A stretch of 64,000 nucleotides of DNA from a virus, in the IMG/VR virus record IMGVR_UViG_3300036770_003016; one strand, given 5' to 3'. Of this stretch, positions 1 through 64,000 are shown in pieces. Both the position numbers and the translations under genes were made by a program. How positions within the stretch are numbered: the stretch's first letter is position 1; each line of letters opens with the position of its first letter. Under the pieces are notes generated by a model that did not search any database, was not told the DNA's origin, and worked only from the letters and a program-made list of their open reading frames with translations.

Positions 1-17
1 TGTTATTCTAGACATTA

Positions 18-1682
18 TTAAAAACTCCTTGATATGACTGTTTTTGTTGCGATTCTATTTACCGCAGAAATAAATGGTGGTCCAGAAAGTTCACCAGTGT
101 CAGCGTTAATTTCTAATCCCCCAACAAATATTGCAGAACCTTGATCGTCTTGTCCACTTGCTATAACTAATCCTCTTTCTAATTCAAGTATGCTATCTTG
201 TATTTTAGCAGAGTTTTTGGCAGGAGGTATCTTAGTTAATGCAACACCTGCCATTACTCCACTCCAAGTATGACCTATAGCAGTTATAGTAGAAGGTTCA
301 AGTATTCTTTTTGGATTTTGTAATGTACTATTTATTGCGTCTACAGCATCGATAACTATAGTTTGTGCATTTCCACTTATACCAGGCAAAGCATTTATTT
401 CGTCTCTTAAGTACTCAAAAGAATATTCAAATGCTGCTTGCTTATCTTGTGTAAAAACTGGTTTTGTATTTGCATCCCAAGGTGTAGGATCACTTGGATC
501 AGCTTCTGTTGTAAATAATGATTTAGTAAAATCTAATATTGGTTGTTCATTTTTAGTCAATAATACCCATCTAAGAGATTGTAGGAATGTTGCAGCATCT
601 CTTCTCGTAAATTCTTCATCTTCGGCGTTCCAAGTTGCAGTATATCCTTCTGACACTAAAGAGTTCCACAGACTGTCAATTAAAGCTTCAGTATATTCAT
701 CTATTAATTGATCTGCTTCTGCTCCTTGTGCTTCAGTTATGGAAATCGTGCCTATTTTATAGGGATCAATCATTTGACGAACACCTTTGGCAACCATTGT
801 GTAATCACCAAATTGCGTACTACAGCTCGATAGGATTATTTGACCACCACTAAGAGCATAAAAGTGTCTATGTGACCATAAACAAACAGCATTAACAGCG
901 TTAATTAAACCACCATTTTTTGCACAATATCCAATACCGTTATGTGAAACTGGAGTAGCACCCCATGTCATAATATTAGGAAATATACTATAAGGAGAAC
1001 AAACAGAACCATCCGCTAATGCAACTCCAGCACCCCTACCAACATAAGGATTTGGTTCACCTTCTTCTGGGTCTCTATCTAGAGGAGGAGCTACAAATGA
1101 CCATGTTGGTGTAGTTCTAACTGCTATCTTGTGTGCATATGGCACTCTTCGTATTACCGCACCAGGCCTAAATGAAACAGCAAATCCTTCAGTTGGATTA
1201 TCCATATCATCTAAACGCCAATCTTCAAATATTGGCCCCTCTAAGAAACAACCAGAACCTAAACGAAACACATTTCTTTCTTCAAATCCTGGTTTTGGAC
1301 GAAAGACAGCACTTCTATGTGCAGCTCTTATAATCGTATCATCTGGAACATCTAAATGACCTTCAGTTAAATATACTCCAGCTCCTAATTCAATAAGGGT
1401 CAACATCTCTAATTCTTCTACAACTTCTAAAGCCTTTTCAATCGTTTGAAATGCTCTGTCCCAAGATTTGCCGTCAAAATTATCATTACCATATGGTGAA
1501 ACATAAAAAACATTTGGTGCTTGACCATACTCTCTTAAGTCTTTAAGAAAGTTTTCTAGTGTTATCTTTTTTGTTTTTAAGTAATCGTCTTCTTCTTCAA
1601 GATCAACCATCACTAAAAGATTATTCGCAGTATTAGAACTTACTGTTTGTAGTTCTGGCAGTTGCGTAATTTTAATAGGCAT
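18..1682 (-). CDS. Virion structural protein (beta-helix/DUF1565-like start)
   Basis: 554 aa ORF; FYVSPYGNDNFDGKSWDRAFQTI motif typical of beta-helix virion proteins; follows baseplate wedge genes. Confidence 0.55.
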   Translation of the reverse strand: MPIKITQLPELQTVSSNTANNLLVMVDLEEEDDYLKTKKITLENFLKDLREYGQAPNVFYVSPYGNDNFDGKSWDRAFQTIEKALEVVEELEMLTLIELGAGVYLTEGHLDVPDDTIIRAAHRSAVFRPKPGFEERNVFRLGSGCFLEGPIFEDWRLDDMDNPTEGFAVSFRPGAVIRRVPYAHKIAVRTTPTWSFVAPPLDRDPEEGEPNPYVGRGAGVALADGSVCSPYSIFPNIMTWGATPVSHNGIGYCAKNGGLINAVNAVCLWSHRHFYALSGGQIILSSCSTQFGDYTMVAKGVRQMIDPYKIGTISITEAQGAEADQLIDEYTEALIDSLWNSLVSEGYTATWNAEDEEFTRRDAATFLQSLRWVLLTKNEQPILDFTKSLFTTEADPSDPTPWDANTKPVFTQDKQAAFEYSFEYLRDEINALPGISGNAQTIVIDAVDAINSTLQNPKRILEPSTITAIGHTWSGVMAGVALTKIPPAKNSAKIQDSILELERGLVIASGQDDQGSAIFVGGLEINADTGELSGPPFISAVNRIATKTVISRSF

Positions 1683-4083
1683 TTGAATCCTCTGTTGATA
1701 TTACATTAGGTTTGTTATTCTGAGTAGTCGCAGCCAATTCTCTCCAATACTCAGTGACAACACCTCTGTAGTATGGATATGGCACATAAATCGTCAAACC
1801 AACATTAGTTGATGTGAATTCAAAAGGTTCAGAAACAGTTATCGTTGTATTATTTATAATAGTATTTACAATTCTTATTTCAGAATTAACTACTATGTAA
1901 GTTCCTTCTCCAATTAATCCTAAAGTATTTGCCAAAACAAAATAAGTGTTGGTTCCAGTAATTGTGTAAGAACCAGCAGTAACATTAACAGAACCAGTTC
2001 CAGCAAGTTCTTTTGATACATTTTCATATACTGATTCTGTAGTTAAAACTTCAACATTATCTTCAAAATTATATCTAGCATAATTTATGAAACCAGTTGG
2101 ATTTAAAAGATCATTTGCTAATTTTCTATAACGATTAAACTCTATTTTTGAAGTTATAACATAAGAAAAATCAATGTAATAATTTTCTCCCTGTATTCTC
2201 ATCTCATCTGATGACAGAAGGCCATCTGCACTTGTCCATTTTCCAGGTAAAGAAACATACGAAGAAGATATTGTCGATGTTAATTGAGCATCACCGTTAC
2301 CACTAAATGTCAAATCTGGAAGTGGACTTGATTCATAACCACTTCCTTTATCGACTATTTCCACTTTCAATACTTTTCCAACCACTCCATCATCTACATC
2401 ATACTCAAACTCCGCTCCTTCATACATGAATAAATCAACTTGCAGATTTGCACCAGTACCTTCACTATCAACTACTATTGTTGGAAGATAATCTTTGTTG
2501 TAATTTATACCTCCATCTAAAACTCTAACACTTGTTATTGATCCATTTGAACTTACAGCATTGACTTCTGCTCTGGCTCCTCTTCCAAAATAATGACTTT
2601 TATGTACAAACAAAACCTCATCACCTACGCTATAGCCTTGGCCTCCGTTGTTTATTTTGACTGAAGCTATAGAACCAATATCTCGTATTGTTACTTCATC
2701 ATTGGTTGCTGGATTAGTATATAAAACTACATCATTAATTGTAAAAGTAATATTTGGTGTATTTGGTATTTGACTAGTTACTATAAAAGTATCTAAGAGA
2801 GGCCCTAAACCATCCATAGTGAATAAATTTAAACCATCAGAAATAATAGAATTTAAATTTATAGTTTCTTGTTCTTTAATACCAAAATCAACAGAACTTA
2901 TATTAATAGATGAATAGTCATCAATGACATCAATGTTATAACGAATAAAATTTGGTCCACTTAAAGAGGTATCGTCTACACTACTAACTACAGCTACAAA
3001 TTCAGCTGATGTGTAATTATTGGCATCAATTTCTAAACCTGTTTTGTAACCTTGGCCAGTTTTATCAATTTTCACAAATAGTTTTTCAATTTTTCCAGAA
3101 CTAACTTCTGATACAAAACCTGTTGCTTTTCTGGCACTTTTTCCTAAAAAATTAACTGTATCACCAACGACATAATTACTTCCAGGATTTACTATTTGTA
3201 TATCTTGAACTTCAGATAAAGTTTGAAAACTAAATGGTATTAATTGTTCACCAACAATAACAGTACAATCTATAATTTCACCATTTATAAAATTACCAAC
3301 TTTAGTTTTTTCTTCTATAAAAAATTGAAAAAAATCTTCTCCAGCAATTCTTCGTCTTCCAACATTTTCAACTAAAGCTTTAGCACCAGATTTTTGTCCA
3401 ACTAATTGTCTGTTATTAAAAATATCTAAATCAAAATTTATCAAATATCTTATTTCAATTTTATCAATAAATATCGGAGGAACTAATAATGTAATTTTTT
3501 TTAATTCTTTTCTTAATGAATATTGATTTGTTAAAATGCCATCAAATCTAACTTCTATTTGATTTTCAGTTAATTCATATGGTAAATAATATGTTAATAT
3601 ATTTGGATCAGCATCGTAAACACTAGTTACTATAGGCTCAGTTCTCAGTATATTTTCAATTGTCCATTTACCATCAGATGCTCTAAGAATATTGTTTCTT
3701 GGATATTCTACTTTAATTTCTTCTTTAAAAAGTAATCTAAACAATAATTCAAATGATTTGAGTGTACCTTTCGATCTATACAAAGGTAAAAGATTCTTCA
3801 TAAAAAAAGATTTATCAAACACACTCTCACTAGGAATCAATGAAGCAAATGTATTAAAAAAGTTTTCTTCAAATTTTTCTAAAGATTCGTCTAAATCAAA
3901 AGCATTTTTAATATTTTTTGCTTCTTCTATTAAATTATTTTTTTGACTAATAGAATTAGAATAAAATTGTTCTTTCTCTAAGAACTCATAGTATGCTTCT
4001 AAAAATGAAATGAAAAGAGGATAATCCTCTCTTACAAATTCTGGTACTTGTCTATTGACTAATAATGATGTTCTCAAATCCAT
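1672..4083 (-). CDS. Baseplate wedge initiator (T4 gp7-like)
   Basis: QVPEFVREDYPLF N-terminus, LYRSKGT..LFRLLF, repeated NPGSNY/GGQGY modules; directly downstream of gp6. Confidence 0.75.
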   Translation of the reverse strand: MDLRTSLLVNRQVPEFVREDYPLFISFLEAYYEFLEKEQFYSNSISQKNNLIEEAKNIKNAFDLDESLEKFEENFFNTFASLIPSESVFDKSFFMKNLLPLYRSKGTLKSFELLFRLLFKEEIKVEYPRNNILRASDGKWTIENILRTEPIVTSVYDADPNILTYYLPYELTENQIEVRFDGILTNQYSLRKELKKITLLVPPIFIDKIEIRYLINFDLDIFNNRQLVGQKSGAKALVENVGRRRIAGEDFFQFFIEEKTKVGNFINGEIIDCTVIVGEQLIPFSFQTLSEVQDIQIVNPGSNYVVGDTVNFLGKSARKATGFVSEVSSGKIEKLFVKIDKTGQGYKTGLEIDANNYTSAEFVAVVSSVDDTSLSGPNFIRYNIDVIDDYSSINISSVDFGIKEQETINLNSIISDGLNLFTMDGLGPLLDTFIVTSQIPNTPNITFTINDVVLYTNPATNDEVTIRDIGSIASVKINNGGQGYSVGDEVLFVHKSHYFGRGARAEVNAVSSNGSITSVRVLDGGINYNKDYLPTIVVDSEGTGANLQVDLFMYEGAEFEYDVDDGVVGKVLKVEIVDKGSGYESSPLPDLTFSGNGDAQLTSTISSSYVSLPGKWTSADGLLSSDEMRIQGENYYIDFSYVITSKIEFNRYRKLANDLLNPTGFINYARYNFEDNVEVLTTESVYENVSKELAGTGSVNVTAGSYTITGTNTYFVLANTLGLIGEGTYIVVNSEIRIVNTIINNTTITVSEPFEFTSTNVGLTIYVPYPYYRGVVTEYWRELAATTQNNKPNVISTEDSNAY

Positions 4084-4084
4084 T

Positions 4085-6142
4085 TTATGTTACTAATGTA
4101 GTAGAAATAGAAGAAGGGTCATTTGGGTCTATGGTTATAATAGTATTTTTATTGGATTCAATTATAGTATTTCCAGCTCCAACATCTAGTTTTATAAAAT
4201 TATCTGTAGAGTATGTAGACAAAATATTTAAATTAAATAAATTTATTTCTCCAGTATCATAATCTATAGTACCTACTTCTGGGTCAACAATCTGTCTTTC
4301 TGTATTTTCATTAAAATATATTAAACGCAAAATGCCAAATTTATTGTTAATTATAGATACAGCAGAAGCACCAAATCCACCACCACCACTAATTGTAACT
4401 GTGGCCTTTGTATAATTTTCACCAGGACTTGTTATTCTTATAGACTCAATTCTACCATTTACTATTTTGGCTCTAGCAGTAGCACCACTACCATCACCAG
4501 TAATTGTGACTGTTGGTTCTGTTACATAACCTGAACCAGGATTTAAAACAAGAATATTATAGATTCCAGAGAAAGAATCTAAAACTTCTTCAATCTGAAC
4601 TGTTCGTCTAATACCAAAACTATCAAATACATCAAACTCATCCGAAATAAGTCTATTTAAAATGTTACCTTGCAATAAAGATTGATTAAATTGTATTTTA
4701 TAATTTGTAGAAACATTTAATTGTGGTAAAAATCTTTTTTCTAATCTTAGAACAGAGTCTACACCAATTATAGATGGATCAATCTTGTTCATCTCTTCTT
4801 GTAGTTTAGATAGAACAAATGTCTTATTAAAATTATTCACATTACTTTCAAAAAAGTTTAACACTAATGTTCTAACATTGTTTTTAAATGTTTCTGTAGT
4901 TAAAAGATTTTTTTGTGGATCATACTTTATTGTATTAAATATTTTAACAAAAACAAATTCAGGATCTCTAATTATACTCTCTATAGAAATTACAGATTTT
5001 GGTTTAAGTATCTCTTCTACAATTCTTCTTTTTTCGGTTTCAGAAATATAATAATTATCTTTAGTTTTCAACGAAATAAATATTTTTCCAAAAATTGGTG
5101 GACTTTCTTCATTGCCACCCCAAACAGATACAGCCTCTAAACCTGGATAATTTTGCATCAAATATTTTTCATAATCTTTATTTGTTATTAATCTGTTCTG
5201 TGAAGCATAATGTAATGGTGCATAAAATTTAATAGAATCAATAGATTCTCTTTCTAGACCACCAGTGGAAGATTGAACTACTGTAATTGTCGATCTTATT
5301 AACTCATCATTTCTACTATCTCTAACAGAAGTTGCACTTACAACAAAGTCATTTGCTTTATTTGCTAAAGAAGAATTAGTTGAAAGATAACTGATAGTAA
5401 CTATATTACCATCTGTTAAAGCTTTACCAAGTGAGCCATTTCCAAAAAAGATTTGATAATTACCTTCTTTGGATTCTTGTAAAAAATACACAGGAGAATT
5501 AGAATCTATGTCTAAAATATCTTCTGCTAAATTATAAACTGTTGTTGTTGGGTTTGTACTAGATTCTGTAACATACACTTTGATAGTATCAGTATCAACA
5601 TTAGAATCTGAAATCGTAAATATTTGTTTTGGATTAGTCTGTATGTTATAAGTATATTGGTAATTTCCAATAACGCCTTCATAAATTTTTAAATTTTCAA
5701 AAACAAAAGTTCCATCAGCTTTTGTTGCAGTAACATCATCTAACAATAAAAATTCATAAGAAACATCGTCAATTTGATTTGAGGAAAAAGAAAAACCTCT
5801 AGGTAATGTTAAACTAGATGGTTCGTTATTTGTTGCTTGAAACTCTAAATTTATTACAGCAAAAGATGCTTTCTTAGATTTTGGAGTATAACCTAAACTC
5901 TTTGCATGAGAAACAATTGAATTTCTAAGCAGTGCTGAGTCTAAGAAAGACTCTTTTAATGCCATGTTTAGATAGTATGCATTGTAATGTGTATTATATG
6001 CTAAAACATCTAAAAGAACATTTAACCCTGAAGCTTCAAAATCGTAATCTTGAAATTCTGATTGTGATTTTAGATAATTTTTAAGATTTTCCTTTATTGT
6101 AGAAAAATCTAATTCTGTTACATTTAAATTAGAATTTGCCAT
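4085..6142 (-). CDS. gp6: Baseplate wedge subunit gp6
   Basis: ELDFSTIKENLK..FQDYDFEASGLNVLLDVLAYNTHY; QNRLIT..DY. Confidence 0.92.
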   Translation of the reverse strand: MANSNLNVTELDFSTIKENLKNYLKSQSEFQDYDFEASGLNVLLDVLAYNTHYNAYYLNMALKESFLDSALLRNSIVSHAKSLGYTPKSKKASFAVINLEFQATNNEPSSLTLPRGFSFSSNQIDDVSYEFLLLDDVTATKADGTFVFENLKIYEGVIGNYQYTYNIQTNPKQIFTISDSNVDTDTIKVYVTESSTNPTTTVYNLAEDILDIDSNSPVYFLQESKEGNYQIFFGNGSLGKALTDGNIVTISYLSTNSSLANKANDFVVSATSVRDSRNDELIRSTITVVQSSTGGLERESIDSIKFYAPLHYASQNRLITNKDYEKYLMQNYPGLEAVSVWGGNEESPPIFGKIFISLKTKDNYYISETEKRRIVEEILKPKSVISIESIIRDPEFVFVKIFNTIKYDPQKNLLTTETFKNNVRTLVLNFFESNVNNFNKTFVLSKLQEEMNKIDPSIIGVDSVLRLEKRFLPQLNVSTNYKIQFNQSLLQGNILNRLISDEFDVFDSFGIRRTVQIEEVLDSFSGIYNILVLNPGSGYVTEPTVTITGDGSGATARAKIVNGRIESIRITSPGENYTKATVTISGGGGFGASAVSIINNKFGILRLIYFNENTERQIVDPEVGTIDYDTGEINLFNLNILSTYSTDNFIKLDVGAGNTIIESNKNTIITIDPNDPSSISTTLVT

Positions 6143-6547
6143 CTATCTTGTTCTTTCCAATAAAAAACTTATTGAAACTGGTTCTGTTCTGTTGAGTATA
6201 TTAAAAAGCAATTCTACTTGAAAAGAATTCTCATCAAATTTTGGTGTTACACTTAAATTTATTACTTCAACTCTAGGTTCAAAATTTTGAATAGTCTGTG
6301 TGATTTCTTTCTCTAAAGCTGCAGCTGTAATAATGTCTAGATTCTCAAACAATAATTTTCTGACATTACTGCCATATTCTGGCATAAAAGGCTTCTCATA
6401 GTGATTTGTCAAAAGTAAATTTTTCAAAGCATTAATAACTGCCATTTCACCAACATGCTTGTTTACATCTTTTCGTATTGGATGAATAGTGAAATTTAAG
6501 TCTAAATCACTATAATTTCTTGTTTTTAGTTGAGTTATTGTTGCCAT
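6143..6547 (-). CDS. gp25: Baseplate wedge subunit gp25
   Basis: YSDLDLNF, NLLLT..EKPF.PEYGS, IQNFEPRV. Confidence 0.92.
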   Translation of the reverse strand: MATITQLKTRNYSDLDLNFTIHPIRKDVNKHVGEMAVINALKNLLLTNHYEKPFMPEYGSNVRKLLFENLDIITAAALEKEITQTIQNFEPRVEVINLSVTPKFDENSFQVELLFNILNRTEPVSISFLLERTR

Positions 6548-6554
6548 TTATTAT

Positions 6555-7391
6555 TTATGTGTTTGCTTTTAGTCTATCTGTACCTATAAAGTCATTAATT
6601 AAATTATTCTCAGTTTCACCTAAATCTTTATATCTCTTCATCTCTTCAAATTTTTCTAGAAGTATAGTTGTGTTGGCATAGAAATTTTCATCATGAGTTC
6701 TTCTAGTATTGAATAATGTTGTGATCGAACTGATATCGTTTGCTATATCTTGTATCTCTTCTGTAGTTAAAGTACTTGCATAATAGGTAATAACATTATC
6801 ACCATCCATTTCTGTAAACTCTTCAATACTAGTTTCTATTAATTCTGGATAATTATTTATCGTCTGTAACTTATCTTGCAACTCTTCTTCAATAAAAAGA
6901 CTAGTAAAAGATCCTATCATTGGAGCATTATTCTGTATTCCGTCTGCCTGGTAAACAATCATCATGACTGTTTTTGCCATTCCAATTGCAAGATCATAAT
7001 GTGGTAAATCAGAAGTATTTTCGTTTGGCTCTACAAGACCACTTATTCTATCAGTATGAGCTATAAAATTAGGCCCTGAAACAGAATATACAGTATTTGC
7101 AGCAGTGCTTACACCAACTAAATTCCCAACAGAATTTGCAGGATCATCTGGGTCTGAACAAGCTGCAATTATAGATAAACATTTACTTCTTATAGATTCA
7201 GTAACTATTTTAACTGGATTTACAAGATAGTTTGTTGTTGCTATGTCATTGTTTTTTAAATCTTCATATTGCCAATCTTCTAAAAGTGGTGGCAGACTAT
7301 CTAAACTCTTAATAACTTCTGGTGAAAAGTCACTGACTTCGTTTGCAGAAGGTGTGTAATTGTATCCTAAACTATCAAATATACTGGGCAT
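6555..7391 (-). CDS. Hypothetical baseplate-region protein
   Basis: 278 aa ORF co-transcribed between gp5 and gp25. Confidence 0.6.
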   Translation of the reverse strand: MPSIFDSLGYNYTPSANEVSDFSPEVIKSLDSLPPLLEDWQYEDLKNNDIATTNYLVNPVKIVTESIRSKCLSIIAACSDPDDPANSVGNLVGVSTAANTVYSVSGPNFIAHTDRISGLVEPNENTSDLPHYDLAIGMAKTVMMIVYQADGIQNNAPMIGSFTSLFIEEELQDKLQTINNYPELIETSIEEFTEMDGDNVITYYASTLTTEEIQDIANDISSITTLFNTRRTHDENFYANTTILLEKFEEMKRYKDLGETENNLINDFIGTDRLKANT

Positions 7392-7400
7392 TTTTATTCC

Positions 7401-8222
7401 TTATACCATACCAACAATTGGTGGTCCTGTTCTTCCTTTTGGAGCTATGTGGAAGTGTCTACTATAAATTTTAGAGTTTACATTGTCTGTCATCAAACCT
7501 GCTCTCATTACTCCAAAATTTCCTAAAGGTGAGTTTACAGAAACACCAGCATTTACTAATCCAACGCATATGACATTACCAGGAACAGCTGCAGGTAACC
7601 CTATTGCCAATCCACCAAGAACAGATGTGAATCCTAATGGGCCTGCACTAACTCCAGTTCCAGCATCAATTCTAGTCAAAGAAGTGATCATGTCTGCTGT
7701 CATATCTCCCCCAACAGAAAGATCACCAGAAACATAAACATTGTCTCCACTAGTAAGTCGAATAGAACCTAATCCAACAGCAGAACCTGCAGCAATAGTT
7801 GTATCTTCATTTGATGCAAGAGTTGTTTTCTTGTGTACATAAGTTGACATATCACCAAGAACTTCTAATTTATAGTCACCATCTACTTTTTCAATTCTGT
7901 CACCACGAACATGAAGTATAGAATCTCCATTAATGGTTATGTTACAATGTCCTTCGATCAATACATTTTTGTTTTTAATTGTGATTTCATAACCGTCACC
8001 ATAAACTTTATGTACTTCATCACCATTTGGATGCATTTCGATAAATGTACCAGTTCTATGCTGTAGACGAATTCGTTCTCTATTTGGTGTATCATCCATT
8101 TCAAATGAATGACCAGACCTAGTTTGTGTACAGTTATTATATGGATACTGTGGTGGTGTTTCGTCGTTTGCTGGTGACTCTGGTTCTAACCACCCATGAT
8201 CGTCTGCTGGTCTCTCTGCCAT
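7401..8222 (-). CDS. Baseplate spike, gp5 C-terminal beta-helix part
   Basis: YPYN..TRSGHSFEMDDTPNRERI..HRTGT motif; V/I-x-G-D repeats; C-terminal HFH. Confidence 0.85.
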   Translation of the reverse strand: MAERPADDHGWLEPESPANDETPPQYPYNNCTQTRSGHSFEMDDTPNRERIRLQHRTGTFIEMHPNGDEVHKVYGDGYEITIKNKNVLIEGHCNITINGDSILHVRGDRIEKVDGDYKLEVLGDMSTYVHKKTTLASNEDTTIAAGSAVGLGSIRLTSGDNVYVSGDLSVGGDMTADMITSLTRIDAGTGVSAGPLGFTSVLGGLAIGLPAAVPGNVICVGLVNAGVSVNSPLGNFGVMRAGLMTDNVNSKIYSRHFHIAPKGRTGPPIVGMV

Positions 8223-8226
8223 AATT

Positions 8227-9327
8227 TTAGTGTTGTTTAAATTCGATTACAAAAGTATTGTCTGATAATACATCATCTTTTGATGGTAATGTATTCAGTA
8301 AAAATGTTTCTACTTCTTGACCAACTTGATTTACAGCTTCTGGTGATGCTGGGTTTGCCAATGCCTCTACAACTTGTCCTGGTATGGCTAATGTTTCTGC
8401 TGCCTCTGCCAACAAATCTCTACTTGCCTGTACTATGTTATTGAACTCTGCTTGAAGGGCTGCAATATCTCCTATTGTACTACCTCCTTCTGGTGGTGTC
8501 AATAAGTCTGCAAATCCTTTTGCGAGTGCTGCATATGCCTTATCTAAACATTCTTGTAAAAATCTTCTTGCTTTTTCTGGCAAACTCAGTATGTAATCAA
8601 TCAATGCTCTTATTTTCATTGCAAAGAGAATTAGTATTTGAGCTAAATCATTCAACTCACTAATTATACTTGTTATATATTTTATCTCTCTAGCAATTGC
8701 TTTTGCAAATTGAATAACTTTAGAGACTTCGCCATTTGTGTCAGAAAAACCTAATGCTTTCAATGCAGCACGAATTGCCTTTCGTATCTCTTCAATAATT
8801 ATACCAAATTTGGCTCTAACATATGCTACTGCTTTGTTTACTTCTGGTGATATATCACAGACAGACTTTCTTTCTTGATTTATAGCATTTGTTAAAGTGC
8901 CATCCATGACACCTCTTGTAATTCTAACTTGAGTTGGTTCTCCAATAACTCTGTCAACTTGTGATGATCTTGGTTTAGATGCGGAACCTTCTCTTCGAAT
9001 TGCTTCTTGATAAACTATACTAGATTGAGAACTTTCAACTCCAGGTAGTACATTTAGAACAACAGGAATTTGAGCAAACTCACCATCTTGAAAAAATCCA
9101 AGAACCCAATCTCCCTCTCTGGGAGTAGCGTATGTATTTGGCGCATTTGTTGATAGTGCTACTTGAGCCCAAGGTAAAGTGTTTGTTGGAACAAGTTTTT
9201 TATCTTCAGAATGAAGACCAATAATCCTGACTCTAACCGAGCCAAGTTTTAATGGATCTAAGACATCTTCTACGATGCCAATCCACCAAATAAAAGGTCG
9301 TTTTCCGTAAAAATCTTGAGGTATCAT
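8227..9327 (-). CDS. Baseplate hub gp5 N-terminal OB-fold part plus helical extension
   Basis: WWIGIVEDVLDPLKLGSVRVRIIGLH..LPWA..GDWVLGFF.DG. Confidence 0.88.
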   Translation of the reverse strand: MIPQDFYGKRPFIWWIGIVEDVLDPLKLGSVRVRIIGLHSEDKKLVPTNTLPWAQVALSTNAPNTYATPREGDWVLGFFQDGEFAQIPVVLNVLPGVESSQSSIVYQEAIRREGSASKPRSSQVDRVIGEPTQVRITRGVMDGTLTNAINQERKSVCDISPEVNKAVAYVRAKFGIIIEEIRKAIRAALKALGFSDTNGEVSKVIQFAKAIAREIKYITSIISELNDLAQILILFAMKIRALIDYILSLPEKARRFLQECLDKAYAALAKGFADLLTPPEGGSTIGDIAALQAEFNNIVQASRDLLAEAAETLAIPGQVVEALANPASPEAVNQVGQEVETFLLNTLPSKDDVLSDNTFVIEFKQH

Positions 9328-10637
9328 ATTTTACTTGAATCTGTACAAATTTCTAACAATGTTTCGTGTCTGTTATAACGAATAATATGTCTAACTCCAG
9401 TAATTATATATCTACCACTCAATGTATCATCTAAGACTTCTTCTTCCTTGGTTGAAAATTTAGGATAATCTAGATTCACTAAAAACCCAGGATTATAACC
9501 AAAATTACCAGGCATTGTGACTTGCAATCTCTTCTGCATCATATTTGCAAAATAAGATTTTCTTTGAAACACATAATTGTGAGTATCATCAATTACAGTA
9601 GAGGCTGTTGGATTATTTTCTCTTATGTAAGCAGTCTGAACTCTTGGTAAAGCAAAAGGATATGTAACAACTCTTGAATCATACATGTCTCTAAAATCTT
9701 TGTTGTCTTTCGTTTTAGAGTCAGTTAGATTATCATATTTATTGCCATGTTTGGCATTAGTCTGCAACTCGAAAGCATTATTCACTCGACGAATAACTTG
9801 TGTTTTAGTAAAAGTGTCAAACCCAACAAATTTTCCAGCATAAGAACCATTTTTAATATTATCGATCATACTAAATTGAGATAAAACTTTTACATCTCTG
9901 GCACCATAAAATTCATTCTCATTATTCGTAACATCTTTACCTAAGTTTTTAGGAATAACATTTATGTTGAACAATGAATCTAAAGACCAAAGAAAAGATA
10001 CTGGAACAAAATTATATCCAGCCGCAGACTCATAGAAAACATAGTCTGGTATTTTATATTCGTTAGAAATTGATTTCTTTGTTATCCAATTTATCGCATC
10101 AAAAGGAGTTAGATTTGGAATGATAAAATCTTTTTTGGTATCTGTTGGAAAGATTGTACCAATACCAGAATTTCCTCTAGAAACAGCTGCATTTGGAACT
10201 TTTAAATGATCTGTAAGAATTTTCAATACAGTATTTGAATATGTTCCCGTATAGCTTTGAGAAATCTTTTTTTGATTAGAATAAATGAAGTCTTCGTTTA
10301 CAAAATGTAAAATGTAAGTCTGTGTAGTTAAATTTTTGTTGTTTCTATTTGTTACTTTGTAAATCTTAAATTTTTTCTCAAAGATAAATCCACTAGGATT
10401 ATCATCCATTTTTTCTATGTTTATTTTTAGTGTTTCATTTCCACTAATGTCTAATTTTTCAAAAAGATTTATTGAGTCTTCAATTAAAATGTTGCCTGAT
10501 CTACATGGTGTAAAAATATTGTCAAATAAATTTAACTCTACAAATATATTGGTCAAATCAATATTTTGTCCTGAACTCGTAGACAAAAATAATTCGTTGA
10601 CTTTAAATTGTATAGATTGCGTTAAAACTGAACTCAT
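9324..10637 (-). CDS. Baseplate hub protein (gp27-like)
   Basis: Position between gp53 and gp5; C-terminal LSGRYIITGVRH motif of hub proteins. Confidence 0.7.
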   Translation of the reverse strand: MSSVLTQSIQFKVNELFLSTSSGQNIDLTNIFVELNLFDNIFTPCRSGNILIEDSINLFEKLDISGNETLKINIEKMDDNPSGFIFEKKFKIYKVTNRNNKNLTTQTYILHFVNEDFIYSNQKKISQSYTGTYSNTVLKILTDHLKVPNAAVSRGNSGIGTIFPTDTKKDFIIPNLTPFDAINWITKKSISNEYKIPDYVFYESAAGYNFVPVSFLWSLDSLFNINVIPKNLGKDVTNNENEFYGARDVKVLSQFSMIDNIKNGSYAGKFVGFDTFTKTQVIRRVNNAFELQTNAKHGNKYDNLTDSKTKDNKDFRDMYDSRVVTYPFALPRVQTAYIRENNPTASTVIDDTHNYVFQRKSYFANMMQKRLQVTMPGNFGYNPGFLVNLDYPKFSTKEEEVLDDTLSGRYIITGVRHIIRYNRHETLLEICTDSSKI

Positions 10638-11305
10638 TGTTGATATAACTCTTTTATTTCATTTTCTAAGACAGAAACAAAATCTTGCTTTAATATTTTT
10701 ATCTCTCTCTTAGATTCGTTCAATTCATATTCGTAATCATAATACGTTTTAATTTCTTTACTATAAGAATATGTGAGAAAAGAACCACTATGCAATAAAA
10801 TTTCACCATTGACACCATTTTGCATATATTCTTCATTACTGTAGTATGTGTTTGCGTCAACAGGAAGTTTAGTAACAGTTGTTACACCTTCAACAGTCTT
10901 TGTAATTACTTTATAGAAAGAATGATAGTTATCAACATTGGCTACTGTATTTTTTGCCCATCTTATACCTTCACCCTTCTCGTTCGTATTTGCATATTCT
11001 GATTGAGAATATTTGTAATCAACATATTCGTTGAATTGATCGTACTGCAAAGGCCAATCGTATTGTGGATCAACAATGTTATTCATCATTAAAATGATCC
11101 AATATCTTTCGGATGAATTATAAAATTTTGCAGCTAAATTATCTGGGGTATCACCATCACGAATATCATAGGTGTAATATACAGCAGTATTTTCTAAAAA
11201 TTTATTTTCAATTGACGCAGAAGAACTTAAATTGGTAACATAATTGAAATTAGAATTGTCAGCTACATCATAATAAATTTTTGGTAAAAGTTTTAGATAT
11301 TTCAT
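10634..11305 (-). CDS. gp53: Baseplate wedge gp53
   Basis: YDIRDGDTPD.LA.KFY...YWIILMMNNI.DP..DWP; NESKREIKIL. Confidence 0.9.
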   Translation of the reverse strand: MKYLKLLPKIYYDVADNSNFNYVTNLSSSASIENKFLENTAVYYTYDIRDGDTPDNLAAKFYNSSERYWIILMMNNIVDPQYDWPLQYDQFNEYVDYKYSQSEYANTNEKGEGIRWAKNTVANVDNYHSFYKVITKTVEGVTTVTKLPVDANTYYSNEEYMQNGVNGEILLHSGSFLTYSYSKEIKTYYDYEYELNESKREIKILKQDFVSVLENEIKELYQQ

Positions 11306-11311
11306 TTTATT

Positions 11312-12439
11312 TTAAGAAGTAGGAAAATTATAATCATCATATTGTGTTGATTGTGCAGTAAAACGATCTGCACCAAAAAATGATTTTGTAACAATGTCTG
11401 TTTCTTTAAATTGCAAACTCATTCTAATAGCAACAGGCATACCTGTTCTACCAATACTAGGTTTAGGTTCGTTTGGAACTTCATAAGCAGTAAAACCATT
11501 TGGTGCATAATCTAAATCTATACTCTCCAAGACACATGTTGTTATTCTAGGAATGTTTGGATTTATTTTTCCGTTGTAATAAAATTGAACATCAAATTCT
11601 GATGGTGGAACTAAAAAGAATCCTTTACCTTCAGTTGAAATTTCTGGAGCCTGATGAAATTTTAAACGTGTAATTATTTTCTGAACTTCTGTTGCTTCCG
11701 ATTCACTACGAGGATAAAAAACAAAATCAAATCTAAATGTTCTAAAAGAAGGAGTACTGTATATCAATTCTAATTTTGGATTTTGAACTACACCAAATAT
11801 TGCTGCAAATCCAGAAGTTAAAAATGCACTACCTTTGGCTACTTCATTTGCAATAAATGGACTTAAGTTTTTAAATACATCGATTGCTCCTTGTTTAAAT
11901 TCACTACTTTTTCGTATAGTATCTACAAGAGTTGATGTTGCATCAAGACCTCTTGCAATTGGATCATTACCAATTTCTAAACCAGAATACCCTTGATTGT
12001 GAATATAACTTAGAGTATCTGGCATGTATAGTGCGACAGTATCTCGCACTCTCTCAATCGTTCGTGTGAAATTTAAAGTAACATCAGTTGTTGCTTTAGT
12101 TATATTTTGAACGGTTTCAGAACTTCCAAATACATTTTCAAATTTAGTTGAGGCTAAATTTGTCAAATCCGATAATGATTGACCAGGAGAATATGATCTA
12201 CCTTCAACTCTATCTTTTATGATCGTTGGTTGATCTCCAGTAGTTTGCCCTTTAAAATTCGTTTTCTTTTGTTGATTTATATGGAAAACGATATAGTGAC
12301 CTTTATCAGCAGAACCTAAGTCTTGAGGATATCTGTAAATATCATAACTGTACTGACTTTCTAAAGCCAATCCATTAGTTCCAAATCCAGTTCTTTTTGT
12401 GTTTTTAAAAGATATATCGGCAAAAGAGAAGAGTGCCAT
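11312..12439 (-). CDS. gp48: Baseplate tail-tube cap gp48-like
   Basis: YPQDL, LYMPD, NP..EL.Y..P.FRTF.FDF.F.PRS..EA; start taken at MALFSF (12439). Confidence 0.82.
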   Translation of the reverse strand: MALFSFADISFKNTKRTGFGTNGLALESQYSYDIYRYPQDLGSADKGHYIVFHINQQKKTNFKGQTTGDQPTIIKDRVEGRSYSPGQSLSDLTNLASTKFENVFGSSETVQNITKATTDVTLNFTRTIERVRDTVALYMPDTLSYIHNQGYSGLEIGNDPIARGLDATSTLVDTIRKSSEFKQGAIDVFKNLSPFIANEVAKGSAFLTSGFAAIFGVVQNPKLELIYSTPSFRTFRFDFVFYPRSESEATEVQKIITRLKFHQAPEISTEGKGFFLVPPSEFDVQFYYNGKINPNIPRITTCVLESIDLDYAPNGFTAYEVPNEPKPSIGRTGMPVAIRMSLQFKETDIVTKSFFGADRFTAQSTQYDDYNFPTS

Positions 12440-12456
12440 ATTTTTCCTTGAAGAGA

Positions 12457-12472
12457 ATAAATAGTATTTATA
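12457..12472. promoter_or_regulatory. Divergent pair of T4-type late promoters
   Basis: ATAAATA on + (12457-12463) and TATAAATA on - (12465-12472) between divergent late genes. Confidence 0.7.
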
Positions 12473-12906
12473 TGAGCTACAAAGGAATTTATACACCAAA
12501 AAACCCGGCAAAATACAAAGGAGACCCAAATAACATCATATGGAGATCAACTTGGGAAGCAAGGGTTATGAAATGGTTGGATTTATCTGAAAGTGTACTA
12601 TGGTGGTCTTCTGAAGAACTACCTATACGCTATTTCAATCCTATTGACAATAAGATCCATAGATACTTTCCAGATTTTATTGTAAAGATGAGAAAGAAAG
12701 ATAACTCTGTTAAGACTTATGTGATTGAAGTGAAACCAGAATATCAGACTAAACAACCAGTTAAGAAAAGACAAACACAGAAATTCATTAACGAATCAGT
12801 AACATACATAATCAATCAGTCTAAATGGAAAGCTGCAACAGAGTTTTGTAAAGATCATGGTTGGGAATTCATGATACTTACAGAGAAGGACATAGGTATT
12901 ACTTGA
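12472..12906 (+). CDS. gp4: Head completion nuclease gp4
   Basis: KYKGDP..I.WRS.WE, W.SEE, HRYFPDF, IEVKP, N..KW.AA; start at MSYKG. Confidence 0.92.
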   Translation: MSYKGIYTPKNPAKYKGDPNNIIWRSTWEARVMKWLDLSESVLWWSSEELPIRYFNPIDNKIHRYFPDFIVKMRKKDNSVKTYVIEVKPEYQTKQPVKKRQTQKFINESVTYIINQSKWKAATEFCKDHGWEFMILTEKDIGIT

Positions 12907-12972
12907 AAGCGGACACCTGTACTTATAATGCTTTTATTGAGATTTTAACTAAAATAGTAAATAAATAATGAC

Positions 12973-13551
12973 ATGGCATATCTAATAGAAAAAATTAAAC
13001 TCTCTCTCGCAAAAGAGGGAATACAATCAAGGACAAATAAATCTAGAGATTGGATTAAAGCTAAATTAAAAGAGTTGAACCCAAGACAACAATCGGTAAC
13101 TAGAGATAAGATTCGACTGAGAGATAGAAGTTTGATTGGAGAAATGTACTTTTTTTATTATGAACCAAAACTAAAGGATTCGTTGCCATATTACGACAGG
13201 TTCCCATTGGTCTTACCAATAGAACGATACTCAGACGGTATACTAGGGTTGAATTTACATTACATTCACCCAAAGCAACGAATTATCCTTTTAGATAAAT
13301 TGAGTGAGTTTTTGAACAATAGTAAATATGACGAAAGTACTAAATTTAAAATCAATTACAGTATTTTAAAAAATGCATCAAGAATATATGAATCGAAACC
13401 ATGTCTGAAGAGATATCTGTACTCACATATTGAGTCTAGATTTATTCGCATTAGTCCAGATGAGTGGGACATCGCAGCTTTGTTACCATTAGAACTTTTT
13501 GAAAAACATAAAACAAGTAAAGTATGGTACGATTCCAGAAAGAAATTTTAA
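12973..13551 (+). CDS. gp2: DNA end protector gp2
   Basis: LPYYDRFPLV, GLNLHY, KPCLKRYL. Confidence 0.92.
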   Translation: MAYLIEKIKLSLAKEGIQSRTNKSRDWIKAKLKELNPRQQSVTRDKIRLRDRSLIGEMYFFYYEPKLKDSLPYYDRFPLVLPIERYSDGILGLNLHYIHPKQRIILLDKLSEFLNNSKYDESTKFKINYSILKNASRIYESKPCLKRYLYSHIESRFIRISPDEWDIAALLPLELFEKHKTSKVWYDSRKKF

Positions 13552-14325
13552 ATGTCATTTTCACCAAATTTATTTTTATCTAACTTAAATGCAAAAGACG
13601 GTTTGGCAAAACCAAATCGTTTTGAAGTTATTTTGCCAATACCACAGTACATCAATAACTTTATTGGCAATTCGTTCATCGAAAAAATATTAAATTTACC
13701 AAATACAATTATAGCAGATGTTACTGATATTATAAGAAGAACATCTACAGATCAACAGTCAAGAAGTGACAATCCTTCAATGACTCGTTACTTATCTTTG
13801 CAATGTGAAGCAGCAGAGTTACCAGGAAAAAGTTTAATCACACAAGATGTCAAAATATATGGCCCAACTTTTAAAGTTCCATATCAGACACAATATCAAG
13901 ATACAAGTTTAACATTCCTTTGCACAAATGAATTCTATGAAAGAAAATTATTTGAAAAGTGGACTGAATCTATCATGCCAACTGACACAAATAATCTCAG
14001 ATATGCAAAAGGAAACGATACAAGATATCTAACAAATATAAAGATCATACAGTATGATGAATTCATTCGTCAAATATACATTGTTGAATTGCTAGATGCA
14101 TTTCCTATTTCTATAGGCAATCAAGCTTTGTCTTGGAGTGATGATAACTTTCATAGACTGACTGTACAATTTGCATATCAAAAATACCGTGTTGTGTATG
14201 CTGGTAATTATGATCTAGTTCAAGCTGCAACAAGTTTATTTGGTTCAAAATTAACATCGTTTACTGAAAAATTTTCTTCTGCAATTTCAAAACCTGTGGG
14301 ATCAATATTTGACTTAGTAACATAA
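13552..14325 (+). CDS. gp54: Baseplate tail-tube initiator gp54-like
   Basis: GLAKPNRFEV, CEAAELPG, AFPISI..LSW tube-fold motifs. Confidence 0.75.
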   Translation: MSFSPNLFLSNLNAKDGLAKPNRFEVILPIPQYINNFIGNSFIEKILNLPNTIIADVTDIIRRTSTDQQSRSDNPSMTRYLSLQCEAAELPGKSLITQDVKIYGPTFKVPYQTQYQDTSLTFLCTNEFYERKLFEKWTESIMPTDTNNLRYAKGNDTRYLTNIKIIQYDEFIRQIYIVELLDAFPISIGNQALSWSDDNFHRLTVQFAYQKYRVVYAGNYDLVQAATSLFGSKLTSFTEKFSSAISKPVGSIFDLVT

Positions 14326-14340
14326 CAATGGAGATATAAG

Positions 14341-15060
14341 ATGGCTTTACCTAAAATTGATGTGCCAATTCATACGATAGATTTACCTTTAACTAAAAAG
14401 AAAATTCGTTATCGTCCGTTTTTAGTAAAAGAAGAAAAGATTCTTCTTATGGCAATGGAATCGCAAGATGAGAATACAATTTTTGATTCAATAAAACAAA
14501 TAGTAAATAACTGTTCGTTAGATGAATTAGATGTTGATGATTTGCCAATAACAGATTTAGAATATTTCTTTTTACATCTAAGAGCTAGATCGGTTAGTGA
14601 AGTTGTTGATTTACAATATAAGTGCAACAACAAAATTAAAGAACAAGATTGTGGTAACATTGTAAAAGTTAAAGTAAACATATTAGAAATAAAACCAGAG
14701 TTTCAAAAAGACCATAGTACGAAAATACAAATAACAGATGAACTTGGTTTAATTATGAAGTATCCAAGTTTAAAAGTTATTCAAAACATAAAATCTGAAA
14801 ATGAAGTAGATAGACTCATGGAAATTATTTTGAAATGTATAGATGCAATCTATGATAAGAACTCAATGTATTATACTAAAGATGTGAGTGAAGAAGAATT
14901 AAAAGATTTCGTTGAGGGACTAACGCAACAACAATTTGTAAAGATACAGAAGTTTTTTGAGTCTGTTCCCAAGATGAAAAAGAATTTAAGCTTCAAATGT
15001 AATAAATGTGGGTATGAAGATACTGTTCTCGTAGAAGGTATACAAAATTTTTTCGAATAA
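14341..15060 (+). CDS. gp26: Baseplate hub assembly protein gp26-like
   Basis: MALPKI, RPFLVKEEKILL, LRARSV.E, CxxC; ends in slippery sequence. Confidence 0.88.
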   Translation: MALPKIDVPIHTIDLPLTKKKIRYRPFLVKEEKILLMAMESQDENTIFDSIKQIVNNCSLDELDVDDLPITDLEYFFLHLRARSVSEVVDLQYKCNNKIKEQDCGNIVKVKVNILEIKPEFQKDHSTKIQITDELGLIMKYPSLKVIQNIKSENEVDRLMEIILKCIDAIYDKNSMYYTKDVSEEELKDFVEGLTQQQFVKIQKFFESVPKMKKNLSFKCNKCGYEDTVLVEGIQNFFE

Positions 15061-15110
15061 CTTTTTGTCATGATAATTTAAAAAACCACTATGAAACTAA
15101 CTTCGCACTC

Positions 15111-15251
15111 ATGCAACATCACAAGTATAGTTTGGCAGAATTGGATAATTTGCTGCCGTGGGAAAAATCAATTTATATAACACTACTGATGAATCACATT
15201 GAAGAAGAAAATGAAAAGATCAAACAACTAAACGCTAATAAAAAGAGATAA
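15111..15251 (+). CDS. gp51: gp51-like hub assembly catalyst (not in ORF track; frame open back to 15048)
   Basis: MQHHKYSLAELDNLLPWEKSIYITLL; -1 frame relative to gp26. Confidence 0.8.
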   Translation: MQHHKYSLAELDNLLPWEKSIYITLLMNHIEEENEKIKQLNANKKR

Positions 15252-15254
15252 TAA

Positions 15255-17078
15255 ATGGCATTTGCAGACGTTATTAGAAAACAGAGAAGTGGTGGAAAGG
15301 GAGTCTTTGGTTCTCTCTCTAGTGCAGCAACAGAATCACTAAAAGAAAAAATGGATCCAAGAAATCTATTGGATCAAAAAGGTGTTCTGACTGCTCTGTT
15401 TCCAGGTCTAAAAAGTTATAAGACTAAACAAGTAGAAAGAAGTAGTAGGAGAATAGCTACTGGTCCAAGTTTAGTTTCTGTAAATAATGACACTCTAAAT
15501 GCCATGAATGAGAAGTTAGATTTTATTGGCAAAAATACAATGTCATTACCAATAATGATGCGTGACATTAATGTCATGCGTCAGAGTATGATTAAATTAG
15601 TTAAGTTACAAGGTGGGGAACAAAAAGATAGTGCTGATAAATTCTTTAAGACTTCTGCTGAACAAGAAAAACTGTATGAGAATACATTAAAATCGAAAAA
15701 GGGGTCTACAGCACCAACAAAAGTTGGTGGAGAAGTTAAGACAAGTTCTATGGGTAATCTTGCATTAATGGCAACAGTATTTTTAGGTGTTCTTGGTGCT
15801 TATTTTACGAGTTCAGAATTTAAAGAGAAAGTCGATAACTTAATTGGTGGTTTAGTCAAGTCTGTTTTTGGAGAAACAACTTTTTCTGATTTAGTAACTG
15901 GTGTTACTGCTGCTATTGGAGCTTTAGCAGTATTGAAATTAACATTTATGGCTTTTGATACATTTATGAAAGGAATGATGACTCGACTTGGTACTAAAAT
16001 ATTTGGTCCTGGAGCTCCAGTACCAACACCAGGTGATGTTCCAGATGTTGATAAAGATAAAGCAAAGGGTAAAGGAAAATCCAAATATGGGACTATACAA
16101 GATAGACCAAAAGGCAATTTAGATAAAGCAAAAGAACTTGCAAGTAAAGCTAGAGGCGCAATGAACGCTACTAATTTTGCAAGAATGGGCGCCCTTGGTC
16201 TTCTTGTTGGTGAAGCATATATGTTATATAAATTGATTGAGAGTGATTCACATGAAACGCCAAGTCAGGCAGATGTAGAGGAGGGTGTTGATGGTGGTTG
16301 GACACCAGAACAAGGGTTTACTGCTGACGGCGGTCCTGTTGATACAGATAAGATAAAGGGATTACCAAATGTACCAAACTATGTTGATCCAAGTGGAGCT
16401 AAAGCAGAACAAAATAGATTGAGCAATTATAAACCTTCAAGAGTTAGTAATAATGAACTTTTAGAAATGATTGGAAAAGCTGAAGGTGGTGCCATGGGGT
16501 ATGATGCCATCAATAAAGGCAAAGCAGGTGATACCCCAGAAGGTTTGCCTGGGTTATCAAACATGACTGTTGGACAAGTAATGCAACTTCAGAAAGACAA
16601 AAAAGTATTTGCTGCTGGTAAATATCAAATAATACCTACAACACTAAAAGGATTAGTTGATAGTGGTATCGTTAAGATTGAAGATAAATTTGATTCTGCT
16701 ACACAAGACAAACTTGCAAATGAACTAATACAAAGACGATTGAATAGAGCTGGGTCTGATCCAATACAACAACAATTAGAATTGTCTAAAGAATTTGCTT
16801 CAATAGCCAATCCACATACCGGCAGTTCATATTATGATGGAAAGGGAAATAACAAAGCAAGTATTGCTAGTATTTTCACAAGAACTCCTGGTTCTACAAT
16901 TGCAGCATCATCTGTCGCTGTTGCTGATGGTAAAATGGCTTCATCTATGCCACCTGTTGTTATCAATTCACCACAAACAGTAAACAACATGGCTCAATCT
17001 GGTTCAAGTAATATTATTACTGCAAGTGTACTAGATGAAGAATTTGCTAGACTTCTTTTCGAAAGAGCAGTAATTTAA
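15255..17078 (+). CDS. Tape-measure/hub protein with lysozyme-like domain
   Basis: Helical N-half with hydrophobic segments; AEGG..YDA and AAGKYQII muramidase-like motifs; follows gp26/gp51. Confidence 0.65.
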   Translation: MAFADVIRKQRSGGKGVFGSLSSAATESLKEKMDPRNLLDQKGVLTALFPGLKSYKTKQVERSSRRIATGPSLVSVNNDTLNAMNEKLDFIGKNTMSLPIMMRDINVMRQSMIKLVKLQGGEQKDSADKFFKTSAEQEKLYENTLKSKKGSTAPTKVGGEVKTSSMGNLALMATVFLGVLGAYFTSSEFKEKVDNLIGGLVKSVFGETTFSDLVTGVTAAIGALAVLKLTFMAFDTFMKGMMTRLGTKIFGPGAPVPTPGDVPDVDKDKAKGKGKSKYGTIQDRPKGNLDKAKELASKARGAMNATNFARMGALGLLVGEAYMLYKLIESDSHETPSQADVEEGVDGGWTPEQGFTADGGPVDTDKIKGLPNVPNYVDPSGAKAEQNRLSNYKPSRVSNNELLEMIGKAEGGAMGYDAINKGKAGDTPEGLPGLSNMTVGQVMQLQKDKKVFAAGKYQIIPTTLKGLVDSGIVKIEDKFDSATQDKLANELIQRRLNRAGSDPIQQQLELSKEFASIANPHTGSSYYDGKGNNKASIASIFTRTPGSTIAASSVAVADGKMASSMPPVVINSPQTVNNMAQSGSSNIITASVLDEEFARLLFERAVI

Positions 17079-17081
17079 AAT

Positions 17082-17105
17082 AAAAAACCCCGCCGAAGCG
17101 GGGTT
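17082..17105 (-). terminator. Intrinsic terminator between convergent genes
   Basis: AACCCCGC-TTCG-GCGGGGTT-TTTT on - strand. Confidence 0.9.
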
Positions 17106-17123
17106 GCATGGGAACGAATCTGT

Positions 17124-18014
17124 TTAATCAGACTCGGCAAGGGACTTGAAGTAATCCAAATCTTCATCATCTGCAATAGATGTTTTCTTATTCAGAATTT
17201 CCTCATCATCAAACTTTGTAACAATCTCATCGTCAGCCTTAGATTTGATTGGTGCAGCACCACCTTCAAAACCAAGAACTTTGTCTAAACGACCTTTGAG
17301 TTGATCATAAGACTTGAATTGTTTCTTCTCAGTAAACTCTTTGAGAGAGAATTCTGATTTCCAAAGTTTCTCAAGCTTCTCGTCATCACCATTGAAGAGT
17401 GCCTCTGCACTATCAAATTCTGATTTATCGTAATTGCGATAACCTTCTACATTACGAATCTTGAGTTTGAAGTTTGCACCTTCCCAGAAGTCAAACGGAT
17501 TGATTGGCTTCTCATCTTCGAATTCTGGGTTCATTGCCTCAGAAAGTTTATCGAAAATCTTCTTGCCAAACTTAAACAGTTTAACTTGACCTTCGTTTTC
17601 TGGATTCTTGGGATCAGAAACAACAAGAATATTTGCAATATAACTTAGTTTGCGTTTCTGTTTACGAGCAATATCTTTGTTTGCTTCAATACCAGAATTC
17701 CATAGAACGGAATTGTGTTCGCAAACAGGACATTTTTCATTGATTGTTGTGAGACAGTTATCAATCAACCAACCACCAGGTCCTTGAAACCCGTGATTGA
17801 AGATTCGTACCCAGGGTAGAGCATCATCACCATCTGCTGCGGGTGCGGGGAGAAAACGAATGATAGCCATTCCGTTACCAGATTTATCTACTTCTGGTGC
17901 CCAGAACCTTGTATCGTCTTTGGAGTTTTCTGTTGATTGGGTTGTGGCTTCGATAGCCTTTGTGAGTTTCTCAAAAGAGTTTTTATTTCGTTTGAGATTT
18001 GCAAAACTAGACAT
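17124..18014 (-). CDS. gp32: Single-stranded DNA-binding protein gp32
   Basis: IRFLP, HGFQGPGGW, CLTT..CPVC, FDFWEGANFKLK, NYDKSEF, acidic tail. Confidence 0.96.
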   Translation of the reverse strand: MSSFANLKRNKNSFEKLTKAIEATTQSTENSKDDTRFWAPEVDKSGNGMAIIRFLPAPAADGDDALPWVRIFNHGFQGPGGWLIDNCLTTINEKCPVCEHNSVLWNSGIEANKDIARKQKRKLSYIANILVVSDPKNPENEGQVKLFKFGKKIFDKLSEAMNPEFEDEKPINPFDFWEGANFKLKIRNVEGYRNYDKSEFDSAEALFNGDDEKLEKLWKSEFSLKEFTEKKQFKSYDQLKGRLDKVLGFEGGAAPIKSKADDEIVTKFDDEEILNKKTSIADDEDLDYFKSLAESD

Positions 18015-18089
18015 AGTATTTCCTTTCGTATAAACGGAGTATAAACGGTATATTAACGACTTATCCACATAAACATTATATACTAATAT

Positions 18090-18707
18090 TTAGTGGTTTA
18101 CAAGCACTTTTCCATCAATTAATTTCTTGAGTATTAATTTGTACCGAGTTTTATCAAATTGTATAAACGGTGTATATTTCATTGCCTTTCTTTTAAAGAC
18201 AGGCCAACGAATCGTATCATTTATCTTCTTATCCCACATCGGCAAAAAATTCATTAGTGAGTTCATTATACAGAAAGTCTCAATTTGTGTAACATTCTGT
18301 AAAGTCTTCACTAATAGTAATGGATACTCGCCATCTTCACTTTGCAAAATGTCATTCGGGTTGTCTACCATATCAAACAATTTATTGCAATCGTTCTCAA
18401 AGGTATAGGACAAACTCTGAATGACTTTTTGCCTTTCTCTGTAAACAGTTTCAGACTGACCTTCAAGTAAATTACCTACCCAACAATTTTCATCATTGAC
18501 AAAATTGGCAACAAGAAAATTTATGAGTTCATCTTTACTCTGCAATCGTCGAGAAAGCTTATAGAAAAAGAATTTATCTTTTCTATTTTCAAAACTATCT
18601 ACAGAAACTTTACTTTTACCACCATACTTTAAAAAGTCATAAGACTCTTGCGTGAAATGCAATTTCATCGATTGATATAAACAAAAAGCTTCATATCCAG
18701 TTATCAT
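18090..18707 (-). CDS. gp59: Helicase loader gp59
   Basis: KLHF..YDF.KY.GK, F..RKD.FFF.KL; upstream of gp32. Confidence 0.88.
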   Translation of the reverse strand: MITGYEAFCLYQSMKLHFTQESYDFLKYGGKSKVSVDSFENRKDKFFFYKLSRRLQSKDELINFLVANFVNDENCWVGNLLEGQSETVYRERQKVIQSLSYTFENDCNKLFDMVDNPNDILQSEDGEYPLLLVKTLQNVTQIETFCIMNSLMNFLPMWDKKINDTIRWPVFKRKAMKYTPFIQFDKTRYKLILKKLIDGKVLVNH

Positions 18708-18928
18708 ATTGGCAATCTAGGTGTTTTCTCTTTAAGTAAGTTTTGTTCTTGTGCATCATTTTCAATCTTCTTTTTAAGATGACTATTTACTAACGATGCA
18801 GCAACTTCAATTTCTAAACCAGTCTCTTTACAATACTCGACTATTGCTTCAATGTAATTATAGTCGGTGTTTGACACCATACTATCAATTGCAAAGGCAA
18901 ATTTTTTCTGTTCTTCTTTTGTAGGCAT
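18704..18928 (-). CDS. gp33: Late transcription coactivator gp33
   Basis: YIEAIVEYC..GLEIE, LKKKIE.DA..N.L; gp33-gp59-gp32 synteny. Confidence 0.88.
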   Translation of the reverse strand: MPTKEEQKKFAFAIDSMVSNTDYNYIEAIVEYCKETGLEIEVAASLVNSHLKKKIENDAQEQNLLKEKTPRLPI

Positions 18929-19479
18929 TATCGTTGACTAATCTTTATCTCTTCAAAACCAAATGGGCATTTTTCATCCCAGCACTTGTTTGTTTCCATA
19001 ACACTTTTGGGAAGATTACAAAGAGGACAATTATTCAAACTGTCTATACCAGTAATCATTGTGTTACCTGGCAGACTAAAATCAAAAGGTTCAATTTTGA
19101 TGTCTTGGAACGCTGTAATGATATCGTCTTGATGGGCGCCTGTCATATTAGACATGTTATCAAATTTAATATCATTTAAACTAATCTGAATAGTGTCATC
19201 GAACATAGACGGAGGGTTCTTAATTAAATTATCTGCCATTGATTTAAAAACACTAGAGGAAGAAGGTTTATATTCTTCATCTTCCTCATCCTCTTCCTCA
19301 TCATCTGCTTCATATTGTGGTTGTACAATATCAAGATAACCATCAATTTCAAATTCAGAGGTGCCTTGAATAAACTGTTCTATTTTTGTTAAAACTTGAT
19401 GAATAGAATAAGCTGTAAATTCAATCGTATTCACAGTATCGTTATCTTCATTCTCACATTTAAATGTAAATTTTGCCAT
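18928..19479 (-). CDS. Hypothetical acidic protein with C-terminal Cys cluster
   Basis: ORF abutting gp33; CPLC..CWDEKCP. Confidence 0.6.
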   Translation of the reverse strand: MAKFTFKCENEDNDTVNTIEFTAYSIHQVLTKIEQFIQGTSEFEIDGYLDIVQPQYEADDEEEDEEDEEYKPSSSSVFKSMADNLIKNPPSMFDDTIQISLNDIKFDNMSNMTGAHQDDIITAFQDIKIEPFDFSLPGNTMITGIDSLNNCPLCNLPKSVMETNKCWDEKCPFGFEEIKISQR

Positions 19480-19495
19480 TTTATATTTCCTTTGA

Positions 19496-19732
19496 TTATT
19501 TTTTAGTTGATTCTACTACAATTTGTTTTGAACTTGCCGTATAAGTTATACAAAGAATATCTTGCGATACAGCATATGCACAACGAACTGAAAGTGGATC
19601 AACGCCTTTTGCAACTGCTTTTTCAATGTTTGCAGACATTAAAACATTTTGATTGATGTAATATGTTGTAATTGACAATATGAAAACAACAATCATTGTT
19701 GTAATACAAATTAAAAATAAATTATCAGCCAT
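19496..19732 (-). CDS. Small membrane-anchored protein
   Basis: N-terminal hydrophobic helix; GVDPLSVRCAY. Confidence 0.6.
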   Translation of the reverse strand: MADNLFLICITTMIVVFILSITTYYINQNVLMSANIEKAVAKGVDPLSVRCAYAVSQDILCITYTASSKQIVVESTKK

Positions 19733-20277
19733 CAGGTGTTCCTTTCGTTATAAAAAATGTGTCTACCAATTGTAACAACTCTTTCTAAATGTCGCCAATT
19801 AGGGTTCACATAGTCGGCATGGTAATACAAAGAACCTCTTGATGGGTCTTTCATCATTTCAAAATTAGCATAAATGTAAACTGCTAAATCACGAATCTCA
19901 TTATACTCTTTGTTGTTAGTAATTGTCAATATATTATTACGGTACAAGTAATTAGGTCTTGCCTCACAATACCAAGAAAATTGACAAAGGCGTGAATTTC
20001 TTTGTTCTACGACTTCACAGATTGTATTTGGAAAGTCTTTAGAAAAAACACGATTTAATGTTACAAAGGCTACAGCAACTTGCCCTTCTTTTGGTTCGCT
20101 TCTTGCCTCAAAGTAAATATTCTTGGCAAGACATTGAACTTCTTTTTGTGCAAACCGTGATAGATTATTGAAGTCTGTTGCAATTTCTATCTGTTGGTGT
20201 CTTAATGGTCTTAGAGTCTCAATAAAAAATATGGTTGCAAACATAAGTCCGAAAAGACTCAGAAGTAAACGATACAT
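19732..20277 (-). CDS. Cell wall hydrolase (SleB/Hydrolase_2)
   Basis: CLAKNIYFEARSE, VTLNRV, CQFSW, YYHADYV.P.W, IGRHIFY; N-terminal anchor. Confidence 0.92.
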   Translation of the reverse strand: MYRLLLSLFGLMFATIFFIETLRPLRHQQIEIATDFNNLSRFAQKEVQCLAKNIYFEARSEPKEGQVAVAFVTLNRVFSKDFPNTICEVVEQRNSRLCQFSWYCEARPNYLYRNNILTITNNKEYNEIRDLAVYIYANFEMMKDPSRGSLYYHADYVNPNWRHLERVVTIGRHIFYNERNT

Positions 20278-20296
20278 TTGAATTCTCCTTGTTAAA

Positions 20297-20316
20297 AGAG
20301 AGGCCTAAGCCTCTCT
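20297..20316 (-). terminator. Intrinsic terminator
   Basis: AGAGAGGC-TTAG-GCCTCTCT followed by T run on - strand. Confidence 0.65.
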
Positions 20317-20322
20317 AGTCCA

Positions 20323-20589
20323 TCAGGATTTTTTGGTTGATTTCTCTACTGAGATATTAGAGACGAAGGTATTCAAAGATTGTGCTTTGAGTATCACTTC
20401 TTGTTCTGATGGGTATGGTGGAAGTTCTGGCTGATTAGGAACAGATGTTCCTGCCAGTCTGGCGTTTTCAGTTGAAACTTGCCAGTTATTGTGAGACACT
20501 TCTCGCTTTGCAAAATAGTCTTGTTCAAGCATATCTTTTGCAAGTTTTAACAATTCTAAGCGTATCTCAAATGGTGTCATATTAGACAT
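20323..20589 (-). CDS. Conserved T4-like hypothetical protein
   Basis: TPFEIRLELLK.AK motif; good SD. Confidence 0.7.
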   Translation of the reverse strand: MSNMTPFEIRLELLKLAKDMLEQDYFAKREVSHNNWQVSTENARLAGTSVPNQPELPPYPSEQEVILKAQSLNTFVSNISVEKSTKKS

Positions 20590-20638
20590 AGTTTTCTCCT
20601 TGTGTGTTATGTGTGTACCAGATTAACTGGTTAGCTAT

Positions 20639-21343
20639 TTAGTCCCACAGATTTCTGTAGTACTTACCAAACAGTCTTGTACCGTTATTGATTCGTTCAT
20701 TGTACTTTTCGTAACCTTCACGATCAAACTCTGCGGTGTGATTTGGTCCCCTCTCAAAAGTATAAAGAGTTGGTTTACCATTCTCATCCCACTCGCAAGG
20801 TACAGACTTCATATCATGTACACCAGTATGGAATTGTGCATCATAGTCATCGTTACATAACTGTTCAAATGCCCAAATCATTTCATCAAGAACCCATTCC
20901 CATCGTGCATGAATATCACAATGACTTTCTTTTGGTTCGTCTTGCTTATAGAAATCAAAAGTTTCTTGTGCATCATATTCTTCATGTGTGATGCAACGAA
21001 GATGTTCTGGTACATCCTCTAAGTCTACCATAGGAGAACCATGCTTAGTCTTTTTCAACTGCTTGAGCATTGGCAGGATGATTGGAGACAATGTTGTATC
21101 CATGTTCCAAGTGTCGTACTTGTCAATCTTGACATACTCAATTCTTGGATGAACAAAATCAAGAAACTTCTGAAACCCAACACAAACAGGATTCAGAAGA
21201 TTGACAAACTTCTCGTACTTGTTTTTTGGATCGTCATCAAGATTATAGATGATGTCTTTGTCTTTTTCCCAAAAACAAATTTTGGTCAAAATTGTATATG
21301 GAGACAACCAATGATTACGATATTTGCTGATGTATACTTTCAC
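20639..21343 (-). CDS. Conserved phage hypothetical protein
   Basis: IDKYDTWNMD.TL..II.PMLKQL; G..LFGKYY..LWD. Confidence 0.7.
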   Translation of the reverse strand: MKVYISKYRNHWLSPYTILTKICFWEKDKDIIYNLDDDPKNKYEKFVNLLNPVCVGFQKFLDFVHPRIEYVKIDKYDTWNMDTTLSPIILPMLKQLKKTKHGSPMVDLEDVPEHLRCITHEEYDAQETFDFYKQDEPKESHCDIHARWEWVLDEMIWAFEQLCNDDYDAQFHTGVHDMKSVPCEWDENGKPTLYTFERGPNHTAEFDREGYEKYNERINNGTRLFGKYYRNLWD

Positions 21344-21364
21344 AATGTTTTCCCATAAAAAAAT

Positions 21365-21698
21365 AAGTGCCGACTGATTGGGTGATAAGGTACAGTCGGC
21401 GAAACCTCAGCTCAGCATGCCTTAGGCAGCTAAAGCGAAACGCTCATCGTTTGCGTTTATTTTATTTACTTTTTACGACTCTCTGTGTCGGATCGTCCAT
21501 CTTTCTACTCTTTGCCCTGTCGAAACCAGGTCAGGCCCATTAGGAAGCATACTAAATCTGCACTTTTTCAGTCGGGGCTATCTGCTATTATGCAGCCTAC
21601 CGGCAGTCCTTGACCGATCTTCATAGTATGCTTTCTGGTGGACCTGGAGGGAATCGAACCCTCGTCCAGAACACCTTTCAATTAACTTCATACGATCA
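21365..21698 (-). ncRNA. ssrA: Circularly permuted (two-piece) tmRNA, tag ANDERFALAA
   Basis: T-arm GAGGG-TTCGATT-CCCTC plus CAGGTCC-ACCA (ends 21636) precedes the 5' acceptor strand GGGCCTG-ACCTGGTTTCGAC (starts 21538); tag ORF 21454-21422; G3:U70 pair; outer ends approximate. Confidence 0.93.
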
Positions 21699-21730
21699 TA
21701 TTACTACTATAACAGAAACTATTTATTTTG

Positions 21731-22048
21731 TCAAGCAGGTTTACCGTTATTTGCCGGTTTAATTTCTTCGCCTGAACTGATAATACAGTATGTTTTGTCG
21801 CCAGGAAAATATTCTACAAGAGTCCAAGATTTAGTCTCAAAATTAATATAAAGAGTAGTGTGAATCTTCATTGGTTGACTAGTAGTAACACTTTCTCTTA
21901 TTGTTGCCATTTGAAATGCTGGTACTTCTTTGTATACTCTAAGCATTTCTCTCATCTGTTCTTCATCACCACAATCGATTGGGATTTGATAGTTTTGAGA
22001 AAATGCAGCCAAAGGAAACATCATTAAAGCTGCGATTAGTGATTTCAT
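21731..22048 (-). CDS. Hypothetical exported protein
   Basis: Signal-peptide-like N-terminus. Confidence 0.6.
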   Translation of the reverse strand: MKSLIAALMMFPLAAFSQNYQIPIDCGDEEQMREMLRVYKEVPAFQMATIRESVTTSQPMKIHTTLYINFETKSWTLVEYFPGDKTYCIISSGEEIKPANNGKPA

Positions 22049-22725
22049 TTCCAGTACCTTTCTATGAACTGGTTGAGTGGTGCAAGATATTTAGTCTTTT
22101 CTTCAATAAAAATTTGAGGAAATTCACTTTGCACAGCAATCGCCACAACGATCTGGTTGATTGACTTGCCAGTGAGTTCACCAAACATTTCTCCATATGC
22201 GGTAGCCTGCATAAAGTAATTCTGTATATGTTCAGCATCTTTCTTCTTTGATGCTGTTTTCCAGTCAACAATAGACAGTCTACCATCCCATTCTGCAATA
22301 CAATCACACCGACCTGCAAGTCTTAATTTGTGACTGTAAAGTGCCTGTTCAATACCATAGATATCACCAATATGCGAATCGATAAATGGTTTAACAGACA
22401 TGAACAATTCTTTGGTATCTGGCATCATAGTCTGCATTTTCATGTCAGACATTTCATTGAGTAGATAATTCTCTACTGTATTGTGTAACTTAGTACCACG
22501 ACCTGCTGCCTGCCTTGATATCTTATTGGCTTCTTCTTCACCAACTCTTTGTCGCCATTCCATGATTGCTTGTTTATTGTACGATGACAAAACAGTAGTA
22601 ATAGAAGGATAAAGTTTACCGTCAGGTGTTTTATACTTTCTTCCAGATTCGGTTGTTTCTGATACTAGATCAAAATCCAACTCTTTTAATTTGATATGAT
22701 TAAATGTCATTAAGTGTTCTTCCAT
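22045..22725 (-). CDS. PD-(D/E)XK exonuclease
   Basis: YPSITTVL, RGT.LH, AGRCD, IVDWKT, YFMQ..AY. Confidence 0.88.
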   Translation of the reverse strand: MEEHLMTFNHIKLKELDFDLVSETTESGRKYKTPDGKLYPSITTVLSSYNKQAIMEWRQRVGEEEANKISRQAAGRGTKLHNTVENYLLNEMSDMKMQTMMPDTKELFMSVKPFIDSHIGDIYGIEQALYSHKLRLAGRCDCIAEWDGRLSIVDWKTASKKKDAEHIQNYFMQATAYGEMFGELTGKSINQIVVAIAVQSEFPQIFIEEKTKYLAPLNQFIERYWK

Positions 22726-23018
22726 TTTCGGAAGTGTGTATCTACAATATTTCTTGTGCGAACATCTTTGATTGATTTTTTACCGTATCGTTCACCAACA
22801 GGAGATTCGGGATGAGCCTCTGCAACTTTAGATAATACTTCTTTCCATGTATCGTCTGTCTTTGAATCGAAACTACCACTCATACTTGTGATACCAAAAC
22901 TTGTTGGCATCTGTTGTATGTGTGGATTCTTTTGAAGCAATTCTTCTTTTCTTGAATTGGTTAGAAAGTCTTCGAATTCTTCACTTGTCTCTGTATTTAA
23001 AAATTTAAATGTTGGCAT
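22710..23018 (-). CDS. FmdB-like protein (Cys residues lost)
   Basis: MPTFKF.N.ET.EEFE; WKEVLSKV. Confidence 0.65.
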   Translation of the reverse strand: MPTFKFLNTETSEEFEDFLTNSRKEELLQKNPHIQQMPTSFGITSMSGSFDSKTDDTWKEVLSKVAEAHPESPVGERYGKKSIKDVRTRNIVDTHFRKWKNT

Positions 23019-23559
23019 CTAAATGATTTCCCATCTCAGTAAATATTCCCACAAAGAAATCGAAAGCTTTATTTGCTTCATCTGCAAGACCCATACTCAA
23101 TCTCTCACTAAACTCTTTAATTAATTTTGGTCGATCTTCAAATTGATATGAATACCCAGAACCAGGTATCACTCTTGCCATTAATTTTCCACCATATAGA
23201 TCGCCCATGTGCCTAACATAAATGTGTGCAAACAACAAATGTTTTCTAGTTGGATCAGCTACAAGGTCTTTCAGATATTGAATATAGTTTGATGTAGACT
23301 CAAAAATATCACGCTCATAACCAGGATCTAATTCATCTAAGTCTTGTTTAATTTTTGCTTGGCGTTTTACATCTGTCAAACCAAAAAGAAGACCTTCCTT
23401 TTCAGCAAGGTCTTCTAGAACACCATAAATGTGATACAACTCATACAGATAAAAAACATATTCTGGCTTTGTTACTTTGCCAGTCATTATTTTCTGTATG
23501 AGTGGAAGATTTTCTACTTCTCTGTGTTTATCATATGTTGCTTTAGCTAATATAGTCAT
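23005..23559 (-). CDS. Heme oxygenase
   Basis: AT..KHREVE proximal His; AHIYVRHMGDLYGG distal helix; EANKAF. Confidence 0.88.
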   Translation of the reverse strand: MTILAKATYDKHREVENLPLIQKIMTGKVTKPEYVFYLYELYHIYGVLEDLAEKEGLLFGLTDVKRQAKIKQDLDELDPGYERDIFESTSNYIQYLKDLVADPTRKHLLFAHIYVRHMGDLYGGKLMARVIPGSGYSYQFEDRPKLIKEFSERLSMGLADEANKAFDFFVGIFTEMGNHLDANI

Positions 23560-24098
23560 GTTGTTATGTACCAGTTTGGAGTTTCACGATTTTTCCATCG
23601 AGCAAAATGATTTTTTCGTTCGATGTAATATTTATGATACGATGCTAACGAATCATTTGGTACTTTACATTCATCAGGCATTGCAGGTGTTGGCGGAGTA
23701 AATGGCCCATCGGAAATATTTTCTGGCCACATATACAACAATTCCATATAGTTCGCACAAGCATGGCGTTTGCCGTAACGATGTGTATATTCAAGCAACA
23801 GATAATTCCACATGCGATTAAGCCATATGTAATTCTGTTTTGTTTTACGAGTCCATACGGCAGATGGGTGATTGATATGTGATGCCTTCATCAAACCAGA
23901 TTCATACTTCGAATCTTCCATGCGCCAGCGTTTGATCTTGCGACCATTTGCAGTAACATCAATATACTCTTTGCCGTCAAGAATACGATGTGCAGTAGAC
24001 ATGAGCTGTGAATATTCAATGATCATCTTCAAAACATGCCGGTCGCAATGCATCTCAGCACATTTTTGGGGGTCTGGATTCAAATAAAAAATGTTCAC
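23556..24098 (-). CDS. Pyrimidine-dimer glycosylase (DenV)-like protein
   Basis: MNIFYL, HCDRHV.KMI.E..Q, H.NHPS.VW, EYT.RYGK.H. Confidence 0.75.
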   Translation of the reverse strand: MNIFYLNPDPQKCAEMHCDRHVLKMIIEYSQLMSTAHRILDGKEYIDVTANGRKIKRWRMEDSKYESGLMKASHINHPSAVWTRKTKQNYIWLNRMWNYLLLEYTHRYGKRHACANYMELLYMWPENISDGPFTPPTPAMPDECKVPNDSLASYHKYYIERKNHFARWKNRETPNWYITT

Positions 24099-24373
24099 TT
24101 GCCATCGTCCTTTGCTCGTTCGACTGCCTCATATACTTTGCGATATTTGTGGTAATTCTTACAGAGTTCTTCAAACTCATTAAAACACTTTTCAAACTTT
24201 AATTGATACAATGATTGCATACCAATCAGAATGTTTCCTAATTCATCTTCTGTAAGTGGTTGTGGACGATCATACACTTGCTCAGTAAGCAGTTTAAGAT
24301 CATCAACAACACCCCAACATTGCATGATTGATTGTTCAACATCAAAAATATTACCAACACTATTCATTACCAA
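24095..24373 (-). CDS. Hypothetical protein
   Basis: ORF in overlapping - strand operon. Confidence 0.6.
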   Translation of the reverse strand: MVMNSVGNIFDVEQSIMQCWGVVDDLKLLTEQVYDRPQPLTEDELGNILIGMQSLYQLKFEKCFNEFEELCKNYHKYRKVYEAVERAKDDGK

Positions 24374-24567
24374 CTCCCATCATCTATCCAAAAACGGATT
24401 GTTAAAAATAACCATGAAACTGCCTTTGTCTTTTCATTAGGCCATTCGTTTGATGCAAAATATTTAGGTATGATATTCCAATGAAAAGGATTTATAGTGA
24501 TGCTAACAGAAGCACCACTATAACGCAAGTAATTAAAGGCAGTTTTAAATTTACTTTCAGGCAGCAT
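24367..24567 (-). CDS. Hypothetical protein
   Basis: ORF in overlapping operon. Confidence 0.55.
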   Translation of the reverse strand: MLPESKFKTAFNYLRYSGASVSITINPFHWNIIPKYFASNEWPNEKTKAVSWLFLTIRFWIDDGSW

Positions 24568-24844
24568 TTTTTACACCAAAAATATTAGACCATCTACGAA
24601 TTTTTTCAGACTTCGCATCAATGGCAAAGTCTACAGCAAGTTTGTCGATGATTCGATTATCCATCATCAGATTAATCATACAAAGAAGATCACCAACTTC
24701 TTCTTCAAGCCTTTGTTGATTAGTCATTTCTTCATTTGGGTGTTTTTCGTTAAACCCAAAACGAAAACATTTGCTAATTGCCTGTACAACTTCTGCACAT
24801 TCTTCTTGTGCAATTAACATTATTTCTTTTTGTGTACTATTCAT
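24557..24844 (-). CDS. MazG-like NTP pyrophosphohydrolase
   Basis: EECAEV.QA.SK, LEEEVGDL. Confidence 0.8.
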   Translation of the reverse strand: MNSTQKEIMLIAQEECAEVVQAISKCFRFGFNEKHPNEEMTNQQRLEEEVGDLLCMINLMMDNRIIDKLAVDFAIDAKSEKIRRWSNIFGVKNAA

Positions 24845-25161
24845 TATTGATTCATAGCAGTACGATTCAGAACGACTGCTTCCTTATAGAATTTTTGTGA
24901 AGTATATTGAACACAAGTTACGTCATCCATATTTTTACCTAACTGTTCAATTTTGGTGCAAACAAATTGACTCTTACTTAGAGTAAAAGCATTTTGATAA
25001 GTTCCATAACTCAGATAAGCAAGTGCAACAGCCACAACAAAACTAACAGTACCAAAGAGTGCAAAGAAAGTAGAAAAATTACTGTTTTCTTTTACATCAA
25101 TCACTTCTCGTTTATCGCTAATCATAATAAATTCCTTTGTATATAAGATGCAACGGGGCAC
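24844..25161 (-). CDS. Hypothetical membrane protein
   Basis: One TM segment; true start probably at MISDK. Confidence 0.55.
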   Translation of the reverse strand: MPRCILYTKEFIMISDKREVIDVKENSNFSTFFALFGTVSFVVAVALAYLSYGTYQNAFTLSKSQFVCTKIEQLGKNMDDVTCVQYTSQKFYKEAVVLNRTAMNQ

Positions 25162-25251
25162 AACCGAGCGCCTCTCGGCGAGTCTGCTGTCATTTAAGAG
25201 TAAGGCGCATACACTGGTATGCCGCTCACTCCCCCTTCCAAATCAATTCAA

Positions 25252-25770
25252 TTAAAACGGAGCAACATTGTCACGGATGTCATTGACGATATCATCAATT
25301 TCAGAATCAAATTCATCTACAATTTCTTCGACAGAAATTTCTTCGACAAGTTTATTCTTCAAAGGTTTAGCATCAAGATCGTCAAGAGTTTCTACAACTT
25401 GAGTCTTGGCAACTTTCTTCTTAGGAGTCTTAGGCGTTTTCGGAGCCTTCGGAGCCTTAGGAGTTTTTGTTGCCTTGGGTGCCTTGGCAGTTTTCTTGGC
25501 ACCGAAAGTTTTTTCCCTATTGTCTAGGTACTCTTGCATCTCAGCAATATTCTTCAGAACATAGCCTTCGACTTTGCGACCATCTTTGGTCAGACTCACT
25601 ACACCGCCAGTCTTCTTGATACGCCAGATGAAAGTGGAAAGACGATACAGAGGTACATCTTTCATTTCAGGCATAGCCTCAAGAGATTCACGACTTACAG
25701 ATTTGCCTGTAAGCATTACTTTGAGAATTTTTTCCCACTGAAGAAGACTAGATTTTTTCGCAACACGCAT
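25252..25770 (-). CDS. Early protein with wHTH-like N-terminus, KAPK/KTPK repeats and acidic tail
   Basis: AKKTAKAPKATKTPKAPKAPKTPKTPKK; sigma70 promoter TTGACT-17-TACAAT at 25805-25833. Confidence 0.65.
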   Translation of the reverse strand: MRVAKKSSLLQWEKILKVMLTGKSVSRESLEAMPEMKDVPLYRLSTFIWRIKKTGGVVSLTKDGRKVEGYVLKNIAEMQEYLDNREKTFGAKKTAKAPKATKTPKAPKAPKTPKTPKKKVAKTQVVETLDDLDAKPLKNKLVEEISVEEIVDEFDSEIDDIVNDIRDNVAPF

Positions 25771-25848
25771 GATATAAATTTCCTTATTTGATTGAACAGA
25801 CTACATTGTAACAGAGGTAGGCACAAAAGTCAAGCGTTGCCTGAGCAT

Positions 25849-26235
25849 TTATGCCGCTTCTTTCACGGTACAGTGGTCATAGAATTCTTGCCAAGAACCA
25901 GAAAAAAGTTCACTTTGATCGCCGTCAAGAATTTTGACTTTATCACGGTAAACATGATATTCATAATCTTGGCAAACATCTTGTCCAAGTTCGACAGGTT
26001 CAAGATAAAACCCACCGACACCGACTTTGAAAAATGCGATCATCTGTGCTGCAAGACAACCCATACCATTTGCAAGTTTAGGTTTCTTCTCATCATAACC
26101 ATTTACGACTTCAAAACCATCAAGAAACCCAGCAAGTTCTGCACCGTGCGCTGACGGATAACCATCAAACTGACGATACATGCAAACTACAGGAGTTTCA
26201 TTATCAAAAACATATGTAAGCGAACGAGTACCCAT
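25849..26235 (-). CDS. Conserved phage hypothetical protein
   Basis: MGTRSLT, YRQFDGYP..HG, NGMGCLAAQ. Confidence 0.7.
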   Translation of the reverse strand: MGTRSLTYVFDNETPVVCMYRQFDGYPSAHGAELAGFLDGFEVVNGYDEKKPKLANGMGCLAAQMIAFFKVGVGGFYLEPVELGQDVCQDYEYHVYRDKVKILDGDQSELFSGSWQEFYDHCTVKEAA

Positions 26236-26379
26236 TATACAATCTCCAATTGGTCAGCCGCACAAACAGCATCGGCATAATTATCAGTTTCTAAATCAAT
26301 CACCGTACCATCAGAAAAGATTGCACGATAAAAACCATATTCATCTTTTTCAACACTAAGCAGAAAATTATCCATTATA

Positions 26380-27117
26380 TTAAGCAACTTTCATCATAAA
26401 AGTGGGAAACTTAACAAAACCAGAGGTATCTTTTTTCGCTTTACCTTTGGCATACAGACCAACTACAACACCTTTCGGATCAAGAAAACGCAGGTCAGAT
26501 TCATCACCATTGAAAACTGGCATGCCTTCGTAAGTCTCAGGCATCGGTTGCGATTTCTTAATACCGAACACTGTTGCGACATTGTATTTTTGTTTTATAG
26601 CCGAAAGGACGTCAGCATCATTACCATCGGCTGCACTGAATGTAAGGTGGTAATTAGGAATGTCCCGTACTTTACGGCCAAGAATTTTAGTGTAGTCATA
26701 GAATTGTACATTTGGAAATACCTCAAAAATGTTTTTGTTATCGATAACATCATATTTTTCCCATGCAAGGTCACTCGTACCATTCAAACGAAAAACTGGG
26801 ATTAGATTTTTCTTGGCAGACTGCTTGATTGCCAATTGAATGTCTTTTACTAGAAGCGTCATAAACTCAGCACGATTCTCGAAAAATAATTTTGTTTTGC
26901 GAATACGAGCCTGTTGAATTACATTTGTCGTTTCGCCTTTTTTGAACATTCCGCCACGGCCTGCGGTATTCAGACATGCCTTTTTGCAACCTACAGTCGC
27001 CTTAGCGCAAGTATTGTACCCAGAAACATCAGCAGGTGCAAGGTGCAAAATGTAAGTCATATAACCTTGCTTCATGCCTTTGAGAATTTTGGGGTTTCCA
27101 ATAGAAAGCAGTTTCAT
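26380..27117 (-). CDS. GP88-like Cys-containing protein
   Basis: C...GC...CL, RLNGTSD, QFYDYTK, GDESDLRFLD. Confidence 0.7.
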   Translation of the reverse strand: MKLLSIGNPKILKGMKQGYMTYILHLAPADVSGYNTCAKATVGCKKACLNTAGRGGMFKKGETTNVIQQARIRKTKLFFENRAEFMTLLVKDIQLAIKQSAKKNLIPVFRLNGTSDLAWEKYDVIDNKNIFEVFPNVQFYDYTKILGRKVRDIPNYHLTFSAADGNDADVLSAIKQKYNVATVFGIKKSQPMPETYEGMPVFNGDESDLRFLDPKGVVVGLYAKGKAKKDTSGFVKFPTFMMKVA

Positions 27118-27149
27118 TACAGAATGTCCTTATCAATCATCATGTAAAC

Positions 27150-27227
27150 ATTATAACAATAATCTGCCGAATTGTCAAGCACTACTGTTGCCAAAAAACA
27201 ACACTAAGTTAGTGAGTACTAACTAAC
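27150..27227 (-). promoter_or_regulatory. Early sigma70 promoter with TGTTG-N8-CAACA box and 20-bp palindrome
   Basis: TTGACA(27178-27173)-17-TATAAT(27155-27150); box 27186-27203; palindrome 27208-27227. Confidence 0.85.
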
Positions 27228-27552
27228 GCCTCATTGCGGCTTGATCTCTTGCCTCTTCATCCGTAAATATTGGAACAGCATTTGATTTATGTAATGTACC
27301 AATACCTTTCATATTATCACCAGTATAATATTGGTCTGGCCGTTTGTAAGTATTATAATAACCAGTATCTTTAGAAGGAATATATGGTGTTTCTCGTTTA
27401 AATACTGTGGGTGTTGGTTTATATTTTGTTACACCAGAAACAGGCTTAATTAATTTAGTACGATTAACTAATTCTTGCCATTCTGTTATTAATTGTTTTT
27501 GTTTTGTATTGACTTTGCGTTTTTTAGATTTTTGATTTGTAAATATTAACAT
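27223..27552 (-). CDS. Conserved T4-like hypothetical protein
   Basis: YTG...GIGTLHKSNAVP. Confidence 0.7.
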   Translation of the reverse strand: MLIFTNQKSKKRKVNTKQKQLITEWQELVNRTKLIKPVSGVTKYKPTPTVFKRETPYIPSKDTGYYNTYKRPDQYYTGDNMKGIGTLHKSNAVPIFTDEEARDQAAMRR

Positions 27553-27731
27553 ACTGGTTCTTGCACCTCGATATTCATATAATCACGATCACGAGCAACC
27601 ATACTAATATAATCAGCAAGTTTCTCACCATTACCATCAATAATACATTCAGCAAGTAATTGTATCTCATTATTAGTCATTTGATTAATCATACTTGCAG
27701 CTTGAATAACTTTAAAAGCGTTCATATTCAT
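27546..27731 (-). CDS. Hypothetical protein
   Basis: ORF in early operon. Confidence 0.55.
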   Translation of the reverse strand: MNMNAFKVIQAASMINQMTNNEIQLLAECIIDGNGEKLADYISMVARDRDYMNIEVQEPVC

Positions 27732-28060
27732 TATACATTCTCCGTAATATCTTCTTTTAATTCGACTGGAAAGAAACCGATTCTATCAACACAAAACATT
27801 TCATCAGTTTCTAGATTATGAATTACATCACCAACCGAGATACTACGCATATCTTGTAATCGTTCAATAAGAGATTCATATTCACCAACATTACCAATCA
27901 TAAAAACATTATCTAATGAGGTGCCATCGATTATAGCAACGATACTATATTCCATTGAAAGAGATTCAACCAATTCTTTTGTTGGCCGAAACATAATATC
28001 GGTGTTACGGAGAATATCGTCATTATCAATTTGAAGAACAGCAAAGCGAGATACTTTCAT
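27731..28060 (-). CDS. YodL-like protein
   Basis: RSISVGDV, VDRIGF. Confidence 0.6.
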   Translation of the reverse strand: MKVSRFAVLQIDNDDILRNTDIMFRPTKELVESLSMEYSIVAIIDGTSLDNVFMIGNVGEYESLIERLQDMRSISVGDVIHNLETDEMFCVDRIGFFPVELKEDITENV

Positions 28061-28089
28061 TTGATTTCCTTATCAATCATTATGTAAAC

Positions 28090-28142
28090 ATTATATCAGT
28101 ATATTGCCGAATTGTCAAGCAGACTGTAGTTTTTTTGCAACA
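28090..28142 (-). promoter_or_regulatory. Early sigma70 promoter with upstream box
   Basis: TTGACA-17-TATAAT; degenerate TGTTG-N8-CAACA at 28125-28142. Confidence 0.8.
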
Positions 28143-28534
28143 GCGTCTGAGTGCTTGCATTTGCGGCGATAACCGAAACCGATACATGGGCAAGTAATAT
28201 ATTTACCTATTATATTAAATTCTACAATATAATTTTTGCCTTTTGATGTTACTTTAAACTGGCGGATATTTTTAGATTTGGTTATTACCGTTTTTTTCTT
28301 TTGATAATCATCTTCAGAAATAAATTGCGGTATTAATTTAGATAATCCTTTGTGATTATCTACCACGAATTTACGGTATCGTTTATCTAGAGTTTGGCGA
28401 GATTTGAATATCTGAATCTCATTTGAGTGCCATTTGGCGTATGCGATAACTTGGCCTTTTTTATTGACCAAGTAGGTGTGATTAGGTTGCCGATAATCGA
28501 CATCCCATTGTGTGATTTCTTTAAGAATTTCCAT
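28115..28534 (-). CDS. SWIM zinc-finger protein
   Basis: CPCIGFGYRRKCKH. Confidence 0.75.
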   Translation of the reverse strand: MEILKEITQWDVDYRQPNHTYLVNKKGQVIAYAKWHSNEIQIFKSRQTLDKRYRKFVVDNHKGLSKLIPQFISEDDYQKKKTVITKSKNIRQFKVTSKGKNYIVEFNIIGKYITCPCIGFGYRRKCKHSDAVAKKLQSA

Positions 28535-28543
28535 AGTTCTTGT

Positions 28544-28596
28544 ATTATAACAGAACCTATGGAATTGTCAATAGGCAATGTTGTATTAAAACAACA
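28544..28596 (-). promoter_or_regulatory. Early sigma70 promoter with upstream box
   Basis: TTGACA-16-TATAAT; TGTTG-N8-CAACA 28579-28596. Confidence 0.75.
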
Positions 28597-28962
28597 GCAA
28601 CATTAATGTTGCTTTAGTAGTGTTAAAGCAACATTAACCTTTCAATAGTTGCCTATTGTCTGATTCTCTAAGGTCTTCTTCAAATTCAGCAACCTTGAGC
28701 CGATTGAGTTCGGTTTGTAATTGCAATTTCGCACCCTCATCTCTTGCAATCTTTTCCTCAAGTTCACGAATCTGTCTTTTCAATTCATCTTTATGTGACA
28801 TACTCGGTTTTCTCTTCTCTCGCTAAGCGATAAAATGATTTGTCGTGATGTTTCTTTTTTTCAAACTTAATAGACTCTTTGTCTTTGTTTTTACGGAATT
28901 TTGTTTTGTGAGTCTTTTGAATTTTTTGACCGCCTGAAATCATGTTAGAAAACTAACCTCCT

Positions 28963-29538
28963 TTAAAAGATTTGATCGGCAATGCCAAGTTCGATTGCTT
29001 CTTCAGCCGTAAACCAAACATCACTTGGCGGGAGAAATTTGGTTTTGATTGTACGAGATTCTAGACCCGTAAATTCTTTGAGTAGTGTCACCATTCTATC
29101 ATTGATAAGTTCAGTCTCTTTCATTGTAGACCGCATATCATGGTACTTACCATTGTTAGTATAACTAAATTGATGGCACATAATGCTTGCTGTCTCAGAA
29201 ACGAACCGATGTCCTTTGGTGCCAGCTGTGAACACCATAAATGCAGATGAACATACAGAACCAATAGCAATAGTGCGAATCACTTTGCGAGATTTCTTCA
29301 TCACTTCAATCAGAGCAAATGCATCTTGCAAATTGCCGCCATCAGAATTGATATACATCGTCAACTCACCTTGGTCATCTTTCAAGTTCTCATAGATGAT
29401 CCAACGAATTGCAGCCAATGTGTTTTCTTCGTTAATATCTCCAGTTAAAAAATGAATACGATTATTGAGCATAACAGAATCTATGCCCTCATTCATAGCA
29501 ATTACATTCTCAAGTTTTTCGGTCATTTTCTTTACCAT
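28963..29538 (-). CDS. clpP: ClpP-like protease subunit
   Basis: MYINSDGG, VCSSA (Ser), IMCHQ (His), DVWFTAEEAIELGIAD. Confidence 0.9.
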   Translation of the reverse strand: MVKKMTEKLENVIAMNEGIDSVMLNNRIHFLTGDINEENTLAAIRWIIYENLKDDQGELTMYINSDGGNLQDAFALIEVMKKSRKVIRTIAIGSVCSSAFMVFTAGTKGHRFVSETASIMCHQFSYTNNGKYHDMRSTMKETELINDRMVTLLKEFTGLESRTIKTKFLPPSDVWFTAEEAIELGIADQIF

Positions 29539-30296
29539 TACAGGTTATCATTAGTATTTAAAGTTAAAACAAGTCCATTATCTTCAGTTTTCCACGGCAA
29601 TTGCCCTTTATATTTCTGTTCCATAAATTTATTCCCATTAATGAAGAAATCAGCCTTAACAGAATCACTTCTATTTCCAACTCTATAATTCAATGTGTAT
29701 TGTTTTGTGGATTTATATCTAGTTTTGTTTTGGCGCAAAACACTAATCAAAAGTCTATCAACTTCTGGTTGATCCAATCGTGTTCTTCTATACCAAATTG
29801 GAGAAGTATGTACTGCCATCATTTTAGGTAAAAAGTAACAATTAACATCTACAAAATATTCTTGATCACTCAAACAAGAAGGCCAAAGTCCTAGGCTCTC
29901 ACAATCATCATTGCAAATATATTTACCATCACCATCTACAATTTTCCTAAAAGTAAATGCCCAATCATTGCCCTCTACCGTCTTAACTAAAGATTCAACA
30001 TGTTCTTCATCTAGCCAATTATCTTCATCTAAAAAAATAAAATAATCAGCATCAATCAAGTAAGGAATGGTGGCATATATTCTGTGACCATTGTAATTAC
30101 CTGCGCCAGTATTTTCAGGTAAAAACATAGGTGTGACATTAAAATCTTTTATGATATCACGAACTTTAGTTTCGTATTCTGGGCCATCACAAACTATAAC
30201 ACTCTTAATATTTTTATATGTCTGTTTAGATACAGAATCTAAATTTTGTTTCAAATATTTGGTGCCTATTGTAGGCGTCACTACAGCAACTTTCAT
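29538..30296 (-). CDS. Glycosyltransferase family 2
   Basis: VAVVTPT, FLDEDN DxD motif. Confidence 0.85.
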   Translation of the reverse strand: MKVAVVTPTIGTKYLKQNLDSVSKQTYKNIKSVIVCDGPEYETKVRDIIKDFNVTPMFLPENTGAGNYNGHRIYATIPYLIDADYFIFLDEDNWLDEEHVESLVKTVEGNDWAFTFRKIVDGDGKYICNDDCESLGLWPSCLSDQEYFVDVNCYFLPKMMAVHTSPIWYRRTRLDQPEVDRLLISVLRQNKTRYKSTKQYTLNYRVGNRSDSVKADFFINGNKFMEQKYKGQLPWKTEDNGLVLTLNTNDNL

Positions 30297-30299
30297 TTT

Positions 30300-30722
30300 T
30301 TACATTCCAGGATATGCTTCTTGTACGAGCTTAATTGTTAGGTTAGGAATTTTGAATTTTTTCTGCAAAACTTTTACTAGTAGTTCAGCTTCGTCTTTAT
30401 GAAGAGATTCCAAGACAACTACAAGTAATTGTTTCTGTTTTTGTGGAGTAAGACCTGCTGGCCTTAACTTATGATCTTTAATAAAACGATACATTTTTTT
30501 CACTTCGATACTTAGATATGAAAAGTTCAGTCCTGCTGGTTCAACAGCAGGCCTGTAACTTGGCACTTCAACATCAAATTCAACAGATGGTTCTAATGCA
30601 TACCATAGAAATTCACGAAAGTTTACATGATCATATTTTTTCAAAACTGCAATTCGTTCTTGCTTGTTTTGTGCTTGTTGAAACTCATCAAGAATTTCAG
30701 TCATCAACTTTTCTTTAATCAT
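30300..30722 (-). CDS. Conserved T4-like hypothetical protein
   Basis: LESLH.DEAELL motif; downstream of rnh. Confidence 0.7.
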   Translation of the reverse strand: MIKEKLMTEILDEFQQAQNKQERIAVLKKYDHVNFREFLWYALEPSVEFDVEVPSYRPAVEPAGLNFSYLSIEVKKMYRFIKDHKLRPAGLTPQKQKQLLVVVLESLHKDEAELLVKVLQKKFKIPNLTIKLVQEAYPGM

Positions 30723-31567
30723 TAGAAATCATCCAGTACTTCAATTAAGTTTTTGAGCCGGTTGGCAATCATATAGTTCATAAAGTCTTGTTTTGTCTTA
30801 GACTCTGTACTTTCGTATTTATTCAAAATGGTTTCTCTGATTGTATTTGGAATCTTAGTCAGATCAATTAGAGTTTCATTACGAACATAATTTCGCATCA
30901 TTTCATCGTTACAGAAGTCTTTTGGTTCTTGATTCAACCACTTGATGATCTTGGCTTCAGTAATTGGTTTTTGGCGGCCGCCTGAAACGAATACATCATC
31001 ACTCGAAAGAATGTTGGGAATACCATCACCTTTGTCACCACGAATTACCATCTGTTTCAACTGAACAGAAGGAAATGGTTCTTTTATAAACTTTTTAAGA
31101 ATTGGCGAATACTGTTCTACATTTGCAAACTTCTGCAATTGTGCAAAGTCTTTATCAGAGGAAAGAATCATAACCTTTTCAGAAGAAAACTTTTGTGCAA
31201 GAGTACCAATGATATCATCGGCTTCTGCACCTTCAACATCAATTACTTTGTATGGCGAATACTCTTTCAACTCTTCACGAATTTTATTCAATGATTCAAA
31301 GATAGAAGACCAGTCATGCCCAGAAGCATCTCTGGCCTTCTTACGACCTGCTTTGTAATGAGGATAAATCTCTCGACGCCAATAATGCTTGTTATCACAG
31401 GCAATTACAACTTCTGGGCCATGAGACGATTTAAACTTCTTCACATAGGTACGAATAGTATTCAATATCATATGACGAACTAGGTTTTCATCTACAGAAG
31501 TCTTAGATGAACCAATCTGTTCCATAAGATTTGAAATTGCTATTTGTTGATAATCAAAAATAATCAT
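30722..31567 (-). CDS. rnh: RNase H / 5'-3' exonuclease (T4 rnh)
   Basis: YWRR..YP.YKA.R, EADDII, SSDKDF.QL, GDKGDGIPN. Confidence 0.94.
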   Translation of the reverse strand: MIIFDYQQIAISNLMEQIGSSKTSVDENLVRHMILNTIRTYVKKFKSSHGPEVVIACDNKHYWRREIYPHYKAGRKKARDASGHDWSSIFESLNKIREELKEYSPYKVIDVEGAEADDIIGTLAQKFSSEKVMILSSDKDFAQLQKFANVEQYSPILKKFIKEPFPSVQLKQMVIRGDKGDGIPNILSSDDVFVSGGRQKPITEAKIIKWLNQEPKDFCNDEMMRNYVRNETLIDLTKIPNTIRETILNKYESTESKTKQDFMNYMIANRLKNLIEVLDDF

Positions 31568-31579
31568 TTTATACTTTCA

Positions 31580-31798
31580 TTAGTCTGTATGTGGAGGAAG
31601 ATCAACTTCTTCTTCCCAATATCTGCAATAGAAATGGTCTCCATAACTATCTATTTCTTTTTGCGGATAACCTTCTGCAACAAGCCAATCGTTAAACTCT
31701 TGATATGAAAGATTATCTTTTGGCATTGGTTTTGGAAACCCATACTTCCAACCAGCAGGAGGGTCACACACTCTTACAGTTCTAGTCATTGTTTTCAT
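31580..31798 (-). CDS. Hypothetical protein
   Basis: DPP.GWKYGFPK. Confidence 0.6.
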   Translation of the reverse strand: MKTMTRTVRVCDPPAGWKYGFPKPMPKDNLSYQEFNDWLVAEGYPQKEIDSYGDHFYCRYWEEEVDLPPHTD

Positions 31799-32282
31799 TC
31801 ATTATCTCTTTTAGTTTAGAAATAGTTTCATTCACATCTTTGTGCAGTATCGCAATTCCACCAGCTTCATTGAACGCATCAACAACATCTGGGGTATCGT
31901 CAATCAGTAAGTTGCCAGGAAATGCATAGTATTTCTTCACTTTGCGGCCTGGAACAAAATTTTCAGGTACTTCAATTCCTTGATTATATAACCACAAACG
32001 CTTTTGTTGACTTACCTCACTATGGAATGGAATACCGCCTGTTGACGATAGAATTTCAATACGAACAGGTAACATGCCAACATAATCGATCAGTTCTGAA
32101 AAACCAGGAAACCTATCGAGTGTGGCAAACTGTTCAGTACGAATAAACTCTTTCCAATTCTTTGAAAAGTTTTTACGATCACGATCTTCACCAGCAGCAC
32201 CTGTACCAAACAATTCTTTGTACCGTTTGTCGAAGTCTGCAAGGACTCCATCCATATCTAAGTATATTTTATTGATCTTCAC
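31782..32282 (-). CDS. 5'(3')-deoxyribonucleotidase, HAD family
   Basis: IYLDMDGVLADF, LIDD. Confidence 0.85.
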   Translation of the reverse strand: MKINKIYLDMDGVLADFDKRYKELFGTGAAGEDRDRKNFSKNWKEFIRTEQFATLDRFPGFSELIDYVGMLPVRIEILSSTGGIPFHSEVSQQKRLWLYNQGIEVPENFVPGRKVKKYYAFPGNLLIDDTPDVVDAFNEAGGIAILHKDVNETISKLKEIMNENND

Positions 32283-33352
32283 TTCACTACCCTTAAAAGG
32301 ATTGTATCATCATTTAAACGACCACTCAAAGCCGATTCTACGGCACGAATATTACTCAATGCATTACGCAAGTAGACTTTACCACCAGACAATACTTCTG
32401 GCAAAGTCACTTCAGGCTTACGCAACTTTTTCTGTATAGACTTTTCTTCACTAAAATTCACAATTGACGATCCTTTGACACTTAGACCACCAGCATCAGA
32501 AGCCTGATACATACCGAGTTTACGCAACTTGGTATTGTATACCCATAACTGACTAACACCAATTATACTCTTAATGTCAACAGAAGTCAAGCCGAGTTCT
32601 TTAAACTCTCGGCAATATTTTACTTTGGCAACTAATTGTTCTGGTGACTTTTGTTTCTTCTTGCGAGGTTTACGAGACTGTGTTGCAATCTCGGCAAATT
32701 TGCCAGCATCAATAATTACTTGATCACAATATGCTACAATTTTCTTAAGTTCTGTTTTCTTGAAATTGGAATAACCTTCTTTTAGGTCTTCTTCATCAGT
32801 ATTCAACACATAATCAAACTCTGCTCGTTTCAGTTTCACCCAATCAAGAATTTGTTTTACATGTACACCTTTTACCTCAAGAGTGTGCATGACAGAATAA
32901 GGTGAAACATTGGCTTTGAATGAGGTGTCAATCAGTTCATCAATTTGACCTTCTAGTTCACCAATACAAGCGTTTGCTTTTTCACGAATACGATCTTGAA
33001 TATTAGGTCCTGTTTTTACAACAACAGTTTCCTCTTTCTTTTCTGCCAATTCTGTTTTGATAGTTTCAATTTCAGCATCAAACCATTCTTTGTCTTTTTC
33101 TGAAAGAATAGAACCATTGGTTACAATACGACAAATAAAACCAAATGTAGATGTTTTGGCTTTGACTACAGATTCGGCACTAAGTTTAAATTTTTTCTTG
33201 AAATAATCGACGGCATATTTTGTTGCGTCTTTTTTGGATTTGTTTTGAGAATACCATGACAACATGCTGCCCAATTCAGAATTGGAAATTTCTTTTGCAA
33301 CCTTAGGTTCACTACCGACAAATTTTTCGTTCGCATCAAGAATACGAGCCAT
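32279..33352 (-). CDS. Conserved T4-like hypothetical protein
   Basis: 357 aa; LWVYNTK.RKL, KLRKP, GRLN.DTILL. Confidence 0.7.
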   Translation of the reverse strand: MARILDANEKFVGSEPKVAKEISNSELGSMLSWYSQNKSKKDATKYAVDYFKKKFKLSAESVVKAKTSTFGFICRIVTNGSILSEKDKEWFDAEIETIKTELAEKKEETVVVKTGPNIQDRIREKANACIGELEGQIDELIDTSFKANVSPYSVMHTLEVKGVHVKQILDWVKLKRAEFDYVLNTDEEDLKEGYSNFKKTELKKIVAYCDQVIIDAGKFAEIATQSRKPRKKKQKSPEQLVAKVKYCREFKELGLTSVDIKSIIGVSQLWVYNTKLRKLGMYQASDAGGLSVKGSSIVNFSEEKSIQKKLRKPEVTLPEVLSGGKVYLRNALSNIRAVESALSGRLNDDTILLRVVK

Positions 33353-33383
33353 TATAAATCTCCATTATTATCAATTAACTTAC

Positions 33384-33437
33384 ATTATATATGATTATAT
33401 GGGAATTGTCAAGCAGGTGTGTTGTTTATTTACAACA
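33384..33437 (-). promoter_or_regulatory. Early sigma70 promoter with upstream box
   Basis: TTGACA-17-TATAAT; TGTTG-N8-CAACA 33420-33437. Confidence 0.8.
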
Positions 33438-33514
33438 GTCTGGATTGATTAACCTGTAAGGCATATACCACATTTGAATAGCGGTATATACCCACAGGTC
33501 AAATACGAAAAACA

Positions 33515-33782
33515 TTATTTTGGTTCTTCCTCATTCTTCTTATCTTCATTGCCTTTAAATGCAGATATACCTAAAACTGCACCCATGGCCATGTGAAAGA
33601 ATCCTGCGCCTTGAAGTGTCAATGGTGCCCATTGTCTAAAGGCATCATTTTCTGGTTGTACTTCCCAAAATTGAATGATTGACCAACCAACTGGTGCAAC
33701 AACAAAATCAAACAAGCAAACAGAAAGATACATCCAACCCATCATATACTTCCACTTCATCATAGAATATTTTTCATCCATG
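33515..33782 (-). CDS. Holin-like membrane protein (3TM GTA-holin-like)
   Basis: W..MMGW.Y...C.FDF; W.PLTLQG.G.FH.AMGAVLG; start approximate (MDEKY). Confidence 0.55.
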
Positions 33783-33803
33783 ATAGTTCCTTTGTAGTGA
33801 TGT

Positions 33804-34067
33804 TTAACCTCTTTTCGTCCATGCGCTAATACCAACATACGCACCAACCACACCACCCAAAGCAATCCAGTATAATTCTAAAACTCCGTCCAACTTTGTA
33901 AGTCTATCATCAGACACAAAGAACATCAATGCAACAGCCGTAAATATCATTGCGGCCAAACTAACCCAAGCCATTCTCCTACGATTCTTGGCTCGTTGTT
34001 CGTATATCTCCAATTCTTTCTCGTTCACAATACCATCATCATTAACATCTATTTCTTCTTTTGACAT
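33804..34067 (-). CDS. Small membrane protein with EF-hand-like loop
   Basis: DVNDDGIVNEKE followed by two TM helices. Confidence 0.6.
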   Translation of the reverse strand: MSKEEIDVNDDGIVNEKELEIYEQRAKNRRRMAWVSLAAMIFTAVALMFFVSDDRLTKLDGVLELYWIALGGVVGAYVGISAWTKRG

Positions 34068-34591
34068 TAAAGGTTACCTACTGCTTGAGCAGCTGTTATA
34101 GCATAATCTATCATCAACCACCCAATTAAAGCACCAGATAGAACAATCACAGATACTATCACAACTAACTTTATAGTTTCAAAGAAATCTTTTCTCGCTT
34201 TCATCTGATCGATAAACATCTTGTTCCTTTTCTGGCGAACCTCTTCTCTCATTCTTCTAAACTCATCGTAACCATCTCTACCAAGATGATTGAGTTCACC
34301 ATAAAGAAACATATGATAGATTTCTTTTTCCATCTCTATCAATTTCTGTTTTGCTGCAAACATATCAAATGCTTCAGCTGTGTCACTTTTCGCAAACGAT
34401 ATCTTATCAAAAATACCCGGTTTCTTTTTCTTAATTTCCATTTCGGCAACTGTTCTATGGAAGTCACCAACATGTCCTGCCCAGGTACTCAATTGACTAT
34501 AGATATCAGATACTTCTCTACCAAGTTCTACTGCCTTTTTAACTCCATTAAAGGCAGCGGTAGCCGCAGCCATAATGGTAATCGGATCCAT
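34067..34591 (-). CDS. Conserved phage membrane-anchored protein
   Basis: MDPITI.AAA..AF; C-terminal TM; late promoters CTAAATA at 34650-34668. Confidence 0.65.
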   Translation of the reverse strand: MDPITIMAAATAAFNGVKKAVELGREVSDIYSQLSTWAGHVGDFHRTVAEMEIKKKKPGIFDKISFAKSDTAEAFDMFAAKQKLIEMEKEIYHMFLYGELNHLGRDGYDEFRRMREEVRQKRNKMFIDQMKARKDFFETIKLVVIVSVIVLSGALIGWLMIDYAITAAQAVGNL

Positions 34592-34674
34592 TTTTTTGTC
34601 CTTTCTTGTTTCATCATAAGAACAAAAAAATCAGTCAGTCAAACTTAGGTATTTAGTTAGGTATTTAGTCAAGA

Positions 34675-34751
34675 TGGTGCGCCCGGAGGGACTTGAACCC
34701 CCAACCAACGGATTATGAGTCCGCTGCTCTGACCAATTGAGCTACAGGCGC
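34675..34751 (-). tRNA. tRNA-Ile2 (CAT)
   Basis: Cloverleaf, loop CTCATAA, resembles ileX-type; CCA encoded. Confidence 0.85.
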
Positions 34752-34761
34752 AATGTTTGTA

Positions 34762-35235
34762 TTATACAACTATTTTAAGAAGACTTTCAAGGTGTTTTTT
34801 GTCTATATCAAGGTACTTAATCACTTCTTCTGGTTTAACGAAAGCATCTTCATTATAATCACACTGTTCCCACCACCAAAATTGTTGCTCACGAAGATAT
34901 TTTCTATCTTTCAATAGATTTATGTTTTCTGGATGTCCAAAAATTGTTGGGTCAGATTGACCAAAAAGAACTATACCTGGTTTACCAATATCCCAAGCTA
35001 AATGTTGAATAAAACTATCTACAGATATCCAAGTTCTGCAATTTTCAATGAGTGCAGTCAGTTCCAACACAGTCAAGTTTTTTCTAAAATCATCAACCAA
35101 TTGTTCTTCACCTTCAATACCAACTTGAACAATTGGTTCTTTGATTAGAGATATTAGTTCAGGCCACCAAGGATAATTTTTGGGATTATTCTTATCGTTT
35201 CTTAATTTTTTAGCATAAGGTGATATCACAATCAT
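34762..35235 (-). CDS. GT9 heptosyltransferase-like C-terminal domain
   Basis: ISVDSFIQHLA...GKPGIVLFG. Confidence 0.75.
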   Translation of the reverse strand: MIVISPYAKKLRNDKNNPKNYPWWPELISLIKEPIVQVGIEGEEQLVDDFRKNLTVLELTALIENCRTWISVDSFIQHLAWDIGKPGIVLFGQSDPTIFGHPENINLLKDRKYLREQQFWWWEQCDYNEDAFVKPEEVIKYLDIDKKHLESLLKIVV

Positions 35236-36209
35236 TTTTCTACTCCATACAATTTTCTAAATGCATTTTCGAGACTATCTTTCCATTTCCATTGATCCAT
35301 TTTAGTATAAACATTAAACGAACTAATATCACCAAATCTTTGAATTGCCTCAGCAATACTTTTGCCAGGAATTATTTCTGGATAACAAGAAAACACTATT
35401 GGATTCTGAATGTCTTTCAATACTCGTTTGAATACGATATGATCACCTAAACCACAATCTAAAACAACTGGTGTATATTCTTTTAATCCTAAAATATTGT
35501 TAAATATTTGTTCATCGTGAGCAAACATCTCTTGAGTACTAGTTCTAATACCACCTTGACGATTCTTTAGATGCCAAACTACAGCATCAGGTACAACCAA
35601 TAGTCTATATCCCTTTTGCCTAAATGCATAAGTGAATAATGTCTCTTCTCTGTGTGCAGCTCTAGACAATGCCAAATTGTAATCACATATTCCAGCACGA
35701 TACAGAAATGAACAATGTAAATGATCGACCTCTCTCACAACTCTAACATGATCCCATTGCATGTTGGGTTCATGCCAAATATCTTCTATTTTTCCTGTAC
35801 AAGCAATTCGTATAGTTTCAAATGGAGGTGTTAAAACTGAACCACCAACAGCACCAACATCATCATGATTTTGGATATAAGAATACAAATTCTTTAAAGT
35901 ATTAGGCTCTGCAACAGTATCGTCATCCAACCTCCAAACTAAATCATAACCCATTTTATTTGCAATTTGATGATTAAAGTGTTGGCCTTTTTTAAGACCA
36001 AACAATACTTGCCAACCAATATTTTTTTCTTCCAAAATAGAAAACAAATACGCATAATGTTGCATCTCTCGCATATCTTTTGGTTCATCATTGTCATCAA
36101 AAATGACCAAATGATCTGGTAATTTTTCTTGTGCAATTACAGATTGTATTGCCATAGGTAAAGTAGTATCATACCTTCCTCTAGTTGATATGGAACAAAG
36201 TACTCTCAT
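35232..36209 (-). CDS. GT2 glycosyltransferase with C-terminal GT9-like N-domain
   Basis: WRLDDD; C-terminal GLGDHI motif. Confidence 0.75.
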   Translation of the reverse strand: MRVLCSISTRGRYDTTLPMAIQSVIAQEKLPDHLVIFDDNDEPKDMREMQHYAYLFSILEEKNIGWQVLFGLKKGQHFNHQIANKMGYDLVWRLDDDTVAEPNTLKNLYSYIQNHDDVGAVGGSVLTPPFETIRIACTGKIEDIWHEPNMQWDHVRVVREVDHLHCSFLYRAGICDYNLALSRAAHREETLFTYAFRQKGYRLLVVPDAVVWHLKNRQGGIRTSTQEMFAHDEQIFNNILGLKEYTPVVLDCGLGDHIVFKRVLKDIQNPIVFSCYPEIIPGKSIAEAIQRFGDISSFNVYTKMDQWKWKDSLENAFRKLYGVEK

Positions 36210-38143
36210 TTAAAAGCCTCTACATTTAAAAATAAGTGAACAGTATGTGGCATAACATATTTTGAAGCTGGATCTTTTCTAGTAATATTTTTAAAACCTG
36301 CCCATCCTAAATTAGTTCTTAATTGTTGTTCAGTAAAAAGAAATTTGTGTGTTTGTCCTGGAACCCAGGGGTGTGCAAAAAAGTGCCCATATAGTAAAAC
36401 TCTCCAATCTTCAATATTCATTACTGGAGAACCTTCAACAAATGACCGACAGGTCTCTAAAAAGTCTGGAGTTTCCAACCATAATCTTCCACCTGGCTTC
36501 AATACACGAAACCATTCTTCCAATACATCTTTAATCTCAAAGAAGTGAAAATGCTCAATGATATGAAATGCCTTTATTTCATCTACAGAGTTATCGTCAT
36601 ATGGCAACTTTTGCACATCAAATCTAGCATCACAAACTGCATCATCGGGTGCATACAAGTCTATGTTTATATATCCTTCAGTATAATCATGACCACATGC
36701 TAGATGTAATTTGAGTGAATCTAGCATTTCGTGTTTATTCTTCAATAAAGGCATTTTAGACTTACCAATTGAAGCCTGAGAAGTGTTTCTATGCAAATAA
36801 AAGATAGTTTGAATTTTCTTATCAACAAATTTATAATTACTTTTCCATAGACGAATCCACATATCCCAATCTTCTACACTATCGAGATCACTATCGAATT
36901 TGTTTTCGACAAAACATTCTTTCTTAGCTACAACTGAAGACATCCATATAAAATTCCTATACAATAACTGTTTACCAATAAACTCTTTTGGAACTGGTAT
37001 ATTCACAATGTCCATTTTGGAAAATTTTTCATCAATGACAGTTGGCTTAGTGTAAACTATATCATATTGATTTAAATATATCAAACTAGTTTCTAAGTGG
37101 TTTTCTATCCAAGAATCATCAGAATCCAAAAATGCAATGTACTGACAACCATCTTTTATAGCTTGTTCAATTAAAAAATTTCTTCCATAACTTTGACCTT
37201 TATTTTGGTCCCCTCTGTAGTACTTGATAGTGTCATCGTTTTCTACTAAAAAGGAAATAGCTTCTTGTAGGTTATCGGTAGAATTGTCATCATAAATGTA
37301 ATGAGTCACATTTTTATATGATTGTATTTTGACAGAGTTGATACATCTAAAAATATGAGATATGTCATTGTAAATAGGAGTAATTACAGCAATAGTATTC
37401 TCACGCATAATATTTTTCTTCCAATATGGATTATGTTTCAATGCTACTCTAAAGGAATTCTTTAAAAAATTGGAACTCCAATTTTGCACTAAACTTTGAT
37501 CATGGACTGTACCTTCAGCTAAATGGTATATTGGATATTGTCCTGTGTGAAAGCTTTTAGTAGTTGGAAGTTTTGGTATACATTCATCAATCGTAAATCC
37601 ATTTTCTTCCGCTAAGATACAAAACTCAATATCTTCACAAGAACCAACCCCATACTCTTCATTGAGTAATCCAATTTTATCGAAAACTTTTCTGTCTATC
37701 ATCACACAGAAAAATATAGCAAAGTTTCTCACCACAACATTAGAATATTCTTTAACAACACAAGATATACCACAATTTACGTTTTTTGTAAATGGATCAT
37801 GCAGAATATTTAACCATAAATCTTTAGATTGATCAAGTAATATGCAATCATTGTTTAATAACACAACTTTATCACATGTTGTTAATTTAATACCTTCATT
37901 TGTTGCTTTTGGATATCCTAAAGGACTGTCATGCCAAAAATATTTGAAATTATCTTTTAAATTATTTTTAATGAAATGTTCTTTGAGTTCCTCAAGATAT
38001 TGTTTAGTGTTATCTGTGCATCCGTTGGCTGATATTACCAACTCAATATCTTCAATAGTCGAATACTTCAAAATTGATTCAACACACGGCTTTAATAAAT
38101 CATCACAATGATTATAAGTTGGTATAACTATAGAATATTTCAT
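36206..38143 (-). CDS. Tandem GT2-GT2-methyltransferase fusion
   Basis: SIVIPTYN..LLNND; VITPIYN..FLDSDD; LHLACG..HIIEH..RVLKPGG. Confidence 0.85.
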   Translation of the reverse strand: MKYSIVIPTYNHCDDLLKPCVESILKYSTIEDIELVISANGCTDNTKQYLEELKEHFIKNNLKDNFKYFWHDSPLGYPKATNEGIKLTTCDKVVLLNNDCILLDQSKDLWLNILHDPFTKNVNCGISCVVKEYSNVVVRNFAIFFCVMIDRKVFDKIGLLNEEYGVGSCEDIEFCILAEENGFTIDECIPKLPTTKSFHTGQYPIYHLAEGTVHDQSLVQNWSSNFLKNSFRVALKHNPYWKKNIMRENTIAVITPIYNDISHIFRCINSVKIQSYKNVTHYIYDDNSTDNLQEAISFLVENDDTIKYYRGDQNKGQSYGRNFLIEQAIKDGCQYIAFLDSDDSWIENHLETSLIYLNQYDIVYTKPTVIDEKFSKMDIVNIPVPKEFIGKQLLYRNFIWMSSVVAKKECFVENKFDSDLDSVEDWDMWIRLWKSNYKFVDKKIQTIFYLHRNTSQASIGKSKMPLLKNKHEMLDSLKLHLACGHDYTEGYINIDLYAPDDAVCDARFDVQKLPYDDNSVDEIKAFHIIEHFHFFEIKDVLEEWFRVLKPGGRLWLETPDFLETCRSFVEGSPVMNIEDWRVLLYGHFFAHPWVPGQTHKFLFTEQQLRTNLGWAGFKNITRKDPASKYVMPHTVHLFLNVEAFK

Positions 38144-39351
38144 TTGATTGCTTCCACCCTAAAATTAGGTCCATCATGGCCAAGAATTTGTTCTTGCATA
38201 AACTTTATTTCTCTAAAACCAGCACCAGCTAAATGGTCATACACTATTTCTGGATACCATCCAAAAAGATGTGGGCTAGTGATCTCTTCAGGATCACCTG
38301 AATGTCTAGTATTTACTGTACCATAGATAGAAGTCAACAATCTGTAACGCACCATCTTATCATTGGTGTTTATGAATTGCCTACATAATTCTTCAATATT
38401 TGGCATCTCCATAATTAATTTGCCATTAGGTTTTAATACTCTTTTCCACTCAACAAGTGTTTTCATTATTTTAAATGGACTGATATGTTCAAAAACATGT
38501 GATGCTAAAATTTCATCTGCATAATTGTCACTGAAATCTAACTTTGTTATATCCATTTTGAGATCAGCTCTTTCATCATACAAGTCAATATTCAAGTAAT
38601 TGTCATAAGGAAGAGGACCAGAACCTAAATTTAATTTTGCATTTTTGAGATGACGATCATAAATTATAATTTTATTACGATTCAACACATCTTTGTAAGT
38701 TGGCACTTTTGTTAGAAAAGTCTGACTAGATTTGTGAAAGATTGGAACTGTACCATTATATCCAGTTTTTGTATTTTCCCAATTTCCAGCTTGTTTTAAT
38801 TCAAACCCACTATTTAAAGCTCGAAGACAATAATCTATGTCTTCACAATTGCCTGGAGAAAAAACTTCATCTAGTAGACCAATTTTATCAATGACTTTTC
38901 TATCTATCATCACACAAAAGAAAAAAAGTAAATCTTTCTTCAAGTGCTTATCAGTCAACAGCAAAGGACCAGTAATGCCAACTCTTTCATTTTCTAAAAA
39001 TGGTTGTTCTAACATCTTTAACCAATAATCTTTGATTTGATCTAGAAGTACACAATCATTATTCAATAAAATAATTTTTTCGCCAGTCGAGATTTTTATC
39101 CCTTCATTTATAGCTTTAGGATAACCAATTGCTTCATTGAACCAAACAGTTTTAAAGTTATTTGGCAAATTTCTTTCTGTGAAGAATGTTTTTAAGTCTT
39201 GTAGAAATAATTCAGTATTATCTTTGCATCCATTAGCAGAAATAATAAGTTCTATGTTTTCTACAGATGTATGACGAATAATAGACTCAACACATGGAAT
39301 TAAAAATTCATTACAATAGTCATATGTTGGAATAATTATGGAATATTTCAA
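38140..39351 (-). CDS. GT2-methyltransferase fusion
   Basis: SIIIPTY, LLNND, EDIDY; LNLGSG, HVFEH, RVLKPNG. Confidence 0.85.
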   Translation of the reverse strand: MKYSIIIPTYDYCNEFLIPCVESIIRHTSVENIELIISANGCKDNTELFLQDLKTFFTERNLPNNFKTVWFNEAIGYPKAINEGIKISTGEKIILLNNDCVLLDQIKDYWLKMLEQPFLENERVGITGPLLLTDKHLKKDLLFFFCVMIDRKVIDKIGLLDEVFSPGNCEDIDYCLRALNSGFELKQAGNWENTKTGYNGTVPIFHKSSQTFLTKVPTYKDVLNRNKIIIYDRHLKNAKLNLGSGPLPYDNYLNIDLYDERADLKMDITKLDFSDNYADEILASHVFEHISPFKIMKTLVEWKRVLKPNGKLIMEMPNIEELCRQFINTNDKMVRYRLLTSIYGTVNTRHSGDPEEITSPHLFGWYPEIVYDHLAGAGFREIKFMQEQILGHDGPNFRVEAIK

Positions 39352-40109
39352 AGTTTCTCCAAAGTCAAATTAGTTTTTGTCATATCAGCACAAGTGTATT
39401 TCTGATATGAACATTTTAAATTTTCAGGCATTTCAATTTCTCGTATATCATTTGTGTATAGTTTAGCAACATCCAAAAAACTCATAGTGGTGCCAGTGCC
39501 AAGATTCCATATACCAGATTCTTGTACATCTAGAAATTTTTCATGGAAGTCTACAATTTGATCAACATGAATAAAGTCTCTTTTATAATTTTCACTATCT
39601 TTAAATACTTTCACATAGCCTAACTTTTCATGCTGAATCTTAAATTGTGTAAAAGGACTTGCTTGGGAACCTTTGTGTTCTTCATTAGAACCGTACACAT
39701 TAAAATAACGAAAAATTTGTGTGGTATGCTTTGATGGATTATTTTTTACATAACGCTCAAACATATATTTAGACCACGAATAAGGTGTTCTAGGATCAAC
39801 AGGTGATTCTTCAGTAAACTCAGTATTTAACCCATAGACAGATGCTGAGCTTGCAAACTGAAATTTTTTACCAGATAACTTACATAGATCATAAAGTGCT
39901 ACTGAGAAATCGTAATTTTGTCTGAATATCTTGTCTACATCTTTTTCAGTAGTAGAACTAATACCACCAACATGAATTACCCATTCAACCTTAGTGATAT
40001 CGGGAAATTCTCTTCCCCATTCATAAGTAACAACATCATGCTTGTCTTTAAGTCTGTTTAATAGGTGTGATCCAATAAAACCTTTGTGTCCTGTAATTAG
40101 TATTTTCAT
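39348..40109 (-). CDS. hldD: ADP-L-glycero-D-manno-heptose 6-epimerase
   Basis: ITGHKGFIG, ASSASVYG, YSWSK, RYFNVYG..E.HKG.QAS, YQKYT.AD. Confidence 0.85.
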   Translation of the reverse strand: MKILITGHKGFIGSHLLNRLKDKHDVVTYEWGREFPDITKVEWVIHVGGISSTTEKDVDKIFRQNYDFSVALYDLCKLSGKKFQFASSASVYGLNTEFTEESPVDPRTPYSWSKYMFERYVKNNPSKHTTQIFRYFNVYGSNEEHKGSQASPFTQFKIQHEKLGYVKVFKDSENYKRDFIHVDQIVDFHEKFLDVQESGIWNLGTGTTMSFLDVAKLYTNDIREIEMPENLKCSYQKYTCADMTKTNLTLEKL

Positions 40110-40462
40110 TTCTGTGAATCTCCTGGCAAAACTCTATAGTTATCTTCAACGGAATCAGGAGTAGACACTTCTAGAATTGTTCCTTCTTTATAACAAACGA
40201 CTTGATGTGGAAAAAGTGGATCGTTATGCCATACATCACCTTTCTGTAGAACTTTTTCTTCAACCTTTGCGTTCTCAGTATTGATCCAACGAACAACAAA
40301 TTCACCACTCATCACATACCAAGTCTCAATCTTTTCTTTATGAAAATGCATTGAGAATTTAGCAGCTTTCTTGAAATGCATAAACTTACTACAATAGTGG
40401 TCGTTAGTAACCCAAATTTCTTCTAATCCCCAACCTTTTTCTACTTTACCTTCTAATCGCAT
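40106..40462 (-). CDS. Cupin sugar isomerase-like protein
   Basis: KGWG.E, SMHFH..K.ETW, EVSTPD...DNYRV. Confidence 0.8.
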   Translation of the reverse strand: MRLEGKVEKGWGLEEIWVTNDHYCSKFMHFKKAAKFSMHFHKEKIETWYVMSGEFVVRWINTENAKVEEKVLQKGDVWHNDPLFPHQVVCYKEGTILEVSTPDSVEDNYRVLPGDSQK

Positions 40463-41211
40463 ATCTCATCCAATGTCGGTGCATACACACCCATATGTTG
40501 AACAGTAATTGATGATGCTTTGTTTGCAAACTCTATTGCAGAACCTACATGATTTGTTAGCAGATAGTTATATACCAATGCTGCAAGAAAAGTATCACCT
40601 GCACCACATACATCAGACACTTCTACAGGCTTTGCACTAAAGAATTTGTTTTTATATGTAGCACCTTTGTCACCAAGAGTAACAATCAAGTCAGAACAAT
40701 ATGACTTTGCCTGTTGATATTCTCTGCTGTTGATTTTAACAAAACAGCCTTCGAATCTAGAAAGTTCTGTCTTTTTAGTATCAATGAATATTGGGCAAGT
40801 TTGTTCTTGTCTTGTCTGTTCGATAAGTCCATAAGAAACACATCCCTTGTTGTAGTCAGAAAACACAATGGCGTCATATTTTTTATCTTTCAAGTTTAAA
40901 GTAAGTTCTTTTGATTCAACATCTTCATCTATGCGTAAAAGGTGCTGATTACTTTTGAGATCAATGAGTCTTGTTTTCTTAGAAAGTGCGCCAACTACCA
41001 TATCGACATCACAATTCAATGCCAATAGATTATTGCCAACATTAGAAGCCATACCTAATTTTAATTCTTGTTTTTCTGGAACAAAAATTGGTACTGGAGC
41101 TTCAGGACTTAGTTTAGTGACATTACCGTACTGATAGATATCAATACAAGTATCACCGACTAATAATATCTTGAATTTTTTTTGTTGTGGAATATTCTTC
41201 AATTCGATCAA
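40453..41211 (-). CDS. hldA: Heptose-7-phosphate kinase (HldA/RfaE domain I)
   Basis: LSPEAPVP, SDYNKG, DVCGAGDTF. Confidence 0.9.
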   Translation of the reverse strand: MIELKNIPQQKKFKILLVGDTCIDIYQYGNVTKLSPEAPVPIFVPEKQELKLGMASNVGNNLLALNCDVDMVVGALSKKTRLIDLKSNQHLLRIDEDVESKELTLNLKDKKYDAIVFSDYNKGCVSYGLIEQTRQEQTCPIFIDTKKTELSRFEGCFVKINSREYQQAKSYCSDLIVTLGDKGATYKNKFFSAKPVEVSDVCGAGDTFLAALVYNYLLTNHVGSAIEFANKASSITVQHMGVYAPTLDEICD

Positions 41212-41545
41212 AATAAATCACCTGTTTACAATATTTTTCACCTGTAATACTCTTACCTCTATAATCAGAACCTTTCACCATTATATCACATTCTTTGATG
41301 AAGTCAATCAATTCTTCTTTACTATCAAACAATCTTACCTCATCTACAGCCTTGAGGTTTTCCAACATCATTTTTCTTTCATACTGATTATTTATTGGTC
41401 TTTCAGAACCCTTTAGTTCTTTCACTCGACGATCCGTATCGATGCAAACCAAAAGAAAATCTCCCAAACTTCTCGCAAAGTTTAGGAGCTCTAAATGACC
41501 AACATGTAATATATCAAATGTACCGTTTACAATAATTTTCTTCAT
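41153..41545 (-). CDS. hldC: Heptose-1-phosphate adenylyltransferase (HldC/RfaE domain II)
   Basis: NGTFDILHVGH, LKGSERPIN, KGSDY, STT. Confidence 0.9.
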   Translation of the reverse strand: MKKIIVNGTFDILHVGHLELLNFARSLGDFLLVCIDTDRRVKELKGSERPINNQYERKMMLENLKAVDEVRLFDSKEELIDFIKECDIMVKGSDYRGKSITGEKYCKQVIYFDRIEEYSTTKKIQDIISR

Positions 41546-41556
41546 ATAAGTATTTA

Positions 41557-41631
41557 TGGCACCACTGAGAGGAATCGAACCCCTATTCTAGGTTTAGAAG
41601 ACCCATGTCCTATCCGTTGAACGACAGTGGT
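41557..41631 (-). tRNA. tRNA-Arg(TCT)
   Basis: Cloverleaf, loop CTTCTAA, CCA. Confidence 0.9.
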
Positions 41632-41636
41632 ATATT

Positions 41637-41719
41637 TGGTGCGAGTGGAGGGATTCGAACCCTCAATCCAGAGGCGGCAAATTTTAAGTCTGCTGTGTAT
41701 ACCGTTCCACCACACTCGC
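41637..41719 (-). tRNA. tRNA-Leu(TAA)
   Basis: Loop CTTAAAA, variable arm, CCA. Confidence 0.9.
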
Positions 41720-41764
41720 AATAAAAACATTATAACATAAATTTGTGTTGTTTACAGGTAATAT

Positions 41765-41841
41765 TGGTGCCTCAGGAGAGATTCGAACTCTCAGAATCTT
41801 GCTTCTAAGGCAAGCATGTTTACCAATTTCATCACCGAGGC
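41765..41841 (-). tRNA. tRNA-Leu(TAG), short variable loop
   Basis: Loop CTTAGAA, 77 nt, CCA. Confidence 0.85.
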
Positions 41842-41843
41842 AT

Positions 41844-41919
41844 TGGTGCGACCTAGAGGAATCGAACCTCTTTCCATGGCTCTTCAGGCCACTGCTATGA
41901 CCACATCAGCTAAAGTCGC
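41844..41919 (-). tRNA. tRNA-Phe(GAA)
   Basis: Loop CTGAAGA, CCA. Confidence 0.9.
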
Positions 41920-41920
41920 A

Positions 41921-41995
41921 TGGTGCACCGTGAAGGTTACGCTCCCTCTACCCTCTGCTTGTAAGGCAGACGCTCTACTATTGAGCTAACGATGC
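41921..41995 (-). tRNA. tRNA-Val(TAC)
   Basis: Loop CTTACAA; atypical T-loop AGCGTAA. Confidence 0.85.
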
Positions 41996-41996
41996 G

Positions 41997-42072
41997 TGGG
42001 GTGTCCTATGAGGATCGAACTCATACTCTCTCGTTCACAGCAAGAAGTGCAGACCACTACACTAAGGACACC
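41997..42072 (-). tRNA. tRNA-His(GTG)
   Basis: Loop CTGTGAA, G-1:C73. Confidence 0.9.
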
Positions 42073-42081
42073 AAGAGCATT

Positions 42082-42155
42082 TGGAGCGGCTAAAGAGAAT
42101 CGAACTCTTAACTTCTGCTTGGAAGGCAGTGGTTTTACCATTAAACTACAGCCGC
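42082..42155 (-). tRNA. tRNA-Gly(TCC)
   Basis: Loop CTTCCAA, U73. Confidence 0.9.
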
Positions 42156-42160
42156 TTATT

Positions 42161-42469
42161 TTAATCCCAAGGTGGATAACCGCCTTGAATACAAATCATT
42201 TTCATCGGACCAGAATAATCTCTCCATTCAATTACTTTACCATTCTTATCAAGAGGCCTTAGATCAGGTAGCGCAAATGTCGTTCTACCATCACCGCCAT
42301 ACTTTGTACCAATAATGGAAAAGAGTGCTTCGTTTCCTTTTACTTGCATGATTTGACCACTACAAGGTGCCCAAGTACGAACACCTCTAGTTCCAGCAAA
42401 CTCTGTGATTGATCCGAGCATATCACCTTCTACTGACATGCCAAGTTTTTGTAACATTTTCTTAATCAT
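42161..42469 (-). CDS. Stand-alone tail collar domain protein
   Basis: G.I..FAG, W..C.GQ, ALFSIIGT.YGGDGRTTFALPDLR. Confidence 0.85.
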   Translation of the reverse strand: MIKKMLQKLGMSVEGDMLGSITEFAGTRGVRTWAPCSGQIMQVKGNEALFSIIGTKYGGDGRTTFALPDLRPLDKNGKVIEWRDYSGPMKMICIQGGYPPWD

Positions 42470-42478
42470 ATTTTCTCC

Positions 42479-42946
42479 TTAAGCAGCTAAACTTTTGTAA
42501 CGATCTGCAGCGTATGATGCCGCAAACGCTCTTGGTTTTACCATAGGAATTACATTACAAGTTCCACGAATATAACCAATTGCTTCATTGATCACGCAAT
42601 TTGAACCATGCATTTCACTTGGGTTGATATCAAGGTGGACTTCTACATCACGACCTTCCAGAACATCAGCCAACTTTAAATACATTTCAGATACCTTGTA
42701 TACTTCATTCATCAAACGGTATCTCGGACGATCTTCTTTTTGGTCATAGTCTCTTTCACGAACAACTTCACCAAAAAGTTTGCAACCGTGTTTTCCATCT
42801 TTGTGAACAACTATAGCAATTATATAGTCAGCATGCCACACTTCATTCACTCTTAATCTTTCAGAATCACATCCAAGATAAATTTTTGTTTCTGGCGATT
42901 GTCTTGAGATGTAATCTTTCACTTCTTGTAAATTTATCTTGAACAT
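42479..42946 (-). CDS. RNase H-like YkuK family protein
   Basis: IYLGCDS, RLMNEV, VHLDINP, AASYAAD. Confidence 0.8.
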   Translation of the reverse strand: MFKINLQEVKDYISRQSPETKIYLGCDSERLRVNEVWHADYIIAIVVHKDGKHGCKLFGEVVRERDYDQKEDRPRYRLMNEVYKVSEMYLKLADVLEGRDVEVHLDINPSEMHGSNCVINEAIGYIRGTCNVIPMVKPRAFAASYAADRYKSLAA

Positions 42947-42960
42947 GATATCTCCTTAAT

Positions 42961-43034
42961 TGGCCTCGGTGGACAGAATCGAACTGCCATGACTGGTTTT
43001 GGAGACCAGCGTAATGCCTTTATACGACACCGAG
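42961..43034 (-). tRNA. tRNA-Trp(CCA)
   Basis: Loop CTCCAAA. Confidence 0.9.
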
Positions 43035-43051
43035 ATTAAAACTACTTATAA

Positions 43052-43125
43052 TGGTCCTTCCTGATGGTTACGATCCACCGTCTAGCGGTTATCAACCGCT
43101 TGCTCTGCCATTGAGCTAAGGAAGG
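43052..43125 (-). tRNA. tRNA-Ile(GAT)
   Basis: Loop TTGATAA; atypical T-loop ATCGTAA. Confidence 0.85.
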
Positions 43126-43127
43126 AT

Positions 43128-43202
43128 TGGCACCACCTAAAGGAATCAAACCCTTTCTACAATGTCCGTAGCATTGCGTGCTATTCAGTACACTAAGGTG
43201 GT
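43128..43202 (-). tRNA. tRNA-Arg(ACG)
   Basis: Loop CTACGGA. Confidence 0.88.
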
Positions 43203-43209
43203 ATAATTA

Positions 43210-43286
43210 TGGTCTGGGTAGAGAGGATCGAACTCCCGACCTCCTGCTCCCAAAGCAGGCGCACTACCTGGCTGTGCTATACCCAG
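43210..43286 (-). tRNA. tRNA-Pro(TGG)
   Basis: Loop TTTGGGA. Confidence 0.9.
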
Positions 43287-43295
43287 ACGAAACTT

Positions 43296-43370
43296 TGGTG
43301 CCCCCGGAGAGATTTGAACTCCCGACCGCTCGCTTACAAGGCGAGAACTCTACCACTGAGCTACAGGGGC
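43296..43370 (-). tRNA. tRNA-Thr(TGT)
   Basis: Loop CTTGTAA. Confidence 0.9.
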
Positions 43371-43375
43371 AAAAC

Positions 43376-43452
43376 TGGTGGCGATGGAAGGATTCGAGCC
43401 TTCGATCTTTTCCGTATGAAGGAACTGCATTTGACCGCTATGCTACATCGCC
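43376..43452 (-). tRNA. tRNA-Met(CAT) elongator
   Basis: Loop TTCATAC, paired 1:72. Confidence 0.85.
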
Positions 43453-43622
43453 ATTAGTGAGAGTACTATCATATCTGTTTAAGGACACTTTTCAGTCCTC
43501 TCTGCATCCCTTAGACTCACCACAAGTCTCGCACCAACGGCGTGGATTCATGCAAAGATGAGTACTACCACGATAGTCTGGCTGCTGGTTAGGCACTTCG
43601 TTCTACAGACTCTCACTAATGG
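43451..43622 (-). ncRNA. Candidate structured RNA closed by 14-bp stem between tRNA-Asn and tRNA-Met
   Basis: CCATTAGTGAGAGT / ACTCTCACTAATGG perfect inverted repeat. Confidence 0.6.
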
Positions 43623-43694
43623 CTCCAGAGGTAGGGATCGAACCTACGACACACGGATTAACAGTCCGCTGATCTACCGCTGATCTACTCTGGA
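43620..43694 (-). tRNA. tRNA-Asn(GTT)
   Basis: Loop CTGTTAA. Confidence 0.9.
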
Positions 43695-43889
43695 ACAGGT
43701 GCTTCCTCTCTGCGGTGGTAATTATAGTGTCTCCAGTTTCGAACCCTTCAACGACACCTTCCACCCACTTCACGACCAAAGAGAATTCTCGCATTGCCAG
43801 CGCCATTTGCTCCAAATGGTAAGGTCCTGTGGGTATCACACCACTTCTCGACATGCGGACCACACTAGCCGTTGATTAGACGGCACGTT

Positions 43890-43963
43890 TGGTAGCGGGT
43901 AGCCGAATTGCACGACTAACTGTAGCTTATGAGACTACCGAGATACTATTTCTCTAACCCGCA
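43890..43963 (-). tRNA. tRNA-Met(CAT), initiator-like
   Basis: Loop CTCATAA; 1:72 mismatch; lacks the three G-C anticodon-stem pairs. Confidence 0.75.
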
Positions 43964-43968
43964 AAACT

Positions 43969-44043
43969 TGGCGGTCCCAACGAGATTCGAACTCGTTCCT
44001 GCGCCGTGACAGGGCGCTATACTCGCCGATATACTATGGAACC
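43969..44043 (-). tRNA. tRNA-Asp(GTC)
   Basis: Loop CTGTCAC. Confidence 0.9.
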
Positions 44044-44050
44044 ATAAAAC

Positions 44051-44125
44051 TGGTAGGCGCACGGAGAATCGAACTCCGGTCAATAGATTAAAAGTCTACT
44101 GCTTTAACCCCTAAGCTATACGCCC
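44051..44125 (-). tRNA. tRNA-Lys(TTT)
   Basis: Loop CTTTTAA. Confidence 0.9.
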
Positions 44126-44238
44126 AAAATTTGGTGCTATGTCCTACTTGCAATAGGACTCTAGTCGCAGTTTGAGAGGCATCGTTCCTAGGATCGAGAG
44201 GCACATTCTGCCACAGCGTAAAGCGACGCTGTGCATCT

Positions 44239-44314
44239 TGGTGGAGAGTATCGGGTTCGAACCGATGACCTCCTGCTTGCAAAGCAGGCGTTCTCCCAAC
44301 TGAACTAACTCCCC
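44239..44314 (-). tRNA. tRNA-Ala(TGC)
   Basis: Loop TTTGCAA, G3:U70. Confidence 0.92.
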
Positions 44315-44892
44315 ATATTGAAACACACTATGCCACGCTCTGAACCTGGACTCTTAGTAATGTGTTCGAATATGGTGTTGCTTGTTCCCGTCCGTCGGGC
44401 CAATGTGTCGGGCTTTATTGCTCTCTACCTATTCAGCCATTCCCATCGTCGAGAGTCAATGGGAAACATCTTGACACACCATCTAACTTAGATTACTTTG
44501 CCATTAGGCGTTTCATCTACTAGCAGTCAGCAAACCATATTGAAGCACACTGACAGTATCGAAACTGCCCACACCGCCGAAAGACGATGCTAGGTCCACT
44601 CCCAAGGCCGGCGCCATCTAGCCTTAGTGTGCTTCAATATGGTTGCTGGTTACGACTCCAGCACAATCGTATCGTCATTGTCGCTCGAATCACGCCTGTG
44701 TCTTCGTCAAAGGCTCGCCGCCTTTATACACGCTTCAGGTATTCGTGTTCTGGGATCAGCCCGAGGACTTTTCGGTCCCCACTTACTCCCATATTCAAGC
44801 ACACTCGTTGTAGACTTTCTGTTAGTATCCCTTACGGGTCCCCGCTGGCAGCCCCAATGGCTGGGCCGGGCGACTAAGAATGTGCTTGAATA

Positions 44893-44978
44893 TGGTGGGC
44901 TTCGTTGGAATCGAACCAACGCTTTCTCTTTTCGATTGCTCTACTCAGAGTCGTGCCCCCAGCAAACACCAGAAGCCC
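44893..44978 (-). ncRNA. tRNA-like RNA with aberrant anticodon arm
   Basis: Acceptor GGGCTTC/GAAGCCC-ACCA, T-arm GTTGG-TTCGATT-CCAAC; no 7-nt anticodon loop. Confidence 0.7.
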
Positions 44979-45071
44979 AAATAAACTTTACCATATTGAA
45001 GCGCACTTAGACTACTACCCTACTCGAGCATAGCCTTTCAGAGCTTCACCCAAATGCACTTCAGTATGGTA

Positions 45072-45185
45072 TGGTAGCAGGAGTGGTTGCGATCCACTGC
45101 AGAGCACCGGGATTAAGGCCTTGTAGTTGGCTTGCTCTAGAGTCACCAATCTCTCAGAGGACCAATGACCGGCTTCATACCTGCC
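45072..45185 (-). ncRNA. tRNA-like RNA with large interior
   Basis: GGCAGG/CCTGCT-ACCA stem, T-like arm AGTGG-ATCGCAA-CCACT. Confidence 0.6.
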
Positions 45186-45280
45186 CTACTACCATATTGA
45201 AACACACTGGTCGAAGCAGATACGGAAGACACCCGCTGCTGTTTCCGATGCCTAGTCGGACTCGTCAATGCGCTTCAATA

Positions 45281-45368
45281 TGGTGGGTGGTGATGGTAAC
45301 GCTCCACGAGGCAACTTCCGATCTTATTATGCCGACGGTTTTACAGACCGCTGACCGGGGCACCACCC
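45281..45368 (-). tRNA. Atypical tRNA-Tyr(GTA) lacking D-arm
   Basis: Acceptor GGGTGGT/ACCACCC-ACCA; anticodon arm GCGGT-CTGTAAA-ACCGT; long variable region. Confidence 0.7.
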
Positions 45369-45373
45369 GTATT

Positions 45374-45450
45374 TGGTACACCGTAGGGGATTTGAACCCC
45401 TGATCTTCTCCGTGAAAGGGAGATGTCCTAGGCCGCTAGACGAACGGTGC
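45374..45450 (-). tRNA. tRNA-Glu(TTC)
   Basis: Loop CTTTCAC. Confidence 0.9.
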
Positions 45451-45453
45451 AAG

Positions 45454-45553
45454 TAAACAACACAAATTTTTAAAGAACAATTCATCACATCATGTAGATC
45501 ATTATACACTAAACCTACGAATTGTCAACTACTACTGTTGTAAAAAAACAACA
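45454..45553 (-). promoter_or_regulatory. Internal tRNA-operon promoter with boxA-like leader
   Basis: TTGACA-16-TATAAT (45528-45501), TGTTG-N8-CAACA box 45536-45553, TGTTCTTTAAAAATT at 45479-45465. Confidence 0.75.
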
Positions 45554-45556
45554 GAG

Positions 45557-45634
45557 TGGAAGTACGGGTCGGATTCGAACCGACGAATCAAGAGTTTTGC
45601 AGGCTCCGCCATTAGACCGCTCTGGTACCGTACT
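45557..45634 (-). tRNA. tRNA-Cys(GCA)
   Basis: Loop CTGCAAA, U73. Confidence 0.88.
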
Positions 45635-45639
45635 ATAAC

Positions 45640-45729
45640 TGGTGGAGAATCAGGGAGTCGAACCCTGTGACCCTATTTCTAGAATCTACGGATTAGCAAT
45701 CCGCTGCATTACCATCCTGCCCATTCTCC
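45640..45729 (-). tRNA. tRNA-Ser(GCT)
   Basis: Loop TTGCTAA, long variable arm. Confidence 0.9.
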
Positions 45730-45733
45730 GAAT

Positions 45734-45825
45734 TGGTGGAAGCGGTGAGATTCGAACTCACGGGCCACTTTCATGACCGACAGTTTTCAAGACTGTTGCA
45801 ATAAACCGGACTCTGCCACACTTCC
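45734..45825 (-). tRNA. tRNA-Ser(TGA)
   Basis: Loop CTTGAAA, long variable arm. Confidence 0.9.
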
Positions 45826-45896
45826 ATATGGAAACACATTGCCAAGTAGAGCCATGGTATCTTGTGCGGGAGCAACCCCTACAATGTGCTTTCATA

Positions 45897-45991
45897 TGGT
45901 CCTTGGACTAGGATTCGAACCTAGATCATCCCCTCATCTAGAGGCATCGCCGAGGTATAAGCTCGGAGTTTTACCATTAAACTATCCAAGG
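45897..45991 (-). tRNA. tRNA with TAT anticodon (Ile-UAU) and long variable arm
   Basis: CCGAG-CTTATAC-CTCGG; 95 nt; CCA. Confidence 0.8.
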
Positions 45992-45993
45992 AT

Positions 45994-46071
45994 TGGTGGG
46001 GGATACTGGATTCGAACCAGTGAATGTCGGATTCAAAATCCGATGCCTTAGACCAGCTTGGCTAATCCCCT
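45994..46071 (-). tRNA. tRNA-Gln(TTG)
   Basis: Loop TTTTGAA, 1:72 mismatch. Confidence 0.9.
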
Positions 46072-46100
46072 AATAAACAACACAAATTTTTAAAGAGCGG

Positions 46101-46139
46101 AAAACAAAAACCCCCGAATTTTTTAGGTTCGGGGGTTTG
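46101..46139 (-). terminator. Intrinsic terminator/attenuator upstream of tRNA array
   Basis: AAACCCCCGAA-CCTAAAAAA-TTCGGGGGTTT-TTGTTTT on - strand. Confidence 0.85.
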
Positions 46140-46163
46140 TGTGAAAAACGATTAAAACTATTT

Positions 46164-46280
46164 TTACGCAAACCCCCCAATATCACTAAAATTGCAATTT
46201 GGTGAGCGATACTCTGCCTGCCATGTGCCTGTTGCACTGGCCTTGAGAGTAATTGTAGTGAAATGTAAGGAAGTTTTCAT
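46164..46280 (-). CDS. Putative 38-aa leader peptide (not in ORF track)
   Basis: MKTSLHFTTITLKASATGTWQAEYRSPNCNFSDIGGFA*; last codons overlap antiterminator strand. Confidence 0.65.
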   Translation of the reverse strand: MKTSLHFTTITLKASATGTWQAEYRSPNCNFSDIGGFA

Positions 46281-46289
46281 AGTTTTATA

Positions 46290-46318
46290 AGTGTATCACT
46301 GTATTTAGTAAAAGTCAA
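46290..46318 (-). promoter_or_regulatory. Promoter for leader/tRNA array
   Basis: TTGACT-17-TACACT; nested late-type CTAAATA 46308-46302. Confidence 0.65.
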
Positions 46319-46347
46319 GCGTCTTTTTTCATGTTTGCCAAAAATAA

Positions 46348-46833
46348 TTACGGTTGAATAGGCCAATTCACTATCTTTGGGAATTCCGATTGTTGAGGTA
46401 TTTCTCTTAAAAATTTTCGGTATTCAATCCATTGTTGTTTAATGGCATCTGGAATAGGAGAATCCGGCATAACAGTCCAATCTGATTTTGCCAATAATTC
46501 GTCTCTCTTCTTCCTCACTTCACTTGATTTATAATCGAGCATTTCTTGTCTACTCTCTGGAGATCGTGGAGTGGGAACATGATTCTTATACCATTTGCCA
46601 TCATCACCTTTAGTTGGAACACCCTCACTATATTCGTATTCAATCCAATCATATTCTATTTGTAAATGATGAACTAAAACATATCCACTAGGCAAAGGTT
46701 TAGTTTCATCATAAAATTTATCTAAATTTTCATCTACTTTAGCTATCTCTGGATACTCTTTAATCAAGATTCCTTCAGGTACTGGATACTCCAATACATT
46801 ATCATTAGAATCTATTTTAGCAAAAAATCTCAT
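46348..46833 (-). CDS. Tail fibre assembly chaperone
   Basis: VR..RD.LL..SDWT..PDSP, W..YR..LR.IPQQ..FP....WP. Confidence 0.85.
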   Translation of the reverse strand: MRFFAKIDSNDNVLEYPVPEGILIKEYPEIAKVDENLDKFYDETKPLPSGYVLVHHLQIEYDWIEYEYSEGVPTKGDDGKWYKNHVPTPRSPESRQEMLDYKSSEVRKKRDELLAKSDWTVMPDSPIPDAIKQQWIEYRKFLREIPQQSEFPKIVNWPIQP

Positions 46834-46842
46834 ATAATTTCC

Positions 46843-47307
46843 TTATTGATCTTCTGAAGTTATCTGAACTATATCCAACAAATTTAATGGAACCCAAGCA
46901 GAATCTCCATTCTCATTTTGAATCTCTTTAGCAACTCTTGGTTGCATAGTTTCCAAAGTTTGTTTAACAACATCAACTATACTTTGGCGCATTTCACTTT
47001 CAGTTTCATATGTAGTATACATTCCAGTAATAGGATTAAAAACTTGATATTTTTCTAACATCGTTACTTGCTCTCCATTGTAATAAACATACTCTTTACT
47101 TTTTTTAAGTTTATCAAACCATTCTAACCACCCAGTTGTACTTTGTGGATTAGCTTCTATATATTCTAATAAAACATTTCTACCATAATCCCAATCTATG
47201 TACGGACTATATTCAAAATCAAGTTGAAATGTATTTTTAGTCCATTCATAAGCTTCATCACAAACTCCATTATCTTTTAAGAAATCTAAAGAAAGTCTCT
47301 GTATCAT
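46843..47307 (-). CDS. Hypothetical protein (fibre-associated)
   Basis: Coupled to fibre gene by ATGA overlap. Confidence 0.6.
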   Translation of the reverse strand: MIQRLSLDFLKDNGVCDEAYEWTKNTFQLDFEYSPYIDWDYGRNVLLEYIEANPQSTTGWLEWFDKLKKSKEYVYYNGEQVTMLEKYQVFNPITGMYTTYETESEMRQSIVDVVKQTLETMQPRVAKEIQNENGDSAWVPLNLLDIVQITSEDQ

Positions 47308-50195
47308 ACTACTGCTCCAAAAACACGATTAGTTGGGAAACCCCCAATCCAAGTTACTGTAACGCCGTTAATTGTTTGTATAGATGGCCCACCAGAACTT
47401 GCTGGTGTTTCACTGTTGTTAAAAGAGATTCCCCCACCAGCAGCACCAAATCCACCACCTCCAGCACCACCGTGTGGATAAACATTTTTGTATACCAAAG
47501 GACTACCTCCAGCTACACCAGCAGAACCTCCGGCTCCACTTGATTTGGGAGTTACGTTAAAAGCTAAAGAACAAGCACCAGATCCTCCACCTGTTCCACC
47601 AATACCACCACCTTGTTGGTTAGTTACTGCTGGAGCTCCAACTCCAGGAAATACTCTACCGCCACCGCCACCTCCAAATATATTGAAATCTGGACCAGAA
47701 ACGGCAGTTCCGTTTGCACCAGAATTACCAATTGATCCACCAGCACCACCTTGTGCAAAATTGCCAGAAAAATAACCAACTCCGCCAATACCACCACCTT
47801 GACCACCGCCTCCACCAACGGTATAGCCATTTACGTCGTTTATATATGATGCACCTCCTCCACCACCGCCTCCAATATATCCATTTGAACTATTAATGTT
47901 TAATTCAACTGATGTTAGTATTGCTGGCCCACCATTTTGACCAGCAACATTCTGAAGACTAGGAACAGCATTTCCAGCATTTCCAGCATTACCTCCTCTA
48001 CCCATTATATACCCATAGTTTTCTATCACTAATCCGTTTGGAAAATTACCATCAATAGTTAATGCTGGAACAGAGGTGTTATCACTCCAAATGTAAACAC
48101 CAGAATTGACTGTCACATATACAGGGTTAACTCCATTCCAACCTTGTGCCAACAACCAATTTCTCAAATTCAATTCTTGTTGATTTGTAGTTATTGTATA
48201 GTATTCACTTGTAGATGAAGAAGGAGCCGTAGTATATGTCGTATTTGGATATGATGCTGTCTTAGTAATTGGATTACCCTGTGAAGTAGACCATCCCAAC
48301 CATGTTCTTGGTGTCACAGAAAATTCATTTGGATCCATATAAACTGGTTCTACTTCTCTTTGTGTAAGTCCACTTGGCGTATACAAAACTATAGCACTAT
48401 CATACATATAGTTTGATATTGTCTTATATGTCACATTACCATAAATTTGATCACCATATCTTGCTTGTGGATCAGGCCATCTTGGAGGGTCTCCAACTTT
48501 TTGGTACCAAACATTTGTGAGATAATAATCGATCTCTGTTAATGTTGGCATAATAGTCAATATCAAATCATTTTTAGTGCCAGTTTTTGTTTTAGAAGTT
48601 GCAGCTAATCCAATTCTTTTCTTATTAGTTCTCTGTTGAAATGCCGAGCAATAATTATATAAATCTAAAAACATATTGGTTTCAGTATAGGTATTGTCCC
48701 TTGCATACCAACTAGCAAGTCCAGAACCGTCACCAACTGTGGTATTTTTAGCATTAAGATCCGCAACAATTATTCTTCCACCAGTAACTGGTAAAGTTTC
48801 ATTTTCTGGTTGTAATAACTGAGAAAATAAATTCAAAACTTGACCATTATCACCAGGTTCTCTGTATATAACATCAGTAAAACGTATTGGACTATTTTCA
48901 TCAACAATAAAAGCCGCTTTTGGTATTCTAAAGGTATCCCAAGTATTTGGTTCAGGACTCCAAAAAGGACCAGAAGTTTGAGCATATGAAGTGGTGTCAT
49001 CTACCCATCCAGCTGACATCTCATAACCATCACGAACAGTAGAATTAGGATCTCCAGAACCATTCATCATAAATTTACAATGATAAGAAGCTTCAGTGTA
49101 AAAATCAACATTATTGAAATATTCAACTTGACTACCATAAACAGCACCTTCTGAATCTGAAGTAGTCAGTACCATCTCATAATAATCAATAGTAGTTGAA
49201 GTGGTTGACGGATAAGTTCCACCACGATATTCAAAACCATATTTTTCAATTACACCAGTTCCAGCATTAATACCCATCACTAATACACTAGTCTTATTTA
49301 AAGCTCCAGTTGATATTGGGTTATTATTTGCTATCATGGACACATATATACGATTTCTAACTGGTTCATGAATGAAACTACTAATTTTAGTAATTTGTAT
49401 TGGATAAAATACACTTCCAGTTATATTCTTATATGGATATCTTCTTGCCCAAGCTATAGAAGATGAACTAGTAATACTGGAAATTGGACCATTAAATTTA
49501 ACAATAATAAGTTCGTTTACACTTGCATCATGCGTAGCAATCATATAAACATCGTCATTATTTTTATCTTTGGTCCAGTGAACATTGTTAAAAGAGAGTG
49601 TGTTGTGTTGTATACGGCGATGAAGAACATCCGTAAAACCAGCATCATATTCTAACAGATATGCTCTAGCACGATCACTCGTATTTGCTTTTTCATCATA
49701 ACCACCAACAACAAAATTATTACTAGAAGTACTAAAAGAAGTTGTATGAATATATTTTGTAGTACCAGCCCCACCGCCACTAAGATTTGTCTTAATTGAC
49801 CATAACTCTTGTCCATCACGATCAAATACGGCAGTTGGCATCATCCATGCTTGTAAACTGGTATCATACATTGTAGAACTAAAGAAAAATAATCCATTAT
49901 CATTAATCGCACCAACAGGTGTATCTAATGATGCTGAACTAGTCCATTTTCTTGTGAAAATACCAACCAAATCAACTCTTGCTAAATCAAGTGCTGAAAT
50001 TGCGCCACTAGAAGGCACATTACCCCTATATCCACTCACACCTGTAGGGACATAGGGGCCTCCCGAATAGTACTCAGTTAAACCTATTGGATTTGCACCA
50101 CCAAATTCAGTTTGTATGTCTGCAAAACTGATATTTGTGTTGGCAATTCCTACTCCAGTGGCTCTGTTTGGTATTCTAAAGTCTTGTGTTGTCAT
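47304..50195 (-). CDS. Tail fibre/adhesin with glycine-rich (gp38-like) C-terminus
   Basis: IS..DI..EFGG.NPI.L.EYY N-terminus; IMGRGGNAG, GGGGGGA repeats; late promoter CTAAATA 50231-50225. Confidence 0.75.
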   Translation of the reverse strand: MTTQDFRIPNRATGVGIANTNISFADIQTEFGGANPIGLTEYYSGGPYVPTGVSGYRGNVPSSGAISALDLARVDLVGIFTRKWTSSASLDTPVGAINDNGLFFFSSTMYDTSLQAWMMPTAVFDRDGQELWSIKTNLSGGGAGTTKYIHTTSFSTSSNNFVVGGYDEKANTSDRARAYLLEYDAGFTDVLHRRIQHNTLSFNNVHWTKDKNNDDVYMIATHDASVNELIIVKFNGPISSITSSSSIAWARRYPYKNITGSVFYPIQITKISSFIHEPVRNRIYVSMIANNNPISTGALNKTSVLVMGINAGTGVIEKYGFEYRGGTYPSTTSTTIDYYEMVLTTSDSEGAVYGSQVEYFNNVDFYTEASYHCKFMMNGSGDPNSTVRDGYEMSAGWVDDTTSYAQTSGPFWSPEPNTWDTFRIPKAAFIVDENSPIRFTDVIYREPGDNGQVLNLFSQLLQPENETLPVTGGRIIVADLNAKNTTVGDGSGLASWYARDNTYTETNMFLDLYNYCSAFQQRTNKKRIGLAATSKTKTGTKNDLILTIMPTLTEIDYYLTNVWYQKVGDPPRWPDPQARYGDQIYGNVTYKTISNYMYDSAIVLYTPSGLTQREVEPVYMDPNEFSVTPRTWLGWSTSQGNPITKTASYPNTTYTTAPSSSTSEYYTITTNQQELNLRNWLLAQGWNGVNPVYVTVNSGVYIWSDNTSVPALTIDGNFPNGLVIENYGYIMGRGGNAGNAGNAVPSLQNVAGQNGGPAILTSVELNINSSNGYIGGGGGGGASYINDVNGYTVGGGGGQGGGIGGVGYFSGNFAQGGAGGSIGNSGANGTAVSGPDFNIFGGGGGGRVFPGVGAPAVTNQQGGGIGGTGGGSGACSLAFNVTPKSSGAGGSAGVAGGSPLVYKNVYPHGGAGGGGFGAAGGGISFNNSETPASSGGPSIQTINGVTVTWIGGFPTNRVFGAVV

Positions 50196-50232
50196 GCTAA
50201 GTTAAAAATCTCCCATTTTGACTCTATTTAGT

Positions 50233-50523
50233 CTATTCTCCTAGATAAAATTTAAATCCAGTCATTGAGTCCCAACGAAACGACCGCCATTCTTGTTTTT
50301 CGAGATCAAAAACCGGCTGAGCATCATCGGATTTTACTTTTCCTGTGTTTTTTGGCAATTTTTCTTCAGGAATTTTCGATTCTGCAAGAGTACAAGTCAT
50401 TTTTCGTTCGGATCCATCTTTTTTGACAAAAGAAATCGTCACTGGACCGTCTTTGAGCAGTCCAATGAACCATTTTTTATCTTTTTTCGTCTCAAACGGC
50501 AAAAATTTCAAATCTTTTTCCAT
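50233..50523 (-). CDS. WYL_2/SH3-barrel-like protein
   Basis: F.KKDGSER.M.CTL, VFDLEKQEWRSFR. Confidence 0.75.
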   Translation of the reverse strand: MEKDLKFLPFETKKDKKWFIGLLKDGPVTISFVKKDGSERKMTCTLAESKIPEEKLPKNTGKVKSDDAQPVFDLEKQEWRSFRWDSMTGFKFYLGE

Positions 50524-50530
50524 TTTTTCC

Positions 50531-50911
50531 TCATTTTGAATCGGCTATCGCCTTTAAATTGTCAATTAGTCTTACAGCATGCAATTTTGTCAATGCACGC
50601 TCCAGATATTCATCAAACCATTCTTGTGATTTTTCAGTTTTTCGTAAAATACAACCGTAAATATTCGATCCAACCAATCCTTTGATGTAAACCGATGGGT
50701 CTGCAAAGATTGCTTCAAATGTATCATCAAATTTTGGATTACCTAGATCGTCCTTGCTAAAAAAAGCCACATGGTACATGTCTCCGACTGTCGAAGACCC
50801 CACTGGCTTTCCTTTGAACGACTCTTCTTTGAATTTAAAATATGATAAATTCAATTCGTCATCATCATCTCCTGGTAGAAAATAAAAACCATCGTAGTCT
50901 TCTTTAGCCAT
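50531..50911 (-). CDS. Hypothetical protein
   Basis: 126 aa ORF with SD. Confidence 0.6.
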   Translation of the reverse strand: MAKEDYDGFYFLPGDDDDELNLSYFKFKEESFKGKPVGSSTVGDMYHVAFFSKDDLGNPKFDDTFEAIFADPSVYIKGLVGSNIYGCILRKTEKSQEWFDEYLERALTKLHAVRLIDNLKAIADSK

Positions 50912-51186
50912 AAGACATTTCCTTTTCTAATTGTTTTTTATTTTTCTTGCGATCATAACGAACAGCACTTACTGCTACTCGCATACGATATTTAGGTGAG
51001 CGCAAATCTTTGGCTACGAGATTACGAGGTTTGGTATTTTTGATTCTCATTTTATGTACATGTATGCTGCAAAAAGAAATATTGATAGAATTATAAGTTT
51101 ATAGGTAACAAAAGTAATAAACGCCATGAGAGCCGCAAATGTAACCCACAAAGGCGCTGTGATTAAAAGAAGAAATGTTTTCATGA

Positions 51187-51444
51187 TTATAACCGAACGA
51201 TAATACCGACAAAGTAAATAAAGAGAAGACCACTATTTACAGCAATCATCGCTTTGTCTTTAATCATAAAACCCCAGATTAAAAACAGAAACGACCCAAG
51301 ATTTAATAATATAATATTTAATGGGTCAAGTGATAATGTCGTACACGCTGCACCTGATATTGTAATAAAAGTGGCAACCCATTTAATTAATGTAACATTA
51401 TCTAATTCGTAAATCTTCGAAAACATATTCATATCCTTTTTCAT
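51187..51444 (-). CDS. Small multi-TM membrane protein
   Basis: KWVAT...GA, P.NI, three hydrophobic segments. Confidence 0.65.
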   Translation of the reverse strand: MKKDMNMFSKIYELDNVTLIKWVATFITISGAACTTLSLDPLNIILLNLGSFLFLIWGFMIKDKAMIAVNSGLLFIYFVGIIVRL

Positions 51445-51452
51445 TATGTCCT

Positions 51453-51531
51453 ATTGTAACATAGAAAAAGGCATCTGTCAACCCCGTTGTTGCACAAAAA
51501 CAACACCGTAAATTAGTGAGTACTTACTTAC
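51453..51531 (-). promoter_or_regulatory. Early promoter with box and palindrome
   Basis: TTGACA-17-TACAAT; box 51488-51505; palindrome 51512-51531. Confidence 0.75.
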
Positions 51532-51784
51532 TTTTGATTCGCTCGATTATCTCTTTTGCCTCTGTATAGTTTGGATCCGCAATTAAATATGATTCTAGAT
51601 ATTCCTGCTGCAATATGCGAATCAATGACTCCGCAACCAGTTGTTCCATCGGGCTCAGTTCCATATACCAAGAAAGAAACTGAGCCTCATCCTGACATGC
51701 CCAGATCGTATTGAGCATCCTCAGTTGGTGGCTATTCAGACCATCGATTCTCATTCCCATGTGCGATGCCTCTCGGCTACCCAT
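51524..51784 (-). CDS. Hypothetical protein
   Basis: ORF in early operon. Confidence 0.55.
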   Translation of the reverse strand: MGSREASHMGMRIDGLNSHQLRMLNTIWACQDEAQFLSWYMELSPMEQLVAESLIRILQQEYLESYLIADPNYTEAKEIIERIKSK

Positions 51785-52086
51785 TCACGACCATCGTTTT
51801 CACAGATCATCCAGTTTACATCATCAGGGATCTCTACGATTTTCAGTTCAGAGTACTTGCCGTTTGCCGCCGTCCCAAGCGCTTCCACTACCTTTACCAG
51901 ATTCTCGTCATCCCGAGGAATATCACAATCCAAGAAATAATCTTTCAATTCCGCATCACGATAGAACATAGTAAACGAACCGTCTACTTGCTCGTAGAGC
52001 TTAAACCCTACAAGGTCTGCGTACATACGAATGGCTTCATCAGACATTCCAAACCCACCATAATCACTATTGATAACGATCTTCAT
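51751..52086 (-). CDS. Conserved phage hypothetical protein
   Basis: KIVIN..YGGFG.S, R.D..LV.VVE, KIVEIPDDV, EWVAE.HRTW. Confidence 0.75.
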   Translation of the reverse strand: MKIVINSDYGGFGMSDEAIRMYADLVGFKLYEQVDGSFTMFYRDAELKDYFLDCDIPRDDENLVKVVEALGTAANGKYSELKIVEIPDDVNWMICENDGREWVAERHRTWE

Positions 52087-52656
52087 TTTTATCCTTTCGA
52101 TAATCGTTAAATCTTAGAAACAAAGAAAGAATCGTATTCAGAGCCATAAAGACCCCGAATACGATTAGAAAGCACTCGATCATAACACCTCGTGCCACAC
52201 AGAATTATACCTTAGTACCTCTGAACAGTTCTTGGGTAACAGACATTCACACCAAAGTGAACCGTGTGCAAGTACCTGTACATCCACCAGAGTTCGCAAT
52301 TTAAACAAGTCTTTTCTATATATCAGGGCTCTCATCGCTCACACTCATACCAAACTATACGCACAGAACGCTATGATTGCTAGTGAAATTGAACAGAGAA
52401 TTGCACAGACAACATAGACCTTTGTAGTATTAGGGAATATTGTTTCCCATTCGACATTTCCAATATTCATATTCTTTACTTTACCATGACATTGATTAAT
52501 CCAGAGAGTTCACAAGCCATATTCTGAATCTTTTCTTTTTGCTCATCATAGAATTTCTGGTTACGAGCAAACTCAGCTTTTTCAACCTCAAACTTCTTGA
52601 GATTCTTCAGAACAATCAGCATTGCATCTTGCATTTCTTTTTTAGTCTTACTCATA

Positions 52657-52839
52657 TTACTTTTCTCCTATAAGCATTTCACAAGTATCTTCACCGTACA
52701 TGTAAAGAAGGGTTAATTCTACACTCTTCCGTACATTGTAAGATTCACGAAAAGTACTAAAGGTTTCAGAGAACCATTTTGTATCACCTTTCATAGTAGC
52801 GTAATCTTCAGCTACTGTTAATAATTCTTTGGGTTTCAT
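52657..52839 (-). CDS. Hypothetical protein
   Basis: True start likely MKPKELL; promoter TTGACA-17-TATAAT 52901-52873. Confidence 0.55.
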   Translation of the reverse strand: MKPKELLTVAEDYATMKGDTKWFSETFSTFRESYNVRKSVELTLLYMYGEDTCEMLIGEK

Positions 52840-52877
52840 TATAGATTCCTTTTCTTCATAGGGCACACAGACATTAT

Positions 52878-53066
52878 ATGAGACTCTAGGGGATTTGTCA
52901 AGCAGGGAGAGAGGCAAATATGAGACTCTATTCGAATATTTTTTATGAGACTCTATATGAGACTCTAAAAGGGAAATATGAGACTCTATGGGGATTATTT
53001 TGGGACCCATAGAAAAGACGATGAGACTCTAATGAGACTCTAAGATACAGTGGGTATGAGACTCTA
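52878..53066 (+). repeat. Eight direct copies of ATGAGACTCTA (iteron-like)
   Basis: Starts 52878, 52920, 52945, 52957, 52978, 53021, 53032, 53056. Confidence 0.92.
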
Positions 53067-53110
53067 AAACCCAGAGTAGTACCCCCACCCCCCCCCCCCC
53101 CTACTCTACT

Positions 53111-53290
53111 TTAGCCGATAACCGCAGTAGACTCGGAGATGGCGTTAAACTTCGCCTCGGAGATTAGGGTGTATTTTAAATCCAAAACCCAAGCCATAGG
53201 TACGCCAACCTGTTCTGCTATTTTCTCTACGGGCATTTCGTCCATGAGCAATTCTTCGATTTCAATATAAATTTCAGACATCCGAGCCAT
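53111..53290 (-). CDS. Small HTH-like protein (not in ORF track)
   Basis: 59 aa, PVEKIAEQVGVPMAWV; GGAGG SD. Confidence 0.6.
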   Translation of the reverse strand: MARMSEIYIEIEELLMDEMPVEKIAEQVGVPMAWVLDLKYTLISEAKFNAISESTAVIG

Positions 53291-53517
53291 CAGATACCTC
53301 CAACAATCAGAAAACCAACAGAGAGAACCACAAAACCAGTCATAAGATTAGACAGCAGCGAGATTACGATATTCATTAGATTATTCCTAAATTGAGGTAA
53401 ACAACAGCAGCACCCAGAAGAATTCCAAGCACAGCACTCACGAACACAACAGCACCCATATCATTTTCTTTAGCGATAGCACGACGAGTAGCAAGACTTT
53501 TCATTTTCATATCCTTA

Positions 53518-53760
53518 TTAGAACAAAGTACCGAGGAAGAAGAAACCAGTACCAATCGCAAAAGCACCAGCGATCACAGCGGTAATCACAAAACCGATAC
53601 CCATACCATCTAAGCTGAACATGTCACCACCAAGCATCTTGGTAATGAGGAAGGCAGGGAGTAGGAAGGGAATCATTGCAACCATCGCAACCATCTTAAC
53701 CACATAACCAGCAAGACCAAGAACCGTATTCATCAATTTGTTTCCTTTGTTATTCATCAT
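53518..53760 (-). CDS. Early hydrophobic membrane protein
   Basis: Two TM segments; promoter at 53768-53795. Confidence 0.55.
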   Translation of the reverse strand: MMNNKGNKLMNTVLGLAGYVVKMVAMVAMIPFLLPAFLITKMLGGDMFSLDGMGIGFVITAVIAGAFAIGTGFFFLGTLF

Positions 53761-53857
53761 GGAACCAATTATACTGATTTCCAGGCAATTGTCAAGCGGA
53801 ATGGCAAATATTTTTGGATATTTTTGGTTAGTGAGTACTGACTAACATAGGGTTAGG

Positions 53858-54076
53858 TTAGTATTGACTAACATAAAACCCTAGTTCCTCACCCACGGCC
53901 TCACGGACGGCAGTATCGGATGCTTCTCCATACCGATCATCAGCGGCAATGTCTTTCAGTATTGTCATGGTATCTTCTTCGTCTAAACGGTACTTCCGAG
54001 AGAATTCCACCAGGCGGCCAATGACCTCATCTCCAGCAGTGGTGAACATACCATAGGACTTAGGTTGCTTCTTCAT
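53858..54076 (-). CDS. Hypothetical early protein
   Basis: YGMFT.AG, EASDTAVRE. Confidence 0.65.
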   Translation of the reverse strand: MKKQPKSYGMFTTAGDEVIGRLVEFSRKYRLDEEDTMTILKDIAADDRYGEASDTAVREAVGEELGFYVSQY

Positions 54077-54086
54077 TTTCTTTTCC

Positions 54087-54332
54087 TTAAGCTAAATCTA
54101 CTTGAATATCAATACCACGGATCGTTCCAGCATAACCGACCATATTCATACCATGACGGCGACGCATGGCGACCTGCATCAATGCATCCCAGACAACCAT
54201 CCGTTGTTCCCGCTGAGGGAAACGATTACCCATAAGGTCTTTCACTTGGCAATCACCAATGAAAACCCCATTGATAATCGCCCGAAACTTTTGAGAATTC
54301 TTCAGACCATCAATTACAATTTTCGTATTCAT
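54087..54332 (-). CDS. Hypothetical early protein
   Basis: ORF in early operon. Confidence 0.6.
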   Translation of the reverse strand: MNTKIVIDGLKNSQKFRAIINGVFIGDCQVKDLMGNRFPQREQRMVVWDALMQVAMRRRHGMNMVGYAGTIRGIDIQVDLA

Positions 54333-54442
54333 TTAATTAACCCAATGTTTTAACAGTATCGGCGCAGAAACCACCATACACAGCGAGGGAGAGAATCACA
54401 GCAACAACAATAGAGAGCATAATCATTTTATTTTCCAATCAA

Positions 54443-54688
54443 TTAGTGAACATAACCAAGAGCATATTTACGGGTCTTGGGAACTCGTTTAGAAACTTTC
54501 ACTTTTTTGTAATCGCAATCAAGGAAGGTTTCAATCGCAAGCGCTATCGCAGCTTCTTTTTCTAATTCAGCGATTTTCTTTTCAATCTCAGCGAGGGAAG
54601 GACCAACACCTTTAGAAGATTTAAAGCTCTTCAGGACTTCGGACGCAGGCAGAAACTTGTGCGTCTCAGAGAGAAACTTGTCTTTCAT
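54443..54688 (-). CDS. Hypothetical early protein
   Basis: SD and promoter 54718-54746. Confidence 0.6.
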   Translation of the reverse strand: MKDKFLSETHKFLPASEVLKSFKSSKGVGPSLAEIEKKIAELEKEAAIALAIETFLDCDYKKVKVSKRVPKTRKYALGYVH

Positions 54689-54823
54689 TTAATTTCCTTA
54701 TCAATCATCATGAAACCATTGTATAAGGGGACGGCCGAATTGTCAAGCGTTTCGGCAATCTTTTTGGATCTTTTTGGTTAGTATGCACTCACTTACTTCA
54801 GATGGTTAGTGAGTACTAACTAA

Positions 54824-55060
54824 CTAGAACGCAGGTGAGTCGGTACTAACACCATCGACTGATAGGATTTCACTATCATCTAGAAGAACCCGATAGACCG
54901 GTTCACTTCGCCAAGGCAGGGTAATGCCTTCGTCTACCTCTACTGTATATTGAACAGCACCACCATACTTGACTCGGGCATCAACCACTTTACCCGACCC
55001 AGTGGCACCCATGTAAGTAAACTCAACCTCACGACCTTCTAGAGTCCAATTCCATTTCAT
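54824..55060 (-). CDS. Hypothetical early protein (SH3-like)
   Basis: G.V...RVKYGG.VQYTV. Confidence 0.6.
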   Translation of the reverse strand: MKWNWTLEGREVEFTYMGATGSGKVVDARVKYGGAVQYTVEVDEGITLPWRSEPVYRVLLDDSEILSVDGVSTDSPAF

Positions 55061-55062
55061 AA

Positions 55063-55464
55063 TTATTGCTCCAATGTATAGGGTTTATTCCATTTACCAA
55101 TATTGATATCGTAATAATATGCGGTATCAAAGTAATCGGTCATAGCATCTGAATTATTATAATATCCAGCACTCTTCAATGCATCAAAGGCCTCAGCCAG
55201 AAATTCTTTGGCCTTACCAGTAAAATGGTCTTGAAACCAATATGGATTTACATCGATTGAACCATAGCGTCGCACAAACGATTCATCCTGACATTTATTA
55301 TCCGCAAGATAGTTCTCAATAAAATCAATACTACCAGATTTAACAGTCAGCACAATAGACATATGGTTACGGACGGACAGAGTGCCTTTCACACCATATT
55401 TTTTCAATACGGGTTTCAGTTTAGCAGCAATGACCGCTTTCTTTTCTTGATTCATATAAGCCAT
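55063..55464 (-). CDS. Conserved phage early protein
   Basis: MAYMNQE.K, NSDAMTDYFD, IGKW.KPY. Confidence 0.7.
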   Translation of the reverse strand: MAYMNQEKKAVIAAKLKPVLKKYGVKGTLSVRNHMSIVLTVKSGSIDFIENYLADNKCQDESFVRRYGSIDVNPYWFQDHFTGKAKEFLAEAFDALKSAGYYNNSDAMTDYFDTAYYYDINIGKWNKPYTLEQ

Positions 55465-55473
55465 GATATATCC

Positions 55474-55776
55474 TTAGAAGTCGTTTAGTTCAGGTTGAAA
55501 TTCAGCAATCAGTTCACGCTCACGCTGATATGCAGCTTTGCGACCACGGATCACTTCGATTATACTGTATTCGATACTCTCTGCTTCTTTAATAGCATTA
55601 CAGAGAGACCAATCTTTGTTCTCTACTAGGGCACGGGACCGATGTTTCTGGACTCGCACCTTAACAGAGCGAAGAAACGCCCGCCCCACAGCGACAGTTA
55701 ACCCAATATAAGACTGTCCGTCTACAGAGAGATGGTACAGTATATAATTGCGGTCGTTTCGTTTTTTTCTCATCAT
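55474..55776 (-). CDS. GIY-YIG-like nuclease-domain protein
   Basis: YILY..SYIG, R.QKH, E.ELI...PELN. Confidence 0.65.
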   Translation of the reverse strand: MMRKKRNDRNYILYHLSVDGQSYIGLTVAVGRAFLRSVKVRVQKHRSRALVENKDWSLCNAIKEAESIEYSIIEVIRGRKAAYQRERELIAEFQPELNDF

Positions 55777-55845
55777 GTAGGCTATTATACACGTTTTTCG
55801 GCAATTGTCAAGCGTCTCGGTAAGTCATTGATTTTATTGAGGATT

Positions 55846-56127
55846 TTACCAGTTCTCGCCTCTGTCGTACCCTTCTGGAAGGTCTGGAAAGTCTGGAATC
55901 TGTATGGCGTAGTCTTCAGAGGGTCTTGGCAGCCCCTCAGATAATCGCATATTCGCAAGCCCCTCTGGCGTTCTCTTATACTCTTGAGATACCTGGCGCA
56001 TATTATCTCTCATTCTGTCTGAAGCCTCCCTGTCCATATTGGCATGGGATTGACAGCAATATACGCCCCTTTTGCGATGTTTTACGCTACACACCGGGCA
56101 TACCTTTTCTCTATACATATTCGGCAT
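55846..56127 (-). CDS. Zn-binding hypothetical protein
   Basis: CPVC...H.K.G.YCC..HAN. Confidence 0.6.
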   Translation of the reverse strand: MPNMYREKVCPVCSVKHRKRGVYCCQSHANMDREASDRMRDNMRQVSQEYKRTPEGLANMRLSEGLPRPSEDYAIQIPDFPDLPEGYDRGENW

Positions 56128-56132
56128 GGTTT

Positions 56133-56342
56133 TTACTCTTTTCTGCCTAACTCACTTACTACCCTATTATATTCTTCTCTGCTATTATCTATAGGTACTT
56201 CTACATTATCCTTAATACTCTTATAGATGGGATATAATAGTTTATTGGTGATTGTTCTACTAAACTGTTCTAGAGCTATATTGGCATCAGTACCCTTTTT
56301 TATTGAGAGCAGGGTATTTCTGATTTCCTTATCAAAATTCAC
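56133..56342 (-). CDS. Hypothetical protein
   Basis: Coupled to ART gene. Confidence 0.5.
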   Translation of the reverse strand: MNFDKEIRNTLLSIKKGTDANIALEQFSRTITNKLLYPIYKSIKDNVEVPIDNSREEYNRVVSELGRKE

Positions 56343-57292
56343 TAGAGTTTAGCGGGATTATGACCTACAACACGAGCATGCCATACTGTTAGATGGCCAT
56401 ATTCTGGGTGATTTACTAGAGTTGGTTGATGGTGTATCTCCATGTCCATTCCACGATGTAGCAATATCTCATTCTCGTCTTCATATCTGGATATATGGCG
56501 TATTGAACCACCTGGTGTTCCTTTGGGTACATGTATCTTTAATATATGCTTAGTTTGACCATTCTTTGGTTTTCTGGCATCGGTATTCAGTGGTTTATGT
56601 TCATCAGCAGATTTGGTACTTTTACAGAATTCTGGGGTTATATGAAAATTGGTGGAAGTGGAAGTATATGCAGGAAAATGTACTTTGGCGTTTTTATTTG
56701 GATTACCCTTGAAATGTTCCATAGGAGGACGGGATAGACCGGTGAATACATGGGTATCTTTGGCGATCTTATGTTTATTCATTACATCATCAAGGCGTTT
56801 GATATGATCATGGACATGGTAGATATTACCCGAGGGAACGAACATCTGTCTATGCTTCCCTACATAATCGTCATAATCTTTGGGGTGTTGGCCTGTCTTG
56901 TGGTGTGCAAAGAGGGATCGGTTTATATCTGTAGAATCTGAGGTATATTCTGAGACAGCATCTTTTGCGTCTTTTACCTTATTGGCATCATGAATAGGAT
57001 ATTCTTCAAACTCATAATGTGGATATATCTGTTCGTCTGCGGTAGTGGGTGGTCCTTTTGGAGCTTTTTCTTCCTTATGTATTGCTGAAGACAATATGGG
57101 TTCAGCATGGAATTTGGTGTCTTCTTTTGATTTAGTCTGAGAATGAGAACCAAAGACGGCTTGATTACTGTTTTTAGTAGGTTTAGTTGATTTGGTCGAT
57201 TTGGTAGGTCTAGAATGAGAACCAAATGAAGCCATCATGCCTGGCAGTTTTTGATTCTCTTGCTCTATAAGGAAAGATTTAAATGATTTCAT
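56342..57292 (-). CDS. ADP-ribosyltransferase (VIP2/Alt-like), probably virion-packaged
   Basis: YT..S..IN..L, YTSTS, EDENEILL; MKSFKSFLIE N-terminus; late promoter ATAAATA 57306-57300. Confidence 0.8.
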   Translation of the reverse strand: MKSFKSFLIEQENQKLPGMMASFGSHSRPTKSTKSTKPTKNSNQAVFGSHSQTKSKEDTKFHAEPILSSAIHKEEKAPKGPPTTADEQIYPHYEFEEYPIHDANKVKDAKDAVSEYTSDSTDINRSLFAHHKTGQHPKDYDDYVGKHRQMFVPSGNIYHVHDHIKRLDDVMNKHKIAKDTHVFTGLSRPPMEHFKGNPNKNAKVHFPAYTSTSTNFHITPEFCKSTKSADEHKPLNTDARKPKNGQTKHILKIHVPKGTPGGSIRHISRYEDENEILLHRGMDMEIHHQPTLVNHPEYGHLTVWHARVVGHNPAKL

Positions 57293-57338
57293 AATAGTTT
57301 ATTTATGCCAGAGGAGTTCGATGGCATGTAGGACTAGA

Positions 57339-57716
57339 TTATAGAATGGACGGGATCTCATTCTGGTTTGTTTTCTGATTTTCAATTGTTTTCCTTAAGT
57401 CTTTGAGTGCATCAATGGCCAGTCTGGGATACTCACCTAGGTATGTACCTGCCTCTAGTGTAGACTGATCTAGGAATACTTTATGGGGATGGGTTATATT
57501 GTCGTAATTCTCTAGTATAAAGGTTGCCAGTTTATCAAAGGTGGTATCTGATATAATTGGATCATCTTCTTTATAATAGGCATATGCAGCCATGATATAA
57601 TAAGGTACGGACAGGTTTATGGACTTACGCATATTCTTGTCCATATAGATTTCATAGTCATTCATAATGTAATGTATCCAAGAATATAGGTTAATATGGC
57701 ACCGGCGGTTGCCCAT
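57339..57716 (-). CDS. Stand-alone NAD+-dependent DNA ligase domain Ia
   Basis: AYAYYKEDDPIISDTTFD.L; start probably MNDYE. Confidence 0.75.
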   Translation of the reverse strand: MGNRRCHINLYSWIHYIMNDYEIYMDKNMRKSINLSVPYYIMAAYAYYKEDDPIISDTTFDKLATFILENYDNITHPHKVFLDQSTLEAGTYLGEYPRLAIDALKDLRKTIENQKTNQNEIPSIL

Positions 57717-57738
57717 GCCATATAGATCACGGTTTCTT

Positions 57739-57972
57739 TCATTCTACTCCGAACCGTCGTTTGATACGATCCTGATAGTATTCAGCATCTTGTCCGTCAT
57801 CATACACCGCATTAATACACTCCTGCACAATCAACTCGGCGAACTTTTCAATGTCATCTTTCTGAAATTTTACACTGTGACTCGTAATGAAATTACCATG
57901 ATGATCCATTGTTAGGTCACGATTCCAGTGCCCGCCACTTTGCTTGATCAAGTCTTGGATGCGTTCGTTCAT
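57739..57972 (-). CDS. MNERI-family small protein
   Basis: MNERIQDL..EKFAELIVQEC..FGVE. Confidence 0.7.
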   Translation of the reverse strand: MNERIQDLIKQSGGHWNRDLTMDHHGNFITSHSVKFQKDDIEKFAELIVQECINAVYDDGQDAEYYQDRIKRRFGVE

Positions 57973-58308
57973 TCTTTTGACCTCATCAACTCAAACAAAT
58001 CTCGTCCCAGTTTATTTTTGAATTCTTCCTCAGTCATATCCACAAGCACCTCTTTAGCCAGTTCCATGGGCAGTGCCACGGTTATCAGCATTTCTGGCTC
58101 AAAGGTATCGGGATTCCGTTTTATGTGTCTGCTGATCAGTCTCATTCTCCATCTCCTAAGTGTTCTTTAGATACTTGCTCTTTGGACACTGATCGCACGA
58201 TCACACCAGCATCCAGTTGTGCTTTCATGAAAGCCACCGCCTCTCGCCAAGACCCGAAAGTCTTGCTCGGGCAAGGCACTGTTGATCCATAGTGTACAGT
58301 ATATTGTT

Positions 58309-58509
58309 TCATCTGTCAACTCCAAAATGTTCTTTCAAAACATAGTTCACTTGATATCCGCCCATCTCATTGTCGAATAAAACATCACAACATTCCCGAA
58401 CAATCAACTCGGCGAACTTTTCTGTATCAAAGTAAGTGAAGCGGTTTAGACCCATAATGCCTGGTATAAGCCCAGCCTGTTCAGCAAGTTCTTGTATTCG
58501 TTCGTTCAT
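58309..58509 (-). CDS. MNERI-family small protein
   Basis: MNERIQELAEQAG..EKFAELIVREC..HFGV. Confidence 0.7.
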   Translation of the reverse strand: MNERIQELAEQAGLIPGIMGLNRFTYFDTEKFAELIVRECCDVLFDNEMGGYQVNYVLKEHFGVDR

Positions 58510-58693
58510 TATTCAACTCCAAACCACTTTCTAATCTTTTTAGCAAAATGACCACGAAGTATTTCATTGTCGAATACTAGAAAGATAGCAAATAAAAACA
58601 CCAATAGGATTGTGCCAAAGAACATATCAAATATCATAAAATATTCACCATTCGTTTATACATGTCAAGTTCTTTAATTCGTTCGTTCATTAT

Positions 58694-58897
58694 TCAACTC
58701 CTAATTTTATGATGCAGAAACCAATCCAACTGGCTAACTGCTTCATCGTGCCCATGCCATGCCAAATTATCCTGACATTCTCTGACAATCAACTCTGCGA
58801 ATTTTTCCAGTTCGTCTGAATAAAACTGATATACCCCAAGATTCTGTTTATGTGTAGAACCAGCCTGTTCAGCAAGTTCTCGTATTCGTTCGTTCAT
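58694..58897 (-). CDS. MNERI-family small protein
   Basis: MNERIRELAEQAG..EKFAELIVREC. Confidence 0.7.
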   Translation of the reverse strand: MNERIRELAEQAGSTHKQNLGVYQFYSDELEKFAELIVRECQDNLAWHGHDEAVSQLDWFLHHKIRS

Positions 58898-59164
58898 TCT
58901 TTCACTCCAAAAAATTGATTTACCTTCACCACTTGCAATAACATTCAAGGTTTGTCCAATTTTCATCATTTCATCTCAAACCGTTCGTAATCGGCATCTT
59001 CGACACCTTCTTCTTTTCTCAATTCTTCTATACGGGCCAATGCCTTTTCTCTTGAATCGTATACATTATCCCATACCGTACGACCAGTAAGACCGGCAAA
59101 ATCTGCTTCTTCGTAATATACTAAAAAGACATCCATAATCAACTCCTTCTATCAATTTAATACC

Positions 59165-59218
59165 ATTATATGACAAAAGGAGGCAAAAGTCAAGCATGAG
59201 TGTTGTTTTTATACAACA
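59165..59218 (-). promoter_or_regulatory. Early promoter with TGTTG-N8-CAACA box
   Basis: TTGACT-17-TATAAT; box 59201-59218. Confidence 0.75.
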
Positions 59219-59247
59219 CCCAATACCTGTATGATTTTAAAGGGGGA

Positions 59248-59658
59248 TTATGCTTCTTCTTGCTGCTGCGGAGGGGTATTATAAGGATAACGATCTCTTA
59301 TCTCTTGTACCTTAGTGGTCCAGTCATTCTCTGTTGCTTCGCCTCTTTGGTACTTAAAGAAAATAGGATCTGCTTCTCTTGTATAAGCTGCAGCACGAAA
59401 TGATTTAATTTCTTCGTCAGTATATACAATGGGCTCTACTGGTTTTTCTACCCATTCATTGTCTTTCCATTCATAATTAGACCCAGGAATGAGTGGCACT
59501 TGTATTGTGCCTTCTGGGTAGGATGCTAGAATTTCTGGTGTAACACCTGCGATTGCTTGCCAGTAACCAATTGATGGATGATAGAAACCAATTTCATTTG
59601 TAAATAATGAATCTAATTCTTCTTGTGTGGGATTAATTGTATTATCTTCTGTTTCCAT
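59248..59658 (-). CDS. Tail fibre chaperone-like protein
   Basis: R.AAY..EADP.FF..QRGE....W..KV.EI..RYP. Confidence 0.65.
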   Translation of the reverse strand: METEDNTINPTQEELDSLFTNEIGFYHPSIGYWQAIAGVTPEILASYPEGTIQVPLIPGSNYEWKDNEWVEKPVEPIVYTDEEIKSFRAAAYTREADPIFFKYQRGEATENDWTTKVQEIRDRYPYNTPPQQQEEA

Positions 59659-59661
59659 ATC

Positions 59662-60342
59662 TTATCTCAGTTCGTATACTTGTGAAAAGGCACCAGACAT
59701 ATTATAATAATGATTTCTTGGGACTATTACAGTTACATTATCTTGTTCGTTATCTAGTGAAGCATTATTCCATCCTACACTGTGCATGACGCTTAATGTA
59801 GCTCCGACATACACTCTTGCTTGATTTCCTGTAGTTTGTACTGCTATCATAATTGGTTTTGATGTTGTGTTTTGATAATTTACTCCTGCACTTCTAGAAT
59901 AAGGAGCCCATTCTTGATCTATTCCAATTCCATCTCTGTATATGGTTGTTGGTGCATCTCCACTATAACCATCACTTCTAAGTTCCCAAAATTGCTCCGA
60001 ACTATTTCCTTCTGAAAAAGTAGTATATGAATAAGTTGCTCCAACAGGAATGATCATGGCTCCGGCAGCATAATTTCCTCCTCCGCTGTTTGACGCAACA
60101 GCTATAGGGATTCCGATCCCATTTATAATAATATTAAGACCCGATGTGGATACAGTTGATCTAGTGGTATATACAGCAGCCATAATAGGTTTACCAGTAT
60201 CATTTACATAATTTACACCACGGGTTCTGGTTACTTGAACCCATCCTTGACCAACACCAATACCAGACTCTTTTGCTGCTGTTGATTGTCTTACATTATC
60301 TGGGAAAGTAATACCTAGAGTACCATCTAGAATAATTGGCAT
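59662..60342 (-). CDS. Tail-fibre tip-like protein with duplicated domain
   Basis: GIGVGQ.W...R..GVNY.N.T.KPIM..ELR occurs twice. Confidence 0.7.
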   Translation of the reverse strand: MPIILDGTLGITFPDNVRQSTAAKESGIGVGQGWVQVTRTRGVNYVNDTGKPIMAAVYTTRSTVSTSGLNIIINGIGIPIAVASNSGGGNYAAGAMIIPVGATYSYTTFSEGNSSEQFWELRSDGYSGDAPTTIYRDGIGIDQEWAPYSRSAGVNYQNTTSKPIMIAVQTTGNQARVYVGATLSVMHSVGWNNASLDNEQDNVTVIVPRNHYYNMSGAFSQVYELR

Positions 60343-60355
60343 TAATTAACTCCTG

Positions 60356-60769
60356 TTATGGACCAACAATTGCAACATATACTCTAGAAGCATCAACAGC
60401 TGTTGTTGGCAATGTGTTTAATTTAATATACACTCTTACTGATCCTGTTGATGGGGCTGTAGCACCAGCAACTTGCGGAAAAACACCATTATTTACAGTT
60501 GGAGAACCACCATTTGATTCTTGTACTGTTACAAGAACACAGTAATTTGAATTTGACATTGAGGTTGAAAAGTTTACCATATAATCGCCAACTCCAAGAT
60601 CCGAAACCCCAGCAATATTGTATTGTGATCTTACTCCTGCTAATCCTGTAGATACTAGAGTTCCATCAAAATTAACCCATGCTAAAATATTTGCCCTAAG
60701 TAACCTCTCTACTGGAGCTGTATATAAACCGTTTGTTGTGGTTAATGTATTGACTCTGAGTGTAGACAT
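60356..60769 (-). CDS. Tail-fibre tip-like small protein
   Basis: AWVNFDG, V.D.GVGDY.VNF. Confidence 0.65.
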   Translation of the reverse strand: MSTLRVNTLTTTNGLYTAPVERLLRANILAWVNFDGTLVSTGLAGVRSQYNIAGVSDLGVGDYMVNFSTSMSNSNYCVLVTVQESNGGSPTVNNGVFPQVAGATAPSTGSVRVYIKLNTLPTTAVDASRVYVAIVGP

Positions 60770-60771
60770 AT

Positions 60772-61020
60772 CTAAACCTGTATTGAGGTTTTAATTGCGT
60801 CTTTTAATTCTTGTTCACTTGTAGCATTAATCAATTCCTCAGTTTGTGTAGCATTTCTGAGTTTTTCTTTTTTCTGTACAATTTCTGCTTGTGCAGCAGT
60901 ATTTCCAGATTCAAGGGCCTTCATGTAATCGATGTCCAATTGACGAAAGAGAGGCTCTCTCTCGTTTCTTATATAACCCTTGGCAATCTCTCTTGCCTTA
61001 TTAATATCTGTTTTGATCAT
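60772..61020 (-). CDS. Fibre chaperone-like protein
   Basis: R.ER.PL...LDI.YM.ALE, K..LR.AT. Confidence 0.6.
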   Translation of the reverse strand: MIKTDINKAREIAKGYIRNEREPLFRQLDIDYMKALESGNTAAQAEIVQKKEKLRNATQTEELINATSEQELKDAIKTSIQV

Positions 61021-61262
61021 ATGTTTTCGCCTTCTCCAACTCCATCAGGATCACCTAGACTGTCTCTATCTATAACCCAAGCATCTCTGAATGTTCTATC
61101 TGTAGGGATTGTGCTAACTTCAACAATCCAGTATTCTCTACCAAAAGGGACTACTTTTTTACCCAAATCTCTCATTGTTAATGGAGAACCAGATGCAGGT
61201 GTGAATATTGATACTCCACCTTTGTCATTCTCATAAATTATTCGTTTACTTGTATCTGCCAT
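61017..61262 (-). CDS. Fibre chaperone-like protein
   Basis: IP.DR.FRDAW. Confidence 0.6.
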   Translation of the reverse strand: MADTSKRIIYENDKGGVSIFTPASGSPLTMRDLGKKVVPFGREYWIVEVSTIPTDRTFRDAWVIDRDSLGDPDGVGEGENI

Positions 61263-61270
61263 TTTATCTC

Positions 61271-61645
61271 CTATAGGTCAGAAATTATAGCCACATGTAT
61301 TTCGTTCATGTCAACCTGTGTAGCACCACCACTCAAATTAGCAATATATTGCACAACGAATCGTTTAGCATTAATTGTTTGACTAAATGTACTTGTATTT
61401 TCTATATGAGCAACCACACCATTTCTATGCGCCGCAGATGAAACCATAATATAATCTGTTGTTGGCATTGCTGGATTGAATCTTAGTGTATAATCTCCCA
61501 CACCATTGTCTGTAACTCCATCCAAACCAAATTTCTTCCGCTCAACTACAGTTCCAGTCTCAGCATTAATATATGCATAAGCTCTTATTTTTGCTAATCT
61601 GTTACCTAATCGATCTTCGTAGTTATCTGCTCTTATCGTTGACAT
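61271..61645 (-). CDS. Tail-fibre tip-like small protein
   Basis: Paralogue of 60356-60769 (DNGVGDYTLRF). Confidence 0.6.
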   Translation of the reverse strand: MSTIRADNYEDRLGNRLAKIRAYAYINAETGTVVERKKFGLDGVTDNGVGDYTLRFNPAMPTTDYIMVSSAAHRNGVVAHIENTSTFSQTINAKRFVVQYIANLSGGATQVDMNEIHVAIISDL

Positions 61646-61655
61646 AATTAAACCT

Positions 61656-61838
61656 TTAAATGATTACCCAGACAGCACCACTACTTATAGTAACAGTTAC
61701 ACCGCTATTTACAGTAATTGGCCCAATACTCATGGCATTATATGTAGTAGATACAGTTTGATTTGTGGTGACATTTTTAGCATTTTGCCAAAATATACCG
61801 TCTGAAACTACGGCACTGCTACCTAATGTTACTGGCAT
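61656..61838 (-). CDS. Small virion fibre-module protein
   Basis: NAMSIGPITVNSGVTVTI.SG..W; late promoter ATAAATA 61870-61864. Confidence 0.6.
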   Translation of the reverse strand: MPVTLGSSAVVSDGIFWQNAKNVTTNQTVSTTYNAMSIGPITVNSGVTVTISSGAVWVII

Positions 61839-61883
61839 GTTAAGACTCCTTATTCATTTTCTATATTTATGCCAGCCAGTATT

Positions 61884-62087
61884 CTACAAATCAACCACTA
61901 TTTTAATTGTAGAGGTAAAATCATTTGGATTCTTGGTATATGTAAAGGTTGGATTCTTTGATTCGATTATGTTCTTGGCCAGTTCATATGCCAATTGTCT
62001 CTTGACAGTATTTTTAATCTTATCGTCAGTCAATGCCATTTGCATGGTGCTTTCAGATATCACCATTCTGGATTCATATCTGGTCAT
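61884..62087 (-). CDS. Hypothetical protein
   Basis: ORF in - strand operon. Confidence 0.5.
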   Translation of the reverse strand: MTRYESRMVISESTMQMALTDDKIKNTVKRQLAYELAKNIIESKNPTFTYTKNPNDFTSTIKIVVDL

Positions 62088-62443
62088 TAATTGTACTCTC
62101 CATTCTCATTCTTCTTTGCCGGTTTCCGTCTCATCTTCCTACTTAAATTATATGTCCATTTTGAATAGATATGCCTTACACCTATAGTAATTCTAAGATA
62201 TGGTAGAGATGCACCAACATAGATTTCACTTAGGTCAATGCCACAATCAAGACCAAATGTTACTTGTTCCATAGTCCAGATATGAAAGATCAACCAATGC
62301 AATGAATACGCATTGGCATTAAATTCATCGCCAGGTCTAAATTTGTATCGTGGCACTAATGGGCAATAATCATTACACCATAGTTTATGAAGTGGATAAT
62401 TTTCCCACCAATCTTTGTCTCTATATGCTTTTGGTTCACTCAT
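62087..62443 (-). CDS. Hypothetical protein
   Basis: ORF in - strand operon. Confidence 0.55.
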   Translation of the reverse strand: MSEPKAYRDKDWWENYPLHKLWCNDYCPLVPRYKFRPGDEFNANAYSLHWLIFHIWTMEQVTFGLDCGIDLSEIYVGASLPYLRITIGVRHIYSKWTYNLSRKMRRKPAKKNENGEYN

Positions 62444-62866
62444 TTATACACTCATTTCAAATTTAAAGTCATCAGGATCATCAACAAGCATAGATTCTTT
62501 AACTTCGGTCCATTTACCATCAATGCGAATTTCTATCTTAGTATTCATAGCCATTTCTCTGGCAACTTTTGCATCAAGATCGGCAAGCATTCCAAGTCTT
62601 CGCATTGCTTCCATCTTATTCCATGTTTGAAATTCAGGGGTCTTTACCATTTTAGTAAAAGCATCAATACGATTGTCTAACTGACTTCTAGTAGCCTCGG
62701 AATATCCTCTAGCACCAGATGGACGGTGACTACAATGTACTGCCGATGAAGTCTTGTTTCGTTTTTGACCACCAGCACCTGTTCCTTTTGTATATGACCA
62801 CTCACAATCATTTTTAGTTACTGAGAATAATAATTCTTTAGATTTATTCATACCAATTTCTCCCAA
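62444..62866 (-). CDS. Codon-independent release factor / peptidyl-tRNA hydrolase (ArfB/PrfH-like GGQ domain)
   Basis: KGTGAGGQKRNKTSSAV..H..SG, RSQ..N. Confidence 0.85.
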   Translation of the reverse strand: MGEIGMNKSKELLFSVTKNDCEWSYTKGTGAGGQKRNKTSSAVHCSHRPSGARGYSEATRSQLDNRIDAFTKMVKTPEFQTWNKMEAMRRLGMLADLDAKVAREMAMNTKIEIRIDGKWTEVKESMLVDDPDDFKFEMSV

Positions 62867-63216
62867 TCTGTATCAAATGGCAATACTTCTGCTTTAGTCC
62901 TATCAATTATACTCTGTAGAATTCCTTGAGTGTACGCTGTAGTACGATAGCAATTCTCTCTTGCTGGTACTGTATAGACTGAACCAGAGTGTCCAGTAAT
63001 CTCATATGCTATTGGTAGAGTCTTTGGACCATGTGTCATCTGAAATACTTTTTCTACCTTCTTAATACCAGTAATACCAGAATTGAGTCTCCATGAATCC
63101 CCATTTGCATAGCCACCAACCCATGACGAAAATAGTTTGTAGATAGTTTCTGTTGGAGTAACTATTCTAATCACTTGCCAATAGTCTGGTGCGTACTCAT
63201 TCATTTTCTTTCCCAT
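62848..63216 (-). CDS. Conserved phage hypothetical protein
   Basis: PD.W, W.GGY..GDSWRLNSGI, G.SGS.Y. Confidence 0.7.
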   Translation of the reverse strand: MGKKMNEYAPDYWQVIRIVTPTETIYKLFSSWVGGYANGDSWRLNSGITGIKKVEKVFQMTHGPKTLPIAYEITGHSGSVYTVPARENCYRTTAYTQGILQSIIDRTKAEVLPFDTDWEKLV

Positions 63217-63386
63217 TTCGTAGAGCCATCTTGTTGTTGTTTAAGTTCTACAATAATCTTACCATTAAGAGCATCAATCTGACCTTGGCGATAAATGTAA
63301 GTATTTTCTGGGAACAATTCAGAAGCAATAACAATTAACCAAATACCGGCAGTGATACCAATTATGAAAAATGTGAAATTATTCAC
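63201..63386 (-). CDS. Small membrane protein
   Basis: N-terminal TM; Y.QGQIDAL.GK. Confidence 0.55.
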   Translation of the reverse strand: MNNFTFFIIGITAGIWLIVIASELFPENTYIYRQGQIDALNGKIIVELKQQQDGSTKWERK

Positions 63387-63810
63387 GGTTCTTTTCCTTT
63401 AGTTTGGCTTCGATAGCACGGGCAAAGTCTTTGAAGTCGTTTAAATCAAACTCGTTGTGACAATAAGGTACTGTCTGGTCAAACTCTTCCTCCGTCAGCC
63501 CAACCCATTCACGCTTTGGCTGAGGTGAGTCAATACCAATGCAAGCATTATCGATTAGTGCAAACATTTCTTGCATGGATGCTAAACTCATGTCTAATCT
63601 GACGGAAGCTGCAAATGCTATATTTCGAGCGCATAACTTCATTTGCTCTGACAACTCTTTTCCTTTGCCCGCCGCAGGCTCTTGCTTCTCTGCCTGCTCG
63701 ATGGCTTGTCGTAGTGCTGATGCTGCATTGTGTGTTTTGTAAGTATCACCACAATCCAAAGATTCCAAAGCCTCCAACGCCATCTCTGCTGCTTTGCGTA
63801 GGTCAGTCAT
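63379..63810 (-). CDS. Hypothetical protein (mosaic phage family)
   Basis: ALEALE..ALRQAI.Q..QEP; REWVGLT.EE; FARAIEAKLKEKN. Confidence 0.65.
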   Translation of the reverse strand: MTDLRKAAEMALEALESLDCGDTYKTHNAASALRQAIEQAEKQEPAAGKGKELSEQMKLCARNIAFAASVRLDMSLASMQEMFALIDNACIGIDSPQPKREWVGLTEEEFDQTVPYCHNEFDLNDFKDFARAIEAKLKEKNRE

Positions 63811-64000
63811 TTCAAACTCCTTGCTCGTATGGCGTCGGCCAATTCAGCCGGGTGCGTTGATTTGTCGGCGTCATCACACACCTTCGCACACGCCTCACGC
63901 TCTTGTTCAATAGCTTTGTCAACAACATCTTTCCCATAAACCTTGGATTCGGAGTAATACAGCTTCCCCGCCATATCCAGCCTTATTTTTATTGACTTTC

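Follow-up and report, generated by a model that had tools for sequence, protein, structure and literature searches.

The intervening segment of a permuted phage tmRNA gene as a probable further slot of a stem-clamped RNA cassette system

Background

Two-piece tmRNA genes of the beta type (RF01850) were reportedly described by Sharkady and Williams in 2004 in Rhodocyclales-type Betaproteobacteria. The locus examined here, which lies within a viral sequence of 64,000 nucleotides (IMG/VR record IMGVR_UViG_3300036770_003016; the whole of this stretch is termed here the window), resembles that bacterial system in several respects: the gene is of the same type and specifies an identical tag (ANDERFALAA); its intervening segment (termed here the linker) forms a hairpin that runs from the CCA position to position -2, that is, in the same register; and this hairpin appears to have a similar core, AAG..CAU/GUG..CUU, again with G.U pairs. 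The Rhodocyclales-type hairpins differ in being bare, 23-48 nt long and single-copy, and in having CCC or CCU instead of CCA, whereas the phage stem has one extra base pair, an encoded CCA and a 69-nt cargo, and is repeated six times within a tRNA operon.

Two other systems offer partial parallels. RNase III processing stalks, such as the stems of pre-16S and pre-23S rRNA and the early sites of phage T7 (R1.1, for example), are also long duplexes whose two strands flank, in a polycistronic stable-RNA precursor, the unit to be released. Here, however, the duplex encloses a spacer cargo and abuts the CCA and the G+1 of tRNA-like RNAs; the linker stem is just 10-12 bp long; and the conservation of the stem's sequence exceeds the known need of RNase III. 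The tRNA cluster of phage T4 gives rise to the stable RNAs C and D (species 1 and 2), which provide a precedent from a T4-type phage for small stable RNAs that are not tRNAs but share transcription and processing with them; to our knowledge, T4 has neither a conserved clamp stem nor swappable slots nor a tmRNA.

Mobile regulatory cassettes of T4-type phages, termed PeSLs (promoter-early/stem-loop), have been described as well (PMC2839356, PMC4122927). These recall the present system in that short conserved motifs within T4-type genomes flank variable modules that are gained, lost and swapped; they differ in that PeSLs flank protein genes as a promoter plus a terminator, whereas the stems considered here lie within stable-RNA operons and are under selection at the RNA level. 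A functional RNA lodged in the excised spacer of a permuted tmRNA has a published counterpart in an intact tRNA-Ala gene inside such an intervening sequence, a single case that is unique according to its authors and that was reported without mention of a shared stem family or a connection to tRNA arrays (PMC11915505). Permuted tmRNAs in aquatic phages have likewise been published (PMC9004378), and the permutation itself has been modeled as a tandem duplication after which the outer halves were lost, the linker being the former spacer between the two copies (PMC3978253).

Here it is argued, from patterns of pairing, covariation and shared content, that the tmRNA intervening segment probably constitutes one more slot of a stem-clamped RNA cassette system. 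New to this analysis are (i) the identity of the array and linker stem with the bacterial beta-type hairpin, (ii) the difference in register between linker and array, (iii) a strand-asymmetry test, and (iv) a covarying, pseudoknotted cargo common to tmRNA and array slots. A full-text literature search, outside of which fell Sharkady and Williams 2004 and Keiler et al. 2000, returned nothing on the conserved hairpin or the cargo RNA, nor on any reuse of the hairpin in tRNA arrays.

Results

The tmRNA gene and its linker

The precursor listed in Table 1 scores 143 bits against the Rfam model RF01850 (beta_tmRNA), for which the gathering score is 84, and 133.6 bits against RF04321 (tmRNA_permuted); ARAGORN likewise predicts a permuted tmRNA with the tag ANDERFALAA, and a near-consensus promoter precedes the gene and lines up with the promoter that is included in the Rfam beta_tmRNA model. 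The linker occupies the position of a beta-type intervening segment, with the acceptor piece's CCA end on one side and G+1 of the coding piece on the other. Its two arms, GAAAGCATACTA and TAGTATGCTTCC, form 10 perfect pairs together with one A.C mismatch and one G-C pair, giving a stem of 10-12 bp. The GC-rich sequence of roughly 70 nt that the original prediction placed inside this stem is indeed there: it measures 69 nt and has a G+C content of 49%, as compared with 36% in the window.

Table 1. Coordinates of the tmRNA gene, its parts and the array cassettes in the window
Feature	Position	Strand	Evidence
Beta-type circularly permuted (two-piece) tmRNA gene, whole precursor	21340..21748	-	Rfam RF01850, RF04321; ARAGORN
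Sigma-70-type tmRNA promoter (TTGACA, 17 nt, TATAGT, TG before -10)	21706..21734	-	11/12 matches
Encoded CCA end of the acceptor piece	21636..21638	-	tmRNA models; linker extraction
Intervening segment (linker), 97 nt, from the base after CCA through U(-1)	21539..21635	-	Extraction between CCA and GGGCCTG; fold
Reading frame of the tag ANDERFALAA with its stop; coding piece from G+1 = 21538	21422..21454	-	ARAGORN, Rfam
5' arm of the linker stem, GAAAGCATACTA	21624..21635	-	Arm search; fold
3' arm of the linker stem, TAGTATGCTTCC	21543..21554	-	Arm search; fold
69-nt cargo RNA, three nested helices plus pseudoknot helix	21555..21623	-	Homologues, covariation
Array cassette 1, between tRNA-Ile(tat) and tRNA-Ser(tga)	45824..45899	-	Fold z -2.9
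Array cassette 2, arms AAGCGCATT/AGTGTGTTT	45191..45284	-	z -5.6; bacterial arm profile 29.2 bits, top of window
Array cassette 3	44989..45071	-	z -5.0; bacterial arm profile 25.3 bits
Array cassette 4	44789..44895	-	z -5.5; bacterial arm profile 26.4 bits
Array cassette 5, arms AAGCACACT/AGTGTGCTT	44533..44644	-	z -6.5; bacterial arm profile
Array cassette 6, directly 5' of tRNA-Ala	44313..44375	-	z -3.8

The linker stem belongs to the same family as the array cassettes

About 23 kb from the tmRNA gene, on the same strand, is an array of 25 tRNAs with six inverted-repeat cassettes. All six had been predicted, and all are real as judged by their arms and folds: the arms, of the type CCATATTGAAGCACACT / AGTGTGCTTCAATATGG, are 18-23 nt long and form stems of 18-19 bp, the loops are 27-74 nt long, and the fold z-scores range from -2.9 to -6.5.

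To assess the likeness between these cassettes and the linker, the whole window was searched for complementary arms that fit the degenerate pair AARCRYAYT / ARTRYGYTT and lie within 150 nt of each other; the tmRNA linker and array cassettes accounted for every match. As a chance control, the window minus its array was simulated by a second-order Markov model: the simulated copies contained 0.10 arm pairs on average, and in none of 300 copies was a pair flanked by CCA/TGG. The linker also conforms, with complementary arms, to the cassette-family core AARYRCAYY / RRTRYRYTT, and its own core, AAGCATACT/AGTATGCTT, is a single compensated pair (C-G to U-A) away from AAGCACACT/AGTGTGCTT of cassette 5. 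The claim that the linker stem and the cassettes are one motif is therefore borne out, inasmuch as 0 of 300 simulations reproduce the likeness. The consensus originally proposed for that motif, AAGCAYACT, stands for the linker and for three of the 12 array-cassette arms (both arms of cassette 5 and the 3' arm of cassette 4) but is too narrow for the others, which are one to three changes off and which deviate mostly by compensated transitions. As to what the stems enclose, a BLAST comparison of the window's six array inserts with about 45 tmRNA linkers gave no significant match, and when the linker region and the array were compared with phage GenBank records only the tRNA-like domain was matched.

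Linker and array stems pair in different registers

The two kinds of stem had also been credited with the same CCA..TGG geometry. This holds at the 3' side, where the spacing between core and TGG is 5 nt in both, but not at the 5' side, where CCA is 2 nt from the core in the linker versus 5 nt in the array; because of this spacing the two stems pair CCA differently, their pairing registers being offset by 3 nt. In the array stem (CCAUAU/AUAUGG) the partner of CCA is U(-1)G(+1)G(+2) of the next RNA; in the linker stem it is positions -4 to -2, with U(-1) left single-stranded. The window's linker does not follow the array register (that is, a stem from the upstream CCA into U(-1)G(+1)G(+2)) but uses what is termed here the tmRNA register, in which position i pairs with position -(5+i), counting from the base after CCA and from G+1, respectively. 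In this register 11 of the first 12 positions of the window's linker pair, the remaining one being the A.C mismatch.

Linkers of other phages

A scan of IMG/VR for the T-arm and acceptor end of tmRNA, followed by ARAGORN, yielded 64 loci with permuted tmRNAs, from which about 40 distinct linkers were resolved once duplicates and a few non-tmRNA matches had been dropped. Of the resolved linkers, all those of 28-138 nt, with the exception of one of 88 nt (L011), are closed by a terminal stem; these stems begin right after CCA and end just 5' of (U)GAU-GGG. When 22 distinct phage linkers were placed in a fixed, alignment-free register--the tmRNA register, over positions 1-11--86% of positions were paired, as compared with at most 58% in slid registers and at most 68% after shuffling, and several pair types occurred at each position; bacterial linkers gave 79% over the same positions. 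Beta-type phage tmRNAs with unstructured linkers of 4-12 nt and without a stem also exist (L005, L030 and L041); tmRNA maturation as such thus does not require the stem.

The array core itself occurs in some phage linkers (as AAGCACATT/AATGTGTTT in L029 and as AAGCATATT/AGTGTGCTT in L103), and while none of 9400 shuffles had an array-type arm pair, 7 of the 22 phage linkers did, as did 6 of 25 from bacteria. In an unrelated phage linker, L344, the window's own core of 9+9 nt surrounds a different insert; the window's closest tmRNA relatives (about 70-77% flank identity) have entirely different inserts. An exact 17-nt array arm was found in more than 120 viral contigs, and 103 of the 120 that were fetched have at least three tRNAs; these arm-selected contigs include four permuted tmRNAs, with the motif in all three linkers that could be resolved. 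The stem also occurs in two cultured phages: Xanthomonas phage BUDD, whose 127-nt linker has AACACACT/AGTGTGTT, and Stenotrophomonas phage Marzo, which has the same stem in a linker of 57 nt.

Linkers of bacteria

From a scan of one bacterial genome per species, 42 beta-type permuted tmRNA genes were recovered, their sources being Azonexus, Dechloromonas, Thauera, Methyloversatilis, Accumulibacter, Propionivibrio and other, uncultured betaproteobacteria; the encoded tags are identical or nearly identical to the window's ANDERFALAA. Every one of the 42 linkers (23-48 nt) is a bare hairpin of the form CC(C/U)-AAGNNCAU...GUGNNYUU-(G/A)G-N-UGGG, in which G.U pairs are conserved. Across 26 aligned linkers, 94% of cells pair (slid controls, at most 59%) and 7 of 12 pairs show compensatory changes. 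When five Rhodocyclales-type genomes were searched with the hairpin model, the hits among the best 150 candidates scored per genome were the tmRNA linker and one further match at E 0.8; with one hairpin per genome, this is a single-copy feature of the tmRNA precursor and not a general signal behind tRNA genes.

One bacterial linker (L237) has arms, AAGCGCATT/AGTGTGTTT, that are identical, three G.U pairs included, to those of array cassette 2. More generally, arm profiles built from bacterial linkers only and run over the whole window placed array cassettes at ranks 1-4 and 6, and the three scores given in Table 1 exceed the maximum of 24.1 bits reached in 40 simulations. The window's linker arms, by comparison, score 13.1 bits against the profile of the bacterial consensus (AAGNNCAUU / AGUGNNYUU), which is within noise relative to that same maximum, so that the connection between the bacteria and the window runs via the array cassettes and the linkers of other phages. 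A covariance model of the bacterial hairpins, when applied to the window, retrieved neither the linker nor the cassettes at E below 10; it gave matches at chance level only, with the core replaced by local ends, likely because of loop length and base register.

An alignment of homologous linkers had been put forward as a check of the shared motif; the stem is present in 42 of 42 bacterial linkers and in 22 phage linkers, and is absent from some beta-type phage tmRNAs. By comparison, one stem family is common to bacterial linkers, phage linkers and the array, which supports the single shared signal of the original prediction, with a putative role in processing or binding.

The cargo RNA

A BLAST comparison of the window's 69-nt insert with 183 phage cassette inserts aligned it collinearly with array cassettes from two further phages. 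A tightened pattern based on two conserved blocks then retrieved 20 IMG/VR loci; it replaced a looser pattern for which the matches listed were mostly due to chance. Five loci are in a tmRNA slot, in two distinct contexts, and 15 are in array slots. The tmRNA-slot loci comprise three in L480, which is the nearest relative's own contig, and in the L373/L472 lineage, which is scored as beta_tmRNA by Rfam, together with the window and L476, which have the same linker context as L480. Two phage lineages accordingly have the cargo in the tmRNA spacer, and at least nine more have it in slots of a tRNA array; in the latter it is found directly 3' of tRNA-Ile, tRNA-Leu or tRNA-Tyr, or directly 5' of tRNA-Gly, on fetched stretches with 2 to 24 tRNAs each. 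The arms around this one cargo family differ through compensatory changes and are not conserved in sequence. Because the cargo is common to the tmRNA spacer and to array slots, the spacer amounts to a seventh cassette slot.

The cargo is predicted to fold, within the outer stem, into three nested inner helices plus a pseudoknot helix in which CCAA/UUGG substitutes for CUGC/GCAG. Over 10 distinct cargo sequences, 99.6% of cells pair (slid pairing, at most 42%) and 15 of 23 pairs are compensatory, although the alignment consists of two main clades and many of the covariation counts hence trace to few events. Two single-stranded blocks, GUCAAGGAC and GAAAAAGU, are invariant, both having been demanded by the retrieval pattern. 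A search of positions 21500-21680 against Rfam at a relaxed threshold gave only the tmRNA models and chance-level matches (E above 0.3), and the cargo pattern had 7 matches in bacterial genomes, all of them due to chance and without arms. The linker was also considered as a peptide gene: it has an 18-codon ATG frame with no ribosome-binding site, and since the ATG is absent in half of the family the cargo is not a peptide gene.

The excised linker had been suggested to be a seventh small RNA, and at the level of conservation this is upheld by a conserved, covarying and pseudoknotted RNA that recurs in the array slots of other phages. Judged by its sequence record, the cargo is a real, conserved, pseudoknotted and uncatalogued RNA, which presumably has a function of its own.

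Discussion

A proposed history and maturation pathway

Under the interpretation favored here, the ancestor of the stem would be the hairpin that follows the CCA position in beta-type two-piece tmRNA precursors and that is bare in bacteria. Aquatic T4-like phages would have kept this hairpin in the tmRNA gene, multiplied it across the tRNA operon and loaded its loop with cargo. Each slot would be transcribed within a strongly expressed stable-RNA precursor, in which the stem, by pairing the CCA end with the leader of the next RNA, would isolate the fold of the cargo and hold back RNase P. A double-strand-specific or structure-specific endonuclease (candidates are host RNase III and an RNase H-like protein encoded in the array) would cut the stem; RNase P would then cut at U(-1)/G+1 and 3' exonucleases would trim to the CCA, the products being two tmRNA pieces (or two tRNAs) and a free, stem-capped cargo RNA. 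That the stem is a clamp, which both isolates the cargo and defines its excision, is something we infer, as we do every one of these cleavage steps.

The proposed order of events draws upon the properties of RNase P, which prefers U(-1)/G(+1) and for which pairing between the proximal leader and RCCA is an anti-determinant that strongly slows cleavage (PMC10731613). At the tmRNA linker junction U(-1)/G+1 is conserved. Given the effect of leader-RCCA pairing, the stem should delay RNase P until it is opened or cut, which would put an endonuclease at the start of the pathway and RNase P and 3' trimming after it. For the array stems, with their 18-19 bp, the obvious candidate is host RNase III; it is a less obvious one for the linker stem, which at 10-12 bp is short for this enzyme unless it could stack on the 7-bp acceptor stem.

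Alternative explanations

That the arms resemble one another by chance is extremely improbable; apart from the window's linker falling within noise on the bacterial arm profile, the evidence (the 300 simulations, the identical 9+9 nt core in the unrelated linker L344, and the cargo common to linker and array slots) led to rejection of this explanation. It is unlikely, though far less so, that the arms are DNA recombination or mobility sites (PeSL- or MITE-like), so that their likeness records the movement of cassettes and the RNA stem has no role. Such movement would be in keeping with the presence of one cargo in different slots of different phages, with the completely different cargo of close tmRNA relatives, with the exact 17-nt arm in more than 120 viral contigs, and with the shuffling of modules at conserved flanking motifs by T4-type phages (PMC2839356, PMC4122927). 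Against it stands a strand test on 86 distinct array stems, which were picked by the strand-symmetric anchor CCATA...TATGG and read in the direction of the tRNA strand: their non-Watson-Crick positions comprise 126 G.U versus 23 A.C on the tRNA strand, an asymmetry indicating that selection acts on the transcript. Moreover, the arms of a single cargo family vary compensatorily without conservation of sequence, the register relative to CCA and G+1 is fixed, and the bacterial hairpin is bare and single-copy. A role in DNA and a role in RNA are compatible, in that the stem may act in RNA and cargo may nonetheless change slots by recombination at the arms, as has been proposed for PeSL motifs.

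If instead the stem were mainly a folding insulator, recognized by no specific enzyme and removed through RNase P and general exonucleases, one would understand why the stem-less linkers of related phages mature, by implication, and why the long resolved phage linkers (28-138 nt) are all stem-closed but for L011; one would not understand why the stem sequence (AAG..CAY/RUG..CUU) and the positions of its G.U pairs are conserved from bacteria to phages, and a stable stem directly on the CCA should block 3' exonucleases; we regard this as quite improbable. It is very unlikely that the hairpin is a relic or a weak intrinsic terminator that acts on transcription (by pausing or by setting the ratio of the two pieces) and is no processing signal. 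Standard tmRNA trailers that begin CCA-AAG do carry terminator hairpins, with an A-rich 5' side that pairs with the U tract, in the same CCA-AAG...CUU layout, and consequently the beta-type hairpin could descend from a terminator; this would also fit the tandem-duplication model, in which the linker is a former spacer between gene copies (PMC3978253). Yet neither the linker stem, after which comes CCUAAUGGG, nor the array stems are followed by a U run, which ruled out an intrinsic terminator in the window's linker; a scan of 21250-21850 found no terminator-like site; and the coding piece and at least 20 downstream tRNAs need read-through of the stems. Descent from a terminator may account for where the stem came from, but not for its present use.

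Origin of the permutation

The original prediction went further in suggesting how the permutation could have arisen, with a tRNA-spacer cassette turned linker, a suggestion that the bacterial data do not support, given that array-less bacteria have the hairpin in bare form and once per genome. Inasmuch as such bacteria exist, conversion of an array cassette into a linker is not needed as an explanation; and the presence of the bare stem in 42 of 42 bacterial genes, at one per genome, points to an old tmRNA-type feature and not to a permutation-causing phage cassette. More simply, the array stems may be phage copies of the tmRNA hairpin. In a quick tree, for which rooting is weak, the bacterial sequences form a clade (support 0.74) among much more diverse phage sequences, and this phage diversity may simply reflect faster evolution. 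A compound scenario, in which the stems are recognition sites for a dedicated nuclease, the PF04308 protein of the arrays, that releases swappable small RNAs and peptide messages and in which, in addition, the beta-type permuted tmRNA was born in a phage array by the splitting of a gene across a cassette stem and was later captured by Rhodocyclales-type bacteria, seems to us quite unlikely.

Implications

The spacer of two-piece tmRNA genes, formerly treated as disposable, emerges from this comparison as a conserved, structured slot common to bacterial tmRNA precursors (in which it is empty), phage tmRNA genes and phage tRNA operons; its load in phage tmRNA genes consists of small RNAs or, elsewhere among phages, of peptide genes. 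The stem family points to a common, little-explored processing or recognition element for stable-RNA precursors, and it bears on the origin of permuted tmRNA genes. As a system, the slots would offer phages a simple route by which to express and exchange small RNAs, of which the 69-nt pseudoknot represents one concrete new family. The same stem in the cultured phages BUDD and Marzo makes the system testable.

An RNase H-like protein encoded within the array

A separate observation is that a 155-residue RNase H-like protein (PF04308, YkuK family), a candidate nuclease, is encoded inside the array at 42479-42946. The association of PF04308 proteins with arrays may reflect shared ancestry only. 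Homologues were present in 33 of 120 arm-selected loci, in 4 of 120 tmRNA-selected loci and in 1 of 109 unrelated viral loci, and in all 33 of the arm-selected loci that have one the homologue is within about 80 nt of a tRNA gene.

Linkers of two-piece tmRNA genes

A closing stem is not common to all permuted tmRNA genes: in some phages the linker, that is, the intervening segment between the CCA end and G+1, is only 4-21 nt long and has no stem. Such linkers occur both in tmRNAs that Rfam assigns to the beta-type (loci L005, L030 and L041) and in alpha-type tmRNAs (L003 and L042); because these natural variants exist, the hairpin is not required for a two-piece tmRNA as such.

In several tmRNA linkers of other phages that are closed by the same stem as the window's linker (L022, L051/L083/L101, L073, L096, L017 and L044) a Shine-Dalgarno sequence lies within the 5' arm and is followed by ATG, which opens a small ORF of 21-41 codons, hydrophobic in most cases, whose stop codon is a UGA or UAA immediately 5' of G+1. 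The 237-nt phage tmRNA linker of L040 holds two tandem stem-closed cassettes, with a short element ending in CCACCA between them, and the 116-nt linker of L082 contains hairpins with a T-loop-like GGTTCAAnTCC.

Among the 42 bacterial beta-type tmRNA genes compared (within the range L122-L241), the encoded acceptor end is CCC or CCU, with CCG and CCA found once each, and its third base is paired into the linker hairpin. Inasmuch as an encoded CCA is almost absent from these genes, the terminal A must be added after processing. In a tree of 60 tmRNA sequences, the rooting of which is unreliable, the bacterial beta-type genes form a single shallow clade amid far more divergent phage sequences.

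tmRNA and tRNA gene runs

The cultured Stenotrophomonas phage Marzo (L481; 70422-71686) harbours a permuted tmRNA within a run of tRNA genes, with those for Pro and Leu before it and that for Thr after it. The annotated features of this run overlap, so that the tmRNA and the neighbouring tRNAs probably belong to a single precursor.

Features within the tRNA array of the window
Feature	Position	Strand	Remarks
Tail-collar domain protein gene, 102 aa	42161-42469	-	PF07484 (phage)
RNase H-like protein gene, 155 aa	42479-42946	-	PF04308, YkuK/DUF458; function unknown
tRNA-scoring element	44896-44978	-	Between cassettes 3 and 4; 31.9 bits as tRNA, relaxed Rfam search

Homologues of the RNase H-like protein, at 57-79% identity, are present in 33 of the 120 phage loci selected by the array cassette arm, as against 4/120 tmRNA-selected and 1/109 unrelated viral control loci; in 33/33 cases a tRNA gene lies no more than about 80 nt away. 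This protein is a candidate nuclease for tRNA or cassette processing. The tail-collar gene adjoins it.

At the tRNA-scoring element no tRNA was called by ARAGORN, despite the Rfam score. Between the cassette stem and the element lies a long 5' leader.

What the first reader, a model, noticed from the sequence alone, without database searches (positions are those of the whole stretch)
44313..45899. Array of conserved hairpin cassettes with variable cargo, clamped to tRNA ends
Seen: six elements (44313-44375, 44535-44642, 44789-44895, 44991-45069, 45192-45283, 45824-45899) share ~17-bp inverted arms CCATATTGAAGCACA(T/C)T...AGTGTG(C/T)TTCAATATGG. Substitutions between copies are compensatory or give G-U pairs on the - (tRNA) strand, which points to an RNA stem. 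Interiors (about 30-75 nt) are unrelated and GC-rich; one has a T-loop-like GGCAG-TTTCGATA-CTGTC. In each, the opening CCA is the 3' end of the upstream tRNA or tRNA-like RNA, and in two (Ala, Ser-TGA) the closing GG is the first two bases of the next tRNA. Inference: a modular small-RNA expression system in which tRNA processing (RNase P, 3' trimming, perhaps RNase III on the stem) releases RNAs with a constant protein-binding handle and a variable effector, guide or decoy. Alternatively the stems are processing signals.
Basis: partly seen in the sequence, partly recalled or inferred. Interest (0 to 1): 0.88.

Follow-up and report, generated by a model that had tools for sequence, protein, structure and literature searches.

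The report
RNase III-clamped swappable phage small RNAs
Between the tRNA genes of a large T4-like phage sit six small RNA units, each closed by the same stem shaped like a cutting site of the host enzyme RNase III and each holding a different exchangeable insert; they belong to a large phage family of about 300 insert types, not found in Rfam or the papers searched, whose jobs are unknown.

Summary
The six hairpins are real and lie on the tRNA strand. The shared 18-19-bp stem matches the E. coli RNase III consensus on both arms (7-10 of 10 specified positions per arm), in the register of T7 R1.1 and the 16S rRNA stalk. Predicted cuts leave CCA plus 4 nt upstream, a short leader downstream, and a released RNA with a 2-nt 3' overhang, the geometry of phage T5's annotated stable RNAIII. 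The operon has rRNA-type boxA signals. A seventh copy is the spacer of this phage's two-piece tmRNA; in 44 of 52 such spacers the predicted cut falls exactly at CCA. I collected 577 distinct cassettes with 296 insert families. Inserts move between tRNA sites and tmRNA, never invert, covary, and some mimic tRNA. So the stem is most likely a processing and stabilising clamp, not a dedicated protein handle. Insert function (probably decoys or mimics) is inferred only: no RNA reads were available, and four of six inserts here have no relatives. Four of six carry a G-C pair that slows a minimal RNase III substrate. This scan found the family before on other phage DNA. Verdict: new variant of a known kind.

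The parts
44313..44375 (-). Cassette E1; 29-nt insert of the commonest family; closing GG = start of tRNA-Ala; predicted released RNA 44368-44318 (51 nt)
44535..44642 (-). Cassette E2; 10/10 match to the RNase III consensus on both arms; 74-nt tRNA-like insert with a T-arm-like hairpin next to the 3' arm; same insert in L034 and L068
44789..44895 (-). Cassette E3; 73-nt insert without relatives found; 5' arm identical to T7 R1.1 at 9 of 11 positions
44991..45069 (-). Cassette E4; 45-nt insert without relatives found
45192..45283 (-). Cassette E5; 58-nt insert without relatives found; closing GG starts the RNA at 45067-45193
45824..45899 (-). Cassette E6 between tRNA-Ile(UAU) and tRNA-Ser(UGA); 42-nt insert without relatives found
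21537..21641 (-). Seventh cassette: intervening segment of the circularly permuted tmRNA; same inner half-site; its 71-nt insert occurs in an ordinary cassette in L456 (87% identity)
43451..43622 (-). Like-built cassette with different arms between tRNA-Asn (CCA) and tRNA-Met; 5 and 8 of 10 consensus positions; also in L034, L099, L112
44373..44534 (-). CCA-ending RNA between E2 and E1; relatives in L257, L273, L499, L071, also between cassettes
44640..44788 (-). CCA-ending RNA between E3 and E2 with a 3' hairpin; 8 hits in other loci
44893..44978 (-). tRNA-like RNA with a canonical T arm (Rfam tRNA 31.9 bits) whose CCA opens E3
45067..45193 (-). tRNA-like RNA with a long closing stem and T-arm-like hairpin whose CCA opens E4; no relatives found
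45281..45368 (-). Atypical tRNA with a GUA anticodon loop, missed by ARAGORN and Rfam; conserved (14 hits); its CCA opens E5
45501..45528 (-). 12/12 sigma-70 consensus promoter upstream of tRNA-Glu and cassettes E5-E1
45467..45479 (-). rRNA-operon-type boxA behind the promoter
46087..46099 (-). Second boxA at the head of the tRNA array, upstream of E6

Best explanation
The phage transcribes its tRNA array like an rRNA operon (host sigma-70 promoter, boxA). Each cassette's two arms pair into a host RNase III site. Inferred steps: RNase III cuts after stem position 7 on the 5' arm and 5 nt before the end of the 3' arm. That leaves the upstream tRNA or tRNA-like RNA with CCA plus a 4-nt trailer for 3' trimming and the downstream RNA with a leader of a few nucleotides for RNase P, and frees the insert as a 50-100-nt RNA closed by a 10-11-bp stem with a 2-nt 3' overhang that should protect it from exonucleases. 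Because all arms are nearly identical, recombination between them swaps, adds and deletes inserts, so the stem doubles as a standard socket. The inserts are a mixed library of small RNAs; the likeliest role is as mimics or decoys that bind host RNA-binding proteins (tRNA-recognising enzymes, anti-phage nucleases), not base-pairing guides. Shown: stem, consensus match, register, family size, exchange, selection on several insert families. Inferred: cleavage (about 0.8), stable accumulation (about 0.6), decoy role (about 0.35).
For: Consensus WNAGWGNNCWUNNN^NAWGNNCWCUNW (PMC4357697) matched at 7-10 of 10 specified positions per arm; a shuffled stem reaches 10/10 in 9 of 200,000 trials over 12 registers. 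Distal box UA/UG and A-U at proximal box position 2 (PMC1540722) are positions 17, 16 and 10, 94-100% conserved. In 51 cassettes picked by their insert, not their arms, positions 5-8 around the predicted cut vary most and position 8 is paired in only 45%. Same 12-nt distance from AGUG to the cut in the E. coli 16S stalk (-115/+33, PMC8708148) and, from my knowledge of the R1.1 cut, in T7. T5 RNAIII: CCA at positions 1-3, annotated ends at the same two positions, 2-nt overhang. tmRNA spacers: CCA ends at the predicted cut in 44 of 52 and 1 nt before it in 8. Upstream tRNA overlaps the stem by exactly CCA in 187 of 208 cases with a called tRNA end nearby. boxA 83 times on the tRNA strand, once opposite. 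RNase III takes part in T4 tRNA maturation (PMC4810235). Inserts: 296 families in 577 cassettes, 11 in both tmRNA and other sites; two-sided covariation in all 11 families examined; T arms in 18 of 196 against 0.5 in shuffles; never under 23 nt although a cut site needs only a tetraloop. L034 and L068 join the Tyr-like tRNA, insert E2 and tRNA-Ala directly, as a cross-over between arms would.
Against: Position 8 (proximal box 4) is G-C or C-G in four of the six cassettes, a pair that slows cleavage of a minimal E. coli substrate 7-14-fold without blocking binding. The consensus is called weak by its source and comes from E. coli; the host is unknown, and Ralstonia and Burkholderia rRNA stalks do not carry the same sequence. 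No RNA reads could be laid. Four of six inserts here are singletons; inserts on average fold barely better than shuffles (mean z -0.37). Conservation of an insert across contexts can also reflect recent spread. The tmRNA search pattern allowed only 0-2 nt between CCA and the half-site, so that register test is only partly independent.
Confidence: 0.68

Rival explanations
1. Punctuation only: the stems are RNase III signals that separate tRNAs, and the inserts are inert loops (tRNA debris, captured sequence) spread by recombination.
For: 188 of 296 insert families are singletons; weak average folding; bacterial tmRNA intervening segments are discarded in maturation (PMC11915505).
Against: Covariation and conserved unpaired cores within families; the E1 insert is 82-100% conserved at the 11 positions not fixed by the query across 51 contexts with 22 different 5' arms, while flanks are 31-61%; no short loops; most neighbouring tRNAs in the same array have no cassette.
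Confidence: 0.14
2. The stem is bound but not efficiently cut: a handle or sponge for RNase III or another dsRNA-binding protein that presents the insert.
For: G-C at proximal box 4 uncouples binding from cleavage and is present in 4 of 6 here; strong sequence conservation of the stem.
Against: Across the family position 8 is often A.C or A-U; the CCA end and the next 5' end are buried in the stem and must be freed; in tmRNA spacers position 8 is A-U or A.C, never G-C, though the search pattern fixed the 5' A; no candidate phage protein among ORFs scanned.
Confidence: 0.11
3. Inserts are sequence-specific guides or antisense RNAs, like CRISPR spacers or RNA anti-CRISPRs.
For: Constant flank plus variable core; the 5' arm often reads AUUGAAAC like class 1 CRISPR repeat ends (own knowledge); a few inserts (L063, L490, L515, L553) are complementary to the start of the E1 insert.
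Against: Arms are inverted, not direct, repeats; that octamer varies with compensation; inserts recur intact in many phages; no antisense excess against E. coli rRNA at 8, 9 or 11 nt, borderline at 10 (47 v 34.5, max 49) and none between inserts (58 v 56); no match outside cassettes.
Confidence: 0.04
4. DNA-level miniature inverted-repeat elements that insert at tRNA 3' ends.
For: Terminal inverted repeats, many copies, fixed position at tRNA ends.
Against: G-U bias to one strand; E1-type insert on the tRNA strand 65 times, never opposite, and no inverted insert pairs; no flanking duplication of 3 or 5 bp above chance; interiors unrelated between copies.
Confidence: 0.03

Closest known systems
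Phage T5 stable RNAIII (GenBank AY543070, 'stable RNA with unknown functions'; also RNA2H, RNAIV)
   Same: In a tRNA operon; long stalk that starts on the CCA of the upstream RNA and pairs with the start of the next tRNA; annotated ends at the two positions predicted here, with a 2-nt 3' overhang.
   Different: No sequence relation; each T5 stalk has its own sequence; RNA2H and RNAIV ends are off the 2-nt register by one; no shared socket or exchange of inserts is described.
RNase III sites of phage T7 (R1.1) and the stalks around E. coli 16S/23S rRNA
   Same: Same consensus and register; E3 matches R1.1 at 9 of 11 and 8 of 10 positions; boxA-led operon as in rrn.
   Different: Loops here are 23-123-nt exchangeable RNAs; the outer half of the stem is made of tRNA ends; position 8 is often G-C or mismatched.
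Phage T4 species 1 and 2 RNAs (rnaC, rnaD)
   Same: Stable RNAs of unknown function in a T4-type tRNA cluster; RNase III is involved in T4 tRNA maturation; rnaC ends in a T arm.
   Different: Not closed by this stem; they resemble the CCA-ending RNAs between cassettes more than the inserts.
Intervening segment of two-piece tmRNA genes (Rfam RF04321, RF01850)
   Same: 21537-21641 is such a segment, between CCA and the 5' end of the coding piece.
   Different: Here it has a conserved RNase III-type half-site and carries inserts shared with tRNA spacers; bacterial segments could not be compared.
PeSL promoter stem-loop cassettes of T4-type phages (from memory, not tested)
   Same: Repeated short elements act as cross-over points for modular shuffling.
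   Different: PeSLs are promoters flanking protein genes; these are RNA processing stems flanking small RNAs.

Membership tests
Bacterial RNase III processing site (E. coli type) | Helix of at least 11 bp between distal box and cut | tested here: met
   Positions 8-18 paired; position 18 paired in 79-87%
Bacterial RNase III processing site (E. coli type) | Distal box UA/UG and A-U at proximal box positions 2-3 | tested here: met
   Positions 17, 16, 10, 9 in 94-100% of an arm-independent set
Bacterial RNase III processing site (E. coli type) | Match to the palindromic consensus on both strands with a 2-nt stagger | tested here: met
   7-10 of 10 per arm; null 9/200,000 for 10/10
Bacterial RNase III processing site (E. 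coli type) | No G-C/C-G catalytic antideterminant at proximal box position 4 | tested here: not met
   Not met in E2-E5; mismatched in E1, E6; G-C in 15 of 51 of the arm-independent set and none of 52 tmRNA spacers. It lowers, not abolishes, cleavage, so membership stays unproven.
Bacterial RNase III processing site (E. coli type) | Cleavage by RNase III | not testable with these tools
T5/T4 tRNA-cluster stable RNAs | Non-coding unit in a phage tRNA operon bounded by tRNA ends | tested here: met
   404 of 451 within 500 nt of a tRNA or tmRNA; CCA overlap
T5/T4 tRNA-cluster stable RNAs | Sequence homology to RNAIII, RNA2H, RNAIV, rnaC or rnaD | tested here: not met
   Only T-arm or tRNA matches; pattern absent from T4 and T5
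T5/T4 tRNA-cluster stable RNAs | Accumulates as a stable RNA in infected cells | not testable with these tools
   No reads
Any Rfam 15 family (YrlA, GOLLD, riboswitches, ribozymes) | Score at or near the gathering threshold over a cassette | tested here: not met
   none; none among the 150 matches shown
CRISPR repeat-spacer units / RNA anti-CRISPR | Direct repeats with spacers that match other DNA | tested here: not met
   Inverted arms; inserts found only in cassettes
Miniature inverted-repeat transposable element | Target-site duplication, either orientation, related interiors | tested here: not met
Two-piece tmRNA intervening segment (21537-21641 only) | Lies between the CCA of the acceptor piece and the 5' end of the coding piece | tested here: met

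The most novel reading that the evidence does not exclude
These phages run a recombination-shuffled library of several hundred distinct small RNA effectors (tRNA mimics, aptamer-like and decoy RNAs), all delivered by one standard RNase III socket and turned over like counter-defence genes against host RNA-sensing or tRNA-cutting defences.
Probability: 0.3. Interest if true: 0.87.

Novelty: new variant of a known kind. Interest (0 to 1): 0.6.

Why it matters
The stable RNAs in the T4 and T5 tRNA clusters have had no known function for decades. This family offers the same design in hundreds of versions with a fixed, searchable boundary and exact predicted ends, so the question becomes testable in bulk: about 300 insert families seen (Chao1 about 640), none matching Rfam where tested. 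It also suggests how phage two-piece tmRNAs are matured (an RNase III cut at or next to CCA) and a natural way to express small RNAs from a tRNA operon. The stem's own mechanism is ordinary; the surprise is the standard socket and the size of the library.

Tried and rejected
No own genome is held; the nearest record ends before the cassettes. Bacterial genomes: 6 of 120 arm hits have a partner arm against 111 of 120 in viral contigs, and the two inspected are short tRNA-dense MAG contigs. Cultured phages: only tRNA matches; Melnitz, T4, T5 lack the pattern at 15-45-nt spacing. Resemblance of one insert family to the guanidine-III riboswitch: no Rfam hit at E 10. rRNA mimicry or antisense: small excess of sense 9-10-mers (66 v 46.6), none at 8 or 11, scattered; not pursued. 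Relatives of E3-E6 inserts: none (L580 is a chance hit). Literature searches found no description of the family; the library lacks most subscription papers.

Full report
Setting. The window is part of a large T4-like myophage (baseplate wedge, gp32, gp59 families), 36% GC, with 25 tRNAs and a circularly permuted betaproteobacterial-type tmRNA. The tRNA array is on the minus strand, with a 12/12 sigma-70 promoter at 45528-45501 and two rRNA-type boxA motifs at 46099 and 45479. In 264 related loci boxA lies 83 times on the tRNA strand and once opposite. The host is not known; the tag suggests Betaproteobacteria (own knowledge), and related phages carry many different tags.

Observation. Three have one mismatch near positions 6-8. 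Each opens with the CCA of a tRNA or CCA-ending RNA. The five RNAs between the cassettes are themselves partly conserved. No cassette matches Rfam.

Family. With further scans I collected 577 distinct cassettes in 296 insert families, 188 seen once. The stem is 18-19 bp with two-sided changes at positions 7, 8, 9, 12, 14 and 18 and a 322:46 G-U bias to the tRNA strand. Where a tRNA is called just upstream, it overlaps the stem by exactly CCA in 187 of 208 cases; downstream tRNAs overlap by one or two G in 84 cases.

The stem reads as an RNase III site. The published weak consensus WNAGWGNNCWUNNN^NAWGNNCWCUNW (PMC4357697) is palindromic. The 5' arm fits its centre as CAU-AUU^G-AAG-CA-CACU and the 3' arm as its mirror. 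Scores are 7-10 of 10 per arm, E2 10/10 on both; shuffled stems reach 10 in 9 of 200,000 trials. The biochemically defined distal box (UA, UG) and proximal box (PMC1540722) fall on positions 17-16 and 11-8. To avoid selecting on the arms I took 51 cassettes found through one insert: positions 9, 10, 15 and 17 are 96-100% conserved, positions 5-8 vary most, and position 8, beside the predicted cut, is paired in only 45%. The register agrees with three outside cases: the E. coli 16S stalk (cuts at -115 and +33), T7 R1.1 (sequence; cut position from my knowledge), and T5 RNAIII, whose annotated ends sit after position 7 and 5 nt before the stem's end, with CCA at 1-3 and a 2-nt overhang. Against: four of the six have G-C or C-G at position 8, which slows a minimal substrate 7-14-fold, and Ralstonia and Burkholderia rRNA stalks do not share the sequence.

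The tmRNA link. The E1 insert turned up inside permuted tmRNA genes. The window's own tmRNA spacer has the same inner half-site, and its insert occurs in an ordinary cassette in L456. In 52 such spacers the acceptor stem continues into the cassette stem, giving a helix of about 22 bp, and CCA ends at the predicted cut in 44 and one base earlier in 8 (the pattern allowed 0-2 bases). Eleven insert families occur in both settings.

The inserts. They are exchanged: the E1 insert follows many different RNAs, and L034 and L068 look like a deletion between arms relative to this window. They never invert (65:0). Multi-member families show two-sided covariation and conserved unpaired cores. T arms occur in 18 of 196 families against 0.5 by chance; 16 families place one beside the 3' arm, several with an extra hairpin, a D-like and an anticodon-like arm, and E2 looks like that class with an atypical loop. 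On the other side, average folding is weak, and E3-E6 have no relatives. I found no sign of guide or antisense function.

Mechanism. Shown: RNA stem, consensus and register, family, exchange. Inferred: host RNase III cuts the precursor, trimming and RNase P finish the neighbours (established pathway; RNase III acts in T4 tRNA maturation), and the insert survives as a clamped RNA. The likeliest use of the inserts is mimicry or decoy binding of host proteins, at about one in three. No reads were available.

Comparison and verdict. It works like T5 RNAIII and the T7/rRNA stalks but is not homologous to them, and membership as an RNase III substrate is unproven because cleavage was not tested and one antideterminant is common. 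New are the standard stem reused at many sites, the large exchangeable library and the use of the tmRNA spacer as a slot. No description was found in Rfam or in ten literature searches. This scan has reported the family several times on other genomes; those notes are not independent support. New variant of a known kind; interest 0.6.

Noticed in passing
window 43695-43889 (-): A 195-nt non-coding RNA between tRNA-Met and tRNA-Asn, conserved in many related loci (38 BLAST hits) with variable hairpins; no Rfam match.
   Followed up: partly
window 44128-44238 (-): A ~105-nt conserved RNA (7 hits) that starts right after the CCA of tRNA-Ala and ends in a T-arm-like hairpin and CCA.
   Followed up: partly
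window 45897-45991 (-): tRNA with a UAU anticodon and a long variable arm, conserved in related phages.
   Followed up: no
window 45281-45368 (-): Conserved tRNA-like gene with a GUA anticodon loop, short D arm and atypical T loop, missed by ARAGORN and Rfam.
   Followed up: partly
window 21331-21748 (-): Circularly permuted tmRNA, tag ANDERFALAA; relatives carry very varied tags, some over 30 residues.
   Followed up: partly
window 46100-46320 (-): Leader with a promoter-like site and two long hairpins before the first boxA; weak Rfam matches to attenuator leaders only.
   Followed up: no
L063:1068-1170; L490:1353-1427; L515:5643-5717; L553:172-246: Inserts that contain a 9-11-nt complement to the start of the E1-type insert; E3 in the window begins with a shorter version.
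   Followed up: partly
window ORFs 6555-63810: Pfam hits among the ORFs include heme oxygenase, ClpP, MazG, an RF-1 domain, an ADP-ribosyltransferase, WYL_2 (50233-50523), a TnsA-like endonuclease and a sugar-modification cluster with heptosyltransferase and epimerase.
   Followed up: no
L072:1381-1845; L033:13185-13378: A GOLLD RNA and a group I intron fragment lie in cassette-bearing tRNA arrays.
   Followed up: no
L161, L128: Short tRNA-dense contigs with cassettes binned into Crocinitomicaceae and Planktophila MAGs; probably phage DNA, not host evidence.
   Followed up: partly

Follow-up and report, generated by a model that had tools for sequence, protein, structure and literature searches.

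The tRNA array of the T4-like phage analyzed here is preceded by a short leader which almost certainly belongs to a real and widespread class of ribosome-coupled attenuators. The leader, located on the minus strand of a 64,000-nt stretch of viral DNA (the window), contains a 38-codon ORF ending on one strand of an antiterminator, and is probably a sensor, maintained by selection, whose purpose is to sample almost every codon. Counting distinct phage leaders, the layout is found 64 times ahead of tRNA arrays; 42 of these leaders encode all 20 amino acids, some in only 31 codons. The switch is known from sequence and folding, and at this level the reading given in the first-pass annotation, a translation-sensing attenuator in front of phage tRNA genes, is largely supported. 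The trigger may be tRNA nucleases, starvation or general ribosome stress, all of them candidates.

The window carries genes for baseplate wedge, single-strand binding and tail-fibre functions, 25 tRNAs, and a permuted tmRNA of betaproteobacterial type, the latter hinting at a betaproteobacterial host. The leader resides between a tail-fibre assembly gene (ending at 46348) and tRNA-Gln, all on the minus strand (Table 1). The promoter, the ORF (19 of 20 amino acids, no Val, 28 distinct codons), the antiterminator, the terminator, the boxA and the first tRNA were all found where the first-pass annotation had placed them. The promoter (-35 TTGACT at 46318-46313, 17-nt spacer, TG-extended -10 TACACT at 46295-46290) scores 9/12 only, and is not significant alone, 44 such sites occurring in the window against 37.2 in shuffles. 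Transcripts would be expected to start at about 46284-46283, i.e. 3-4 nt 5' of the ATG, which lies at 46280, 9 nt past the -10, and is not preceded by a Shine-Dalgarno sequence. The ORF lacks internal Met as well as Val. A set of 19 amino acids is only mildly unusual in this copy alone (P 0.04 when compared with protein windows and 0.09 with shuffles; reached by 4 of the 222 short ORFs of the window), and the significance of the coverage comes from the relatives, not from the window copy alone. The antiterminator strands (20 nt, 85% pairing) fold, at 46180-46132, with -15.2 kcal/mol, the terminator stem (46138-46108) with -16.7 kcal/mol; the latter was overlooked by the terminator scan because its loop has 9 nt. 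The run CCCCC at 46135-46131 is common to both structures, which are mutually exclusive, as had been claimed. The whole leader folds at z -3.75. A 23-nt portion of the boxA-like region is repeated exactly at 45454-45476, past the second promoter, and a boxA-like site is found downstream in many relatives also; the exact boxA-repeat pattern had no match in viral sequences.

Table 1. Features of the leader region, the tRNA array and the tmRNA of the window
Feature	Position	Strand	Remarks
sigma70-type promoter, extended -10	46290..46318	-	nearly leaderless mRNA expected
leader ORF, 38 codons	46164..46280	-	predicted sensing zone, codons 2-31/32
candidate pause hairpin inside ORF	46220..46241	-	-11.9 kcal/mol
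putative elemental pause consensus, G-11 G-10 ... C-1 / G+1	46207..46218	-	
antiterminator 5' strand	46161..46178	-	covers final four codons and stop
antiterminator 3' strand	46131..46148	-	overlaps 5' arm of terminator
intrinsic terminator	46101..46138	-	loop 9 nt, U tract 46110-46101
boxA-like element	46074..46098	-	boxA-like letters 46098-46087
first tRNA block	45557..46071	-	five tRNAs, reached only by read-through
tRNA-Gln	46071-45994	-	first tRNA after leader
second sigma70 promoter	45501..45528	-	perfect 12/12, 16-nt spacer, no leader, own boxA copy
remaining tRNA array	41557..45450	-	19 tRNAs by ARAGORN, plus atypical elements
permuted betaproteobacterial-type tmRNA	21331-21748		own promoter, no leader

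Folding was monitored on nascent RNA cut ahead of the 3' arm of the terminator, with a mask in place of the ribosome. When the ribosome is absent, the antiterminator is predicted to form with P 1.0 in the window copy, and with P >0.5 in 58 of 63 leaders. It is predicted to form, allowing read-through, also with the ribosome at codons 2-31, and to be lost from codon 32-35, according to the footprint assumed, with termination from about codon 34. The two states obtained with the ribosome mask, read-through and termination, are those that had been proposed. The further claim that a stall at almost any earlier codon induces the upstream part of the array holds in the model for codons 2-31, but not for the final 5-8 codons, predicted to be blind to stalls, nor for Val and elongator Met, which the window copy would be unable to sense. 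At equilibrium the terminator prevails in the full RNA of the window copy (0.88 vs. 0.12 for the antiterminator), so the switch would depend on folding kinetics. A protector helix at the 5' end of the full-length fold was rejected, because in nascent RNA it offers no competition; no such helix being predicted, failed initiation should also induce. Since a Shine-Dalgarno sequence is missing, late transcripts coming from the fibre genes should leave the leader untranslated and read through.

The candidate hairpin inside the ORF is followed, at a distance of 12 nt, by a predicted pause at C46208, located by the elemental pause consensus of RNA polymerase. The 5' arm of the hairpin varies with pairing retained, as judged by eye in the family alignment. 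A hairpin followed by GG-N8-YG was found, at a near-constant distance from the start, in 11 of 37 representatives (1.2 in codon shuffles), most of them, window copy included, belonging to one sub-family; the short motif TWQA-x-YR shared by this sub-family near codons 19-25 overlaps both hairpin and consensus. These features may point to a mid-ORF pause coupling RNA polymerase to the ribosome.

Relatives of the leader were collected in two ways. Eighty loci were gathered via an unrelated gene of the tRNA array, not via the leader, and the layout was seen ahead of the first tRNA in many of them. In these loci an antiterminator with an ORF ending on its strand accompanies 17/28 tRNA-proximal terminators, and 9/120 other terminators. 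L015 was left out of the leader set because devoid of a promoter. The second route, pattern scans requiring RNA complementarity only, returned mostly heads of tRNA arrays, nearly all carrying a short ORF on the antiterminator. The antiterminator-terminator pattern had 23 viral matches; tRNA or tmRNA lies downstream of every non-duplicate inspected, accompanied, wherever the contig permits, by a short ORF that stops 12-19 nt past the start of the strand. Further leaders before tRNAs came from metagenome matches, five out of seven encoding 19-20 amino acids. The stop codon is found 20-36 nt ahead of the terminator stem (63 leaders), and ends 9-31 nt past the start of the G run (leader set). Starts are mostly leaderless, the ATG lying 6-7 nt past the -10 in 26 of 63 leaders; leaders without ATG begin at GTG or TTG. 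Antiterminator strands covary, pairing with their own partner at -17.8 and with swapped partners at -13.75 +/- 0.35 (63 leaders). Upstream genes vary among relatives, and the leader is kept with its own promoter. The regions upstream of tRNA arrays thus feature what the first-pass annotation had suggested looking for, i.e. a conserved short ORF of high amino-acid diversity ending on the antiterminator, with covariation.

When cultured phages were searched with the DNA of the leader, tRNA-Gln was the sole match, and no such leader was detected in the fetched stretches of DLP_6, BUCT-ZZ01, Aeh1, LTH01, ValKK3 and MD18, the array head possibly lying outside some of them. The cultured Xanthomonas phages X1 (L329:1542-1720) and BUDD (L327:2783-2960) carry an unannotated 39-codon candidate leader before 36-tRNA arrays, with the same modelled switch geometry and a start preceded by the T4-late-like CATAAATA. 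The X1 leader has 19/20 amino acids, the BUDD leader 18/20, a figure not significant alone. The two phages are a possible test system. The same layout, with 28 codons and 18 amino acids, is found in L120 (~1049-1124, minus strand) before a tmRNA-like sequence, which ARAGORN did not confirm as a tmRNA. In bacterial genomes, a scan with a strict and narrow pattern had two matches, one before leuA, none before tRNAs. Bacterial contigs L131, L209, L218, L225, L239 and L146 contain what look like classical leu, trp and phe attenuators, with a G-run/C-run scaffold identical to that of the phage leaders.

For the analysis of amino-acid content, representatives were picked as greedy sets, single-linkage clustering having joined unrelated peptides. 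At <50% identity, 27 of 38 representatives have 20/20 amino acids (24 excluding three hand-corrected starts), the numbers expected being 0.41 (protein windows) and 0.65 (nucleotide shuffles); in the other two reading frames the set is complete in 1/76. Leaders possibly share ancestry, which makes nominal P values too small, yet the excess still holds at <40% identity (15/26 vs. 0.3-0.46 expected). Leaders vary in size from 31 to 48 codons and have a flat composition, the commonest residue averaging 13%, Ala about 6%. Amino-acid counts are under-dispersed, Trp having a mean of 1.0 per leader with a variance of 0.11, and the spread of synonymous codons exceeds chance, with z 7.5 relative to pooled leader usage and 2.2 relative to uniform usage. 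The set is complete earlier than with the order permuted (z 4.8), about 2 codons ahead of the G run, a point matching the modelled edge of the ribosome. Runs or clusters of control codons, by which classical leaders are recognized, were not found in phage leaders; such runs occur in the bacterial trp, phe and leu leaders sharing the RNA scaffold (L209, L218, L225, L239), which have 12-13 amino acids. Leaders L134, L138, L154, L160 and L275 have just 12-17 amino acids. Val is missing upstream of the G run in 12/37 leaders and Gly in 6/37, and neither could be sensed in those leaders; no other residues are so often confined to the blind tail. In close pairs, single-copy residues are replaced less (15% vs. 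23%, p 3e-4 on non-independent counts), and pN/pS is 0.62, a weak peptide constraint suggesting that composition, not a protein, is selected. Indels among relatives are in frame in 19 cases, out of frame in 15, as counted in frame-blind alignments. Four-fold codons with a final U are rarer in the reading frame of the leaders than in other frames (14% vs. 25%), perhaps because codons that two tRNAs can read are avoided. The leaders are rich in Ser (10.9 vs. 6.2%) and in Cys (2.8 vs. 1.4%).

In the mechanism proposed, the host sigma70 polymerase would initiate 3-4 nt before the ATG, and a mid-ORF pause at the hairpin-stabilized site would let a ribosome load and couple. If all codons are decoded on time, the ribosome at the last codons or at the stop would cover the G-rich strand, and the terminator would form; upon a stall at codons 2-31, or lack of initiation, the antiterminator would form first, and transcription would proceed through boxA into the tRNAs, both outcomes being predicted in silico. 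The phage tRNAs would in turn restore the pool and close the switch, in a negative feedback. The likeliest selective signal, favored here with moderate confidence, is the disappearance of single species of charged tRNA in the course of infection, because extra tRNA cures tRNA loss, not lack of amino acids. More tentatively, the leader, with its full amino-acid set and its spread across isoacceptors, might audit the whole decoding machinery, so that destruction of any single tRNA by host immunity would elicit the phage tRNAs, in an inducible, target-agnostic counter-defence.

As the antiterminator forms without a ribosome, any translation block should induce, and whiB7 and the Anabaena trn operon answer to ribosome-targeting drugs (PMC10274678; PMC8421152); together with the layout found before a tmRNA-like gene in L120, this would suit a general translation-stress attenuator, reporting ribosome activity (antibiotics, toxins, host shut-off), in which amino-acid coverage is secondary or a by-product. 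A set of 20 amino acids is, however, not required for sensing activity alone, and the excess of complete sets is both extreme and front-loaded, which makes this explanation unlikely. Less probable still is an amino-acid-starvation timer, in which read-through serves mainly other outputs (structured non-tRNA RNAs, a starvation programme) and not tRNA refill: starvation likewise stalls ribosomes on every codon type, six stem-bounded RNA cassettes sit in the array, and downstream promoters already supply most tRNAs, but the element heads tRNA arrays in nearly all phage cases, and the spread of synonymous codons points to isoacceptors, not to amino acids. That the leader encodes a functional small protein, as the TWQA-x-YR motif may suggest, or that the hairpin, the only terminator between the fibre-assembly gene and the tRNAs, merely ends the tail-fibre operon, the remainder being chance, is highly improbable and largely refuted by the persistence of the leader with its own promoter beside differing upstream genes, by peptides unrelated in sequence, by the coincidence of the motif with hairpin and pause consensus, and by strand covariation.

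The reason why phages carry tRNA arrays has long been debated, codon bias being set against the refilling of tRNAs that infection depletes. If selected to respond to the loss of any tRNA, the sensor would argue for refill and make it testable with one 220-nt reporter. Attenuation would then work as an OR gate over ~19 inputs, and could be used as a compact biosensor for tRNA-targeting toxins; an all-amino-acid micro-ORF on an antiterminator would be a simple signature for finding translation-stress genes.

Leader-peptide attenuators are known from amino-acid operons (trpL, hisL, pheL, thrL, leuL, ilv). The phage leader resembles them in the terminator/antiterminator scaffold, even in the letters of G run and C run, in the stop lying on the antiterminator, and in having a candidate for the kind of hairpin pause present in his and trp. 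Unlike trpL and hisL, it has no runs of control codons, has mostly leaderless starts, targets tRNA genes, and has no predicted 1:2 protector helix, so that no super-attenuation is predicted when untranslated. T-box riboswitches bind one uncharged tRNA directly, independently of the ribosome, and are likewise antitermination devices reporting tRNA state; at gathering threshold, Rfam had no T-box or other cis-regulator family at the locus. The first-pass annotation had taken trp, his and pheM as precedents, and the scaffold is indeed the same; the nearest precedent is, however, the whiB7 uORF, already sensing many amino acids (PMC10274678). In whiB7/wblC of Actinobacteria the uORF also ends on the antiterminator, efficient translation leads to termination (PMC10274678), and a stall or loss of the start codon to read-through, an outcome predicted for the phage leader by folding only. 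Codons of the uORF set what is sensed in whiB7, and would do so in the phage leader; codon swaps showed experimentally that single whiB7 uORF codons confer sensing (PMC10274678). The M. smegmatis whiB7 uORF has every amino acid except Cys (PMC10274678), but whiB7 uORFs are Ala-rich (25-40%), often miss several amino acids, are not reported to be selected for completeness, and have a transcription factor as output, whereas the phage leader is flat in composition, near-complete, and followed by tRNAs. It would work by whiB7-type logic but, lacking the Ala enrichment and differing in output, is not a member of the group. In Anabaena, the 26-tRNA L-array of the trn operon is induced by translational stress (PMC8421152, PMC10272220), a long tRNA array being turned on, as predicted here, when translation fails; control is exerted by the repressor TrcR at the promoter, attenuation or a leader being unmentioned in the 2021 paper (PMC8421152, PMC10272220). 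A literature search, covering few subscription papers, found no account of leader attenuation of phage tRNA genes, in line with the earlier statement that no general tRNA-pool sensor had been described for a phage tRNA cluster; leader-controlled transcription of phage tRNAs appears unpublished, ribosome-mediated attenuation itself being known.

The switch had been supposed to gate the upstream part of the array, and five tRNAs indeed precede the second promoter: Gln(UUG), an Ile-anticodon UAU tRNA with a long arm, Ser(UGA), Ser(GCU) and Cys(GCA). As this promoter serves the array from tRNA-Glu, these five are the only ones for which the switch would be the sole control. A strong promoter lies between the terminator and the first tRNA in 11 of 29 relatives; no tRNA would depend solely on the switch there, and read-through would only add to basal output. 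In the leader set tRNA-Gln is almost always first, and Gln, Ser, Ser, Cys is a frequent make-up of the block that has no other promoter.

Additional elements reside in the array. A gene annotated as DUF458/ribonuclease (42479-42946) has the same placement in many relatives. Between tRNAs (44313-45286 and 45824-45899) lie six cassettes with variable structured interiors, flanked by the two arms of a repeated 17-bp stem; they have no match in Rfam. Neither ARAGORN nor Rfam detected an atypical tRNA-Tyr-like element at 45281-45369, which has an anticodon arm with GTA and an acceptor of 8 bp and lacks a normal D arm; with this element, the array would cover all 20 amino acids. The UAU-anticodon tRNA with a long variable arm maps at 45897-45991, and a 92-nt Ile-TAT tRNA is annotated in DLP_6.
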